A stretch of DNA of 63,492 nt, filler included, from Sphacelaria rigidula (Eukaryota): NCBI GenBank assembly GCA_964200075.2. It is 8 parts of 8 records of this genome, joined end to end, with 100 filler letters (N's around TTAATTAATTAA, not from the genome) between each part and the next. Parts side by side here need not be neighbours in the genome. Positions count along the whole stretch, not along the records: positions 39,747 to 47,595 come from CAXNAA020013244.1; 7 more parts are not named here. The stretch is one strand, 5' to 3'. Below, in pieces: positions 1 through 63,492 of this stretch. The notes beneath the pieces are model-generated. The model searched no databases. It was not told where the DNA came from and saw nothing but the letters and a program-made list of their open reading frames with translations. How positions within the stretch are numbered: position 1 is the stretch's first letter; each line of letters starts with the position of its first letter. Made by a program: the position numbers and the translations under genes.

Positions 1-113
1 CGTGGGAATTCCCAGCTTCTCGTTGTGCTTGGCTTATCCCATTTTGATTTACGTGAAGATTTTGCCTCCAAAAACCATGCACTTTTGGGATTGGGGCTAT
101 CGAAGAAAGTGTC
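1..113. mobile_element. Right end of ~250-bp MITE family A (TIR GACACTTTCTACGATAGCCCC), inserted in a Copia LTR
   Basis: Ends in GGGGCTATCGAAGAAAGTGTC; the body matches copies at 10771, 23849, 33202 and 41754. Confidence 0.8.
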
Positions 114-868
114 TGGCGTGATCGCTAGAGTTGGTGCAATGGCACTTGAGCCAAGCAAGCAGACAGGCTGCTTTGGAGTGTAGACATAAGATAGTGTTCA
201 AGGTGCCCTTTGCGCGCAAGACAGTCCAAACAACCCACCGCGTTGAACGGTCAACCGAGAAGAGTGAGAGCAAGCCGACTACTGCTGTGCTCCATATCAG
301 ACCAAACTATTGTGAGCCGTACCGGCGATCCACACAATGCCTCCATACAAATACAATACCATACGAAGCGTTGACGAGAGTAAGCCCCACAACCTCATTT
401 CTAACACCCCCCTCCACGCGACTACAAGTCTTACTCCCTCACACTCCCCGTCAATGCAAATACATACTAGTTCCAACCACCCAGCTCAATACAACCGTCC
501 CGGCACTCAAGGACGGAATAAGAACGGGTCCCACAGCCAGACGGAACTCAGATTTTCAATGTCTTGATGATCTTGACGAGAGGGTAGTGCCTGTGTCTGC
601 TGAGGTCCTTGGTTCCTCTGTCGGCAAGTTGGTTTTCGGTCTCAACGTAACAAATGTCGATCCTCTCTTCCTTGACTTATTCCTTAATGAAGAAGTACCG
701 TAGGGCTACGTGCTTGACTCTCGAGCTGTAGGTTCGGTTGCCTGCGACGTGGAGAGTTGAAGTGTTGTCGATGTCAACGGGGACGGAGTCGAAGCGTGTG
801 CCAAATCTCATCTCCCGCATCTTGTTCGAGTACAATATGGCCTCCTTCATGGTGAGTGCAGCGGCCAC
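114..868 (-). mobile_element. Ty1/Copia 3' end: RNase H remnant, PPT and partial 3' LTR
   Basis: Minus-strand translation gives IDNTSTL...SSRVKHVALRYFFIKE and, after a frameshift, VETENQLADRGTKDL. PPT GGAGGGGGG lies at about 407-415 and is followed by the LTR start TGTTAG at 406. Confidence 0.85.
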
Positions 869-1228
869 TGTTCATATGAACGGGGACGCTGGGTGAACAT
901 GCACATGTGCTGATAGATTTATGCTGACGCACGGGTACTGGTAGTCAAGTGTTTGTGACTACAGTACCGTGCTCAGGCCGGCTGCGACACTGCCGCCTGC
1001 CCTCACTCCACATCTGATCCCTCTATCATAGGATTGACTCCGTCAAGGCACTCTCCAAAAATACAAAATATAAGACTATCTATGTTTCGCCACGGGCCAC
1101 GGAATACACTAGCGTTACAACCGGTTGGACATAATGGCAGATCAAGGTAGTAGGCCTGCTACAGTAGTCGGTGAGCAGGGTGTATTTGAGCAATTGGGGG
1201 AGGTGAATAGCCAGCTGAGTTCCATGGC

Positions 1229-1472
1229 TGTGACGAAATTACGCCGTCACATTGAGTATATAGTGGATCCTGGATGATGACCAGGAGACAAAGGCATCCC
1301 GTGGATGATGACCCTTGCTGTGTAGCCTAGGCCTGACGGTACGGGCTGCAGCTGTTTACTCCTGAATATTGCGATGTTGTAAAGGCTAACAACTGAAACC
1401 TGAGGCCAGTGGCACTGGGGAGTCCCTCAACAGCATTAGACGTTGCAGTACTAGCAACCTGCTGTCGTCACA
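1229..1472 (+). repeat. 5' LTR of the Gypsy element
   Basis: Direct repeat of 5330-5574 with TG...CA ends. Confidence 0.92.
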
Positions 1473-4400
1473 ATATCGATATTAGTGATAGTGCTAGTCG
1501 TGCTAGTTGTGCTATCGTTAGTCGCTGCTGAAAAATTTCAGCAGAGACGAGTCTGGACAGCTTAGGACATATTGCTTCATGGACACGTGAGGAAGATTCA
1601 AGCTGAGATAGCTGAACATAAAGGCGGCTGGCCCGTGATTGATCCAGACTGGAGACTTGCTGGAGCTGCGTGTAGCGGGAGTTTATAGGACCCCGCGGCT
1701 GTTGTGGTGCGGCGACGAAGGTAGATGTGAACTGTGGAGTTCGAGAAGGTTCACAAGCCTTCGATTAGGTCCGCTTGGAAATGTCGACTACAGAGGTACC
1801 GGCAATAGAGCCAGCGGAGAAGACCCTCAACCCCACTTGTTCGGAGAGAAGAGTTGCGGCCTCTCAGTTACGGGAATTTGTATTCTGAGTGTGCTTATCG
1901 TTCGTTTATACGAAATACGTAGAATACAAGAAGCGGGTGGAGCATGCGAATGCGGGGGGGTGCCGTAAAGCATCAGGTGGTTTCCATGGCGCAACTCGTG
2001 CCTACCCCCCTCCAACGTATTTTTGCGAGGAGACTCCATGAGAAGCGCACAACAACGCCACCGTAATTGATTGCGGCGATCAAAAAACATGCTGGGCATG
2101 CGGCGGGCACTTGCCACTGTTGTGGTCAGGTCGGCCATCACGCGCGCGATTGCCTAAGGTCTTCCGGTTGAAAGTATGGGCAGTCTCATGCCGCACGCCA
2201 TCAGCGTCGTCAGCACAAGGACAAAATACGAGGTAATCGTGATGGCGGCGTCAGCAGGGGTCCGGTTCTGGGTCCGACTCAGCCACAGGGGCTGCTGCTC
2301 CGCAACGGGCGGTGCAGGTGGGACCGACCACTCTAGTGTCGGGCTCAGTGCCGGCGCCGCCGGTAGCAGAGCAAGGCGAGACGCCTGCTGCTGAGCCGGC
2401 CGGATTTCAGCTGAAATTCGGATCCGCTGTTGCGTCGGCCGGAGTACCGCTGAAATTTGGTTCTGCGGGCGGGGCTTCGTACCCGCCGGCGGTGCCGGTG
2501 ACCCCAGCGAGGGCGTCTATGCCTGCGCCGCACGCGCAGCCGTAGCGTCAAGTGGGGATCACGGCCAATCAGTCGGCGGAGCAGGTGCCGGTCGAGTATC
2601 AAGGCAAATGTATTCCTGCAAAGTTGTATCTCCCAAGTCAACCGGCGCGGGGAGCCATTGCAGTAGAGGCTAAGAGGGATTCTGGCGCCCACTGGACGGG
2701 TCATGTGAGTCTGTCGGTACAGATTGTAGAGATATTTGAGCGTCTTCTCCCGGGTGTGCCGCTGCGCACTCCGTTTTCGCTCGGGGCGCGGCAGGCCGTC
2801 ACCGCGTCGGGTCAGCATCCCTACGTCACAGAGCGTACTGTTCCGCTGCAGCTGACTTTGATGACTTCCTGGGGGCCGACGCAGGTGGCTCCGATATCGT
2901 TTGCGATAATGCCGGGGTCGGGTGGCGTTATTCTCCTGGGGTTGCCGATGGTTCAGGATATCGGAGTCAACGCTTGGCGATTGTAGGACTCCATGAAGAC
3001 GCGGATGTCTCCGCCTGGTCCACGCTTGGAGATGCCCGCCGGTTTGGGCAGTCGTCGCGTGAGCTTGTCGGTGGATACTTTTCAGGAGGATGGAGGGCAG
3101 GTGACCGAGGAGCGGGATGCGGCGGAAGAGGAGTCCGCTCGGAATGTCGCACTGGAGGAGAGCGTGACGGATGCTGGGGCGAAAAGCCTCAGCGTCTCAA
3201 AAGCGAAGCCCTGCGCGGCTTATTGCATTGCCGCGTCAACGCGTTTCGTCGTGCGCTGCGGGGTGATCCCGCTGCGCGCGTGGAGCCCATGTGTGTTTAG
3301 CTCAAACCTGGGGTGTCCGCGGCGAAGACGAGGCCGCGGCGGTCCGATCCAGTGAAGACGAGTTGGTTGGCGTTGTGCATGGCGGCTATTTTGGCGCTCG
3401 GGTTGGTGTTACGGAATTTGCAGGCGGGGTGGTCCAGTCCAGATATGGCGTTTCCCAAGAAGGCTGCATCATGGACGGAGGGCAGGCTGCAGACGTGGGC
3501 GGCAGCGAAGAATCTCTGGTGGCTCATGCCGTGACGCTGCTCCATCCTCGTCCCGATTGTCAGCTGTCATACTTTGCGGATGTATTTGAGTGCCATTGGG
3601 GTAGTTTGGTCATGCAGGTGCCTACAGTTGGAAGTGAAATGCCTGTGCACGCTGTGGCTGTGTATGGTCCGTGTGAACCTGATGACTCGATGCCGTTCAA
3701 ATCTGTTATCCGCCAAGCGCAACGAAAAGACCTCGGGGCCGAAGATGCGGATGTGCAATATTTCGAGTCGGACGTTGGTACTGCTATTTTGGACAATGAA
3801 GGTCTATTTTGCACGTGCGTGACCGAAACGTTTAGTGGATTCCGAGTTCTGACAAGCAGTTGCAGGTACGTCCGATGATTTGCGCGCACATGCGCGACGC
3901 CGAGAATCGTGGTGTGGCTGCGACACTCGTGCGCTCGTGAGAGTTTTGTGTCTAGCAGGGGATAGAAACTCATGTGCGCGAATTTGTCCGCCAGTATCTT
4001 TACTGTGCTGATTTGATGACGGGCGATGTTGTTCCTCGCCCGCTCGGCGAAGTGGTCCATGGGACCACGCCGAATGAAGTCGTTCATTTTGACTTCTTGT
4101 ACGTGGGTGAGAGTGGCCCGCTAGCTTCCCAAAGTTTGTCGGAGAATGCTGGGTTCCGATACATTTTGGTAATCATTGATGATTCGGGCAACTTTGTGGC
4201 TCTGGAACCAGTAGCAGTGTGTACTGCTGAATCGACCGCTGTATCTTTGCTGAATTGGTGAAAAACTTTGGGGATGCCCCGTGTGTGGGCGAATGATACC
4301 GCCATGCATTTCAAGAATGCGGTTTTGGTCCAATTGCGAGAGGCTTTGCGCGTCGATCCCCAGTTTGCGGTAGCGTTTTCTCCGTGGCCTGACGATACGT

Positions 4401-5329
4401 GCGAACGCATGGTCAAGGAAGTAGCTCGTGCTCTTCGCTCCATTCTTCTCGAGCAGCGTAGAGCGGTTTCCGAGTGGGTAGACGTGTTGCCGGCGGTGCA
4501 ATGGGCGCTTAATACAGCGTATCGTCGTCGTTATGATTGTACGCCCTACCACGGGATGTTTGGTCGCGCTCCTCGGACACCTTTCTCGGCGCTGGCGTCT
4601 TCGTCGGCGGGGAAATGGAAGTGTGATATTTTGGACGATGTTCAAGTTAAGAGTGCATTACAAGGAGTCTTGGAGTTGCAAGAACGTTTCCACGTTCAAG
4701 TGCAGGAACGTGTTGCCGCTGAACGTGCGCGCAGACGTGAGGGGTCTTCGTCGGGGCTGGAATTGCCGAATTTCGAGGTGGGCGATTCGGTTTTGTATAC
4801 ACGCGTGCGTCACCCGGGAGTAACGCCTAAATTGATGGGGGCGTGGACTGGACCGTGGAGAGTGGTTGGTGCTCATCACCCGCATGTGTTTGAGACCCGA
4901 AACATTGTTTCGGGTCGTGTTCAGACCACCTACGTAGCTCGTCTGCGTTTTTATGCAGACTCATAGCTTAATGTAACGGCAGACGTGAAGTATGTGTTTT
5001 AGCACGCTTTCAACCAGGGGCAATTTCACATTGCTAAGATTGTTCGCGTGGCACGCGTGGCAGAGGCAGAGGATCGTTCGTTGATCGTGTTGGTCGACTG
5101 GGTTGGTTTTCAAGTCGAAGAGTGTACGTGGGAGCCTTTTCAAAATATTTTTGAGGCTGCTCCGAACTTTCTCAAAAAAGAGTTGCGTAAGGTGCGAGTG
5201 ATTCGTTCCATTGCTGCTCGCATTCCGCGTGAGCTTGGGATTCAGTTGTGACTTGCTCAATCGTTTTGGCGTTATTTTCCGAATGTCAAGCTTGTTGCTC
5301 GATTCTCGTTCAACGCGCTTTGGGGGTGC

Positions 5330-5574
5330 TGTGACGAAATCACGCCGTCACGGTTGAGGATGTAGTGAATCCTGGATGATTACCAGAGGGCAAGGGCATC
5401 CTCTGGATGATGAACCTTGCTATGTAGCCCAGGTCTGACGGTACGGGCTGCAGCTGTGTACTCCTGAATAATGCGAAGTTGTAAAGGCTGACAACTGAAA
5501 CCTGAGGCCAGTGGCACTGGGGAGTCCCTCAACAGCATTAGACGCTGCAGTACTAGTAACCGGCTGACGTCACA
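5330..5574 (+). repeat. 3' LTR of the Gypsy element
   Basis: Direct repeat of 1229-1472, preceded by a G-rich tract (TGGGGG). Confidence 0.92.
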
Positions 5575-7763
5575 TGGCTAAGCTACTGCGTGATTTGCAG
5601 TCAAACCAAGCTGCATTACAGAGTGATACGAACGATGTGAGGGTAGTAAGAGAGGCCTGGGGTGTCCTCGATAGTGATGGTTCCCATAGTCAACAGGGGG
5701 AATCCAACACAAACAGGACAGTGGAGCGGCATGGTGCCGGAGTTCGAAGAGACCGACGGTACATCGGGAGTCAAGCTGTTCCGGAGGAAGGAGCGCGCGA
5801 CGCAGGGGACAACGAGGCCACAAGTGACGGAGCTAGTGGCTTTGTCCCCGCACGTGAGTCAATCTTAATAGACGATGCGAGTGGAAATGTGTCAGGGGTT
5901 CCCACTTTTCGACAGAACGTCCCAAAAATTCCAGGGAAGAACGCAGATTATGCTCGGTACGGACATAGGCTGGTCAACTTCGCGAGGGGCGAAGGAATTG
6001 ACTGGGTATTTACCATGGCCGGCAATAATTCGCACGAAGTAGATGTCGGTGACCCTAAATTAGCACTGGGGTATCTAGAAACTAGATACGAGAAGGACAC
6101 AGAGGCAGCCCACGTGAGGGCGAGACGGGTGCTTGTTGCCAATTAAGAAGGAAAGAGGGAGCAAGATATTTTGCCCAGAGTCCACTCACCTGGAGTGGTT
6201 CGGAAAAAAACTCGCGGATGTCCTTCGCCCCAAAACAAATTGGGCGAGAACCGCTTGTCGGAAAAATTAGAAACAAAAAACAATGATGGAGTCAAGATTG
6301 GTGTTCGTGATGATCCAGAGCAAAAGGTGCTCGAGATGGAGGAAACTGCACGATACCTGAACTCATACGAGGAACATCAACCCCTAAGCGAAAGCCACAT
6401 CCTTTTGAAATACCTAAACGAATTGCCTTTCGAGTATTACGTTCAGAAGCAGTTGCTGGGGGGTCGAGAGGGGCCGCTGACACGTGAGGTTGTGCTAATC
6501 TCGGTCCAAAAGTGCTTCAAATCGACCGCTTTGAAGCAGGAACTTGCCCGGGGAAAGAAGTCATCCCCGGGCGACCAGGGTCTCCTTGCCAGGGGTGGGA
6601 CCGGAAAACCGAGCGGTGCACACCGCAAGGGAAAACCGAGAAAATCCAAGGCTCTGGTCAGAAAAACGGCGGGAGCCAGAGTTCTAGTAGCTCTGGGTCG
6701 GCATCGTCGGACGGCAAACCGGCGACTGTGAAGCTGCTCCGCTGCCACGTTTGCGACGAGGACATGACGCACCGAGCCAGGAACTGCCTGAAGAGATACG
6801 GCGGGAGGTGCGGTCAATAGGGCACACGTTCTGAGACTGTCCGAGATCGACAGCAAAGAAAGAAGATGTGGCGATGGCGATGGGCGCGGCCGACGACAGC
6901 AACAGCTCCTCCGTTTGTTCGGTGGCGGACGGGGAGGTTTTCACCTCTTTCGACACCCCCATCAACGGCGAAACAGGCCAGTATGCATCGAGTGTTGGTC
7001 GGGGGGAGGGGTGATGGACAGTAAGGTGAGGGCGAACCGCGGTTATTTGACACGGGGGCTACCCAGCACTTTCCCCACGATTCCCATGGGATGATGGAGT
7101 ACAGAGAGTGCCTGGGTAGGGTACTACGGTGCGCGGGTGGTAGTACTTACCCGATCATAGGCAGAGTAAATTTGTCTCTTGCCTTCAGATCTGACGGACA
7201 GGATGTGATGCTCATGTAAATGGATGTTGACCATGTACCTGATGCCCGTCATCACCTCTTGTCACTCACGAGGATCCAAAATATGGGACACACCTACACT
7301 GGTTTTCGTGCAGGTTTCAGGGTAGATCTCATTTCAGGCAATACACTGAAAATGCCCGGGCAACCACGCCAACTAAAAATGTACGCCCGCCGCCTCGACC
7401 AACGTGGTAGTGACAAGTGTGCTTCGGCATATGCTGTTGTTGCCCTGGGGGCTTCGCCTAGCCCCCAGATCGCTGACATAAACGAATTCCACTGTGCCCA
7501 CGCCCACGTCCACGAGGACTTACTGCGAAAGATGGCGAAGCAGCAGGGAAAGCAGCTGGCTGGGGAGCTGCAGCCCTGCCGCGGCTGCTCAGAGGCGAAG
7601 GGACTGCGACGGCCGATTCCAAGATCGACGCACACGAGAGCAGCCAAGTCAGCGTCCAGGGTGTTTGTAGGTCTTTCCGGCCCGAAACCAGCCCAGTCTT
7701 ACGGAGGGAAGTCATACACGACGATAGTCCGAGATGATCACTCACGGCACACGAAGCTATACT

Positions 7764-7850
7764 GAGCCATCCTACGATAGGGGGGGTGTACTCATGATCA
7801 TGCTTGCCATAGATATCAGACCATTGACCTCGCATCCCTACAAAGCCGGG
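7764..7850 (+). mobile_element. Left end of MITE family B (TIR GAGYCATCCTACGAT); related bodies at 8226-8323, ~10130-10222 (-), 37222-37320 and 47696-47784 (-)
   Basis: GAGCCATCCTACGATAGGGG is followed by the core GTACTCATGATC...CATTGACCTCGCATCCCTACAAAGCCGGG, which recurs in four contigs. The copy ending at 47784 carries the same TIR. Confidence 0.75.
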
Positions 7851-7950
7851 NNNNNNNNNNNNNNNNNNNNNNNNNNNNNNNNNNNNNNNNNNNNTTAATT
7901 AATTAANNNNNNNNNNNNNNNNNNNNNNNNNNNNNNNNNNNNNNNNNNNN
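7851..7950. other. Artificial contig-joining spacer (N44-TTAATTAATTAA-N44); identical spacers at 15800-15899, 23749-23848, 31698-31797, 39647-39746, 47596-47695 and 55545-55644
   Basis: The same 100-bp spacer, with a six-frame stop linker, occurs 7 times. The segments between them are 7850, 7849 (x6) and 7848 bp, as expected for length-sorted contigs. Confidence 0.97.
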
Positions 7951-8045
7951 GGCAGCCCCGGGGCGTGTTGGTTATCTTGGAGGGGGGGGCGGGCGACGAG
8001 GGGGTGGGGGGGGGGGCGGGCGGGGGGGGGGGGGGGGGGAGGTGG

Positions 8046-9309
8046 GGCGTACTCATTTGTTGCTTGCCTTAGTCGTTTGACAATTGACCACGCATCCCTT
8101 TCGAGACGGAGCAATTGTAGGCTGTCATCCAAGTGCAAGGTAATCAGTAGGCTTCGGGGGGAGGGGGGGGGTCTGCAGGGAAGGAAGGTATCGACACCCT
8201 ATCCCTTTTCGTGTGTGTGTCTGTGGGGGGGTACTCATGATTGTGCATGCCGCAGTCATAGGAGCATTGACTTCGCATCCCTACAGAGCCGGGACGGAGC
8301 ACGCCGGGTTTTTGCCGGACCAGGGGGGTAGAGGGGGTTTCAGTCGTGTTGTACTAATAAGCGAAGCTTATGTTCCTTTTGGTCGTTTGGCGTAAAATGA
8401 GAAGATTTTCCGCGTGTTCGGCGAATTTTCTCTCAGGTCTTGTGGCGAATAGTGAAAGCATGAATCCTTTCCGTTTTTTTTTTTTCTTGTCTGTTCTTTA
8501 CCCGCTTCCTCCTCCCTTCCTCTCACATTGAGCTGTCGATATTTCTTTCTTTCTTTCTTTCTTTCTTGATGAGTTGATGAATGAAACAATTAACGCATAA
8601 TTCGACTTTTTGATCGATCAGTCAACTGACTGATCAATTAATTAATCAATTGATTCATTATTTCATTTGTTTTCTTCATTTGTTTTCTTCATTTTTATTT
8701 CTCGTTTACTTTCTTACTCTTATTTACTTTTTGATCTTATGTTTTTCTTCCTGAAATACTCTTTTTCAAGGCGTTTTCTCTCATGAACGGCGGCCGCGGA
8801 CGGCAAACAGTGCTGATCGAAGGACCTATGCTGCGAGGACCCGGCGACATCTCCGCTCTTATGAGCTTCATCAACGGAAGCCTTCGCGACATGTACGCCA
8901 ACCTCTCCTTTCGGTTCGGGAGTGAAAAGTCACGGACTGTGCACATACGTGTAGATGCATGCGGTAATGTTCCAAGTCGTGGACACTCGCGAAACCATGA
9001 GCAACATTCGTGTTGGGGACGGTCGTGCCCTGTGAGGCGGGGTAAGGAGGGGACGGGGGACGGGGGCGTACTCATTCGTTGCTTGCCTTACTCGTTCGAC
9101 CATTGACCAAGCACCCCTTTCGAGACGGAGCAAGGAGGGGGGGCGTTCTCATGTGTTGCTTGCCTTAGTCGTTTAACCATTGACCACGCATCCCTTTCGA
9201 GACGGAGCGAGCGGAGCAAGGAGGAGGGAAGGGGGAGGGGGGGGGTGCTCTTTTATTGCTTGCCTTGGTCATTCGACCGTTGACCACGCAATATTCTGAG
9301 ACGGAGCAC
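8046..9309 (+). repeat. Four ~65-bp direct repeats (8046-8112, 9066-9131, 9144-9208, 9246-9309), each preceded by a G-run
   Basis: Unit GTACTCATTYGTTGCTTGCCTTAGTCGTTTGACCATTGACCACGCATCCCTTTCGAGACGGAGC, a variant of the MITE B core. Confidence 0.8.
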
Positions 9310-12300
9310 CGGTCGTATTCCTATCACTCTATATACGTTCACCATTTGGATGATCATAACGTTTCTTCCATACATTACACCGAAACGTTTTACATCTCTC
9401 ACCCCCTTCCTGTTTCGCTGGCGAGGGGTGGGGTTGGTGGGAAGAGAGTTGGTTTGTTAGGTTTCTACACTAGTAGAGGAGGCCATATTGAAATCGTATC
9501 ATTGTAATCTGTTACTCACTCCATTGACGCCCCTGGGCGCCAGACCTCCTTTCGCAACAATTTCGAGGGGACCTAAAGAAGTGTACGTGAACAACAGTTG
9601 TGCCGACGATGAAGCGGACATGTGCGAGGCAACGACCCGGCGGACTTGGATCCCCCTGTTTTCACGAAGATGTCGTGTCTTTCATCTCAAAAACATTCCC
9701 CCCCCCGCCCCCCCCTGTTTGCGTCTGTTGGCAATGACCCTGTAAAACCCGTCACTAACTGCGTAAGCTAGGCAACCCGGTATACTTTTTATTTCTGCGG
9801 GTTTGCGTATTTTTTGCTGTAACCATAACGATGTTCAAGCTATGTCATATTGTGCGGGGTGGGAGAACCTCAATTTCACGCAAAAGGGATGATCATACCG
9901 CGTCGTGTTACAATGGTGAGAGAGACACCCATGAGGTGGTGTGAAAGCCGTGGCTGTCTCTGGAAGTGGCGATACCCGAAGAAGAAGCGACTCATTGGAG
10001 GCTGTCATCCAAATGGAAGATGACAGGTAGTCTTCGGGCCGAACAATCTCACCAGGATGCAGCTCACCTTTCATGCGACTCGCCGAATACATCGCGGCGC
10101 TTCGCGCTTGGTGATTAATTGCGAGCCTAGTCCCGCGAAAACCCGGCGTGCTCCGTTCGGGCTTTGTAGGGATGCGAGGTCAATAGTCCCATGACTACGT
10201 CATGCAAGATCATGAGCAACCCGCTTATTGGGTTGGCGTCGGTTGGCGACGACGCTGTCAAACACGCCACTCAGTGCGTAAGCTAGGTAACCAGGTTACC
10301 GTTGTTTTTGCGCGCTCGCGTTTTTTTTTGCGGCGACCGTGATGGTGGTCGAGCTAGATCATGTTGTGCGGGGTGGGAGAACCTCAACTCCGCGCGAAGG
10401 GGATTATCGTACGACGTCGTGTTCTTCCCGTCATGTTCTTGTGTACAGGAGCATCGTATGCATGGATCACTTGAGAAATGTATCGAACTCACTGTTCCAT
10501 ACGGACTTCGCCGATCACTAATGATGACCAAAATAATCAGCGTTTGCTTACTAACGATGCTCTTCGCGCTGATTGATGAATGCTCCAAGCACTTAAGCGA
10601 TTTCACGTTCCGCCCATATCCTGCGGCAACGCAACAGGCCTCGCATCAACCGATTCAAGTACGTGAAAAATGGCGTCATGTTCGACACGCCGGCAGCCAT
10701 GGCGGACGCAACTGTGGATCGAGTCAGGGCGGTACTGGTGCGTCTTGATATGTAGAGATGTGTATATGTAACACTTCCTACGATAGCCCCCCCTCCCTTG
10801 AAAAAAAAACAGCCCAAAACTGTCACGAAGAAAATTGTTGTGAAGCACCTGATGTTTGTATTCAGGCTGCGTGAAGCGCCTGATGCGGGCGACATTGGCC
10901 AAAACGAACTCAAGCGTGGGAATTCTCAGCTGCTCGTTGTGCCCGGCCTTCATCATTTCAATTTACGTGCAGATTGTGTTTCCGTCCAAATCGGCGTGTG
11001 ATTGTGTGATTGTAATCATTGTTGTTGTTATTGTTCTTGTTTTTGTTGTTATTTTTTCGGCCCGTGAAAGCCCGATTTACCAAACCCACGGTGACCTACG
11101 TAAAGAAACAAGAAGTACATGATGGAGAAGCAACGGATATTCTCACGGTCGAAAGTCGGTGGAGCCGCCCTTATTTTTTTTTTATGCTTTTTGCGCGGAC
11201 GAAGGGAGGTCAGAGGGTGGTGCAGTACTTTGGTTGGTGCGTGCATGCATTCGTGTGCTTTGCGTCTTGGTTGGTTGGTATCGTGATCGACCGGCAGTCG
11301 TAGCCTACTCACCGTTGTCGTGAGCGATTATGGTTGATGTGTCGATGTTGTAGAAGCACCTTCTTAAGAGCTGCATACCTTTTTGTGGCGTATTTTGTTG
11401 TGGTCGCTCGGATGACTGCAACTTTTTATTTTTTATTTATTTTTGCATTTTTTTGCTCATCTTCATACTCTCTTCGGTCTTCCTTACGTCTATGTGCTTC
11501 CCCTTTGCTGCCCTTTTCCCTTTTCCCCCACATGTTTGCTGGACCGTCGCGCGCGGGGGGAAACTCATGCGCGGACAAACCACGTTGTGGGCGGGAAAAT
11601 TGCTGCTGTCCGGATTTTCTTCCAGTCGTCCGACCACACGTACAAAAACGCGGAGGTGAAAGCCGTACGTGTCTTGTTCTTCATGAGTGCGTTAGTCAAA
11701 TAAATGGGTCACTCAGACCCGCTATCGAGAGTGGAGACGCCCTGAGTATGCGTTAACTTTCGGCGTTGTTTGGTTAGTTGGTGAACTAGCAATAAAACTT
11801 GATACCTTGGGAACCCAGTGACAGCATTCGTTTTTGTGAATCGGCATAATTTTGACTTGAAAATGACTGAAAAGGATGCCGATTTATACAAAACAAATGT
11901 CAGCACTGGATTCCCAAGGGGTTAATCTGTTATAGGTTGTTTTTATCTCTAATCTCCGTTTTTTTTCTTTTTTTTACCCCCAAGGTCGACATCGCGCGAG
12001 AGGTGCACGGGGCGTTGGACATGTCATCGAACCAAAGCTACTCGACTCTGATGGGCACCAAAAACTTCCGCGGGCGACGCGGGGGAAACGGTGGCGGGAG
12101 CATGGGGGGAGGTACGCGTAATATTTGTCCCGTTCTTGAGAGTATATTTCACCGCTCGTTCTCACCGTGTGTGTCTCCGTGTTTGATAGCGTTCTCTCAT
12201 ATCGTGTTTGGCATGCTGCTCGGCTCACCCTGGCACCACTTTTTCACCACGATAACGGGATGATTCTTCACGTTACGAAATCACCATCCGGTACTTGGCC

Positions 12301-13428
12301 TCGTAGGACTTGGGGTTGAGCGTTCCCCAAGAGGCATGACAAGCTCCACGCAGAGGCCGGTAGACCTGGTTCAGATACTTGTCCCTGAATTGAACGGTTA
12401 TACGAACGGGCGAAGCCAGGAGGGTATTGTGGAATCATTAACTGTACTTGCTGTACAACGTCAACCCTTTCACGAAACTTGCAGATTTTTTTTTTTTTTC
12501 CCTTCCTGTTCCAAAACTGTGAAATGTGGAGGTGTGTTCACCACTTGGTCGATGAAGAAAATTGTCGGGAACATATTTTTTAAAATAACGCTAACCCTAA
12601 CCCCGACCCTAACCCTAACTCTAAACCCAACTCAAGGCATACCGAGAACCCTGGGGCGAGGGGGGTGTTGAGCTTTCCGTAGGCAGAGTGTGGCGTTGGC
12701 AGATCTCAAAACGACGCCCCAGGCGCCGATTTCGACGAAAACACGTTCTGCGCACGCGAGGGGCGGTTGGGACTGTCAGCCCCGCTAAAGATCCGATTAT
12801 CGGTGTTGACACTTGAATCAAGTAATAAAAATCCGGGAAGGTTCTAATAGACCCAAGTCGTGAAACTATAGTTCACGTGGGGTGCTATGATTGATTTCTA
12901 ATTCGACTTGATTTTAGTCTGGAGCGAAATCCGGATCTTTATCGGGGCTGTGCTCCAAGCGTGCTTCCAGCGTGCGCAAAACGCGTTTTTCTCGAAATCG
13001 GCTCCTGGGGCGCCGATTTAAGGTCTGGCAATGCACACTTTGCCTAACGGAAACTTCGCACCCCCTTGCCCGAGGGTTCTCGGTGTGCCTTCGTTGGGGT
13101 TAGGGTAGGTTGATAGTTTGTTCGAAATAATAAATTTTCGAGAAATTTCTCACCCCCTTAAGTGGTGAACTAACCTCAGTGGTAAACACTACTGGAAATG
13201 TGTGGCGTACAGCAATACCCCCTTGATTTTTATCCCGCATGCTCTGGTCCTTCCATGTGTTGTTTACGCAGGTTTCCAACGTGGTGGCGGCGGTGGATTC
13301 AGGGGAGGTGGGGGGAACGGGTACCAGGGTGGAGGCTATCAGGGAGGACGGGGGGGTGGCTACCAGGGGGGTGACTACCGGGGGGGAGGACGAGGTTACC
13401 GGGGGGGGGGGGGGGGAGGTGGGCGAGG
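8771..13428 (+). CDS. Partial multi-exon gene for an RGG-tailed RNA-binding protein, possibly a DDX21/RH7-like DEAD-box helicase (GUCT region + RGG tail); supported exons 8771-8892, 11985-12111 and 13272-13428
   Basis: Pyrimidine-tract AG acceptors and GT donors. The 12111/13272 junction is phase-compatible (GGSMGG-G-FQRGGGGGFRGG...YQGGRGG). The first exon (AFSLMNGGRGRQTVLIEG) weakly resembles the start of a GUCT domain. Intermediate and terminal exons are not resolved. Confidence 0.55.
9721..10430 (+). repeat. Dispersed repeat: two copies here (~9721-10030, ~10235-10430) and a third at ~58120-58410
   Basis: Shared sequence GGCGTCGGTTGGCRACGACGCTGTAAAACACG...GCGAAGGG. Confidence 0.7.
10771..10980. 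mobile_element. MITE family A copy, right end truncated
   Basis: Starts ACACTTCCTACGATAGCCCC; the body matches the copies at 33202 and 41754. Confidence 0.7.
11805..11919. repeat. Intronic ~115-bp hairpin or small MITE (piggyBac-like right end GGGG-TTAA)
   Basis: The arms CCTTGGGAACCCAGTG...AATCGGCAT and ATGCCGATT...CACTGGATTCCCAAGG are reverse complements. Confidence 0.75.
12529..13194. mobile_element. Foldback MITE with long TIRs containing telomere-like repeats and an 8-bp TSD (GAAATGTG)
   Basis: Imperfect inverted arms of about 260 bp. CCCTAA-type repeats at 12591-12630 and TTAGGG at ~13100. GAAATGTG at 12521-12528 and 13195-13202. Confidence 0.8.
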
Positions 13429-14312
13429 GTGAGTGGGCACGCCGGATAAGGGTGGTATTCAACGCGTGCGCGTGCTGTTAACAGTGCTAGGCTTGGCAAA
13501 GGCGATGGGGTACTGTACCCTTGACTTGTTGAGCCCTTCAGGGTCGGGCTTCGTTTCGGAACGACAGTAGGACCCGCAGGCCTTTGATGGTGGTAATCTC
13601 AACGCTGTTCCTGACAGAGTCATGTTGGTATTTGAGCGTTCAGCAGCACCGTTGATGGCAATTTATGGCAACAAATATGCATGCCGTGTGTGTGTGCCGT
13701 GGTCCTCAACCACCCGATGCATGTGAGTCTGTTGAACTAAAGCTGTCGATTTCAACGCATTTTTTGTGGTCAAACTAGCGCCCGTCTCTCGGGGATGTTA
13801 CTCTTGACGAGTTGAGGGATACGGCACGGTACGAATGATCCTAACCCACACTGGTGACGTTTTTCTCGACCTGATGAGACACGACTTGACCCCGTAAGAC
13901 CGCGGTGAGTGTTGTTGCTTTGGATCGTTTCTCCTCCACTCCACAAGAGAAAACCTCCTGCGTCTGCCCTCGAGCTTACAGTTTCAGCCTTGAAAAAAGC
14001 TTCGCGACGAGATCGGAGGTATATATGTGCTGCATGTTGTGTGCATGTACAGCTTGTTTTTGTCGTTTGGAGTGTTGATAGCATCCTTGATGCGCACAGA
14101 GTGATGCCTAAAAGTAAGCCCACGATTTCGTACTATGCAGGCTTTTGGGGTATTAGAGTGCGTGCTAGACCTCTATTTTTTACTGTCAACGCAGGCACAT
14201 ACTGGTACTTTTTTTTGAAATCGTGAACCCCTTGCTCGCTCATGCGCCGACAAACCGCTTCTTGTTTTAACTCCGCAGGGGATTCAAAAATCGTTTTTTT
14301 CAAGTGCGTGCT

Positions 14313-14520
14313 CTGTAGGGTGTACCGCCTGCCATAAATTTTAGGGTGTCATAATTATATAAAATGGGTACTTTATCGGGAAGTCAAGCTTCCGGGACAT
14401 ATCGGAGTGTTCGGAACATGACTCGATACACTGCCGAACTATACCGGAATGTTCGCTACACAGTCCGGTATGGTTGGGTATGTCAACCGGAAATCACCCA
14501 CCTCCGGGTATGCCCTACAG
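14313..14520. mobile_element. Possible small MITE
   Basis: 14-bp imperfect TIR CTGTAGGGTGTACC / GGTATGCCCTACAG; TSD not resolved. Confidence 0.4.
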
Positions 14521-16365
14521 TATTTAAACAGGAGACATCCTTGGTCATTTTGGTGGAAGAAAAAACCCCTTCATGTAATCAAGGGGGTCCGAGCGGGCTA
14601 GGCCACTGCACACACGTATAGCTCGTGGCCCGTCTCGGTAATGTTTGCACACTAGCAGTTGCGGCTCTGTAATCGCGTATGCATCTTGACTGTTTGTAAG
14701 CGTCGAGGGCAACGCTAGCGTACGCAGGCGTACAGGGTGCAGCTATCCTCTCCGCTTCGAGCGTTGCGTAAACACACGCTCAACTGCGAACAAAACCCCG
14801 AACGTGGCTGATCAATCATTTTGAGCTACTGCACTCCCTGCTGATTGAAACAGGGGGAAAAAAACGGAATGTTTTGAGCGCCCGAGCGTACGTACTGCTG
14901 TGGTTTTACTCGTCTACAATATTTCCACCCTCCACCGGAGTGTTGGGTACAGCAGCTGGCCGCGGGCCCCAAACTCTAGATGATTTTTTTTGTTTTGTGT
15001 TTTATGTGCGAGGATTTCGAACATGTGCCCCTTCGGGTACGGAAGGGCAGGTGTACTGGGAAGATTGGGGAAGTATTTGGAATTGACGGCAGTTACGACA
15101 GACGCCAACGGGTACGTGAGTTGTAAGACCGAGATGACAACATGGGAATGACGTCGAACCGAATTTCAACATGCGTTCCCGCAAAGGCGAAAAACACAAC
15201 TGTTGATGGCATTTTGCATCGGCCCCGTGTGCTGCATCACGCTCAGTTGCAGCACGCTCAACAGTGTCCACAATGCTCACGCTCCGCAGATGAAGCCATG
15301 CCAGTGTCCACACGTGCTCACCTGCGGCACGCTGACTTCTACCCACAATCCCCACACTACCCACAAAACGTACGATAAGTAGAGCTGCTTTAATATGATA
15401 ACACGGCAATATTAGTGACGGGCTCCGGTTCTATTGTCAAGCCAACATTTGACACGCTCCGGTTCCACGGTGAAGTCAACATTCAAGATAACTTTTGAAG
15501 TGGTCGAGCTGTGGCAGTTCTTCAAGTAATTACGCTCGGACAAGAAATGTTTTCGACGCTGACACACGAGACCCAGCTAGCAGCTGAGGGGAAGGCAAAC
15601 TCGGCTGCGCAGTTCGGTAGCTGGGTCCCGATTTATTGACAAACGTTTCACGGTTAGGACGAATCATCAGTGGTTCGAATAACCAAATCCACGATTTCTT
15701 CGGCGTGATTGCCCAAAAGGGAGAAAAAAAGTTGACCGCTGGCCCAAAGGGCATCCACGCAATTTTTGCGCCATTCCACGTGTCTGGGCTGCGTGTACCN
15801 NNNNNNNNNNNNNNNNNNNNNNNNNNNNNNNNNNNNNNNNNNNTTAATTAATTAANNNNNNNNNNNNNNNNNNNNNNNNNNNNNNNNNNNNNNNNNNNNG
15901 GGCAGAACAAAAAAAAACAGAGAACGGACAAAAACAAAAAAACAAAAAACAAAAAACAAAAAACAAAAAACAAGGAAAATAGAACAAAAGCTTTATACAG
16001 GAATAGGCATACGCGGCAACGGTTCAGTACAGAACACAGACATACGCGGCTACTGGGTACTGCCGAGGGAAACGTGGGCAACCGGGCTACACGGGATTCA
16101 AGGAAACGAGACCACGAGAGGACAAGGAGAAGCAGGGGGAATTCTAAAACAAACACGACGAGACCAGGGGGACGACGATTGGCGGTAGGGAGAAACGCAG
16201 ACAACCGACTCACAACGGTACTTGAGAAAACGACACCAACGACAAGACAAAAACAGGGGGGGGTTGAAAGAACCCCAAAAAAATCGGAAGGAACGCAATT
16301 CGCTATCAAGATTATTCCGCTTCCCACGCCGTGTCGGGGTTGCGCAAGACAGCCGTGTCGATGTC

Positions 16366-16622
16366 GAGCAATGCTACGGTAGGGGTGCACTTTTTTCGCG
16401 AAATATTGTCTAGTTCAGGGGCTCCTAACGATTCTACATGCACAAGGATATGGGCCAGGGCATCCCCGTCTGCAAATTCATTCGGGATATACCCAGCACA
16501 TTGGAGTAGTAATCCTGGCGCACTTTTACATATGTTCGTAAGTGGTGTGTTGCATAAGATCAAGGGCGCCTAACAATTCTAACCTCAGAAAATATTTGTG
16601 CACCCCTACCGTAGCATCACTC
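16366..16622. mobile_element. MITE family C (Sola-like), 4-bp TSD TGTC
   Basis: TIR GAGCAATGCTACGGTAGGGGTGCAC / GTGCACCCCTACCGTAGCATCACTC, with TGTC on both flanks. Confidence 0.88.
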
Positions 16623-17956
16623 TGTCCCCTTTGTCGTGTCGTTGTAGGCAACAAGATCCTCGGCGAGCGGTCGGCATCTCGGTGTAGTAATCGTCGTGAA
16701 GACGGATCTTGAGAGGACCCGGATCATCGAGGAAGCGGATGTAATAGGAATCTTCCGCCTCAGGATCTATCAAATAAATCTTCCCCAGCCACCACCACGA
16801 ATCAATAGCCCTGTACCAAAAATATGCACCGTTCGGTAAACGTTTCTTCGAAAAAGAGCGCAGGTATTGCGAACGAGAAATGAGACTATAGCCCGAAATG
16901 ACAAATCGTGCCGAGTTTTCTCGGGCCAGTTCACGAGCTTCTGCGCCTTTTCGCATAGACCTTTATCGTTTGTTCAACGGGCGGTGTTGGACGACATCCC
17001 CGACCCAATATAAAAGTATCTCTCTTCGACAATGACGAAAATCCTCCTCCCGTTCCCACGTAACACGCATGAGGCCTTTCCAGTGAGTCTGATACATAAC
17101 CGCAATTTTACCGCCTCGACCTCGGACTAATTGATGGCCCGAGATGTGATCTACCACCACACGTTCAAGAGGACCGTCAGTCAGCGTCTTCAACCGTCAT
17201 GTGGTACGGTGGGGTTTTCGCCGCATAACTGGATAGGACATAATGCTGAGCCCCATAGGCAATTGCTTGGGCATATCACTAGTGTCGTGAGGGGGCAGAC
17301 ACGGCTTCCACCGAAGCATCGAGACCCGGTTTTTGGGTTTGACGCCAGGTTCATCCGTGGGGAAATCCAAATACAAAAGCTTCTCACCTACTGGTTTATC
17401 GTCAGGTGCGGTATCACAGGGCCCAACTGCCAAAATCTTTCAAGGACCAGTCCGATTCAAGCAAAGCTTCGACTTCAACACCTCATCCGACGACGACTTA
17501 GCAGAGCTGGCACCTTGGGTTACAGTTCTCACATCGTTATGCACCCATGCTCATTCACCCAATTTCCACACCGGACGGTTATTTACTGCATCATCCAACA
17601 CGCTGTTTGCCTAGCTACCTTTGCTGCGTTGATCAAGTTCTGCTCCCGTACCACCTCATATGCAAGGCGAATACGATTACTGACAGACATATGATACTCC
17701 ACACTATCCCGATGCAAACTCTGATGACCACCAGGGGTTTTTCTGTCGAACACTGTCAATGGCAGCCTGGGCATACGACCAATATGAACTTCATTGGGAG
17801 CCAAGCCTGTGGCGGCATTGACGGAGTTGTTGTAGTTCATTTGGACAAGGGGTAAGTGCAGGTCCCAGTCCGTTTGTCGCTCATTGGTCACTGTGGCCAG
17901 CCGTTGCGCCATCGTGTGATTAACTCGTTCGGTCCCACCGTTTGTGGACGGATGGT

Positions 17957-18212
17957 GATTGATGCTACGGTAGGGGTGCACAAATATTTTCTGGGGTTGG
18001 GATTGATAGTAGCCCTTTATCTCATACAATACACGTCTTATGAAAATGTGTTAGAGTACACCAGGATTACTACTCCAATGTGCTAGGGATAGCCCGAATA
18101 AATTTGCAAACAGGGCTGCCCTGACCCATATTATTGTGCATCTAGAATTGTTAGGAGCCCCTGAACAGACAAGATTTCACGCAAAAAGTGCACCCCTATC
18201 GTAGCATTGCTC
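17957..18212. mobile_element. MITE family C, second copy (inverted), 4-bp TSD TGGT, inside the integrase
   Basis: Same TIR and body as 16366-16622. Removing it restores the integrase motif TSSYHPSTNG. Confidence 0.88.
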
Positions 18213-18958
18213 TGGTATGAACTAGTAAAAATACGATGGGCACCCAGGAGATTACGGATCGCGGCAGAAAGTGTGCCGGCAAAATGTGGGCCGTTATCGG
18301 ATAACAAACGTTTGGGGACACCTCACTGAGGGATGTATGTGTACACAAGGATGTTGGCAGTCCCTTCTGCACCATAGTTGGCCTCCGAAACAGCATTCAT
18401 CACAGCATGTCGACTGAACCGATCCGTGAACAACAAAATGTACTTAATACCACTATCAGTGAGGGGCAGGGGGCCAAAGTAGTCCCATGAAACTAGTGCA
18501 CCAGGCCCATTGGGAGGGGGCATAGAGATTACCGGCCATCTAGCTGTTTGACGCGACGTTTTGCGTGCCTGGCAAAGGAGACACCGTCGAACCCACCAAC
18601 GCACACATTGGTCCATACAAATCCACAAACAAAAAACGCTGAAGCATCTGGGAGGTCCTAGCGACGCCCAGATGTGTGGATGCTTGTGAGTGGCATTCAT
18701 GGAGAACCCATGGACGCAGAAGCATCGGAACATAAATACTTACGGGGGCATCACCCAACAAACGGGCGTAACTACTTGTAGGTTTCTCTCCAGGAGGTTT
18801 CGTGGGGGGCCGGTGAACTAAAAGAACAACGCCATCATCATCCGTATAAAGCATGCCTTCACGCGATAATTCAGTAACTTCATCTTGTGTGGAGGCTCGG
18901 TGGGGCCCTACTGGCAAAAGGAACTCAGTTTCTGGAAGGGGGGGGGGGCATCCTTTAA

Positions 18959-19370
18959 CAGAGGATTCTATAAAATAAGGTTCATCAATGAAATGAGGTT
19001 CGAGCTCAAAACGGTACTTTCTCCGCGCTTTCAGCGATGGTGCCCAATGATTTTCTTGTCGGCCTAATGCCCTTCGATCGCGTAGATACTTCTTCAGCGC
19101 ATTTTGTCGACTCTGTGAGCTTACAGCGCTGCCCGAAACCGCCATTTCCACTTAATGTTTAGGAGGGGGTGATATCAGGGAAAACAGCAGTTTCGCTCAG
19201 CGCTGTAAGCTCACAGAGTCGGTAAAATGCGCGGAAAAGGTATCTACGCGATTGAGGGGCATTAGGCCGACAAAAAAGTCATCGGGCACCTTCGCTGAAA
19301 GTGTGGAGAAAGTACTGTTGTAGGCTCGAACCTCATTTCATTGATGAACCTCATTTTGTAGAATCCTTTG
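18959..19370. mobile_element. Foldback MITE (~190-bp inverted arms) inserted in Gypsy pol
   Basis: CAGAGGATTCTATAAAATAAGGTTCATCAATGAAATGAGG is mirrored by CCTCATTTCATTGATGAACCTCATTTTGTAGAATCCTTTG. The TSD is ambiguous (T-run). Confidence 0.85.
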
Positions 19371-22300
19371 TTTTTTGGATAGATAATGTATAGCTGCTCT
19401 ACAAGCAGGTTCAGCTTGCTGTTCCCGGGCCCGATCGGCGTGAGAAAAGAGGGTCAGTGCCTTGAATACACTGTCGGCGGGGTTGTCCAAAACGCAGGGG
19501 ATCGAATCGCTGTGGGATGGACACGAGGCGTTATTTGGAACAAGGTCAGAAGGGGTGGTCAGTGTATTCTCAAACGGAACGTTCACCACTATTCTTACGT
19601 TGTGGAGGGTGTCGGATGGTGTGGTACCGGAGGTGGTACCATCACGGGGTGGAGGAGGCACAGTCGAGGTCGCGACCATGGTGGGCAGATGTGGTTTGGA
19701 AGGTGTCGATTTTCTGGGGGCTTTGCGCCGTGGAGGTAGCGGGAGCGCAAGGAGGCTATCGGGGACTGGAGTGGGGTTGGGGATTGGGAGGTCTGGGCCG
19801 GCTGCTGCCAGGGCGGCAGCCGTTTCCGCGGCCCGGCATCCTCGGGTCCGGCTCGAGATGAGGTCTCGGACTTGAACCGGGAGGACGCAGTCAGTAGGAA
19901 CCAGCTCTGCGTGCAAACCACCCGCCGGTAGTTGCACGAATTTCACTCCTAGCTGAACACAACGATCGTGGGGCCAAACTGCCCAATACAGAAGCGTGAG
20001 CCGAAGGCGTCAGCTTATTTTCAACAAGTGCCGAGTTGTGGTTCAGTGAGAGTGGAGTGTAGAGTCCGCGATGACCACTTGTGCTTATGAAATATACAAT
20101 GTCTTCGGTGAGATCTGTGATGTGACCCAAGGCGGAGTTGTCGATGGGTTGGGCTGGTAAGGACAAGCGTGACAGGAAGTCGGCGTTTGCGTTTTGGGGA
20201 CTTGTGCGGTACTTCAACGTGAAGCTGTGGGAAGACAGGATTTCAACCAGCGTTGAACCCGGGCGTTGTGTTACGCCATTTTGGCGAGGTTTTCCAAAGA
20301 CTTATGATCTGTATAAATCACAAACGGGAGGTCATAAAAATATTGCCGGAGCCGGCGCACTCCCCAAACAAGTGCACCTGCTTCTTGTTCCATAACGGAC
20401 CAGTTCTGTTTGTTTTGGGTAGGTGGTTCGGCTCAGATATACAATGGGGCGAACACTAGCATCGTCTTGTTCCTGTTCCAGTGTGCAGCCAAACCCAATT
20501 TTCGAAGAATCCGTGTGCAGTCGGAACGGACAGGAGCTATTTTCAGCAGCTGACCAGTCTGGAAAAACCAGAATTGGTGGCTTTGACAATGTGTCGAGCT
20601 GCTCTCGTACATGTGTTTCCATTGCCGACGTGAACACGAATTTCACCCCCTTCTTGAGGAGGGCGGTGAGAGGTTTTAGAGCTTGGGCTAAATTTGGCAG
20701 ATATTGACGGTAGTAACTCAAACCACCGAGAAAAGAGCACAATTGAGAAACATCGCGTGGCATGAGCATCTCTCTAAGTGCGGAAACTTTTTCGGGGTTG
20801 GGGCTACGACCTTCAGGGCTGATACAATGGCCTAGGAACTCGATGCGCGTGGCTCCAATGCGGGATTTGGATGGGGCGAGCTTCAAATTGTGTTGTTCAA
20901 AACGAGCAAAGAAGGACGCCAAATGTTCGACGTGCTCAGCAGGTATACTGCCATGAACCACCGCATCGTCGAGGCATCGTCGAGGTACATGCGGCATTTG
21001 GACAGTCCATCAATGACGCGAAACATCACACGTTGAAACGCTCCTGGGGCGCCGGCGGCACCTTGTGGAGTGACCAGCCACTCATGCAGACCTGACGGGG
21101 TGCAAAACGCCGTCAGCTCGATAGAGTGCGGATCCATCACCAGTTGGTGGTTACCGGACTGCATGTCGAAGTTCGAAAAAACTTTGCCCCCGCCGAGGGA
21201 GTCGATGATTTCATCCATCCAGGGAAGAGGTAGACGTGCGATTTTGGTGACTGCGTTTAATCGTTGATACTTGACGGTCAGTCGGATCTTAACATTCTTC
21301 TCCCGGAGGGCTACCAAAGGCGAGGCCCACGGAGACGTTGAGTGCTGTATTAACCCGGCGGACAAGTATTCGTCGAGAATTACTTGAATTTTACCCGCTA
21401 GAAGAGGGTTTGTACGGTACAGACGCATGGCGATAGGTGTCGTACCATCAGGGATATTGATTTTGAACGGTATAGTGTTGCAGCGGCCTAAATCTGTTGA
21501 CGATTTGGAAAACCGTTCAGAGTATCGTATCAAGATGTAGCGCAACCGAACAATTACCGTGGGTATCCAACCCTCACCAGATAAATCAAACGCAATGTGT
21601 CTCAAATGGGGGGGAATTTCATCCCATAATCGTTGAAAACTAACACGTTGCTCTGGCGAGAATGTATCGAGTAAGGCAGTCGGAGGGTTTGTGTCAGGCG
21701 TATCAGTCAATTCGTTTATAACCAGGGGATCAGTCTTGTCGAACGAAGTGGAACTGTTTGTCTCTGAGCTGTCTGATGATGTTTGCGGTGGCACCTTCAG
21801 ACATACATTCGACAAGGCTGCCCGTAGGAGAGGCGCTTGAGCAAAACCCAACAACTGACCAGGGAGGACATCGAGACATGCAGAGGATGTGAGGGGAATG
21901 GATTGCCGACCCTCATGGACGAATACATCGGTCTGATCAAAGGGGGGAATACTGTCGGGATTGGTTAAGTCGACCATGTACTGTCCAGTGAGGGCGGAGG
22001 ATCTGTTCCGTCTCCCAAGATTCACATGGATGTGTTGAGGTTCACCGGACAGAGAGACGACGTGATATCCAACATAATACAGTCGAAACGCATCACCTGT
22101 TTGTGTTGCGTCATCGGCATAGGCCTGAGCCCCTGGATCAGCGTCGTGATGTCCCAACTTCAATCTGCCTGTCAGTGGTCGGTTGAAAACAGGGGACTTT
22201 GTCGTGTATGTATGTGTGGAAAAACGAAGCCAGCTATCACGTCCCAAGAGAACATCAACCGACATGGAACCATCGGGCACAGTGAGTGCCCACACAGCTA

Positions 22301-23848
22301 ATCGTGCAGTGGGACCCGTGTCATCGAAGAATTGCACACTTAGTTGTACTGAGTGATCAACCGTAAGGGGAGTGGCGGCACCAAACCCGCCAAAAACACG
22401 AGGCGGAACAGTAGAAAGGCAATGTTTGTCCGCTGCTCCAGCGTTCATCCTGTGTTGCCAGCAGCTGGCTGTGATGAAAGAGTGTGGCGAGCCAGTGTCG
22501 GGCAGGGCAACGGCCATCAAAGGGCGTGTTGCATGCACTCCACTATGTATACCTATTCGGGTTGTGGAGGAGACGTCATCCATGAGTGCAGTTCCACTTA
22601 CCAAGTCCGGGCTGTATTCCGACATATGATCTGTAGCCACATCGCTCTTGTGTTGTTGGGCAATGGTACTAAAATAGACTCGAGATTGATCCTCCGGAAC
22701 GAATGTGTTTTCCGAAGGGCCGTCGTGGCATGGAGGGTTTTGCAGAGCGTGTGGTGCAGTAGACGAAAGTTGGAGTTCGTACACAGTCAGGAATGGACGA
22801 CGCCTAGGAAAGGAAGTGGATGTGGATGTTTGCAATAATTGTTTGAAGCTATGAGAAACAGGGGAGAAACAGTCCTGATCGGACTGCAATTTGGACGGCA
22901 CAGCCGGGGTTTGTCCGGCACCATGAGACATACATGCAGGGCGTAGCGGTTTTACTGTCCCAACAGTTATCAACGCTACTTTATTCTTCAACATAGATTC
23001 CGAGGGGTCGGCAGGAAGCGGACCTAATCTGTTCAGAATCTGGGAAACACCGACCTGTTCTACGACAAGGCCTTCATCCGCTGTGCCCGGTACCCGGGCA
23101 CTTTCTTGGTGGGCGGATGCAGCGGCAACTACAGGTTTACTTTCAGTGTCATCCGGAAGAGCCTTCTCCTGGTGTCGCGTATAGCGCACTCTAGAGCCGG
23201 CTGTTCCAGGGGCTCTTGGGAAGTTGGCAAGGTCAGTCCGTTCGTGGCTAGACACGTGGCGCTTGGTCGGCACTGTCGCTTGGGGTTCCTTCCCAACCCG
23301 CTGAGCTACGGAAAGCAAGGGTTCGGCACTGGCGCGCATAGTACACGAAAAATTACGATCACCAAATAAAAGGGGACCGGGTACACGCGGAATTTCGCTC
23401 GCACGTGTTACCGGGTTCGACTGGACTCCTGAGTCCTTCTCGGGGCTGGGGAGTCTCTGTAAACGTTTTATCCTACGATGAACGGTCGTAGGGGTAACAG
23501 CTACCGTATCAGAAGATGTTCTGCTTCTAAGGCGGTAGGCGCTACGCTACACGACTGTCGATTCCGCGGGGCGATCGGATCCAACTAGCGTTGATTACTA
23601 CCACTCGGAAATACAACTGGATGATCAGATCCAGTATGAAAACACTGGGGTTGGTCATTGCGCATTTGGGAGTCATGCAATGTTGCACGGGACTGTGCTG
23701 TCATGGAACCCGTCATGACAGAACGGTCAACGCTAGCGTACCCACACCNNNNNNNNNNNNNNNNNNNNNNNNNNNNNNNNNNNNNNNNNNNNTTAATTAA
23801 TTAANNNNNNNNNNNNNNNNNNNNNNNNNNNNNNNNNNNNNNNNNNNN

Positions 23849-23979
23849 TGGCTAGAACGAACCCAAGCGTGGGAATGCCCAGCTTGTTGTTGTGCTCGGC
23901 GTCTCCCATTTCGATTTACGTGAAGATTTTGCCTCCCAAAACCATGTACTTTTTTGGGGGGGCTATCGTAGAAAGTGTC
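23849..23979. mobile_element. MITE family A right half, at contig start
   Basis: Ends GGGGCTATCGTAGAAAGTGTC. Confidence 0.8.
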
Positions 23980-25170
23980 TGCCCCAGTAGGAGCATATAT
24001 ACCCTACAATGAAGGTTGTGGCAACTCTATGCCGGAAAGCTACTCGTACCTTCAGGACCCTGGCACTCATGTGTTCGGGGGTGATGGCATCTGGACCCGG
24101 TGTGTTGGCGATAGACTCCTTGATGGCAAGGCCGACTCCGAGCATTCCCGGTTTCCCCCCGTCTCCATGACAGAGGCCGCTGCAGTGAACTATGTAGCCC
24201 GCTGCCGGTGCGTGAAAGGTTGTTCGTCCATCGCGACGCGTTTCTTGAAGGGCGACGAAATCACAGTCTTCCTTAGACGCAAAAAGCAGTAGGTTCTCTG
24301 CGTGGCCTGTGCCGTTGGAACCTCTCTCGGCTATGCTGCGTACATTCCACGTGGCCACCACCAGCTCTTTGGATCGAGTCTTCGCCCTTGCGGCAGCACG
24401 ATTCGCGTGAACCTGAGCTTTGTCGGCTCGCCGAGCTGGTCTTTTCCTCCTTCTCTTCCTTCGTTTTTCTCTGCCCCTTTCTTTCTGGTGTCTGATCCAG
24501 CGTTTTTGTACTACAATTCTCCGTTTCCGCGCACTCTTCCGCCCACGCTGGTTCATTCCTATCTGTTTCTGCGTGAGGTTCAGCGGACCTCGCGCACGTC
24601 CACCTCCACCAAGTCGGTCTTTATGCTTACACGCACGCCGTTGTCTGCTCTTAGAGCTACGGCAACAATGCTTTCGGCGGTGGCGATGAGTGATCGGATA
24701 AGCGGCCCCTTCCGGCAGGGGTAGGGCGTGTTCCGATTCCATCACCATGTAGCAGCACGTTTACGGGTGGTAAACACCGTACGGTGCAGTCAGGGACGCT
24801 GGCGCAAAGGGCATTCGAACCCACCCCACTGTGGTGCGCAGCAGGTAGATAGGAGGAGTTAATCTCCGCACAAGCCGAGTGTTGTACTCTTCCAGGGGCC
24901 GCTGCCTTAGCTGGTCTTTACCCGGTGACGGCGGTTCGGGTCTACGACCGGGAAAGGTACCGACTGTATCACGGGTGATAACCACCGTATGGCTTGCACG
25001 AGCAGGGATACGTGGAATGAGGAGTAACTGAGCTACCGCACGGGCGTCGTACGAAGTAGATTGACAGTAGATGTCACAGATATTCCGTACTAGCGGAATT
25101 GCTGCGTCTTTCCTTGGGCCGCTGCCGTCAGCCAGCCCAACCCGGCCTCAGCGCTCGGATCGAGGCTGGA
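23980..25170 (-). mobile_element. 5' part of a non-LTR retrotransposon (LINE, RTE-like): 5' UTR, basic N-terminus and AP endonuclease
   Basis: ORF 23963-24748 contains VVATWNVRS and FVALQETRR. The 5' boundary is approximate. Confidence 0.8.
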
Positions 25171-25392
25171 GGGAAAGCCAGTGATATCGAGGCAAAAGGT
25201 GCTTTCGCATATACGCTTTGGGGGCACGGGTAACCCCCAAACATAGTTCAAAGGGGGTCGCGGGGCTTGAGGTCGTCCATATGAAATTCATTGATCATGA
25301 CTTTAGGCCAGGGAAAGCACTGTTTTCGAGTTGAACCTCAACCAAATGTTGAATCTCAACAGCGGATCCAGGCTGTTAGAACGGTGAATAAG

Positions 25393-27612
25393 TCACAACT
25401 GAATACCAAACTCACTCGAAATGCGAGCAGCAACGGTACGAGTCACGCGCAATTTACGCAAATCCTGCGTAAGAAATTCTGGAGCGGCCTCAAAACTATT
25501 CTTGAAAGGCTCCCACGTACGCTCCTCAACTTCGCAACCAACCCAGTCGACCAACATGATCAACGAACGATCGTCTGCTTCTACCACTCGGACAATACCG
25601 GCCATCTGAAAGTGCCCCTGATTGAAAGCATGCTGGAATACGTCCTTAACGTCAGCCATACCGTAAAGCTGGGAGTCTGCATAAAAACGCGAACGAGCTA
25701 CATGGGTGGTCTAAATGCGACCCGAAACAATGTTTTGAATCTCAAACACGTGCGGGTGGTGAGCACCAACCACTCTCCATGGACCAGTCCACGTCGCCAT
25801 CAACTTGGGCGTAACACCAGGACGACACACGCGCGCATACAAGACATAGTCGCCTACCTCAAATTCGGCAGTTCCAGCGCCGACGAGAACCCCTCACGTC
25901 TACGCGCACGTTCAGCTGCAACACGTTCCTGTACTTGAACGTGGAAATATTCTTGCAAGTCCAAGACTCCTTGCAGTGCACGCTTAATTTGAATATCGTC
26001 CAAAACATCACACTTCCATTCCCCCGCCGATGAAGACGCCAACACCGAGAAAGACATCCAAGAAGCGCAACCAAACATCACGTGGTACGGCGTACTATCG
26101 TACCGACGACGATACGCTGTATTGAGCGCCCATTGCACCGCCGGCAACACGTCCACCCACACGGAAACCGCTTTACGCTGCTCGAGAAGAATAGAGCGAA
26201 GAGCACGAACTACTTCCTTGACCATGCGTTGGCATGTACCGTTAGACCACGGAGAATACGCCACCGCAAACTGGTGATCAAGGCGCAAAGCCTCTCGCAA
26301 TTGGGCCGAGATCGCATTCTTGAAATGCGTGGCGGTATCACTCACCTACACACGCGGCACCCCCAAAGGTTTGCACCAATTCAGCAAAAATGCAGCAGTC
26401 GATTCAGCAGTACACACTACTAATGGTTCCAGAGCCACTAAGTTGCTCAAATCATCCATGATTATCAACATGTATCGAAACCCAGCATCCTCCGGCAAAG
26501 CTTGGGAATCTAGCGGGCCACTCTCGCCCACGTACAAGAAGTCAAAATGAGCGACTTCATTCGGCGTGGTCCCATGGACCGTTTCGCCGAGCGGGCGGGG
26601 GACAACATCGCCCGCCCTCGAGTCAGCACAGGGAAGACACTGGCGAACAAATTCGCGCACATGAGTTTATATACCCCGCCAGACACAAAAGTCTTGCAAG
26701 CGCACGAGCGTTGCAGCCACACCACGATGCCCGGCGTCGCGCATGTGCGCGCAAACCATCAGACGCACCTGCAACTGCTTGTCAGAACTCGGAATCCACA
26801 AAACGGTTCGGCCACGCACATGCACACGAAGGAGACCTTCGTTATTCAAGATAGCAGTACCAATGTCCGACTCGAAGGATTGCACGTCCGCATCTTCGGC
26901 CCCAAGGTCTTTTCGTTGCGCTTGGCGGACGACAGATTTGGACGGTATCGAGTCATCAGGTTCACACGGACCATACACAGCCACAGCGCGCACAGGCATT
27001 TGAGTTTCAACAGTAGGCACCTGCATGACCAAACTACCCCAGTAGGACTCAGATGCATCCGGAAACATTAACACCTGACAACCAGGACGAGGATGGAATA
27101 GCGTCACGGCACGAGCCGCCGGATCGTTCGCTGCCGCCAACGCGTGCAGCCTGCCCTCCGTTCACGATGCAGCCTTCTTCGGAAACGCCATATCTGGACT
27201 GGACCACCCCGCCTGCAAATTCCGTAACACCAACCCGAGCACCAAAAGGGCCGACATGCACAACGCCAACCAACTCGACTTCACTGGACCGTACCACCGC
27301 GGCTCCGTCTTCACCGCGGACGCCCCAGGTTTTGGCTAAACACTCATGGGCTACACGCGCGCACGAGGATCACCCCGCAGCGCCCGACGAAACGCGTTGA
27401 CGCGGCAATGCAGTATGCCGCGTAGGCGCTCCGCTTTTGAGACGCTGAGGCCTGTCGCCCCAGCATCCGTCACGCTCTCCTCCAACGGGACCTTCCGAAC
27501 GGACTCCTCTTCAGCTGGAATCATTAACATCTCCGGGCCGCGCTCTACCGAGCGTCCCACCCCCGCATCCCGCTCCTCGGCCACCTGCCCCCCAGCCTCC
27601 TGAAAAACATTG
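25393..27612 (-). mobile_element. Second copy (internal part) of the RT-less Gypsy family of 1229-5574
   Basis: Colinear with about 3080-5251: LRGILHCRVNAFRRALRGDP, WSSPDMAFPKK-AAS, LMFPDASESYWGSLVMQVP, integrase and chromodomain ending GIQL*. Confidence 0.9.
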
Positions 27613-27629
27613 TAGACTCTAGCCATCAT

Positions 27630-30200
27630 TGTTACCTAAGGTTAGGGACATTTGTAGGTGGAGGTGCGGGTCTGATTGCCGGACTATGTGATGGTGACCT
27701 CCGTGACGAGTAGGCTTGATTTTGCCACTCTGGTGGAGAGAGGCTACGGTCCTGTTCTCCTGTACTATGCTGAGGGTTAATATATGAACAACTAAAGCTG
27801 CTGAAGTCCATGTACCCGTGATGGGAGGAGCCCACATGGCGATCTGATCTTGAGTGACAGATGTCTAAAATGACCGTTCATTAAGTCCGCTGACTAGTGG
27901 TAGGTCCGCTAAAAGCAGCTGACACTTCAAGATAGGGCAGTCTGCATGCCTGATCAGTTTGCAGCAAACAAGACCAGCTCAAGGCGTGCTAACGCCGCGA
28001 GGAGTTGGAGAAGTAGAGTGGAGGAGGTTCTGACGCAGTGCTAGGGCGGGCTGTGGTATTGCTCGTGCGTGGAGTACGGGCGGTCGATCGACAGCTGGCA
28101 AGCCCAAGATCGTTCCAGAAAAAGCGGCGAAATTACTGCCTAGTGGAGCCAGCGAGAATTGCTTGTTCCACGCTTGGCCAGGTACGGGCAGGAAGAAGAG
28201 TCTAAGGACTTCAAACACGTGGTAAGACCCGTGTGAGGAAGAGGCGCTGTGGCCATTGTCATTGTAAGGTGGTACAGCGCGTCTCGGTGTAAGGAGAGAG
28301 TTGTTCCTGTGAGTGGGAGGCGACTTCGTCTTTCAAAAGACGGTGTGGAATGCTGTACTGCTGACCGAAATGGATGAGGTGCAGGAATATGTCATCGTCG
28401 ATTGTCGTGTTGTTCCTGTACTGGCGCTGGAGATGCCGCACTACGGCCGCAAGTTTACGAGCGAGAAATCGGCCGAGTTTTTACGCAAATACGATAAATA
28501 TTTGCGAGAGGTAGATCCGGTGACCGCGCGGTAGAAAAACCTCTTCGAGGTGGCAGCAATTTCTGACCTCATGCTGAAACATATCGCGAAATGTCTGCGT
28601 TACGCGTTCTTGAATCATGTTCATGATATTGAGAACGAGGAGCTGCTTTTCGCTTTGCGCAGGCATGCATCATCGAATGGGGTGCATGGCACTGTGAAGG
28701 CCGAGCAGCATGTGTCCCCCCGAGGGGACAGGCACGATAGTGCACCCGCTAAACGTGCAGTCGGTAGGGAGTCATCCTACGATAGGGGGAGGGGTGTTTG
28801 ATTGCACGAAAAAAAAGGCTCGAAAGTGTGTCAGATGACCTGCCACACTCGCGGTGCCCTTGTATTCGGTTCAAAACGCTGTCAATCGGTATGAACGAGC
28901 GTTATATATCCATAACGAGCTCATTTGAGCAACCGTTGCCCCTTTCAACGACGATTTGGCTCTGAATTTCGTGCAAGAAGTGGCCCAAAATACCCCCCCC
29001 TCTTTATCGTAGGATGACTCTACCTAGGGCGTGTCTTGAGCAACAATACAGGGCAAATGCTTCCACTGTGCAGAGCGGAAACGAGACACAGCACGTGTCT
29101 GTCAAAGCGGGTATACATGAGAGCGTGCCCGCCGACAGTACCACGGTGAGCATTGGTTTGGATGCTGCTGGTATTGCTGCTGGAGAGGGCGAATATGTTA
29201 CGCAGCTTGAGCAGACTGAAGGCAGCTCAGCTGCCGCTGTTGCAGTTCAAGAGTGCGCTGCGCAGGACGTGACGGCTGTAGCGAGTATGGGTGATACTGC
29301 TGCTGCTGTTGGCGATGTTGAGAGGACGGAGCCTACATGGGCCAATGAGCAAGTACTGGTGGGCGGAGGTCCCAGTTGCTTGTTGCCGCCGGATCAGCGC
29401 GTAGCTAGAGATACTCCTTGCATGCTCGAAGCTGCAGGGGGGTGTTATTCGCGTATTGCGAAGGAGAAGGGTGAGCACGGAGCTTGCCGTGCTCATGATG
29501 AATCTATCTGCGCCAGTGACATAGCGAGAGATCATTCGGATGATTCGCAGGGGTATCTGCTTCAAGGACAGGTGGATTCCGGGTTGGCGGAATTGCCGCC
29601 GGAGCAGCGCGTAGCTGTGGACACGCCTTGCATGATCGAAACAACGGGGGCGTGTGACCCGCGTGAAGCGGGTACGCAGAGCGAGCTACAAGCTTGTGAT
29701 ACTGTTAGCGATCACAATTATGACGGCAACGATAAGCGTCGCGTGGTGTTTGGGTGGTCGTGTGCACTACTGTTTACATGGACAGCTTTGGCGTATTTGG
29801 CGACGATGGCGGAGGTGTCTCCACTGTTTCGCCACAGGGTGTTTGAGGACGAAAGTGTGCCATCAGGAGGTGTTGCTGTTCGGGACTGTGTAGCTGTTCC
29901 CGTTTCGCCTCTGGTTTCCTCTGTAAAACTGACTGAAGCACAGGTGTTCAGCACTGCCCAAGTATCTGTGGAGGCAGATGATCTGTCGCATTGGTTTGGC
30001 GGTGCGAATATACCTTTGAGAGGCGTGTTGAGCTACACCATTGGGGTGCCAGGTGTAGCTAGACTGAAGGTGTAAGGAGGGAGTGTCCGAGAGGAAAGGC
30101 TGCTCCACGCTGTGCACTGGGTTGTGGTTCGAGTGCTGCTGTTTCTCAGGAGCGGGCTGGAGGATTACAAAGAAGGTATTACAGTAGTACGCGATCTAAC
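27630..30200 (+). mobile_element. Putative degenerate LTR retrotransposon (LTR-like 27630-27859, gag-like remnants) interrupted by a MITE
   Basis: A TGTTAC...GTGACA segment cuts off the preceding Gypsy. Gag-like SAEFLRKYDKYLREV and a 353-aa open frame with an internal repeat. No second LTR seen. Confidence 0.4.
28769..29020. mobile_element. MITE family D (TIR GAGTCATCCTACGATA)
   Basis: GAGTCATCCTACGATA / TATCGTAGGATGACTC is a perfect 16-bp TIR. Flanks are TAGG and TACC (imperfect TSD). Confidence 0.85.
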
Positions 30201-31976
30201 TATTAATTTTGTGGCATTTTGTGATTTTTTCGTAGTTGGCGATTTTCTTGGGCTCTTTCCGCTTGCCACCGCATATCACATTGAGTATCTGAAGATATTT
30301 TTATGCCCTCCACATTTTGAGAAAAAAATATCATTCATACTCAATATTGAGTGACTTACGGGCTGACCGGTCATCGGGGGTCCTGCCACGTTTCGGTTCA
30401 GATTCTTACTATCCGGTATTTTCGGTCGATCGAGCATGTCCCGATCATATCTCTTAAGACATGTACAGTTTTATTTTTTTGAAATTCTACCTACCCATTG
30501 CACTAGAGCCGAAAGAAAGTGTTTCACGATCAATAACACCCTCCTGATAAACGGTGCATTTACTCGTATCTCCCGATAACACCAACTGACGCTGACTTGG
30601 GCACTGTGTTTTGATATTGATATACTTATTGTACCAAAATTTACCGACGCTAGCAATTTCGAGTTCTATCGAAGAGTAGTACGCGAGGAAAATCGCAAAA
30701 CATCCCTGAATAGTTAGACCGCCCACTACTGTACCTGAGGTGCTTGCTGTTGTGGTGAGCGCCGAGTTGGGTACTGATGTTGAGGAGCAAGTGCTGTGGT
30801 GATTGAGTGCTTGTTGAAAATGAGGACACACATCATGACTGGTATTCGCGAATCGTTCTGAGAATGATTTCAGCTTGTTATTGTGTGGTTTGTGGTCATG
30901 CTTGCGCTTGAAACATGGTTGTTGAGCGATTATGATCGTATCGCGTGTGCAGGGTAAAACTCTGGCGTACACGTGGGTATCTGGCATATGTGTGTTGCGC
31001 TGATCTGGTTGGCACGGACGATGCATGGTGTTTGCTGCGAGGAAGGTGGCATTGCATGTACTGAGTGAAATATTGGCATGCATGTGCGGATTTTCATGTG
31101 CTGAGTGGAATTTTGATAGGCATGTGCGAATCTTTGCTCGAATGGTACTGATATGAATGGTATCTGGTGACGACCTAGGGTGGGGCAGTTTTCATTATAC
31201 TGCTGTATGCTAAATGAAGGGAAGCTCGTATAATCTTGTTCGCGCAGGAACACAGTCGAATCATATTTGTGCGGTTTGCACGTACTGACTGCAGGATATA
31301 TGACATCTGCTGTTAGCGTAAACATGAGCTGAAAGATACGAAATGCGTAGGCTCGTCGTATGTGAGCAGGTATGACGCGAGTGCTTCCGGTGGTTGAAGA
31401 TAAAGACATGATGCGCGCATGCATCAATGATCTTTGACCGTGGCAAGTTTTTGTATGGATTGTCACGTGTTTGAACGAGCACGTCGTTGGTTTTTCGTTC
31501 ATGTCAGAAGGAGCATGTGGATGATGCGTCCATTTCTTCGAAGAACTGGTGCAGGTGGACTGCAAGAGTGTCGAGGAATTCATTATTTCTACATTTTGGC
31601 TGATGCACGGATGGGATATGACGGTTCAAGATCCGAACGAGATATAGATATATCTGGGATTTGCTCAAAAACAAGATTTCGAAAACGAGATCACGAGNNN
31701 NNNNNNNNNNNNNNNNNNNNNNNNNNNNNNNNNNNNNNNNNTTAATTAATTAANNNNNNNNNNNNNNNNNNNNNNNNNNNNNNNNNNNNNNNNNNNNTTT
31801 TTTTTTTTCCCTCCAGGGCGGAAACCGCTCCGGTGGCCCTTCGCCCCCCCCCCCCCCCCCACTTCCGATCCCCCCCCCCCCCCCCCCCCTCTCCCCCTAT
31901 CATAGCATAACTCGTACTCAGCTTCACTTTGTGCCTCATGACTTTCAGCGCCGCCCCGCTCTCTCCCTCCCTACAG

Positions 31977-34900
31977 GCGGTACTGCTACAACAGGCCTCC
32001 CATGAGAGAAGTAACACCGCAGCTACGGTCGCTGCGGGTGCCCCTGGCCCCCGTGACTATCGTATCGTCGCTGCAGGTCCGCAGACGAGTGCAGAGTTCG
32101 TTGCCCGCGGGATAGTGGCGGGGACCTGTCTAGAAATCCACCCCCCGGCGTCGTATCTAAAGTCAGGGGTCACAGCTGCTGCCAACAATGAAAATGCGCG
32201 ATTTTGCCCCTCCGGCAGCGGCGGTGCCGGTGTCGGTTGTGGCGTGGATGACAGAAAGAAAGAGCGGGTGGCGTATAGCATCTCCGATGTCGAAGTAGAA
32301 AGGGGTGCTATCGGTACCAGGTCCGGTGAATACAGCGGCGGGGGCAGCCCTGGCGGCATTGGCAGGTTTGAGTCCTTGACAACAGTCGCAGCGATGACGA
32401 ACGATACCTCGAGGATGAGGGATGAGGGAACGTTGGAGCCTTCAGCAACGCTAGACTACGGAAGTGATGCAGCTGGAGCTGATGTCGTCGACTCTGGAGC
32501 AAAGACGGCGTTGTCGTCGTCGGGAGTAACAACAGCACCAAGGGCAGTAGACAAAGATGGACCAAGAACAAGAACCACGAGCACTACGGGAGTGGATGGT
32601 GGGAGTAAGACAGCTCCGGACTCCAATTCTGTCTCCAGGAGGCAGCGGAGCAAGCTGCCGTTGCTGCCGATCAAACCACCGACGCATGGGTTCCATCTCG
32701 TGGATCTGCACGCGGTCGTGCGCAACTCCGTAGAGTGGCGTACCTGGTTGCCCAAGGTATTGTGAAAAGGGTACAAGAGTAGCGTTTAATAGTACGCCCG
32801 ACGGAGATATCTTTCTCAGAATGATCGGTGTCCTTTGTAGCGCTGGAAGTGTGAAAAGCAGCGACACAAGAGACAAAATTGAGTGCCTCGTCGTGGCAAT
32901 GTTCCAAAGGTGGTACAGTCTATCGGAACTTGAAGGTAACGGCCGGGATCGGCGATTGGGATGCTTCAGGTGTGCGTGTGTTTGTAGCAGACGACGCGGC
33001 GGTATTCCCGTCGCTCCGTCTACAAGTGCCGTGCCTCACCATGAGGGTCAGATGTTGCGTGGCAACTCTAATGTAGTCGGAGTTGGTGTCCCCCCAACAT
33101 ATTATTTTCGTTCTGAAATAAACCACGCGGCACACCGGCGCAAAGACGTTCGTAGAACAGCAGCCTGCGTACAAGACGCCAGCAGTCGAAACACACTTTG
33201 AACACTTTCTACGACAGCCCCCCCCCCAAAAACAAACAAACAAATAACCCAAAGCTGTCTCGAAACAAATGATCATACAGCGCCTGATGTTGGGTTCAGG
33301 TTGCATGAAGTGTCTCTCATGTAGGCGACATTGACGAGAACGAACCCAAGCGTTGGAATTCCCAGCTGTCCGTTGTGCTCGGCCTTTTCCATTTCGATTT
33401 ACGTGTAGATTTTGCCTCCCCAAACCAGCCACGTTTTTCCGGGGGGGGGGGGGGGGGGGTGTTTTAGAAAGTTTTTTTTTTGGTTTTTTTTTTCGTTTAA
33501 TTTTTCCCCTACTGCGGGCACAGGGGGAGCCAGTCTTNNNNNNNNNNGTTGTCGGTGTGGGGGTGCTCTGGGTTTGTGTGGTGGGGGGGAGTTTGGCCCG
33601 GCCGCTCGCGGCGTGTGGGGGGGGGGGGGGGGGGGGGGGGGCTGTTGTAGAAAGTATCTTTATTGGTTGTTCATTTCGTCTAATTGTGCCCCTACGTCGC
33701 GAACAGGTAGAGCCAGTCTTCCGTGTTGGCGACAACCGAGACACGGTCTTGCTGGGGCTCGTTCACGCTCTTGGCGGGCGTTTGTCTTGCTCGTCCAAGC
33801 ATGACATCAAGGCCGGAACGTATGCCACACGGAGTGTAAGCCGATCGCCTCAGGCTTCCGTCACCACACCGCTGCGTCTCTTCGATCGCCACATTTGCCG
33901 CCCTCCTGCGCTGTTGCGGGCAGCAGCGATGGCTGGGGTCAGCTTGTACGAGGTAATGATTTTAGTTACCCCTGCCGCCGCCGCCGCCGCCGCCGCGCCT
34001 ACCGTGAAGCTGAGAGCACTTTTGATACCATTGCGAGTTTTGTGTTGGTTGATTCCTTGCATGTAGTATTTTAATTGCAACAAGTCATCACTTGCTACAT
34101 GGTGCTTATCTTCAGGGTTTCCGTTCCTGTCCCACCTCACTTTGCCCCCTTGTACCAGGTCGACTGCGTCGATGAGTTGTGCAGGATTGCGAAGGCCAGA
34201 CATCGTACAAGCATCTCCGCCACTCGACCGTCCACCACAGCAGTGTCCAGCATCGACGCAATTCCTCGCAAAGAAGAGGTGTCGAAGGTTGCAGCGCAAC
34301 GACCACCTGTCGAGCACCGAGCGACCGGTGCGACCCCCGGTAGCGGCAGTGGTGTCTACGATGTAGCAGAGGCCCTCATTCGTCTCACTGTGCCTCCCCG
34401 CATTCCGCGAGTTCAGGTTCCCGGCGTGACTTCATGTCAGCCGTCTTCGCTCCAGGACAAGACCTTGTCGACTCCGCTGGAGACAAATTTTGGTGCAAGC
34501 TTTGACGGTGTAGTTGAGATCGTACAGAGGGTGGCAGCAACAATGGCGACAAAGCCGAGTGCCGTGCAAGGTACTGCGAGTAGGGGTGGCGAAAGCGGGC
34601 GCCATTGCCGTGGCGACGCAATTGACGACGGTGCGTGTCGAACACGTGGCGGCGCTCAGTGTCGTCCTTGGGCTAGCTTCTTTCCGTCGATTGTCGGTTT
34701 CTCGATCGATGTAGGGCAGGTGTGCTTGGATGACGCTATCGCAGCGGAGGCCGCGTTGGAGGTAACAACAGCAGAAACGCCAACAGCGGCAAGCATGTGG
34801 ACCATCAAGGATCCTGTCAAAGATAGTACTGTTGGCTCTGCTTATACTCCCGCCCCAGAGGCTGCCGTCCGGTTACCTCCGGGACAAGCAGTCGCCTCCG

Positions 34901-36021
34901 CCACCTTAGCAGAGGACATCGAGGCCGCTGTTGTGTTCGCGATGGAGGCAGCCCGCCGTGCAACCAACGCTTTTGCGGCAGCCGCGGCGAAAAACGGCGA
35001 ACAAGCTGCATCAAGGGATAGCCATGTCGCTCCTCGTGGGGCGTGCACCAGCGCAGCACAATCGCCGCCTTTTTGTTTTCGCCGGTTGCATATAACGGGG
35101 CTGGGTAACGGGGGCGCGCGTGGAGAGCCTCTGGCGGCGCTGAAGACAGCTCTGTCTCGGCACCTACCCGCGCTGCTCGCCCGCAGCACGGGAGCATCGA
35201 ATAGCGTTGGTGGTGGTATCGGCATAAGCAGACCTCTGTTGGTTTCAGCTGACGCCACCGAACATTTTGTCGCTGGGGGCGTGTGTTCCACTGCTGCATC
35301 CATCATCGGCCGTAAGGATGTGGTTTCTGCAATCTCTAATGACCCTACGCCGTCGTCAACGCCGCCGACGCCGCCATGTGATCGTCACAGCCATGACACT
35401 GGCGACAATAAAAATGAACATGTTGTTGTTCGCGAGGCGGGTAATGAGGCGGCGACGACTAAAGAAAACGGCCCAACTTGCAATGTGGGCGAGGGGCGAT
35501 CGGGAGCGATGTATTACATAGACGATGGCTGCTACGGATCCTTAAGCGGCGCATTGCTCAGGGCGGAGCCTGTGCAGCCCATACCTTTGGTTGATCCTCG
35601 TCGTCAAAGGTCACCGACTGGCCCATATTGTTCCAAACGTCGACCTGATGATGACAACGTCACCTACGAATACCAGTATCATTATCATCATCGGCAGCAA
35701 GAGCAGCGGGGTGAACCCACCGCTAAGCCGCCCGGCACTGCCGCCAGTTCATCGGGCGACAAATTACACATCTCTGCCGCTGCTTCCGCTGCACCGTGTA
35801 CGATCTGGGGGCCGACTTGTGATGGTCTGGATTGCGTATCTCGAGTTACCCTTCTGCCGGCCGAACTGAGGCCAGGAAGAGATTGGCTCTTTTTCCCGGA
35901 GCGAGGCATGCGGGCCGGGGCCGATGTGTCTGGCTTCAACGGGCTAAGGCCACTTGAGTCGATTTACTGCGTTCGGCAGTCGGGCGCTTCGCTTTCTGCC
36001 GCCCCTTTCGAACGACAATAA
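31977..36021 (+). CDS. Ornithine decarboxylase-fold (fold-type III PLP family) protein, predicted unable to bind PLP; exons 31977-32756, 33707-33952 and 34159-36021; 5' exon(s) lie outside the contig
   Basis: Three phase-0 exons with canonical AG/GT sites give an open frame of 962 aa. Colinear ODC motifs: GFHLVDL...WRTWLPK/VEPVFRVGDN, SCSSKHDI, VDCVDEL, ALIRL, TNFGAS, VGFSIDVG, YYIDDGCYGS, TIWGPTCDGLD, DWLFF...SGFNG. Confidence 0.9.
33202..33472. mobile_element. MITE family A copy in an intron of the ODC-like gene
   Basis: Starts ACACTTTCTACGACAGCCCC and the body matches 41754-42001. The right end lies in low-quality sequence near the small N gap. Confidence 0.75.
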
Positions 36022-36498
36022 TGGGTTGTACTGACGTTTTGCCCTCGTATTCCTGTCAAAAACTAACCCTATATTTAGGCCAAGTATGTTGAGTGTTGCG
36101 TGAGCCAAGTGAGCTCGTGTGTCTGCACTTGAGGACACATCTTCCTCGCGGGGAGCGCAGACATGATATCGAGCCGAAGAGTGGACGAAACTGCCGTTAC
36201 AATGTTTTAGCTTGTGTAAATTACAGGTGACATAGCCTACCCGACGTTGTTTCGAGGTGACAAGAATCCTGCAAGTCCATTGTTCAACTTGCGGAGAACA
36301 TCTAGCAGTCTAGAGTTTTCGTGTAAGACAGCTTGATGCTTACAGTTCTTCGCAATCTCTTCATTTCCAACATCTCGCGGTGCCATTGGCATTTTCACGA
36401 GTTATGTCACTGGCACTTAGCGGGAGGACCACATTTGAACATTCCTTGACACGTAGACACGTCACGTAGGCAGATTGTAGCATTCCAACATGTATTAA

Positions 36499-36938
36499 CA
36501 CGGGATCTTACAAATTGGGGATGGATCTTTTTTTGGGGATGAGAAACCCGGAGAATTCAAATCTTCGTATCCACACCAAATCTTCGAAACATGGTTTCAT
36601 TTCTTCACCTACTGATGGCTATTGACAACTGCTACACGCCATAGAAATTTGGATTTCGATAACCGAAACGTTGGGGTCCGAGGTCAACAACCAATTTTTG
36701 GGAATTCCGGCTGTCCGAACGGACGCCAAAATGGTTCCGTAAATGGTTTTTGACCTAGGACCCCAACATTTCCGTGGTCGAAATCCAACTCTCTACGGCA
36801 TGTAGCAGTTGTCAATAGCTATCAGTAAGTGAAGAAATGGAACCATATTTTGAAGATTTGATGTGGATACGAAGATTTCAATTCTCCGGGTTTCTCATCC
36901 CCAATAAAAGATCCATCCCCAATTTGTAAGATCCCGGG
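36499..36938. mobile_element. Foldback MITE with ~195-bp inverted arms
   Basis: CGGGATCTTACAAATTGGGGATGGATCTTT is mirrored by AAAGATCCATCCCCAATTTGTAAGATCCCG. Flanks can be read as TTAA/TTTA (piggyBac-like) or TATT/TATT. Confidence 0.88.
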
Positions 36939-37401
36939 TTTATTTCATGTTCTCCAGGTGAGTATTTAAACACGATCGGTTTTACTGCACGCGCACAGGT
37001 ATCAGTGCTTCTCAAAAGTCTTGCCTTCCGCCAAGTTTTGCCTTTGATCGATAGGGGGGACGTATTGCTCTTCAATATGTTCATCTTCGTTTTCGAGTTG
37101 TGTTTCTTTGTGTTGTTTCGAACGTGTGTGTCGCACGTTGATTGATGTTACTGTTGGCGGGATTTTCTTGAGTTGCAGACCCACTTGCCCCTTCTTATGC
37201 TGTAGTAGGCGATGCGCCTCCTGGGGGTGTACTCATGATCTTGCCTGTTAGTGATAAGACTATTGACCTCGCATCCCTACAAATCCGTCACGGAGCACGC
37301 CGGGTTTTCGCCGGACCAGGCGTTTGGGGGTGAATGAAAGGAGTTGAGAGTCTTCCACGAGCACCCGTGCTTGGTAATTAAGTTTCCCTGTTGTATGCTG
37401 T

Positions 37402-37727
37402 GCCCCGGTGGTGTAATGATCCGACTGTTGCTATTAGGGTTGAGAAAACGAGGGTTCGATTCCCGATGCGTTGGTTTTTTACTTCGTAATGTCTGATTTT
37501 CACCGTGGAAGGCGTGAAAACGCGAGTGAACATAGTCGACTAAGTTTGTTTGACGTGAGTTGACGCGGGACGGGAGTGCTGATGGTCATGATCCAATCCG
37601 CGAGACCAAAATGCAAGGCGTGTGCCGGGGGAGAGATGTGTTGATCCGGTGAGACCACGGACTCATCCCGAGGAGGGGAAGTGGTTCAAAGTGCGACGCA
37701 TAAAATAAAAAATAATAATATAAAAAA
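37402..37727 (+). mobile_element. tRNA-derived SINE-like element
   Basis: A-box-like TGGTGTAATGA (37409), B box GGTTCGATTCC (37453), an unrelated body and an A-rich tail at 37700-37727. No intact cloverleaf. Confidence 0.6.
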
Positions 37728-38689
37728 TGTGTAAGAGACCGTATGTGTTGCATTTAGGGGTGGGTGGAAAGAGTGGTGGGCCCTGTACATACACCTGTGT
37801 GTGATGATTACCTCCATTCTTTAGGAGATGGTGCGGGTTGTACGTCTATCTGGCGACCACGGCTGGGTTCGTCGGGGAGTAATTGATGTGCGACAAACAA
37901 TAAATCATCTGTACCAAAAAGAGGCATCTTGAGGCACGACAGCAGCTTTTTTCGCAGTCCAGCTCTGGGCAGTGAGGTTATGTTGAAGCGCTCTCCACAT
38001 TTATCTTGTGTGTTGCGTGACCAGGCCAATGGTGTCTGCAAAAGGCTGGCTCGTGAGCTGATCGATCCTGCTGGATAGTCTCTCAACATTGTTGCGGCCT
38101 TGTGTTCCCCCGTTGGCTTCAGGCGGGTTGGGGCTGGCTTCGGGTCGGGTTATGAATCCGATGCATTAAAACAGGAGATCCTGAAAAAACAGGAACGAAT
38201 TCTTTCTACGGCAACGAAAAAAAGAGATGAGGCTCGCAATAGTTCGAAATGGTACATCCCCTACGACGAGTAAATATGCCCAACAGCCCGAGAGGTTCAA
38301 AACAACCGATGTGGCTCTTGCAACTTACCGACAACTTATTTCGGAAATAAATTTCAAGAACTGCCATCAACCTCATCAACAGTTTTCCACCGACCACAAA
38401 CGAAAAAACGCACGTGAAACATATCTAAGTGATCCGAAAGGAGCTGTTGGGTTCTGAAATTTCATTAATAGTATATTATGTTGATTTTTTCGGCCAGCGG
38501 CAAAAACAAGTCCAGGCCTGAACATCGAGCGCAGTACAGTAGTAGCCCAGAGACAAACGGTCCGCAGTTCATTTTCAATAGCATCACAGCATCTGGGCTC
38601 GCTTCTTCAACCTTTTGGGGACCTCCAGTCTCCTCGGTGCCGTATAGGGGTACCATGTCGCACAATTTCGACCCCCATTTTTTTGTTGT

Positions 38690-39125
38690 CGTTCCCACCT
38701 TTCGGGATCCCCTTACTATACTTGTCACGACTATAGATATCTCACCGGTTTCTGCAATGTGGGGAAATGAGGTTTGAATCCTCCACAGATACGTGTGAGT
38801 ATGGTAAAATTTCACTCATCTCCAATCACGTGGAGGGGAGGAGTCCCCTCTGCAGCAAGCAGTGAAGTTCCGGCGTGAACTCATATTTGTTTCATGAATA
38901 TATTTGATGCTGCTTGTTCCCACTTTTCGAGGTACCCTTTTCATATTAGTCGCAAGTAGAGATATCTCACCGGTGTTGCCACTACTACTGTGGGAAAAGG
39001 AACGTTGAATCCTCCGCAGATATTGATGAGTGTGGTAAATCGTCATATGTACCCGTTACATGGAGGGGAGGCATCCGCTGTACAGCAAGCAGTGAAGTTC
39101 CGCCGAGAAGCACTCATATATTTGT
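38690..39125. repeat. Imperfect tandem duplication, period ~225 bp
   Basis: GTTCCCAC...AGATATCTCACCGGT...TGGAGGGGAGG...CAGCAAGCAGTGAAGTTCCG occurs twice. Confidence 0.75.
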
Positions 39126-41753
39126 TCGATGTTTGCTCCTACTGATGATATACTTTCATGCAATTTAACTACAACAAGCTCAGCAGCTTCAGTGTATAAC
39201 CAATCCTTTCGTCAGATTGAGAATCCAGCGTTTGATTGGGATTGAGCTTTTGATAGGAAGACGCTGCTATTATGTGAGCCAATAATGGACGACACACTGG
39301 CGTCTGGATGTCGCGTGTAATGGTGCCGATTCAGCAGATCAACTACCGTAGCGGTCACGGGGTGATAAGAATGACGTTGCGGAACACATTAGGTCAAAGA
39401 GTCGTTAGCTGCACCAGGACTAATGGGGAACGATACGCGTTTTACTGAGATACCACTAATAACCGTCGGCATGAGAATGTTAACCATCGAAGTATTCCTC
39501 TCGTTCATGCGCCGCTCGATGCATGCGAGTGTAGGACATTAACGCATCGCGATTTCTAATAATCGTATGCTCGTGTTCATTTGCTTTCGGATTATATATT
39601 AACAGCCGATCATCTATGTTGAGGATGGTGCTTTTGATTGAGGATGNNNNNNNNNNNNNNNNNNNNNNNNNNNNNNNNNNNNNNNNNNNNTTAATTAATT
39701 AANNNNNNNNNNNNNNNNNNNNNNNNNNNNNNNNNNNNNNNNNNNNGGAATAAAACAAATGACTCACTTCAAGCGAATGATCAAAGCCATTCTCAATCGT
39801 ATCATCTACTCTCAATCTCACGAAAACACTGTTAGTAGCGCAGTGCAGAATAAAATATTACCATCGCATCAGAGTACGGCGTTAACACTTCTTATCCGCT
39901 TGGCGAACCCCGTGCAAAGCGCCGTGCAAAGCGCAGCTCTGCGAGCATAGACAGTTAAGTAGGGCAAAGTTGCAAATACAGACTGGACTCGCGAACACAG
40001 GAAATACTATGCGACAAAAAGTACAACGATACGAGTACACATACTCTGCACCCTAAAAACCTCGCATTTGGCAGCGATGTTATCGGCTATGTTTGTGGTT
40101 CTACACCATCTAACGGGAGGACTCACCTTGATATATGTTGGCACCGATTTCCTGGCCGGTTCGTGGTTGCTCTCTACTCTATCCCTATGCAAAGCTTCAC
40201 GAGTAAATGAACCAGGAAGTCGATTATGGGTCGTGGTTGCTCTCTTCTCTATCCCTACGCAAAGCTTCACGGGTCAAAGAACCGGGAAGTTGATTACGTA
40301 CTTCAACACCCCCTCTACCTCAGCCACGGACGGCGTCGGCACGCGAAAGTGAGGACAACGAATAAAGCAGCAATGAAGCTGAACATTGTTGAGGGTGTTG
40401 AAAATGATCCGGAAAGCCGGTCGTTGCGTGTGATGCCTCCAACCTCCAAAAGTACCTCGATCGAAGTCGCGACAGTTAAGTCTGATAAGTTCAATCAAGA
40501 CTCGCTCTGGTCAAAAGAAGTTGAATTGGGAATGATTCGAGTGCGCCCAGAGACAGAGACAAAACACAACGCCATGAGCACCAATGAAGCTGAAACTTGT
40601 TGAGGGCATCTCGATTGATGTTAGAAGAGTAAAGGGATAGGTCTTTCGCGCAACGCGGCTTCGAATCAAATCGGGAGGGAAAGTGCGTGGTTCGGAGCTC
40701 TATAATGAGGCCCGGACAGATAGGACAGGACACTTTTTGAACTTCGGTTCAGTAGAAGCCTTTTCAGCCCTAAGGTCCTCAAAGGAAATTTCTACTTGTT
40801 TGCCTTGAGAAGCGGCCTCAGAGGGTATGAAAACAACGATCAGCTAAATACCAGAGGTAGCGGTTCGCCAATTATCGAATGTTGTTGAGATCTGCTTGAG
40901 CTCAGTTAGTGGTGTCGAACAAAGTTGACTCCAAGGACAAGTCACCAACTACCCGGTCTCCTACACGAGCTTGACAACCACCACTATTCACTTTGGGGGC
41001 AACATGTCTCGGTGTCAGTACGAGTTGAGCCAGCCTAAAAACGAATTTATACTCTCAAGGCGATATCTCAACGACACAGACGAGTTGGGCCATGATCCGC
41101 ATATCGTCTCATCAGGGGGAAGGTGCTCATCTGCTCAAAACTCTGGGCCAATTTTTTGTCCTTGATTTAACTCCATGTCTAGTAATTCCTATACCGTACG
41201 GAAATAGTGTCCACACTAAACTCTATATGGAACCCCGAACGATCTATTGAGCGGATAATGGCGATTGTTGTCGAGGACCTTCCCTGGAACATGAGATGAT
41301 CCCCTCACCTGCCTCTGATTCGTAATCGATCTCGACATATGGCGCACAAACGATTCCGTACTAAACTCAATAATTTACGAGCAGAGGCACTAGATGCCCT
41401 AAATCTGGATATCGCGTCTCAGTTGTTGAGAGTCGTGCGGTGGAATTTAGTATGGAGAACCGCTAGTGTATAATACAGCTTATTCACACAGCTTTTAAGT
41501 TATTTTTACGTTTTTTCGTGTTTTTAGGAGTGTTTTGAGAAGAAATGAACATTACTCTTGGGCCTTATCTCAATTTTGAGAGTTGTGATTTGAAACTTGG
41601 CATGGAGAACGACAGAGGTATCCTCAATAAAAAAAGCAAATGGGCCTTAATTTGTTCTTCTCGGGGGGGAGAGGTTCGGGCGTTTTCGTGAAAAAATGGT
41701 CGTCACCATACTAAAACGCCCTAAATCAGCAAAACAAATGAATCAAAACCAAC

Positions 41754-42001
41754 GACACTTTCTACTATAGCCACCCCAAAAGAAGTGCATGGTTTTGGGA
41801 GGCAAAACTTTCACGTAAATCGAAATGGGAAAAGCCGGGCACAACGAGAACCAGGGAATTCCTACGCTTGGGCTCGTTCCAGCTAATGTCGTCAATATAA
41901 GGCGCTTCATGCAGCCTGAACCCCAACATCAGGCGCTGTATGGCCATTATTTTCGTGACACTTTTAGCTGGTTCTGGGGTGGGGCTATCGTAGAAAATGT
42001 C
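41754..42001. mobile_element. Complete MITE family A copy, 4-bp TSD CAAC
   Basis: TIR GACACTTTCTACTATAGCC / GGCTATCGTAGAAAATGTC; CAAC at 41750-41753 and 42002-42005. Confidence 0.88.
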
Positions 42002-42136
42002 CAACCTGATCCATTTTTCTTGGTTCATCACGACCTGGCGAGGCCCCCGCACGAAGTTTCGAAACATAAACACCAAACGTGGGCCGATAAACGGCCTGCA
42101 AAATGTTGTTCCGAATTTCCGCCGGCCCAGTTTTCA

Positions 42137-42419
42137 CAAGCCGAATTCGCAATTTTTTCTTAGAGTTGGCCAGTGAATTTTCTCATGGACCAATAACAGG
42201 GCATGAAGAAAAGCTGTCTGTGGGGTCCCGAAGGTTTCTGCTATGTTTTTCATGAGATACGGGCAGTAATCAGTCTTGGGGTTTTTGTAAAATGCCCCAA
42301 ACTCACCGAGAGAAAGAAAAACTTCGCGACCCCACAGACAGCTTTTCTTCATGCCCTGTTGATTGTCCATACCAAATTTCACTGCCCAACTCCAAGAAAA
42401 AAAAATGCGAATTCGCCTG
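42137..42419. mobile_element. Inverted-repeat element (MITE-like, ~100-bp arms)
   Basis: CGAATTCGCA...AACAGGGCATGAAGAAAAGCTGTCTGTGGGGTC is mirrored by GACCCCACAGACAGCTTTTCTTCATGCCCTGTT...TGCGAATTCG. Confidence 0.8.
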
Positions 42420-43278
42420 CAAACTACGAATCCGCGTCTAGGCTGAGCCAGCCTGTACAGTATCGGAAATCACTGTCATGTCGACTTCAGTGTTGCCTGC
42501 ACATCAACTCTCTAGTGTTGCTGATATCTACTTGGGCTTGGTGATATCGAAAAGAGTTCACGCATGGGAGGAGTCATGACTACCCCCATTTCAGCGTTGA
42601 CTACTTTTCAAACTCCAGGGCGCCCGGAAGGCCTAGCTTCTGCCAAGTGGGAGGTGCGGAGGGGTACTAGGGTGTCCAAAGTCCTGGTCTACACGGGAAT
42701 CGGTACACGGAACACCAACCCAAGCTACCTACCCTATCTCACATGTAATCGTCATGTCCTATACGCGACAGTCGCGCCGCAACGCGGTATTTGGCTGGTC
42801 AATGTCGGCTCTATCGAGTAGTCGAAACGTTCGATGCCCCCCGCTCGTCGTACATTGTCAACGCGCACTTGTGCCGCTACACACACCCCCGATCCCCATC
42901 ATGTGAATCGCGACGGAGGCGACAGTCGTGCAAGCAGCGCAATGACCACCACTGTGCCATCCCTGCAAGATGAGTTGCCCAGAACGATGAAGGTACCAGC
43001 AAAAACATCACATATGAGCTTGGAGGAACGGCACACAAAGCGAGAAGCACCAACAAACTACAGAAATGATCAAAATACCCCAGAGCGCCGTGATACACAC
43101 GAATGATTCAGCGGAGTCCTACCCCCGATCGATTACTAAACAAAGTACCGTCCAGTCCGGAACAACATAACTTGTATTTATCGTTGTGATACGAACCCGC
43201 ACACAGCACGGGAAAATGTCGAAACGGCACCATCGATGTCAGCTGCGAAATCGCGCGTGAAAAGATCGCCACATCAAG

Positions 43279-45894
43279 CTATTTCTTTCGCCGGTCGGAT
43301 ACCGTCCCATTACCATAACTAGAGGGGGCGGACACTCCCAACTCGAACTTGACGTCGCCATCCTCTCCAGACACGAACCCATCTCCCACTGTCGTATCGG
43401 ATGGCGATTCCATCGGGCCCACTCTACGCAGCCGCTTGGCACTCTTCCTTGTACTGGCGTTGCTTCTACCGCTGCTCCTGTCTATGACGTCGCTGAGTTT
43501 GCCGTTGGCCATGGTGCCATGCACAATAGATCGCGTAGTGCCCAGTCCGTTGCTCGCTGCTACCCCTTCACAACGACGGGTTGGAGAGAGGGTCATCTCC
43601 ATCTTCACCTTCATGCGCGACGCTGCCCCATCAAGACAAACACCATCAACTGACGAATCGCCGGCTTGCTGTCCCCAGGGAGCAGGCGGCGTGGTCGTGG
43701 AATTAAGGTTAACTCGCCTAGAACGATTGGCACACGAGCTACGAAGAGTACCGAGGTGATGACCATCGCGGCTTGCGTTGCGGCCGGCACCGTACGGATG
43801 GTTGAGGTTGCTACCATCCTCCATGCCCCGCCTTTTGCCGTTTACCGTGACCATGCCCGCCCGAGCGTGCGCGGTGAAGAACTCAGCCTCCTTGTCACCG
43901 GCCACACCGAATGACGACTGTGTGGTGCAGCTCTCTTCGCCGCACGTCTTGCCTTTTACATGGACCATGCCCGCCCGAGCGTGCGTGGCGCAAAACTCTG
44001 CCTTTTTGCTACCGGCTACACCGAATGACGGTGATGTCGAGCAGCCCTCTTCTCTGCACGTCTTGCCTGTTACATAGACCATGCCGGTCCGAGCGTGTGT
44101 GGCGCAATACTCCGCCTTCCTGCTACCGGCCATGCCAAATGATGGCAGTTTGGAGCAGCCCTCTTCGCCGCATGTTTTGCTTCCTACATTGACCATCCCC
44201 GCCCGAGCGTGCGTGGCGCAATACTCCGCCTTCCTGCTACCGCGTGTGCCGAATGACAGCTGCGTGGAGCAGCCCTCTTCGTCGCAGGTCATGCTTCCTA
44301 CGTTGACCATCCCCGCCGGAGCGTGTGTGGCGCAGTACTTCGCTTTCCTGCCACGGGCTACACCGAATGACGGCTGTGCGGAGCAGCCCTCTTCGTCGCA
44401 CGTCATGCATCTTACGTTGACCATCCCCGCCCGAGCGTGTGTGGCGCAGTACTTCGCTTTCCTGCCACGGGTTACACCGAACGACGCCCCAGTGGAGCAA
44501 CCTTCTTCCTCACAGATCTTCTTTCTCACATCGACCATGCTGGCCCGAGCGTGTGTGCCGCAGAACTCCGGCTTCCTGCTCCCGGCTACACCGAATGACC
44601 TTCGTGTCGAGCAACCCTTTTCGCCGCACGTCTTGCTTCTTACATCGACCATACCGGCTCGAGCGTGCGTAGCGCAGAACTCTGCCTTCCTGCTACCGGC
44701 TGCGCCGAATGACCGCCATGTGGAGCAGCCCTCTTCGCCGCATGTGTTGCCTTTTACATGGACCATCCCCGCCCGAGCGTGTACGGCGCAATACTCCGCC
44801 TTCCTGCTACCGGCTGCGCCGAATGACGGCTGTGTGGAGCAGCCCTCGTCGACGTACCTCTTGCTTTTTACGTTGACCATGCCCGCCCGAGCGTGTGTGG
44901 CGCAAAACACCGGCTTCCTGCTACTGGATACGCCGAATGACGGCTGTGTGGAGCAGCTCTCTTCGACGCAGGTTTTACTCGCTACATTGACCATTCCCGC
45001 CCAAGCGTGTGTAGCGCAAAACTCCGCCTTCCTGCTACCGGCTACACCGAATGACGGCCATTTGGAGCAGCCTTCTTCCTCACAGATCTTGCTTCTTACA
45101 TCGACCATGCCGGCCCGAGCGTGTGTGGCGCAAAACACCGGCTTCCTGCTACCGGCTACACCGAATGACCGTCGTGTCGAGCAACCCTCTTCGACGCACG
45201 CCTTGCCTATTCCGTTGACCATCCCCGCCGGAGCGTGTGTGGCGCAGTACTTCGCTTTCCTGCCACGGGCTACACCGAATGACGCCCCAGTGAAGCAGCC
45301 TTCTTTCTCACAGATCTTGCTTCTCACATCGACCATGCTGGCCCGAGCGTGTGTGCCGCAGAACTCCACCTTCCTGCTACCGGCTACACCGAATGACGGC
45401 TGTATGGTGCACCCCTCTTCGCCGCACGTCTTGCTTCTTAGGTTGACCATCCCCGCCGGAGCATGTGCAGCGCAAAACTCCGCCTTCCTGCTACCGGCTA
45501 CACCGAATGACCGCCATGTGGAGCAGCCCTCGTCGCCGCACGTCTTGATTCTTATGTTGACCGTGCCGGCCCGAGCGTGCGTAGCGCAATACTCCGCCTT
45601 CCTGCTACCGGATACGCCGAATGACGGCTGTGTGGAGCAGCTCTCTTCGACGCAGGTCTTACTTGCTACATTGACCATCCCCGCCCGAGCGTGCGTAGCG
45701 CAATACTCCGCCTTCCTGCTACCGGATACGCCGAATGACGGCTATTTGGAGCAGCCCTCTTCGCCACACGTCCTGCTTCTTATATCGACCATGCCGGCCC
45801 GAGCGTGTGTAGCGCTGAACGCCGCTTTTCTTCTGTCCACTATGCCATGTGATGCCCTCTCGGGGCCGTCCATGTGGGCACATGGAACAGGCAT
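43279..45894 (-). CDS. EsV-1-7 domain (Cys/His repeat) protein: intronless, 17 x 38-aa repeats plus a low-complexity tail; in-frame TAG at 45742-45744 (possible pseudogene or null allele; the 799-aa ORF 43279-45678 remains open)
   Basis: 114-bp tandem unit encoding MVxVxxKxCxEEGCxxxxSFGxxGSRKAExCATHARAG (C-X4-C-X16-C-X2-H), typical of EsV-1-7 repeats. Likely ATG at 45894 (MPVPCAH...). Confidence 0.88.
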
Positions 45895-47784
45895 CCCCCT
45901 CACGGCTGTATTAACAGCACTATGTAGGGCGCAGGAGTCCCGCCGGTACTCACATGCACAACTCTACACACCCCAGCACGAGAACCAGCCTGACAAATCC
46001 AGCAGCAACCTGCATCAATCGACCACAAAATGTAACTTTGAGTCGTGTATGAAGGGGACGTATATGAACCATGATTCAAGCCAAACGGCGGCGAATAGAT
46101 ATGTGAACTGGGGTATTGGGACAACTCAATGTAGGGTTCAACAGGCGAGACAAAAATCGGCACCGTTTTGGTCAAAAGGCGAGAGCTGATAGAGCTGATA
46201 CCGTTACAAAGCTACGGTAGGGCTAATAGACATGGGACGAAGTGCCTGACGCAGAAGGTCTACAACTATCGTGCTCGGATCGTACAGCTTAGATCGTCTA
46301 TGTCATTTCCGTGCCCACAGGACTGGTTCAACAAACGACACGCGACCGACCACTGTGCTGTGTGCGTCTAACCTCAAACGTGATACACGTGAGTAACGTC
46401 AGTTCCACGTGCATAATACCTCTCAGTCATGAACGCTGGACATCGTAATTCCATACGACTTGAGTGAAGTTCAAAAGGCGGGCAGCATACGCGGTTTATC
46501 CCGTGCTTGGCGTGCTGCCATGCGCTTCTGGAAGATACTGTACTACCGTGCACTTTTTCCTGTGCCAAAAACCCTTTTGTTTACTTCTTCTTGGCGAGCC
46601 TTCTCGCTCATTCACGTGGAGTACATCCACTTTCTGACCACGGCCGGATTCATCGCGAATCCCGTTCGCGTGTGACGATTAACTTATGTGATAATCTGGG
46701 GTAAGTGTGTACTGCGGGCGATGACGGTACGGATTGTTAGCTACTGCACGAATACCGCGTCACTCGAACCGCACAGTGCATGGTGACAGAAAACAATAAT
46801 TACTCGCCTCCCTACCCTTGGAGTATCAAACGAATTATATAGTAAACAATGTCTGCGTGAGATCGGGGGTAGAGGATACGATTGAGAATGAAAAGCGATC
46901 AATTAGTGAATGAACCGTTTCAGTTCCGAAGTGCTCCTCCACGAGGCCCGATATTCGTCCTGTAGTAGCTTGCCACTGAGGCTCTTGATATCCCTGAGTG
47001 GGATATCGACGTGTAGCTGTAAGCACACGGCAGTGATGGGGGCAAAGAAAAGCACGCATGGAATTACAAATTGGCCACTCTCAACCCGCGCTCTACTCTC
47101 AATCTCACGACAAGGTTGTGAGTAGTTGAAATTGAGTGTGGATGCTAGAATCCGGGTTCAACGTAGCTGATTGGAGAGCTCTCTTTCATTTCTTCCCCTG
47201 ATGGTACAGTATCATAATGCTGATTCTCCACGTCGGGATCGTCCCACACCAGGGTGGTGCGCCCAAATGAGCCCGACCTCTCGAACCTGTGGTCACAGAC
47301 GTAAGCTCGCCTTCCTTTTCACCGTCACTACCATACCATCTTTGCATGACATGGAATCGCTCATTTAGCGTCGTATTCTGCGACTCCGAAAACCAACCAA
47401 TATGTACATGTATCATTTCACTTTTTCTCCACTTTTGCCGAGTTTTCTCAGGCGGCAGGGCATCTCATCACGCGCTTTCTTTTGCAGTGCACGAAAAAGG
47501 CGCAGCGGTACATTACCTTTCAGGTTCGGGTGTCATCTGATACCTGCGGCGCGTGTTCTGGCCATCGAAACTCGCCCGCACTGGCTCTTTTTCCCNNNNN
47601 NNNNNNNNNNNNNNNNNNNNNNNNNNNNNNNNNNNNNNNTTAATTAATTAANNNNNNNNNNNNNNNNNNNNNNNNNNNNNNNNNNNNNNNNNNNNCGTCC
47701 CGGCATTGTAGGGATGCGAGGTCAATGGTGTTATGACTATGGCATGCATGATCATGAGTACACCCCCCCATCGTAGGATGACTC

Positions 47785-48465
47785 CGGGCTGACAACGTAC
47801 TGTTTCTTCCTGTACGTCCAAAAGGCCTATGACACGGTTTGGAGAAATGGGCTTTGAAAAAAGTTGTGGGAAACTGGGATCAGAGGAAAGATGTCGAGGA
47901 TGGTGAAGATGACAGAATGTGCGAAAAGTGCTATGATGCTGGACGGAAAAATAGCGAAACATTTTTATATTTCACCAGGAGGTGCACAAGGATATACGTT
48001 AGTACCCACTTTATTCAAGGTATTTATTCATGATCCGATAATAGCAATGGAAGCAGCAAAGCAAAGAGTCAAGGTGGGTGAAGATATGATATCAGGCTTG
48101 ATATTCGCAGATGATTTCGTGGGGATATCAGAAATACCAGGAGGATGGCAGAAACATGTAGACAAGGCGCTAGAATACACTAGGAGATGGAGAGTTACAG
48201 CGAACATGAACTAATGTACGGTACTTGTGTGTAACGAAGATAAGAAGAACCCGGTAGAGGTCGAATGGAATTGGGGAGAAGAGGAGCTGCCGATCATAGA
48301 CCAGTGCACATACCTTGGCGTAGTAGATTTCAAAGAACTGTTTTTGAGATGTACACATGAATGAGGTAATAGAAAAGGGTGATGCACAGATATGCAGGAT
48401 GGACGTGATTCTTAGAGACTCGCACCTAGATGATCGGGTTGAGAAATGTATTCTTATGAACGTGG
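47785..48465 (+). mobile_element. LINE reverse transcriptase fragment (degenerate)
   Basis: FFLYVQKAYDTVWRNGL, GAQGYTLVPTLF, LIFADDFVG and YLGV motifs, with stops. Confidence 0.88.
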
Positions 48466-49185
48466 GGAGGGGTGATGAACATTTATTCTTCATGGTACTG
48501 TACAACTTCCTACCCCGCCTATTTAGTTTTGCTCTCGTCTGTTGGCCTTCTGTCCATAGTAGGCAATGAGCTGAAGTTCCTACGTCCTCCTCTGCGCATA
48601 CATGTTTTTTCATTTACTTATTACTTCCATGATCCAACACTACATAGTAAAGAGCGGAGCATGCTCTCTCGTCTTTGCATTTTCTAGTGAATGTCCATTC
48701 CGCCTCTGGCTTCTGTGCCATGTCGTTCAGGGTCTCCATCTCGTCATTTTCAAGGAACTCGAGCATTTCTGTTACAAGTAGACGGTATAGTGTTGGGGTT
48801 CTCGGCATTAGGCATCGCAACTGGCTTACAGGAAGGCGATATGTCTCGTGGTCTCGACAAGCATCCAGTAGAGTCATTTTATGCGCATGCAAATACGTGA
48901 TGAACGATTTATACCATGTTGATTATGCGGGAACATGCGTCAAGTACACCATCTACTGTACACTGAATTCCTTTTGTTATACTTTCGTGACAACCATATT
49001 TCAAATGCTGACGTACCGACTATGTTTCCGGGATCCGTACTGTATTGTCTCACCGTGTTCAGCAACCAACCCGCAAAAGCATAGCAAGAGGGAATACGTC
49101 CAACGCAGTACAGTTCACATGGAACAGCAAGAACCTTGATCACAGCTCCAGAAGCGATTCAGTTTCTCTGTTGTGGTGGTGGTTT

Positions 49186-52100
49186 TGATAGCCTCATCAA
49201 TAGATTCATATAAGCTCTTCGCTCGTTGTTTGCTCATCGTCAAGAGAGTAAAACCAAGGGTCGCAGCGGGCCATGAAAACCACGGAGCGCACGGAGACGT
49301 GTGTGTAACCGTTACAACGGACACCACTCCCTCTCCTGTAGTTGGAATACCCGCAGGTCGCATCAACGAGCCCTCCGAGCCCATCAGTCGAATAGCTGGG
49401 CTCATCCTCGTACTACCGCCCCACCATTACGCCGCGATCCATAACACCCCCCCCTCAGGCCTAGGGTTGAAAAACCCTGAGACTGAACGTGGTTCAACGA
49501 TGAATTCGCCGCGTCACCATATTCCTCTTCCCCGAGTAATCGGCGTTGCTTCGTATAGCCGTCGATCTTGGTAACCGTTCTGCCGGGTTAGACCACGTAG
49601 GGAATTTAAACACCGTGCAGAAACAATTCCATCCCGTCCGGAGAAGTCCTTGGTGTTGTTGACCGCTCTGCCGGGTTAGACAACGTAGGGAATTGAAACA
49701 CCGTACAGAAACGATCCCATCCCGTCCGGAGAAGTTATTGATTCTGCTGACCGCTCTGGGCTGCCCGTAAACCGTTTACGGATCTTGGTACCTCGGGGAA
49801 TCTGCCGCGCAATCGATTCTTGATCCAGCGGGTGTTGTCGAGTTTGAGTATGTGTAGAGCAGCATACGTGGTTCCATTTCAGCTGTATCAAACTACAAAA
49901 TCATGGCCTATAAAACAGCACCGTTAGTCGTGTGAACAAATCTAACGTTAGTCCGTTTTCTTCATGTTGGCCGCGAACACCGTTCGCTCTTGTACTTTAT
50001 GCACCTGCATTTTGACCTCAAGATTGAGACCTGGTATCACCACCTGCTGCACCGTCCCTGGCCCAGTACACAAGTCGTGTAGTAATTTGGCCGGTACATC
50101 TTCGTTCAGAAATGAGCTGTCAAACTCTTTGACTAGCATCATATCTTATACCTCTTCCCTACGCCGGTGGCGTTGGGTTAACAGCTCATGAACGTCCTTC
50201 AATTTCGTCGCTGTTGCTCTACCGTGTTATTCAACGATAGGGATTCTGCTTCAGGTGACACAGAGTCAACTTGGGGTGCGAGGCTCGCGCTCAAAAGCAG
50301 CATTTATCGCGTTGGGTTATGCGTCAGTGACTGGTAGGAAGTAGTATGATGAATCCATACAGCAGGATCCACATACTCGTCCCACCATTCCAGCCCCTTG
50401 CTTACATAGCTCGGTTAAAACGCCATGCAACCACTCTTCGTATCTTTCCACCGCGCCCTGATCGCGAGGGTGATCTGCGGGACCATGATCCAGTTTCACC
50501 TTCATCCACATGGCATACATGGTTTACTACTTCCGAAGTGAACTCCCCCCAGCGTCCCTTCAAAGGAAATAGGGTGTCGTCAAGAAACGTTTCAGCAGAT
50601 CCTCAACTACGTGCTCAGTAACCTTGGCTGCTAGTGGGAGAGTAAAACGAACTTGGTCGCTCGATCCATAACAACCAAAAAGTACTTACTGTCATCAGTA
50701 GAAATCTGCTTCATGTCCGATATGTCCATTTACATCGTCTCCCAGAGCTGCAAGAAGTGGGCGGGTCGCATCGTTATGGTGTGACTATTAGTGCGTCTGC
50801 GTCGGCGATATCCACAAGACAGCACGCCTTTGCGAGTGTCAGCGAAAAGACCGGGTCACTCATAGCGTGCGTTGACCACTACAGTTGCTTTCATCACTTA
50901 GGCGTGCCCATGCGTAGTGTGCACCAACGCGAGCAGGCCAGGCACTATACCGCGTGAAATAGTTAACTTGCGCCCTAGGTAAGGTATCCCATAGAAGATC
51001 ATCATTATTTTCGAACGTACGCTTCCTGCCTCTTGCCTGTTCCTTCGTCCTTATTCTCCTACATTAACCTATCCCTGATGGGCCCAAGCCGGGAGTCCCG
51101 CTCTTGCAGCAAAACTAGTCGCGGCTTTTTCAGCAGAATCGCTCTCGCTTGCTCGAGAACGGTCTGAGAGCTACCTTGACCTGGTATCCGTGGCTCCTCA
51201 GTTGGAGCCTCCCCCCACCCGGGTCTTGGTCTGACTTTCGCTCTGCCTCTTGCACCGACGAACGAGTTGCAGCGGCTCCCCTAGCTTCTGGTAACTCTGC
51301 TTCGTCACGAGGTCACATCGTAGCGAGCGTGCTCAAATCTTCATCCTCACCCTGGATATGAGTCAGGCTAAACAAACCTTCCGCTTTCACTTGATAAAAC
51401 CACCTTCATCATCCACGGGTGAACGAAATTAGCCACAATTTATGGCATGGCGTCGTTATTTACCGGGGTCGTGTCTCGTAACAGTCGAGAATAGTCGCAA
51501 CTTTCACGACTGCTTCTTCCTATCCGCCTGCGTCCGTCCCATGGGGTCGAAATTTCTCGCGCCTTGGTTTCCCTTTCGTCAGCTGAGAACGAGATAATCT
51601 GGGTATCGGATTCTCGGAGGTGTGAATCGCCTTGCCCTGTCCTGTCGGCACCAGAAAAATAAATACCTGTCCGCCCTAATCGCTAACATCACCTTGGGAA
51701 GGCAACGGTGTACGCTTCCACTCGCTGCTTTTACGCTCGAAGTTGTTCTTCCCTCTGATGATCAACTTTCAAGACGACCACATAGGTCTATCTTTTCCGA
51801 TACGGTGCGCCCACCTGCGAGGCTGAGTCTGAGGCCTGCTCAGTGAGACACCCAGCTCCGCTTAACCCGGGGCAACAAGCTCGTTCCCACCAGGAGAGCG
51901 CATAATCACAGCAGTACTCTCCAAGATCACCGTTGTCACAGAGGTTGATGAAAGAAATGACTCGACCAACTCTTTGGCGACGCTGGCTAATGCTAACACC
52001 GGCTCGGCCCATTCGATTGGTGCAATCCGACTTGTATCCCCTACCAACTCTTGTGGTTGCACTTCTTCCACAAGGTTGTGGAAAGAACCGCGCCCTGGAC

Positions 52101-53643
52101 ACCAGCCTGACTCCCTTTCCAATATGATTTACTCCAACACAATCCAACGCCTTCCAGTCCGCATCAGCGTATCACTTCTGCGAACTCTTTGGCTGCCAAA
52201 ATACTTCCTCCACCTCCGACTGGAAACACCCATTCGCTAAATCAACACTCCTAGAGTACTTAGATTCTGCTAGCCCACTATACATGGTCTATATATCCCT
52301 CCAGCTGCCGCTGTAAGACTCCAGAAGTTGGTCCAGTCCACGATAATCTTGACATAGTCGTAACCTACGGCCCATCCTTTTTCGAAACCGTGACGCAGGC
52401 GGCTGCCCATGCTAGCGTCGATCGCACGTCGCCCGGGACTAGCTTGCTAGCGAAACCTTCTGAGCTCACGTCTTGCGTTGGATGCAGCGGCCACTGCAGC
52501 GTAGCAACGTCCTCCCACGCCACTCCGAGGCTAAACCACACCTCATTAGATGCTGCCAGTTCGCTCCGACCAGACAACCTTCCTGTCGAGTCGTCACCAA
52601 GCGCGCTTGGCTTGATAGCACGCAAGAGGTTCAAAGTTGCCGAATCTCCATGGCTGGTGAGGTGGTCGGTGTCAACAGCTCCGAGTTTTGGGGGACTGTT
52701 AAACACAAACCGTACTCACGGCGCCTCCGGCGAAGGTCGAAATCTCGTTCGCCCTCCGAAAGATAACGTGCTCTTGTTTCTCCTGAAGAAACTCGCTGCC
52801 GAAATAAATCCATATGGTAATCCATGGACCACCCGGACCCATACCTTTATTAACTTATCCTTTGTGTGGAAAATAATCGGAATTACCGCTGACCCTTGAA
52901 TCTTCATCGGAGGTGTCTCACTGTTACCAGGGTTAGCGGACCTCAAAATTCCTGCTCCCTGCCGTTGCAACATATTTTCTATATTACTCCACGTCACCAA
53001 CAACCTCCACCACTGTTTCAATGCATAGCTCCCCCCCCCTGCAACACATGAGAACGTCCCCCCTGCCCCGGTGCCCAGCAACACCGTTACTGGTGAGCGG
53101 TGGCTACTCTTGCTGTGGTGCCAAACTTCAGCTTGTACCCACCACTGCTGTGCATCGTTCCTACCTGCTTCGGCTAAAATGACGTTTGAAGGAAGGGTAG
53201 CCTCGGACGGGTGAAATATTTGTATGCGTGCACATCGAGTTAGGTGGAACCTAGTCCCTAGATCGATGCTACAGAGGCAGCGGCAGCAGCTGAGCATGGA
53301 ATATGCACACTGCTGGTTGCGCCTGGCTTGGGATGAACAACGTCAGCGGAGACCCAGTTACTGGAAGTATTCGCTAAAGAAAAACGGATAGCCTCATCAA
53401 TAGATTCACATAAGCTCTTAGCTCGTCTCGTGCTCATAAAGAGAGTAAAACCAAGGGTCGCAGCGGGTCATGAAAACCACGGAGCGCACGGAGGCGTGTC
53501 TGTAACCGTTACAACGGACACCACTCCCTCTCCTGTAGTTGGAATACCCGTAGGTCACATCAACTAGCCCTCCGAGCCCATCAGTCAAATAGCTGGGCTC
53601 ATCCTCGTACTACCGTCCCACCATTACACCGCGATCCATAACA
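49186..53643 (-). mobile_element. Degenerate, internally deleted Ty3/Gypsy element with both LTRs (53386-53643 and 49186-49446)
   Basis: ~260-bp direct repeats starting TGTTATGG on the minus strand, with PPT GAGGGGGGG next to 49446. Protease-like VLLGTGAGGTF, RT remnant LRLCQDYRGL...DLANGCFQ and integrase remnant KYFLVVMDRATKF. No matching TSD. Confidence 0.8.
49575..49758. repeat. ~89-bp tandem duplication in the Gypsy 3' region
   Basis: CTGCCGGGTTAGAC...CATCCCGTCCGGAGAAGT occurs twice. Confidence 0.75.
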
Positions 53644-54745
53644 TTTCTACCCCATTCGCGTTCTTCTTATCTTCCCCATATTAACCAATGATATCATCCG
53701 GTTGGCCTGCTCTTCCTACCCTAGCATTAAAATCTCCCACTGAAGTTACTTATCCTTGAATTTTATCCTCATTATGTACATCTCCTGCTATCTCTCCAAA
53801 CCTCCGTTGTATATCGTTCACATTACTCTTCGATTCTGAGGACATATAGATGTTCCCTACGAGGAATATCTGATTTCCTGCTCTCTCGGTACCCTTATCT
53901 ATATGCTCTCGTCGAACTTGGTGTCTTCGATCATCAATATGATGCCACACAGGTATATCTCTACCAAGAACCCTACTCCCCCCGCTCCCCTGTTCTTGGG
54001 GCTCTATCCCTTTCGCCTTTTCGCTATCCATGCTTACTCTCCGACTTTGCATCTTATTTTCGCCTCCTCCTTCTCCAATGACTCTTGAATTCCCACGACA
54101 TCTAGGTCGCGGTTACTTAATCGTTTGGCTATCTCTACTTATTTGCGCTCGTCTGTGACGAATCCACACACGTTCCATGATCCTATTCTCAGCTTCCTTT
54201 TCGAGTCGTGATCTATCCTCCTTTTGTCTATTGTTCTCTCCCTCTCCGTTATTTTTACTTCTATTCTCCCTTGTTGAATTTTCTTCCCCTTTCCGGTTTG
54301 GCCTTGGTATGTTTTGCTTTCGGCCGCTACTTCCCCTCCCTTTTCCCTTCCGGGCATTCACTTGTTCTTCCTTCTCCTTTCTCCCCTTTACCCGTGGACT
54401 ACATCTCAGGTTTGCTGTTCCATCGGCTATGCATACTTCACTCCTGTCCTTCAAACCCATGCCGACACCTCATTACTTGCTTCTATCCTCTCCCACTCCT
54501 TGCTCGCGCTCTGTTTTAGCGTTTCTCGGAAGTGTTCTCCCCACCTTTCTACTTCTTCTCCTGCCAAGCACTGTAGCCCTAATTCGTTGCATTTTCTTTT
54601 AAACTCTACTTTCATCTTTTCGCTACGAACTGCCAATACCAGCACTACTAGTACTTTAGCCGTCCACTCTTTTCCTCTCCAACCATCCTTCCCTACCGTC
54701 TCTCTCTCTCGATCTATTTCGAGATTATCTCCAGCTTTTTCGTTT
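53644..54745 (-). mobile_element. LINE 5' part with AP endonuclease (degenerate)
   Basis: KLRIGSWNVCGF, DLDVVGIQES and GDFNARVGR on the minus strand, with a basic N-terminal region. Confidence 0.8.
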
Positions 54746-55644
54746 TAAGTATTGTGGCGGGATGTAGTCAAGGTGCTAAGATATCTCAATCATAGTGCCT
54801 GCTGGGGGCCTGGCTGGTGTTTTTTAGTTCTTTTGCTGGCTTGCCGACACTAAATAATTCCTTCAACACGGGCTCGTCGTCTGGAGCCAAGTTCAACGCC
54901 CTTGAAACAAGTACGCCACGTTTGTACCAGGCGATCTGCAAGGTATACCATCCAGGCGTCCCGCGATCGTATCTTACATCTTCTTGCCCCGCTGCTGTAC
55001 TCCTCCAATGAGGTCATTTTCACCGTGTAAGGTTCAAGTGCGGCTTGCATAAGGCAAGGTCTTACTCACACATCGGGATATCCCATACATCATCACTCCT
55101 CTCGCTCCGTGTACGGTTCATTAAGGGTCGCTGCTCCACTAATGCTTCCCAGTCGACCTTCGCTGCCGAAACCTTGGCCAATGATTCCCCCACACTATGT
55201 ACCAGCTTCTATCCTTCAAGATTTCAAGAAGCGTACGTACCGCTTGGTGCTCCTTCTCGTTGGTCATATGGTCGGTCATTAGTAAGGTGCTTCATGAGCG
55301 CAGTAGGTTTTGACGTCAATGTCATGCATCATCCACCCCTTCCCTTCATTTGACGCCTGTACACCTAACGTCGGGAATCTTAGGAGAATATCTGATCAGA
55401 TTTCCATTCGTCCAATGGAACCGGTGAAGCTGTCCGGGTATCTGACCACGAGATCCAATCTCCATGTGAATTATAGCCTCTGCCAGACGATCTGGACAAG
55501 AGGGCTATTCAGTGAGGGACTTCTCCAGAATCCACTGGCCTCACNNNNNNNNNNNNNNNNNNNNNNNNNNNNNNNNNNNNNNNNNNNNTTAATTAATTAA
55601 NNNNNNNNNNNNNNNNNNNNNNNNNNNNNNNNNNNNNNNNNNNN

Positions 55645-56800
55645 TGTCATGCTGTCTTACAACAATTCGGTTAACGCGGCTACCGGTCTTTCGCCCAACG
55701 AGCTGCATCTTGGACGCTACCCTCGTCTGCCCATCACCGTTTTCGAACGACATACCTTCGATGGTCACTAAGGTCTGGAACAGGATCAGATGTCCTACCA
55801 CGACCTCGCCAGGGCTCGTCAGCGCAAGGCTTTCACTTTGGTGCGCGAACAACACGCTATCAACGCCTCACGCCTTGAAAGATCCAACACCGCCCTCTAC
55901 AACTTGATGCACAAACGCCCTACTTGGAAGATCGGCGATTGTTTCTGGATCTACAACAGTTTGTCCACCATCCGTCAAGGCGCTGACCGCACAACCCAGG
56001 CAACAGTCTTGAAGACGAAGCTGTTCCTCGATTTGACGGGTCCGTTCAAAATTCTCATGGTCGGACCCTCGCCGACGTCTCCTGACGGCAAGCCTATTGG
56101 CGACAAACTCCTCTACCTCGATTTACCTCGTGAACTCCAGGGACACGACGCTAAATCTCGCGTCTCTGTGCATCGTTGCAAGCCTTGCACGAACCCGCAT
56201 GACACTACTGACATGCCTCAATATCTGCCTGCAGGTCTCACTCAATACGTGCTCAACAGCTACTCAACAAAATCTCCACCGTACCACGTTACCACCGATG
56301 ACGTGACAGAACAACCTCTCCGCTTGGCCGTGTCCCACCTTTCCGGCCACCAAATCACTCGAGGTCCTGGCGGCACAATTGCTGTTGTGTACAAGACACA
56401 CTGGCAAGGCCTTCAAGTGCACCGTCGTGCTATCCTTCTCTATTGGACACAATCCCCACAGCAGCAGCTCGCTGACGACAAGGGATATCGCAACATGAGA
56501 CGCGGTGCTGCGGCCCGCGAACTCCACCGCGACAAAGGACTACGTTTTGTAGCCGATGGTTACGAACTCGTACCCACCAAACAATGGGACGAAAAGATTC
56601 TCGCGAAGCAACAACTGCTCCCTAAAGGTGCCTATTTGTGGTATAAAGGCAGCGATTAGCTCTGGTGGCTAGGCCAGATCCCCTCCGTCGATGCCCTCGC
56701 GGCTGACGCGTACATTGTGCATTTCCTCGACGACCCTGGGCCCGTTCACAACTAGCTCCTCCGCACCCCGCGGTTCCTGGTGCCTACAACGCTTCAAGTC
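55645..56800 (+). mobile_element. Gypsy integrase C-terminus, chromodomain and PWWP/Tudor-like module; same clade as 16627-23339
   Basis: SYNNSVNAATGLSPNE, LTGPFKI, DKLLYLDLP, YKTHWQGL and GAYLWYKGSD*LWWLGQI...YIVHFLDDPGP. Confidence 0.88.
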
Positions 56801-59800
56801 ACACGGCCTACGCCGAGGTCTTCAGCGCAATATCGATCGTACACACGACATCAACACACCATCTTGAGTTCTATCTCTTCACATTCCCATTATGGCGATC
56901 TTTCTTTCTCCTCCCAGTTTGGTTCTGGTACTGTCCTTGACACCACTCAGGTACACTCTCCTCTTTGCTGCTTCACCTACGATGGCTCTCCTATCGCGGC
57001 TCATCTCTGCCCTCATCGCCCCTTCGACGACTCCCTCTGGACCCCCTCCGCCCCCTTCCATTGGCCTCTACGCTGCCACCACTTTGTCTAGCTGGCACTT
57101 GATCCTATTCGGATCCTCGAGTTTTTGTTTTCCTGCTTGAGGTTTCCACTGCGTCCTTTGCGAGATTTTCCTTTGCGTTTTATCTAGCTAGCGCGTCAAA
57201 GCATTGTGTGCTTTTTCCGTCTGTTCGCTGGCTCGCAGCAGCATTGTGTGCTACTGCGCAGCTAACCGCAATTGCGTAATTGCGCTTTTTGTGGCACCTT
57301 TGATTTTTCTTGTTTGAGGTGTGGGAGGATCGGGCACGGGCTGGTCATTGCCCTCTTTTTTTTTTTTTCGCGTTGTCTCCTCATGACTTGATGGGTGAGA
57401 CGAGCCTCAGTTTTAGTTGCTTTTCATCGCAACTCAAATAGAGGTTTGTCTGGGTGGGTGAGTGTCATGAGGAAGGAATATAGAAAGGCGTTATTTGTTC
57501 CTACAGACAATTTTGGGGCAGGTTGGCTCACAGATCATCTGACCCGTTCATGGGAATACTCCCATGGCTCTGGAGAAGGTTGGTGTACAGACTGGTGTAC
57601 CCTAGCCGCGAGAAGGTAAAACGCCTTCTCGGGCCGAGGTCAGATAGGCCGCGTTGCATGGATCTCATGCATCCTTGCTCATTCTCTGAGCTGGCTGGAT
57701 CATCTGCTCCTACTGCTTACCTTTGGTGAGAACAGTACGCTAGGCGAGCAAGAGAATAACAAGTGAGAATTACAATATATCAAGCCTTCGAGCTCCTTTT
57801 GTCTGTTTGCTACTGTCGGCCATCGGTCACGTGAATCTATGCGTGTGTGAAACGTATATCTCTCGGACACACCGTTGCATCTTGTGCTTAGCTTGCAGCA
57901 CATCGATCTTTCAAGGAAGGTGTGTGGAACTTGTCCATACCTATCCTTATTAAAAAACGGAAGATCCTTGATCAATGGTCTTGGTCCACCTGCTTCATTT
58001 CATATGCTGTCTCACCGCATCAAAACACCACCGCCCGCGCCCAATATTATCATGATCACCCCGAAGAGTAGAAGCCCGATATTAGCATGATCACTGCACG
58101 CGCCCAATAGTTCAAGGCTTGGCGTCGGTTGGCAACGACGCTGTAAAACACGCAATTCACTGCGTAACCCAGCCAACCAGACTACCGCTTTTTTTCTCGC
58201 TTGCGTTTTTTGCGGCAAGCATGATGGTGATCGACTTAGATCATATTACGCGGAGTGAAGAACTTAAACTCCGCGCGAAGGGGATGACCGCAATACGCAG
58301 TGTTTACATGGTGAGACACCCTTGAGTCAGTGTAGCCCGTGGCTATCTCTGGAGGTGGCGATACCAGAAAAAAAAGCAACTCATTCGAGGCTACTATCCA
58401 TACATAAGATGATTCCCAGAAGCGTTCATTGAGGAATCACCTTTCAATACATGCATCATTTTTGTGCAAAAGGAGTGCAGGAAATGTTGAATACTGAGCT
58501 TATGTAGCGTGTCATGCACGAGGAGAGTTGAGCCTTCCCACTTTCGTAGCAAGTAGGAGAGGCACGTGCACTCTACCTATGCGAGCCATGGTGCTTGCCT
58601 TTGCGCCTGTCTTGGGATCTCACGCCAACAGTCGTGTTGGTCAAGAAGTTACTTCGCGTGGCGGGTACGTCTGCTCACACCTTCGATACTATTTTGTGCG
58701 TGGCCAAATGTGGGTTCGATACTTGTTCCAAGTCTCGGGCAGAGGAAGGCTCTAGGAAGGTCTTGCTGCGACAGAAGGAACGTGTCCACCACCCTTTAGC
58801 AGCGCCGAGACACAGTATTCTCATCGCACAAGATCTGTACGCAGCTTATGTACCAATAATCGTGTGCTACGAAGGCATCGTGATGGTGTTAACCGAGTGC
58901 ATTCGAGTTGTGCATCGAAACCTGCGAGTTCCTAACCCCAGAAGGACTCGCTCAATTCCGCCGCACGCTCACCCTGTACAGACTGCAAACACCCCTCTCG
59001 GATGGCCATGGTACTTTCGTCACGCGGGGTCGTGGATATAGTCCTCAAACGTAGGTGGTAAGCACAACGATACAATGCTCGCGACAGCTCTGGCGCTGGT
59101 GGCCAGCATGTGTTGGGATCAGGGTGCTGAGTACAGCACTGCCTATGTTAATCGTGAAGAGAATACAAGACATTTTTGCTGTGTTATATTCAATGCTCAT
59201 CCGGACAGTATTGTGTGGATTGTCCATCAGACAAGAGCAGACTCGCGGTATCGGTAGGTTGCATTTCTCTCGTTCCATATCTTCATTTGCACAGTACCGA
59301 GCTGACATCGGTGAGTCACCACACGATAGGGACAAAGCGTACTCACTTGTCGCTTGACTTCGTCATATGACAATCGACCACACATCCCTTTCGACGTGAT
59401 AGGGGAGAGGGAACCGGAGGTGTTTGGTTGCACACTTCAAGGGGGGTAACGAAAACCTTGTACACCCTTGCACACGCAGGTCTGGAATATTCGTGGATGA
59501 AGAAGTTTAACGCGGTGTGGAGATACTATAAAATATGAAGGAGAGATGATTCGAGTCACTTGTTGCATGCGGGAATTACTCTTGGGGGTTCATGCATGCT
59601 GGAACAATCATTTCGTGCTCTCAATGATCACACGAGTGGAAATGAGATATTTCTCTCGTAGCTAATTTAACGTGCAAATATGGTGCTAAGAGCTTGGGTC
59701 AGAAGGGAGTGGCTGAAAGATAGTGAGAAAGATGGAGTTACGTACAGCTGTCGCAGCGCAAGTTCATCTTCACAGACACATGACTGTCAAACCCCACACT

Positions 59801-60162
59801 TCAGTTTGTTCAATGTGTTTACGGAGATCCCGTTGACTGTATTAGTTCACAGGAACACCGCCCCTGATCTGATATATCAGTGACTCAGGCTCTCTAAGCA
59901 TTGAGGGGGAATGCCAGCATTGCGACGTAAAAAGCTTCCCCTAAATTCCAACGCGTGTGCTCATGTATGCAAGCTCTTGAGCAGACGCCGCTCAGGGCAG
60001 AGATTATGTCCTGCCAGGACACGCCCTACAGGCCCATGCCCCTGAAGGTAGCGCGGGTGGTCTAGCCCAACGCATGCACGACTGCATTACGTAAACCAAG
60101 ATCTGAAAAGCCTAGAGCTAATAGATCAATGGGCACGGAAATACCACATATGCCTACTTGTA

Positions 60163-62330
60163 ACCCCCCAGATTCATCGGGGCATGTCGATGCGTCTTAA
60201 CTAACATGACTGGACATGGTTTTGTCAGAATATTCGCATGCTGCCATCATGAATCTACGTGTACGATCTTGATATCTTCCTACCTCACCAAGTCCCGAAT
60301 AGATGGCCATCTGACGTCTATGCGCGTACTACTTCCAGGACGAAGACGATTTTCAGCCAAGGCCTTGGTCCCCTGGTTGTCCTCATAAATTACTATGTCG
60401 TCGTCGATCACAAGCCCCGACACAGCCCTTGGTCGCAAGAGCGACAAAACGGACTTTTCAAAAATGCCTTCCATGGCTCCCTTGGCCATTGCGATACCCT
60501 CGGCCTCTGTAGGTCGTGAAAAGCAAAAGCAATATCAAGCGCAACTAGTACCAGACACAACGGCATCCCCATGCATCACAGCTACTCCTCAAACCAAACG
60601 TCTGTTTTTTTCTTTGCGCTGCCTGCAGCACAGTGCACATAAAACACAACCTCTCCTTGCGTGAACGTTTGTCCATACTCACTGGTCCTGTTTAGTTCAT
60701 GTACGACAACCCTCTCATCACCCTATACCAGTGCCTTTGGCATGGGTCATGCGGTTGGCGAGCCAGAGCTCAAACTGTGTTTGCCATGTCTAGCCTAGTT
60801 ACGCTCACCAATCACAATATCCTCCTCATAACATTACGGTACGGACGATCTGCAGTTGTGTCGTGGTCTTTTCTTGGCGCCTAGTTTGCAGAATCCGAGG
60901 CAGGAATATCCGAGGAACACGTCACCTCGCAACGCTTCAACAGTGTGTCCATAAACGTGGTTTGGATCGTAGACAACGTGCACTTGTTACAATCATTGAA
61001 TAGCACAGCCCATGTATTATTTGACCTCATCGTCACTGTTCGTGTGGAAATTTTGGTTCAGTATCCGGTGAACCATATCGACTTTTCCGTTCTGCCCACC
61101 AACCAATGTAGCATGCACATGCACCACCAAAATAATTTGCACACTCCGGTCGTGTTCCCTCCTAAAGACGCAGGGATCGTCTTTGCACTGGTTATCCTAA
61201 CATCCTCGGACAGTGTCTTACAGAGAAGGGATGATCAGTGTCTCCCAGCCTGCTTCATTTCACGGTTCTATTCTTCACGTTTGACAGCTTTCCCAGGGGT
61301 ATCGCAACCCTCCGGAAACTTCATGTATACACCTGTCTCCACTTCGGCTCTCACGAAGGCCTGTGTCATATCAAAGAGATACAAAGACCATCCCTTTTGT
61401 ACCGCCACAGTCATGATCAATTTTGTCGAGGCCATCAACGTCGTTGCTACAAATATCTCGCAAATTTGTACTGCAAAACGCTTCCCAAAACTATGCGATA
61501 CGAGTCGAGCCTTCGCCTCGATGATTGGACCCTTGGCGTCGATCTTCCAGCTAAGTACCCGTTTCGCTATGACTACGCTTACTCCGTCCGGCATCGTACC
61601 AGTCGACAACGTTCCTGCATTTTTGTGACCATTTATCGCGTCACGCAAAGCACCGGCCCACCCTTCGCTGTACTGACTTTGCTACGCCATCAGGGGACAT
61701 GGAAGGGTTCCTCCACGTCACTGACATGCATTCCGATCGGAGGGCGCCACCCAAACTCAGGGTGCTCTCTAGTTTCTACCTCGTATGTTGCTATCGCTGA
61801 GGCTGTCTCTGCCAGGCTGTCGCTGTCGTCGCTGGTCGAAGCTAAAAATCGTCTCCCGCTGGCTCCTGCTCGATCGCCAGGTTGGTGTCTCGCCCCATCT
61901 CCGGACCCACTGCCGATGAGATCATTTCCGTCGACCTTGTCTTCAGCCAGCCGATTAATCACATACTTGACATACTCGATCATCACTTGGAGCTCGACTT
62001 CTTCATCTGTTGGCATCGACCACATGGCATCGCGCGTTTGGCTTCGGGTGCTCCCTGCTATTGGTGGCGATAGTTCCTCTCCACGGTTCTCGAGAGTTGA
62101 GGAGCGTCGCTGCCCCCAACCGCCAACAATCCAATGCAGCTGAAGTCCGCGCTTGACCCTAGAAAATCCCGTGTGGGTTTCGTCGTCCTTTCGTGTGGGG
62201 TTTCGTAACAGCTCCCTCTCGGTCGTCCGCCGTCGCCCCATTGTTTGCGGCTGTTATACATTAAGGACATATTGAGGTTGTTCCGGCCTTCAAGCTGGGG
62301 TACATGCTGCAGCGCGTTGATCGCCATTAC
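60163..62330 (-). mobile_element. Degenerate Ty1/Copia pol 3' part (RT, RNase H, PPT)
   Basis: AKARLVSHSF, LFDMTQAFVRAEVETGVYM and IYEDNQGTKALAEN...TRIDVRW motifs; G-tract at about 60164-60169 on the minus strand. Confidence 0.85.
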
Positions 62331-62844
62331 ACATAGTACGTTTTCCGGAACTCATCGAATGTTAGAACCAGCCCCGGGAAACTTGGATGCAGGGTAAAAG
62401 GGAGTCAACACTGTTGTGCGAGGCACATGTGTCGTCGATCACTCAAGTCGTGCCGAGGGTAGCCAGGCGTTCGGCGCTTTTGGGAATGAATGAGCAAGTC
62501 GTTTGGCAGCTCATAGAGGAGCCCCCCACCCACAATATGAATATATATATATATATGCAAGGGGTTCGGCTGCTTCCGCCGCCACGCTTAATGAGGTCGA
62601 CATCCAAGGTACATGAGGACCGGTCATTGTTGCTCGCATTAGGTGACGGAACAGATCAAAGCTTCAAGCGCAGTATATTGCGCTGTGTGCGTATGGAGAC
62701 CCGTGTCCCGGGGGCAGGATATGAAGAAGATGCTTAAAGATGTTTTGACGATTGTACCGATACGGTAGCACGGGCAAAAGACTACCTCCACCGTCGAAGA
62801 ACAAATACGAAGACACTCATTTACGTTTTCCACCCACAGCAACG

Positions 62845-63300
62845 AATAGGAACCCGATACCCGGGGACACAAAAACTTGCGACGGACACACACAAGTGTT
62901 CGCAACCATGAGCCCAGTACTATTGCACCGCAGAAACGCCCATCGTACGGAACAGGGTCCAGAAACAGCGACTGAAAAGGCATAAAATATTCATTCCCCC
63001 TCCTTCGTGGGCAACAACGAAGCAGGGAATGCCCGCAATGTAGTGGATATATAAGAGAAACGGAAGAAGTAAGGCAACAATCGACCAACAGTATCGACCG
63101 ATATCCCCCAAAACACGGTAAACGACGACCACGGATCCAATATGGTAGACTATCCCGTCGTGCGAAAGCCATCCAAAAACAGCAAAGAACACTCGACCAA
63201 CAGTAGCGACCGATATCCCCCGAAACACGGACAACCCCGGATTCACATCACAGACATGATCCATTGTACGAAACAGGCTCCAGAAATAGCAGGACAGTTG
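62845..63300. repeat. Cluster of short imperfect direct repeats
   Basis: CGACCAACAGTA..GACCGATATCCCCC.AAACACGG occurs twice; CAT.GTACG.AACAGG.TCCAGAAA occurs twice. Confidence 0.55.
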
Positions 63301-63492
63301 AGCACACGACAACCGCAACGTGGCGTTTCTGCAGCTTCGCCGCGACTTTCAATGGATCGACAGCCAAGGTACATGAGCACCGGTGATAGCTGTATGCGTT
63401 GTGTAAGCTCATGGGCTGAGCACGGTAGCAAATCTGGATCATGTGTGTGTGTTTTGTCGTCCCATTTATTCTGGGCGCCAGTCTATCCCTTT

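Follow-up and report, generated by a model that had tools for sequence, protein, structure and literature searches.

A gene of Sphacelaria rigidula (GCA_964200075.2), found in the 63,492-nucleotide stretch of DNA analysed here (hereafter, the window), is very probably an expressed nuclear and catalytically dead paralog of the polyamine enzyme ornithine decarboxylase (ODC) of eukaryotes, and a member of an old family that extends over at least four ochrophyte classes. The protein, referred to below as pseudo-ODC, is without the Schiff-base lysine (K69) and most of the PLP-binding residues of the enzyme, and is therefore no PLP-dependent decarboxylase by itself; the residues that an ODC subunit donates to the active site of its partner are retained.

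Gene structure, transcripts and fold

The window is made up of eight pieces of about 7849 bp each with N linkers between them, and the piece carrying the gene begins at 31798. Three exons in the window encode 962 amino acids (Table 1). Matching contigs were found in three runs of a single study (X1, X2 and X3), which are not recorded as RNA and were called RNA-type from contigs without introns. In each of these runs one contig covers 31976/7-32754/6, 33705/7-33950/2 and 34157/9-36488, both introns being gone; both are present in X5, a DNA-like run. The initial annotation had read an intact, correctly spliced ODC-fold frame with an exon beginning at 31977, and the transcripts bear this out, as both splice joins are found in X1-X3 and the contigs enter directly behind the acceptor. 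The RNA-type contigs extend a further 595 nt or so in the 5′ direction, into sequence outside the window, and thus the frame, while intact, is N-terminally incomplete in the window. Tblastn searches of the window with orthologs and canonical ODCs as queries found neither upstream exons nor a second ODC gene. An ATG at 31938 was considered as the start and ruled out, because the contigs enter at the acceptor and the upstream exon or exons lie outside the window.

Table 1. Positions in the window of the exons, introns and diagnostic residues of the pseudo-ODC gene (ODC residue numbering).
Feature	Position	Strand	Remark
Internal coding exon, 260 codons	31977-32756	+	match to RNA-type contigs begins at 31976/7, behind an AG acceptor
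Intron 1, GT..AG, 950 nt	32757-33706		950-nt skip in X1-X3, absent in X5
Exon, 82 codons	33707-33952	+	encodes VEPVFRVGDNRD; carries G at the K69 position, S for D88, D for Y110
G for Schiff-base Lys69	33728-33730	+	
S for D88	33785-33787	+	
D for Y110	33884-33886	+	
Intron 2, GT..AG, 206 nt	33953-34158		206-nt skip in X1-X3
Last coding exon, 620 codons and TAA	34159-36021	+	remaining barrel with long inserts, then C-terminal sheet domain
D134	34162-34164	+	
N for K169	34486-34488	+	
D for H197	34708-34710	+	
HITGLG for DIGGG	~35089-35106	+	
D for E274	35251-35253	+	
E for R277	35260-35262	+	
K294	35314-35316	+	
Y323	35533-35535	+	
R for D332	35560-35562	+	
WGPTCDGLD	35806-35832	+	C360 at 35818-35820
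R for Y389	35911-35913	+	
FNG	35935-35943	+	
3′ untranslated region, at least to 36488	36022-36488	+	extent of RNA-type contigs in X1-X3

The first intron contains a high-copy repeat at about 33249-33570, where read depth reaches thousands, as well as G and T runs and a 10-N assembly gap at 33538-33547. It also holds, at about 33440-33537, a degenerate copy of the acceptor and of the first 14 nt of the following exon; the true and degenerate acceptor regions are 80% identical.

The first exon in the window encodes the equivalent of the N-terminal strand and helix of ODC (DYRIVAAGPQTSAEF...), next a low-complexity stretch of some 190 inserted residues, and then barrel strand 1 (GFHLVDLHAVVRNSVEW...LPK); the matching insert of an ortholog, P0018, is modelled at pLDDT below 50. 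Pfam detected PF00278 in the window copy (5e-11), in exon 3 only, and PF02784 was detected in P0018 (4e-9). The best sequence match in the PDB was T. brucei ODC (9e-9), and exon 2 alone had no PDB match. Set against 151 canonical ODCs in a profile-profile comparison with hhalign, the brown-algal alignment scored Prob 100 and E 1e-40 over 381 columns, with residues 231-956 of the protein paired to ODC 32-418. In the AF2 model of P0018, 312 residues reach a pLDDT of 90 or more; Foldseek matched this model best to human and T. brucei ODC (E 5e-18, TM 0.67-0.79, target-normalised), and a search of the ESM Atlas returned the same fold again. The two-domain fold of group IV (fold-type III) PLP decarboxylases, an alpha/beta barrel and a C-terminal beta-sheet domain, is thus present. 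Full-length orthologs carry in addition a conserved N-terminal helical extension (residues 115-190 of P0018, pLDDT about 66-93).

Own-site and partner-donated residues

Residue numbering was verified on the 461-aa mammalian ODC (P0294). With hmmalign and the canonical HMM the long members aligned in their C-terminal part only, and hhalign and an E-INS-i alignment were used instead. In the window copy the changed residues are K69G, D88S, E94D, K169N, H197D, S200Q, G235T, E274D, R277E, Y331L, D332R and Y389R, and the retained ones are D134, R154, K294, Y323, C360, D361, D364, F397, N398 and G399; the residue calls of the initial annotation, lost and kept alike, were all reproduced by the hhalign mapping. 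Its account of the GGG loop stands in part: the loop is altered (G235T), but the reading LHITGL gives way to one in which G236 and G237 are retained around an inserted L (HITGLG). No alternative exon that would supply AVKCN at the K69 position appears in the transcripts, and of the four brown-algal rows covering this position three have G and one has S. PMC5518511 names 20 residues as critical for ODC, of which eleven differ in the window copy (K69, D88, E94, K169, H197, S200, G235, E274, R277, D332 and Y389), as do four of the five that the same source lists as important for dimerisation (K169, R277, D332, D364 and Y389).

Could the protein still be an enzyme, that is, a divergent decarboxylase or another catalyst working with a different lysine or without PLP? 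This is very improbable. C360 and D361 are indeed invariant, and 13 of 40 rows have a lysine one residue past position 69, but all 13 belong to the diatom-type group, and the brown-algal members have D or S there. Moreover, D88, H197, S200, E274, R277, D332 and Y389 are changed, the phosphate loop is remodelled by G235T and an inserted residue, and the family scores 62-203 bits against the canonical ODC HMM, as compared with more than 400 bits for full-length enzymes.

In ODC each active site draws on two subunits, and a K69 mutant and a C360 mutant can make good each other's defect. Both points are restated in a paper on planarian ODCs (PMC5574924). Sorted by the subunit they serve, the window copy retains every one of the seven partner-donated residues, against only three (R154, G236 and G237) of the 13 own-site PLP and substrate residues, the other ten being K69, D88, E94, H197, S200, G235, E274, R277, D332 and Y389 (Fisher p=0.003); in K69-bearing homologs aligned likewise, all 13 are intact in 180 of 187. 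The contrast holds within the C-terminal domain, since the residues lost there include D332 and Y389, both of which serve the own site of the subunit, as well as their neighbours H333, M386, A388 and T390. Against the background of that domain, however, the retention of partner-donated residues is not significant (7/7 vs 21/33 kept, p=0.08), and two other K69-less ODC homologs among the matches, P0112 and P0138, also keep 7/7 each, so that the loss of own-site and retention of partner-donated residues is not diagnostic. The initial annotation had taken this asymmetry as the mark of a heterodimer; the pattern itself holds across the family (see below), but it does not single out that arrangement.

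Family spread and the remodelled pocket

K69-less relatives were found in three brown algae, Chrysoparadoxa, a raphidophyte and a diatom (Dactyliosolen). On the evidence of these sequences the family spans the ochrophytes, with at least four algal classes, and is old and not restricted to brown algae; it predates the split between brown algae and diatoms. In a tree with 42 canonical ODCs, which included no AZIN sequence, it forms a separate group with 100% SH-aLRT support. A search from a compact member, P0043, returned 18 matches, mostly canonical ODCs, and no further named members. The pattern for which the initial annotation had proposed a test in orthologs from Phaeophyceae and other stramenopiles is found: none of the 40 full-length pan-family rows has K at position 69, and Y323, C360, D361, D364, F397, N398 and G399 are kept in 40/40, a retention that is partly ascertainment, because the profile by which the match list was ranked is dominated by the Y323, WGPTCD and FNG motifs. 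Nor have brown-algal orthologs lost WGPTCD or FNG: Y323, C360, D364, F397, N398 and G399 are kept in 31/31 rows and D361 in 30/31. Also conserved family-wide are the C-domain loops YYxDDGxYGS, WGPTCDGLD and FNG, the block D134/E138/R141, within the best-conserved part of the barrel (131-141), and K294.

These data bear on whether the gene is a decaying pseudogene or an annotation artefact, as might be suspected from its long low-complexity inserts and from the assembly gap and repeat in intron 1. That suspicion is refuted, and its probability is negligible: the 962 codons are open, spliced transcripts occur in three runs, the 31 orthologs share 23 invariant columns (G525 to A783 of P0018), with the C-terminal motifs invariant in all 31 covering rows save for D361, and the family occurs in four algal classes. 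The view that this is not a decaying copy, already taken in the initial annotation, is thereby upheld.

The former own site of the subunit has not drifted freely. In the 31 brown-algal rows the residues that replace it are invariant (GFSIDVG, RRLHxTGLGxGGAxxEPL and VSADATE), and they are partly common to brown algae and their diatom-type relatives, which argues that the site was remodelled and not abandoned. Derived states across the family include Y110D and K141R (40/40 each), E94D (95%), E274D (93%) and H197D (75%). Probably, as judged from these residues, the dead site is a conserved and more acidic pocket (D94, D110, D197 and D274) with a binding role of its own. Such conserved replacements argue for a function of the own pocket, and equally for a role as a homodimer or in ligand binding. 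Pseudo-ODC might accordingly be a self-contained pseudoenzyme that never pairs with ODC: as a homodimer, or with a partner other than ODC, it would bind a ligand, for example a polyamine or another cation, between the acidic barrel mouth and the C-domain loops, and serve as sensor, scaffold or regulator. We regard this as possible though doubtful. In its favour are the invariant replacements at the PLP site, the family-wide acidic states, and the N-terminal helical extension, conserved and confidently modelled in P0018. There is also a precedent in mouse ODCrp (gm853), which, as described in PMC5518511, has no decarboxylase activity and homodimerises, neither forming heterodimers with ODC nor binding antizyme, and in which the cysteine equivalent to C360 matters for stability. 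Two observations speak against it. C360 and D361, with their catalytic and substrate-binding roles, are invariant with no own PLP site to serve, and K169, the salt-bridge partner of the invariant D364, varies within the family (in 32 brown-algal rows, S 9, A 8, V 5, N 2 and others). Since this position is free in brown algae, the constraint on D364 is not explained by K169 within the pseudo-ODC family.

Possible partners and known inactive homologs

The three conserved C-domain loops are those that an ODC subunit presents to the barrel of its partner. We tentatively infer that pseudo-ODC is a non-catalytic subunit or regulator that retains the head-to-tail dimer contact of ODC, a reading that is plausible without being probable. 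The most economical choice of candidate partner would be a catalytic ODC. In an asymmetric heterodimer, one complete site would combine K69 and PLP of the partner with C360, D361 and F397 of pseudo-ODC, the other site being dead, and pairing could activate, stabilise, localise or restrain the enzyme. Canonical ODC and pseudo-ODC both occur within diatoms as a group, as the cluster of P0121 includes Attheya and a family member comes from Dactyliosolen. The best 120 of 7839 matches to a canonical query, P0062, include animals and oomycetes and name no K69-intact ODC of brown algae, which is no evidence of absence. The initial annotation had named four findings that would speak against a heterodimer. 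Three were looked for, namely a lack of orthologs or expression, an alternative exon restoring AVKCN, and orthologs that lose WGPTCD or FNG, and none was found; its interpretation is partly supported, and the heterodimer survives as a putative mechanism. A stronger version, in which an obligate asymmetric heterodimer controls putrescine synthesis in ochrophyte algae, an ancient 'half-site donor' supplying C360, D361 and F397 while its acidic pocket acts as a polyamine sensor that tunes the working site, is unlikely. If true, such a donor would be a prozyme-like feedback device in place of the animal and fungal antizyme system.

The same conservation of the interface would be seen if pseudo-ODC were an inhibitory partner, a dominant-negative subunit that ties up catalytic ODC in dimers of lower activity or stability. 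Titration of this kind is one of the options of Ivanov et al. (2010) according to the papers that cite them, as quoted in PMC5574924, and in transfected cells ODCrp repressed endogenous ODC activity (PMC5518511). We consider it rather unlikely, given that a pure inhibitor needs no invariant C360, D361 and F397 (40/40 rows), and that no brown-algal ODC is named among the best 120 of 7839 matches mentioned above.

AZIN1 and AZIN2 of vertebrates are likewise inactive ODC homologs of the polyamine pathway, and AZIN1 also retains the GPxCD loop and F397/N398. Pseudo-ODC, an inactive ODC homolog with F397 and Y323 retained, could then be a decoy that binds an antizyme-like inhibitor of ODC and so shields the catalytic enzyme, and its barrel is best conserved in the 131-141 block. 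F397 contacts antizyme, and Y323 is close to the antizyme surface (PMC5518511). Yet only one of the seven antizyme-binding determinants (Q119, A124, N125, Q129, E136, V137 and M140) in the 117-140 element of ODC is kept, and these positions vary within the family; the family falls outside the canonical ODC clade, in the tree without AZIN sequences; and a limited literature search found no published report of antizyme in ochrophytes. Such a decoy is quite improbable, in line with the opinion of the initial annotation that a classical antizyme inhibitor fits less well.

Inactive ODC homologs that may pair with ODC have already been proposed. Ivanov, Firth & Atkins (2010, J Mol Evol 70:289), as cited in PMC5518511 and PMC5574924, described inactive eukaryotic homologs in which critical residues, of 18-20 considered, are substituted, and proposed that these arose repeatedly and regulate ODC as antizyme inhibitors or by heterodimerising. 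The window copy, an ODC-fold paralog with substitutions at critical residues, is an inactive homolog in their sense; from what the citing papers relate, its family is far more diverged (62-203 bits against a canonical HMM, and 11/20 critical residues changed in the window copy), carries long inserts and an N-terminal extension, and is older than the split between brown algae and diatoms. Mouse ODCrp, also an inactive ODC homolog, keeps all 20 critical residues, whereas pseudo-ODC has 11 of them changed; by analogy, its reported failure to heterodimerise with ODC would count against the heterodimer model for pseudo-ODC (PMC5518511). In planarians, ODC5 is C360V and ODC6 is K69S, and PMC5574924 puts forward that a paralog lacking K69 but intact on the C360 side could, together with a partner, form one working and one dead site. 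The pairing logic is that of the heterodimer model, but the planarian proteins are recent paralogs mutated in complementary fashion, and the proposed partner of pseudo-ODC is a normal enzyme. In trypanosomatids, the AdoMetDC prozyme and a dead deoxyhypusine synthase paralog hetero-oligomerise with their active paralogs and control them (PMC5201418, PMC3663545). They resemble the model as dead paralogs of polyamine-pathway enzymes; as these sources present them, however, they have other folds and act by allosteric relief of autoinhibition, not by donation of active-site residues, and the pseudo-ODC heterodimer is only putative.

Our literature searches yielded no publication that describes an inactive paralog of ODC from brown algae or diatoms, groups in which the control of polyamines is almost unstudied. 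In a review table (PMC6356823) Phaeodactylum is credited with two 'ODC' genes, with no remark on either; one may be of the pseudo-ODC kind, in which case reconstructions of algal pathways may count too many enzymes. The family is a clean, testable case of what selection keeps once half of a shared active site is lost, and should pseudo-ODC indeed pair with ODC, the polyamine pathway would have a third example of control by a dead paralog.

Structure of the ODC-like gene

The 8 pieces of the window, each of ~7849 bp, are joined by linkers of the form N44-TTAATTAATTAA-N44, and one of them holds the ODC-like gene, for which sequence reading and translation give three coding exons separated by GT..AG introns. 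Contigs from four public sequencing runs were compared with this gene over 31800-36600. Three runs from one study (X1-X3; that these are RNA is our guess only) each provide a single contig, of 3952-4113 nt, which skips 950 and 206 nt at GT..AG, and a DNA-like run from a different study (X5) retains both introns; the splice junctions read initially from the sequence are matched by contigs. Moreover, the depth of X1-X3 is 33-48 across most exonic bins versus 0-2 in the repeat-free part of intron 1 (32766-33248), a pattern as given by cDNA. The X1-X3 contigs extend ~595 nt past 31976, into sequence missing from the window; thus, the acceptor at 31977 is internal, as the initial annotation had it, and the N-terminus is encoded outside the piece that holds the gene. 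A coding start at the ATG at 31938 was rejected, since the contigs enter at the acceptor and carry on upstream. No upstream exon turned up in the rest of the window when orthologs were used as tblastn queries, and because the preceding piece lacks these exons, adjacent pieces need not be contiguous in the genome. The window encodes 962 residues of the protein, and the 3' UTR is at least 467 nt long.

Coordinates of the gene, of the linkers and of neighbouring repeats
Feature	Position	Remark
Linkers	7851-7950, 15800-15899, 23749-23848, 31698-31797, 39647-39746, 47596-47695, 55545-55644	
Piece holding the ODC-like gene	31798-39646	
Coding exon 1	31976/7-32754/6	matches of X1-X3 contigs
Coding exon 2	33705/7-33950/2	matches of X1-X3 contigs
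Coding exon 3	34157/9-36488	matches of X1-X3 contigs; includes the 3' UTR
Codon at K69 position	33728-33730	G
C360 codon	35818-35820	retained
Stop codon	36019-36021	
Acceptor-like copy	33440-33537	intron 1
Repeats or low-complexity runs	31800-31960, 33249-33570, 36497 onward	

The gene is flanked and interrupted by high-copy repeats or low-complexity runs, in which contig depth is thousands to about a million, versus ~40-60 for the gene. In intron 1, the ~100 nt just before a 10-N gap are 80% identical to 33600-33720, a part made up of a G-run, a pyrimidine tract and the acceptor together with 14 nt from the start of the exon with the K69 position. Either the exon boundary has a degenerate tandem copy here, or an assembly artefact has arisen at a repeat; the acceptor-like copy is unused in the X1-X3 transcripts.

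Fold and active-site residues

Single-sequence searches detect the C-terminal part only: in Pfam, exon 3 matches PF00278 at 5e-11 and exons 1 and 2 have no match, and the top PDB sequence match, T. brucei ODC (9e-9), is made through WGPTCDGLD...FNG, MYYIDDGCYGS and DCVDEL. An hhalign comparison of 32 aligned brown-algal sequences with 151 canonical ODCs gave 381 aligned columns (Prob 100, E 1e-40), with residues 231-956 of the protein against 32-418 of ODC. AlphaFold2 modelling of P0018, a full-length ortholog from Scytosiphon promiscuus, gives 312 residues a pLDDT >=90, in a beta domain and a barrel of regular strands and helices, and every long insert a value below 50; with this model, the best PDB matches in Foldseek are human and T. 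brucei ODC (E 5e-18, target-normalised TM 0.67-0.79). The N-terminal extension of P0018, which lies outside the window, has predicted helices (residues 51-71 and 115-190, pLDDT up to 93) and no Pfam domain; it is common to members from brown algae through the diatom-type ones, with motifs such as SxxAW...LxxRL.

Residue numbering was anchored on P0294, a 461-aa mammalian ODC in which 22 of 22 reference residues fall at their textbook numbers. The losses and retentions listed in the initial annotation are all reproduced by the hhalign mapping: the window copy carries K69G, D88S, K169N, H197D, E274D, R277E, Y331L, D332R and Y389R, and retains D134, K294, Y323, C360, D361, D364, F397, N398 and G399. 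Beyond that list, E94D and S200Q are changed and R154 is retained, and the phosphate loop reads G235T, G236, an inserted L, then G237.

Relatives and age of the family

A search with exon 3 returned 31 proteins at E <=0.001 among 7999 scored candidates, including P0018 (1054 aa, PF02784 and PF00278) and P0030 from Choristocarpus tenellus (902 aa), the others being mostly single-exon ORFs. Their alignment, in P0018 numbering, has 23 invariant columns within G525-A783 and ~90 more that are nearly invariant, with conserved stretches GFSIDVG, FxxRRLHxTGLGxGGAxxEPL, VSADATE, MYYIDDGCYGSLSGALLR, CTVWGPTCDGLDCV and FNGL. The profile built from it, searched against 1.84 billion representatives, gave 1495 matches at E <=0.001 and 20 at <=1e-30; below the brown-algal members ranked many proteins of 500-1000 aa with WGPTCDGLD and lacking AVKCN and GGG. 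Cluster members include Discosporangium mesarthrocarpum (P0032), Chrysoparadoxa australica (P0043, compact, 529 aa), Chattonella subsalsa (P0055 cluster) and the diatom Dactyliosolen fragilissimus (P0035), and the family spans six named species of four ochrophyte classes. In 13 of 40 family members, P0038, P0040, P0041 and P0044 among them, the K69 position is directly followed by a lysine (VTKN, VQKN); all 13 are in groups labelled diatom-type by likeness only, and a Gly-rich insert, GCGGFGGGLGLGT, precedes their FNG.

Against a canonical ODC HMM, full-length enzymes score above 400 bits and family members 62-203 bits. Two other K69-less proteins, P0112 and P0138, which have R at that position, score near-canonical (418 and 466 bits) and probably represent inactive ODC paralogs that arose independently in other lineages. 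In a tree made by a quick method from 396 columns, with 29 members of the family and 42 canonical ODCs, a branch with an SH-aLRT support of 100% sets apart the canonical sequences, which include some from animals, fungi, oomycetes and a diatom (Attheya cluster), and brown algae, Chrysoparadoxa and P0037 group together (98%), the deeper branching order being unsure because of long branches. Derived states are common to the family (Y110D and K141R in 40/40, E94D in 95%, E274D in 93%, H197D in 75%); the dead paralog was thus most likely present before diatoms and brown algae diverged.

Own-site and partner-donated residues, and function

The initial annotation had proposed that own-site residues are lost and partner-donated ones kept, as in a prozyme-like subunit that would complete the active site of a catalytic ODC. 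The asymmetry is present in the window copy, which keeps 3 of 13 own-site and 7 of 7 partner-donated residues (Fisher p=0.003), and orthologs agree with it: none of the 40 full-length members has K at position 69, and Y323, C360, D361, D364, F397, N398 and G399 are kept in 40/40, a retention that is partly ascertainment because matches were ranked by a profile weighted most by these motifs. The 31 brown-algal rows keep the same seven, with D361C in one row as the single exception. Of 118 columns with 90% or higher conservation in canonical ODCs, 31/76 are kept in the barrel and 28/42 in the C-domain, whose losses include own-site D332 and Y389 and their neighbours H333, M386, A388 and T390. 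Three findings count against the heterodimer model, as does the ascertainment noted above: set against the other conserved C-domain columns (21/33 kept), the 7/7 is non-significant (p=0.08), P0112 and P0138 also keep 7/7, and the "lost" own-site positions are not drifting, their replacements being conserved. The conserved replacements would suit a self-contained binding role for a remodelled pocket, a possible if doubtful function that ranks just after the heterodimer.

Conserved family-wide are 131-141 (VDxxDExxR), K/R294, 316-325, 356-364 and 397-399, which we take, from ODC structures of mouse, human and T. brucei, to be the subunit interface and the active-site portion that a subunit contributes to its partner. 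D364 is invariant, and brown algae vary freely at the position of its partner residue, K169 (in 32 rows, S 9, A 8, V 5, N 2 and others); since a catalytic ODC would still offer K169, these residues would favour heterodimerisation over a homodimer with the canonical contacts. K169, R277, D332, D364 and Y389 are listed as important for dimerisation in PMC5518511. No sequence named as brown-algal was among the best 120 of 7839 matches to canonical ODC, and no K69-intact ODC lies in the window; canonical ODC is present in a diatom. An AZIN-like role is argued against, as just 1 of the 7 antizyme-binding determinants quoted in PMC5518511 is retained. A prozyme-like heterodimer subunit is the single most economical reading of the conserved features, and we put it forward tentatively.

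Topical literature searches found no report on inactive ODC paralogs in either brown algae or diatoms. In PMC5518511 and PMC5574924, Ivanov, Firth and Atkins (2010) are cited for numerous ODC homologs of independent origin that are substituted at critical residues, proposed to be antizyme inhibitors or to form heterodimers with ODC. Among the systems compared, planarian ODC5 (C360V) with ODC6 (K69S) follows the same pairing logic, as a proposal (PMC5574924), mouse ODCrp forms homodimers and binds neither ODC nor antizyme (PMC5518511), and trypanosomatids have a prozyme and a DHS paralog (PMC5201418, PMC3663545). A microalgal review has two 'ODC' entries for Phaeodactylum (PMC6356823), one of which may belong to the dead-paralog family. 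The window protein is a new, strongly diverged inactive ODC homolog, its general principle being already in print, and is very likely a genuine, expressed and ancient ODC pseudoenzyme.

Follow-up and report, generated by a model that had tools for sequence, protein, structure and literature searches.

Does a long array of EsV-1-7 repeats in Sphacelaria rigidula read nucleic acid through a few variable residues per repeat, and if so, which residues? The array lies in a stretch of 63,492 nt from assembly GCA_964200075.2 (the window), within the part, at positions 39,747-47,595, that comes from CAXNAA020013244.1. A sequence-only reading had described 17 near-identical repeats in which a small, reused set of residue pairs precedes an invariant SFG, and had suggested that these pairs might form a code like that of TAL effectors. 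Here we follow the gene, the family to which it belongs, and the proteins to which the same repeat is fused.

The gene and its likely transcript

The window holds one long tandem array, at 43848-45815, with a period of 114 bp and 17.3 copies. The gene that contains it is an ordinary member of the EsV-1-7 family (PF19114), having the same repeat and spacing as IMMEDIATE UPRIGHT (IMM) and the virus gene EsV-1-7, and its closest named homologues are Sphacelaria rigidula proteins. Its features are as follows.

46010..46011, minus strand: 3' splice site (tgcAG) at the end of a 5' UTR intron, with exon sequence from 46009
43279..45894, minus strand: coding sequence in a single exon, 871 codons plus stop; the ATG at 45894 is inferred, and in the window letters the frame is broken at codon 51
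45793..45894, minus strand: degenerate N-terminal repeat 0; a similar degenerate first unit occurs in many paralogues
43855..45792, minus strand: 17 EsV-1-7 repeats of 38 aa, C9-x4-C14-x16-C31-x2-H34, in register, with Pfam match
45742..45744, minus strand: codon 17 of repeat 1, an in-frame TAG in the window letters; public runs have TGG (Trp)
45744-114(k-1) to 45742-114(k-1), minus strand: codon 17 of repeat k; codons 5, 6 and 17 are the fast codons of each unit
42461..43278, minus strand: probable 3' UTR, reached by contigs of runs X1-X3 down to 42461-42476; contigs cannot fix the transcript end

The PF19114 profile matches 17 stretches of the protein (E 4e-241, 778.9 bits against a gathering cut-off of 25), which confirms the C-x4-C-x16-C-x2-H repeats from 45792 to 43855, and the pairs before SFG are exactly those listed by the sequence-only reading in all 17. 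The period of 38 holds throughout and all four ligands are kept in 15 of the 17 repeats, the exceptions being C9Y in repeat 9 and C31F in repeat 17. With two repeats lacking a ligand and pairwise differences of 8-35 of 114 nt, the repeats were overstated as near-identical. The array is where it had been placed, but the gene begins upstream of it, in repeat 0; an M-P start within this unit is also seen in paralogues and homologues, and the unit is possibly a cap. The residue pairs do recur as described, but repeats sharing a pair are only a few nucleotides apart (8 nt for the GA repeats 5 and 12, 9 nt for the QP repeats 2 and 8, 14 nt for the RR repeats 6 and 11), which traces most of the pair reuse within the gene to duplication of whole repeats.

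The TAG does not make the gene a pseudogene. In each of runs X1, X2, X5 and X6, which come from two studies, a single long contig spans the position and has 45743 T>C, so that the codon is TGG and the pseudogene reading is ruled out. Window repeats 1 and 2 are identical for about 60 nt from the middle of the TAG codon onward, which suggests that the stop in the window arose through a conversion specific to the strain, or as a chimera made in assembly or polishing. The order of repeats in the window is not secure and is possibly chimeric too.

In the RNA-like runs X1, X2 and X3, contigs match the genome as far as 46011 and then carry 33-74 further letters without a match anywhere in the stretch. 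These contigs span 42461-46011 and leave 46064-46846 uncovered; run X5 covers that interval, and contigs of X5 and X6 run on through 46385-46860. Departure from the genome at tgcAG, together with the uncovered interval, speaks for splicing of the transcript across an intron in the 5' UTR. The tgcAG context upstream of the array recurs in many paralogues. The upstream exon was found neither in the window nor in the source genome assembly, which has gaps nearby. The contigs thus suggest that the gene is spliced and make its expression likely, with X1-X4 only presumed to be RNA and the three runs that show the junction (X1-X3) belonging to one study.

Pfam gives no match to the TAL repeat family at E 0.1, nor to the C2H2 finger or the KRAB domain, the ligand set being C3H, and no further domain is above cut-off except through a cumulative SBP score (42.9 bits over profile positions 1-36, no single stretch being significant). 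Presumably the first zinc site of the SBP domain has the spacing of the EsV-1-7 repeat. That site is also of the Cys3His ligand type (PMC5768680), and we take the likeness as a lead only. Sequence and profile searches of solved structures returned no relative and no SBP entry, the Atlas clusters returned were PF19114 only and mostly viral, and AlphaFold2 produced no confident model from four repeats of the gene with 58 paralogue stretches (pLDDT 31). Going by their invariant ligands, the repeats probably bind zinc. Compared with IMM, which has five repeats (bioRxiv 10.1101/2024.02.19.579948), the gene has 17, and the inferred coding sequence, beginning at repeat 0, leaves no room for the IMM-specific N-terminal domain.

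Three fast positions in each repeat

The sequence-only reading had proposed per-position entropy and dN/dS as one check on its code, and we computed both for the family in the source genome. In the 244 Mb assembly, where the repeat occurs on at least 132 contigs, a first look with the profile gave 4,575 candidates, 150 of which were scored. Eighty arrays were taken, 40 closest to the gene (near set) and 40 from the Pfam list (other set), and 1,108 of 1,312 candidate repeats were retained as being in register, with all four ligands and no stop. One frame without internal stop runs through 70 of the 80 arrays, the first unit being left unscored. In 780 of 1,108 cases a repeat is most similar to another repeat of its own array, indicating concerted evolution.

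Within the array at this locus entropy is highest at position 17 (2.42 bits), followed by positions 5 (2.16), 10 (2.06) and 18 (1.82). Across the family, entropy at position 17 is 3.52 bits for the near set; for the other set it is 3.10, and position 6 there has 3.30. Position 18, the second residue of the proposed pair, varies in this gene (P9, R4, A2, L1, S1) but is mostly proline across the family (P 857, A 135, S 67 of 1,108), and the variable unit is therefore one residue and no pair.

For dN/dS, changes were counted on spanning trees built without the tested codon, in 76 arrays of at least six repeats (1,092 repeats); this is a counting method on related paralogues and not a codon likelihood model, and the ligand codons are zero by filter. 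Of the 38 codons, only 5, 6 and 17 exceed 1 with bootstrap support, at 1.45 (1.26-1.64), 1.47 (1.32-1.66) and 1.68 (1.47-1.91), respectively, codon 17 having 2.33 in the near set and 1.37 in the other set. Codon 3 has 0.85 and codon 18 has 0.47; position 18 is under purifying selection, as is the rest of the scaffold beyond the three fast codons. Hence the first residue of the pair is fast and the second is not, while the further variable patch that had been noticed after MV corresponds to positions 5 and 6.

We simulated arrays with mutation and gene conversion in which sites 5, 6 and 17 were neutral, under nine parameter sets. At matched divergence and with free synonymous sites, neutral dN/dS at 17 was 0.61-0.94, and all neutral simulations with free synonymous sites, including an earlier run at higher divergence, fell within 0.6-1.1. 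Constraint on 30% of synonymous change raised the value at 17 to 1.01-1.10, and constraint of 50% raised neutral sites to 1.29-1.54 (1.29-1.35 at 17), which covers the observed values at 5 and 6 but not that at 17. Position 17 is thus above every neutral scenario run, and positions 5 and 6 are matched only by strong synonymous constraint. CpG hypermutation was considered as the origin of the R/Q/W exchange and rejected, as a fourfold CpG bias leaves the simulated dN/dS at 17 unraised; 5mC is negligible in Ectocarpus (PMC12477816).

The residues at position 17 are Q (252), R (240), H (140), K (90), L (74), Y (69), W (39) and others. They sit in a scaffold that is basic, as had been noted, with a mean net charge per repeat of +2.9 in the family and +2.3 in this gene. 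Coupling between positions is weak for 6-17 (z 3.0) and 5-17 (z 0.8), and stronger for 17-18 (z 5.7), as expected from adjacency. The 5-17 and 6-17 pairs are among the better non-ligand couplings by covariation, but shuffle-controlled mutual information is weak, and for this reason we do not claim a single surface patch for the three positions.

The tail and the fusion partners

Downstream of the array, the protein ends in a tail with the following features.

43282..43854, minus strand: low-complexity tail of 191 aa, candidate effector region; no Pfam match (0 families), homologous tails in paralogues
43597..43608, minus strand: psi-K-x-E motif 1 (VKME), predicted SUMO site; K 81% and E 97% in 31 subfamily tails, where the median column has 55%
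43423..43449, minus strand: basic stretch RKSAKRLRR, predicted nuclear localisation signal; K-R-L-R core 94/94/87/87% in 31 tails
43342..43353, minus strand: psi-K-x-E motif 2 (VKFE), predicted SUMO site; K 100% and E 90% in 31 tails
43282..43293, minus strand: basic stretch RRKK

The basic stretches and the two SUMO-type motifs had been reported from this one gene; they are present as reported, and the SUMO-type and basic motifs are conserved in paralogues. In a second subfamily (38 tails), K and E of motif 2 are kept in 95% and 87%, and a K-R-x-R core is present too. In both subfamilies the K and E of the motifs and the K-R-x-R core are 81-100% conserved, against 50-55% for the median column. 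Complete tails of at least 100 aa are found at 69 of the 80 loci; 68 of them contain psi-K-x-E, 55 contain two or more, and the total of 124 compares with 6.8 expected from shuffles. Among 27 non-nuclease, long-tailed homologues not named Sphacelaria, 10 have the motif (14 occurrences against 3.3 expected), including Pylaiella and Ectocarpus proteins, and 17 are without it, whereas the tails of nuclease-fused homologues have 11 against 18.9 expected. From these motifs we predict that the protein is SUMOylated and imported into the nucleus; repression is a frequent effect of transcription factors that carry SUMO.

Elsewhere the repeat is joined to enzymes. In 63 of the 120 homologues listed (173 were found), a PD...E-x-D-E-x-Q-H motif stands C-terminal to the EsV-1-7 repeats, with the PD and E-x-D-E-x-x-H residues invariant in the fused domain, and position 17 of the repeats draws on the same alphabet as in the algal family (R 113, Q 74, I 35, H 26 of 358). 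An AlphaFold2 model of one such homologue (pLDDT 89.5, pTM 0.48) has a C-terminal domain that resembles the Vsr endonuclease (Z 8.9, rmsd 3.1, 114 aligned) and the homing endonuclease I-Bth0305I (Z 8.1, rmsd 3.2, 94 aligned). RNA-binding RAP-type domains score Z 7.4-7.7 against the same domain, within about 1 Z of I-Bth0305I. The wide fold search returned residues 389-533 of the model only, so the fold of the repeat is barely covered by it, and Foldseek of the model against solved structures gave nothing at E 0.001; its viral matches include proteins named Endonuclease and EsV-1-7 itself. The motif PD...EVDExQH is absent from the 191-aa tail of the gene at this locus. A second kind of fusion is known from an Ectocarpus Tc1/mariner transposase, which carries an EsV-1-7 domain at its N-terminus (PMC12477816).

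Repeat-nuclease genes lie on 79 giant-virus loci, with a major capsid gene in the flank of 24 and an RNA polymerase subunit gene in the flank of 17, a neighbourhood such as free-standing homing nucleases would show. For 18 distinct capsid-adjacent nucleases (21 loci) we scanned for a collinear register of residue to base; the best z of 4.83 lies within the null range of 4.44-6.66, the scan being of low power. Position 17 varies even between close orthologues of these nucleases. I-Bth0305I obtains most of its specificity at the cleavage site and little from its repeat arm (PMC3239194), and this, with the negative scan, weighs against a simple cipher.

A proposed DNA-binding array and its alternatives

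We hold with moderate confidence that the gene encodes a nuclear, sequence-specific DNA-binding array under diversifying selection, tuned by position 17 together with 5 and 6, renewed by duplication and conversion, and with a SUMO-tagged tail as effector. The 17 predicted zinc-binding repeats would likely attach to DNA one after another, and the sequence they recognise would likely be specified by residue 17 of each repeat together with its residues 5 and 6; duplication, conversion and selection would retune that specificity. Through its conserved tail the protein would enter the nucleus, and the tail, when tagged with SUMO, would likely attract repressors. We infer each of the following: that the ligand is DNA, that residues 5, 6 and 17 contact bases, that the tail is SUMOylated, that the protein represses, and that it is aimed at transposons or viral inserts. 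The array would then be a convergent analogue of the zinc-finger repressor families of animals and likely work like those of KRAB-ZNF proteins or PRDM9, in which several residues per finger are used, and unlike TALE repeats with one pair per base. Counting against this reading, close repeats also differ frequently at positions 3, 36 and 37 (in 105, 93 and 75 of 382 pairs, against 116 for position 17).

One alternative, which we think unlikely, is that the array binds RNA, with aromatic and basic residues at position 17 stacking on or reading single-stranded bases as in PUF, PPR and CCCH proteins, and that it acts on nuclear transcripts. The prevalence of W, Y, H and R at position 17 (488 of 1,108) and the exclusion of acids would suit such a role, as would the RAP-type domains that score near Vsr, and the nuclear and SUMO motifs are compatible with nuclear RNA proteins too. 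However, the fused domain keeps its PD and E-x-D-E-x-x-H residues invariant and has two DNA endonucleases as its best matches, and the other known fusion partner is a DNA transposase.

It is also improbable, in our view, that the array is a generic basic DNA-gripping arm or scaffold in which 5, 6 and 17 are relaxed sites on an exposed loop, their patterns being produced by duplication, conversion and assembly chimeras. Such an arm would account for pair reuse that tracks repeat copying, for the chimeric look of window repeat 1, for the viral nucleases without a code signal and for gene-specific runs of a single residue, such as array L092, where position 17 is Q in 17 of 19 repeats (some other arrays are likewise near-uniform), and strong synonymous constraint can mimic the dN/dS at 5 and 6. 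It does not account for position 17, which is above all nine neutral parameter sets and where codon changes of two and three bases are commonest (325 of 1,016 tree edges, against 60 at position 18). Moreover, a relaxed site should admit acids, but these number 9 of 1,108 at position 17, against 96 at position 33 and 90 at position 37.

Less credible still is a protein-binding recognition surface, with the array acting as a sensor or decoy in immunity or against viruses and diversified in the manner of fungal HIC repeats or Ectocarpus LRR-ROCO genes. Site-specific diversifying selection inside homogenised repeats is typical of receptors of the HIC and LRR-ROCO type too, and the repeat is common to giant viruses and the alga; against this, the Pfam search shows the protein to have no signalling domain such as an NTPase or a kinase, and acid exclusion, positive charge and the nuclease and transposase fusions point to nucleic acid. 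Finally, the strict TALE-like cipher, in which the 17-18 di-residue names one base per repeat, is very improbable and largely refuted as stated, for although position 18 varies in this gene and is coupled to 17, it is a conserved proline in most of the family, two further sites are equally fast, L092 uses almost a single residue at 17 and the capsid-adjacent viral nucleases show no register.

The sequence-specific DNA-binding array that we favour resembles several known systems in part. KRAB-ZNF and FiNZ-ZNF proteins (PMC10547256), and PRDM9, likewise belong to large lineage-specific families whose fingers are encoded in tandem by a single exon, are positively selected at a few sites each, and are accompanied by a conserved module outside the array. 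The finger here is of the C3H type and 38 aa long, while those of the animal arrays are C2H2 and 28 aa, and its accessory module lies at the C-terminus, as a tail with short motifs, in place of an N-terminal KRAB or SET domain. The giant-virus repeat nucleases share the repeat and the position-17 alphabet with our gene, and have EsV-1-7 repeats where I-Bth0305I, an EDxHD Vsr-like enzyme, has NUMOD DNA-binding repeats (PDB 3r3p, 1cw0; PMC3239194); the algal gene differs from them in having no nuclease domain, and in its motif tail and intron. TAL effectors are also built of tandem repeats of comparable length, in which one hypervariable spot stands out from a conserved frame, and they too have a basic signal on the C-terminal side, but the array has a Cys/His ligand motif and no helical hairpin, and three fast sites instead of one adjacent pair.

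A wider reading is possible, and we offer it tentatively: that brown algae, having no 5mC and no H3K9/K27 silencing, independently evolved a KRAB-ZNF-like surveillance system from the targeting arm of a giant-virus nuclease, in which hundreds of arrays would read DNA through a per-repeat code at 5, 6 and 17, be retuned in an arms race against integrated viruses and transposons, and silence these elements via a doubly SUMOylated tail. As IMM (Ectocarpus IMMEDIATE UPRIGHT) acts in development, not every family member need silence transposons.

The EsV-1-7 family, its expansion in brown algae (95-335 genes per genome; Denoeud et al., bioRxiv 10.1101/2024.02.19.579948), its viral links and the hypothesis that its members are zinc-finger transcription factors (PMC12629598, citing Macaisne 2017) are already in print. 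The parts of the EsV-1-7 literature covered here hold no report of selected codons, a code, a SUMO-type tail or a nuclease fusion. What this gene exposes is a family-level pattern, with three precise residues per repeat to mutate. If a code exists, this 38-aa finger, which occurs in nature joined to nucleases and to a transposase, would provide a new programmable module for targeting DNA. EsV-1-7 genes form the largest brown-algal orthogroup (bioRxiv 10.64898/2026.04.27.720984), and the means by which brown algae, lacking cytosine methylation and H3K9/H3K27 marks, keep transposons silent are described as largely unknown (PMC12477816). With three residues per repeat and two tail lysines named, the questions of the EsV-1-7 ligand and of silencing become directly testable.

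Neighbouring features of the window

Apart from the EsV-1-7 gene, Pfam searches of the window gave the following domain matches:

20883-23546 and 23963-24760, minus strand: broken retroelement pieces, among which are matches to the reverse transcriptase RVT_1 (E 2.2e-9) and to an endonuclease/exonuclease/phosphatase domain (E 5.8e-8)
34075-36021, plus strand: large exon that encodes the sheet domain from the C-terminal end of a pyridoxal-dependent decarboxylase of the ornithine/DAP/arginine type (E 5.5e-11)

The decarboxylase exon is probably a portion of a larger gene that covers long open frames from about 28966. Frames resembling integrase or gag fragments, as judged by eye, lie at 2.3-7.8 kb, 17.5-21 kb, 25.8-27.2 kb and 55.7-56.7 kb, and those of them that were searched against Pfam gave no match.

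Variation within the array and sequence features of its relatives

When contigs from public sequencing runs are aligned to the window, several mismatching places fall within the 17-repeat array, at 44185-44352 and 45616-45725, and one contig steps back by approximately one repeat. The differences at these places may represent either allelic repeat differences or collapsed copies.

Many paralogues carry (CAG)n runs directly 5' of the start, upstream of the degenerate repeat 0 (loci L041, L045, L049, L050, L051, L066, L067 and L069). A bioRxiv preprint (10.64898/2026.04.27.720984) examines a CAGCAG motif that lies 5' of coding sequences in brown algae. Among the protein homologues P0005, P0007 and P0064, cumulative scores also exceed the Pfam cut-off for the WRKY19 zinc finger in P0005 or the coronavirus nsp13 zinc-binding domain in P0064; these matches probably reflect Cys/His spacing only.

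Residue use at position 17 in viral and algal arrays

One giant-virus subfamily of EsV-1-7 repeat nucleases (L190-L209) has a conserved location, next to the major capsid gene and in head-to-head orientation to it. When close orthologues of these nucleases are compared, certain repeats keep position 17, one of the fast-evolving codons of the repeat, invariant, and other repeats vary strongly there.

Some paralogous arrays of the algal genome have almost exclusively one or two residues at position 17 (L081, L082, L092, L097, L100 and L104), the kinds being R-rich, Q-rich, L-rich and Y-rich. If position 17 reads one base per repeat, such near-uniform arrays would target periodic or simple-repeat DNA.
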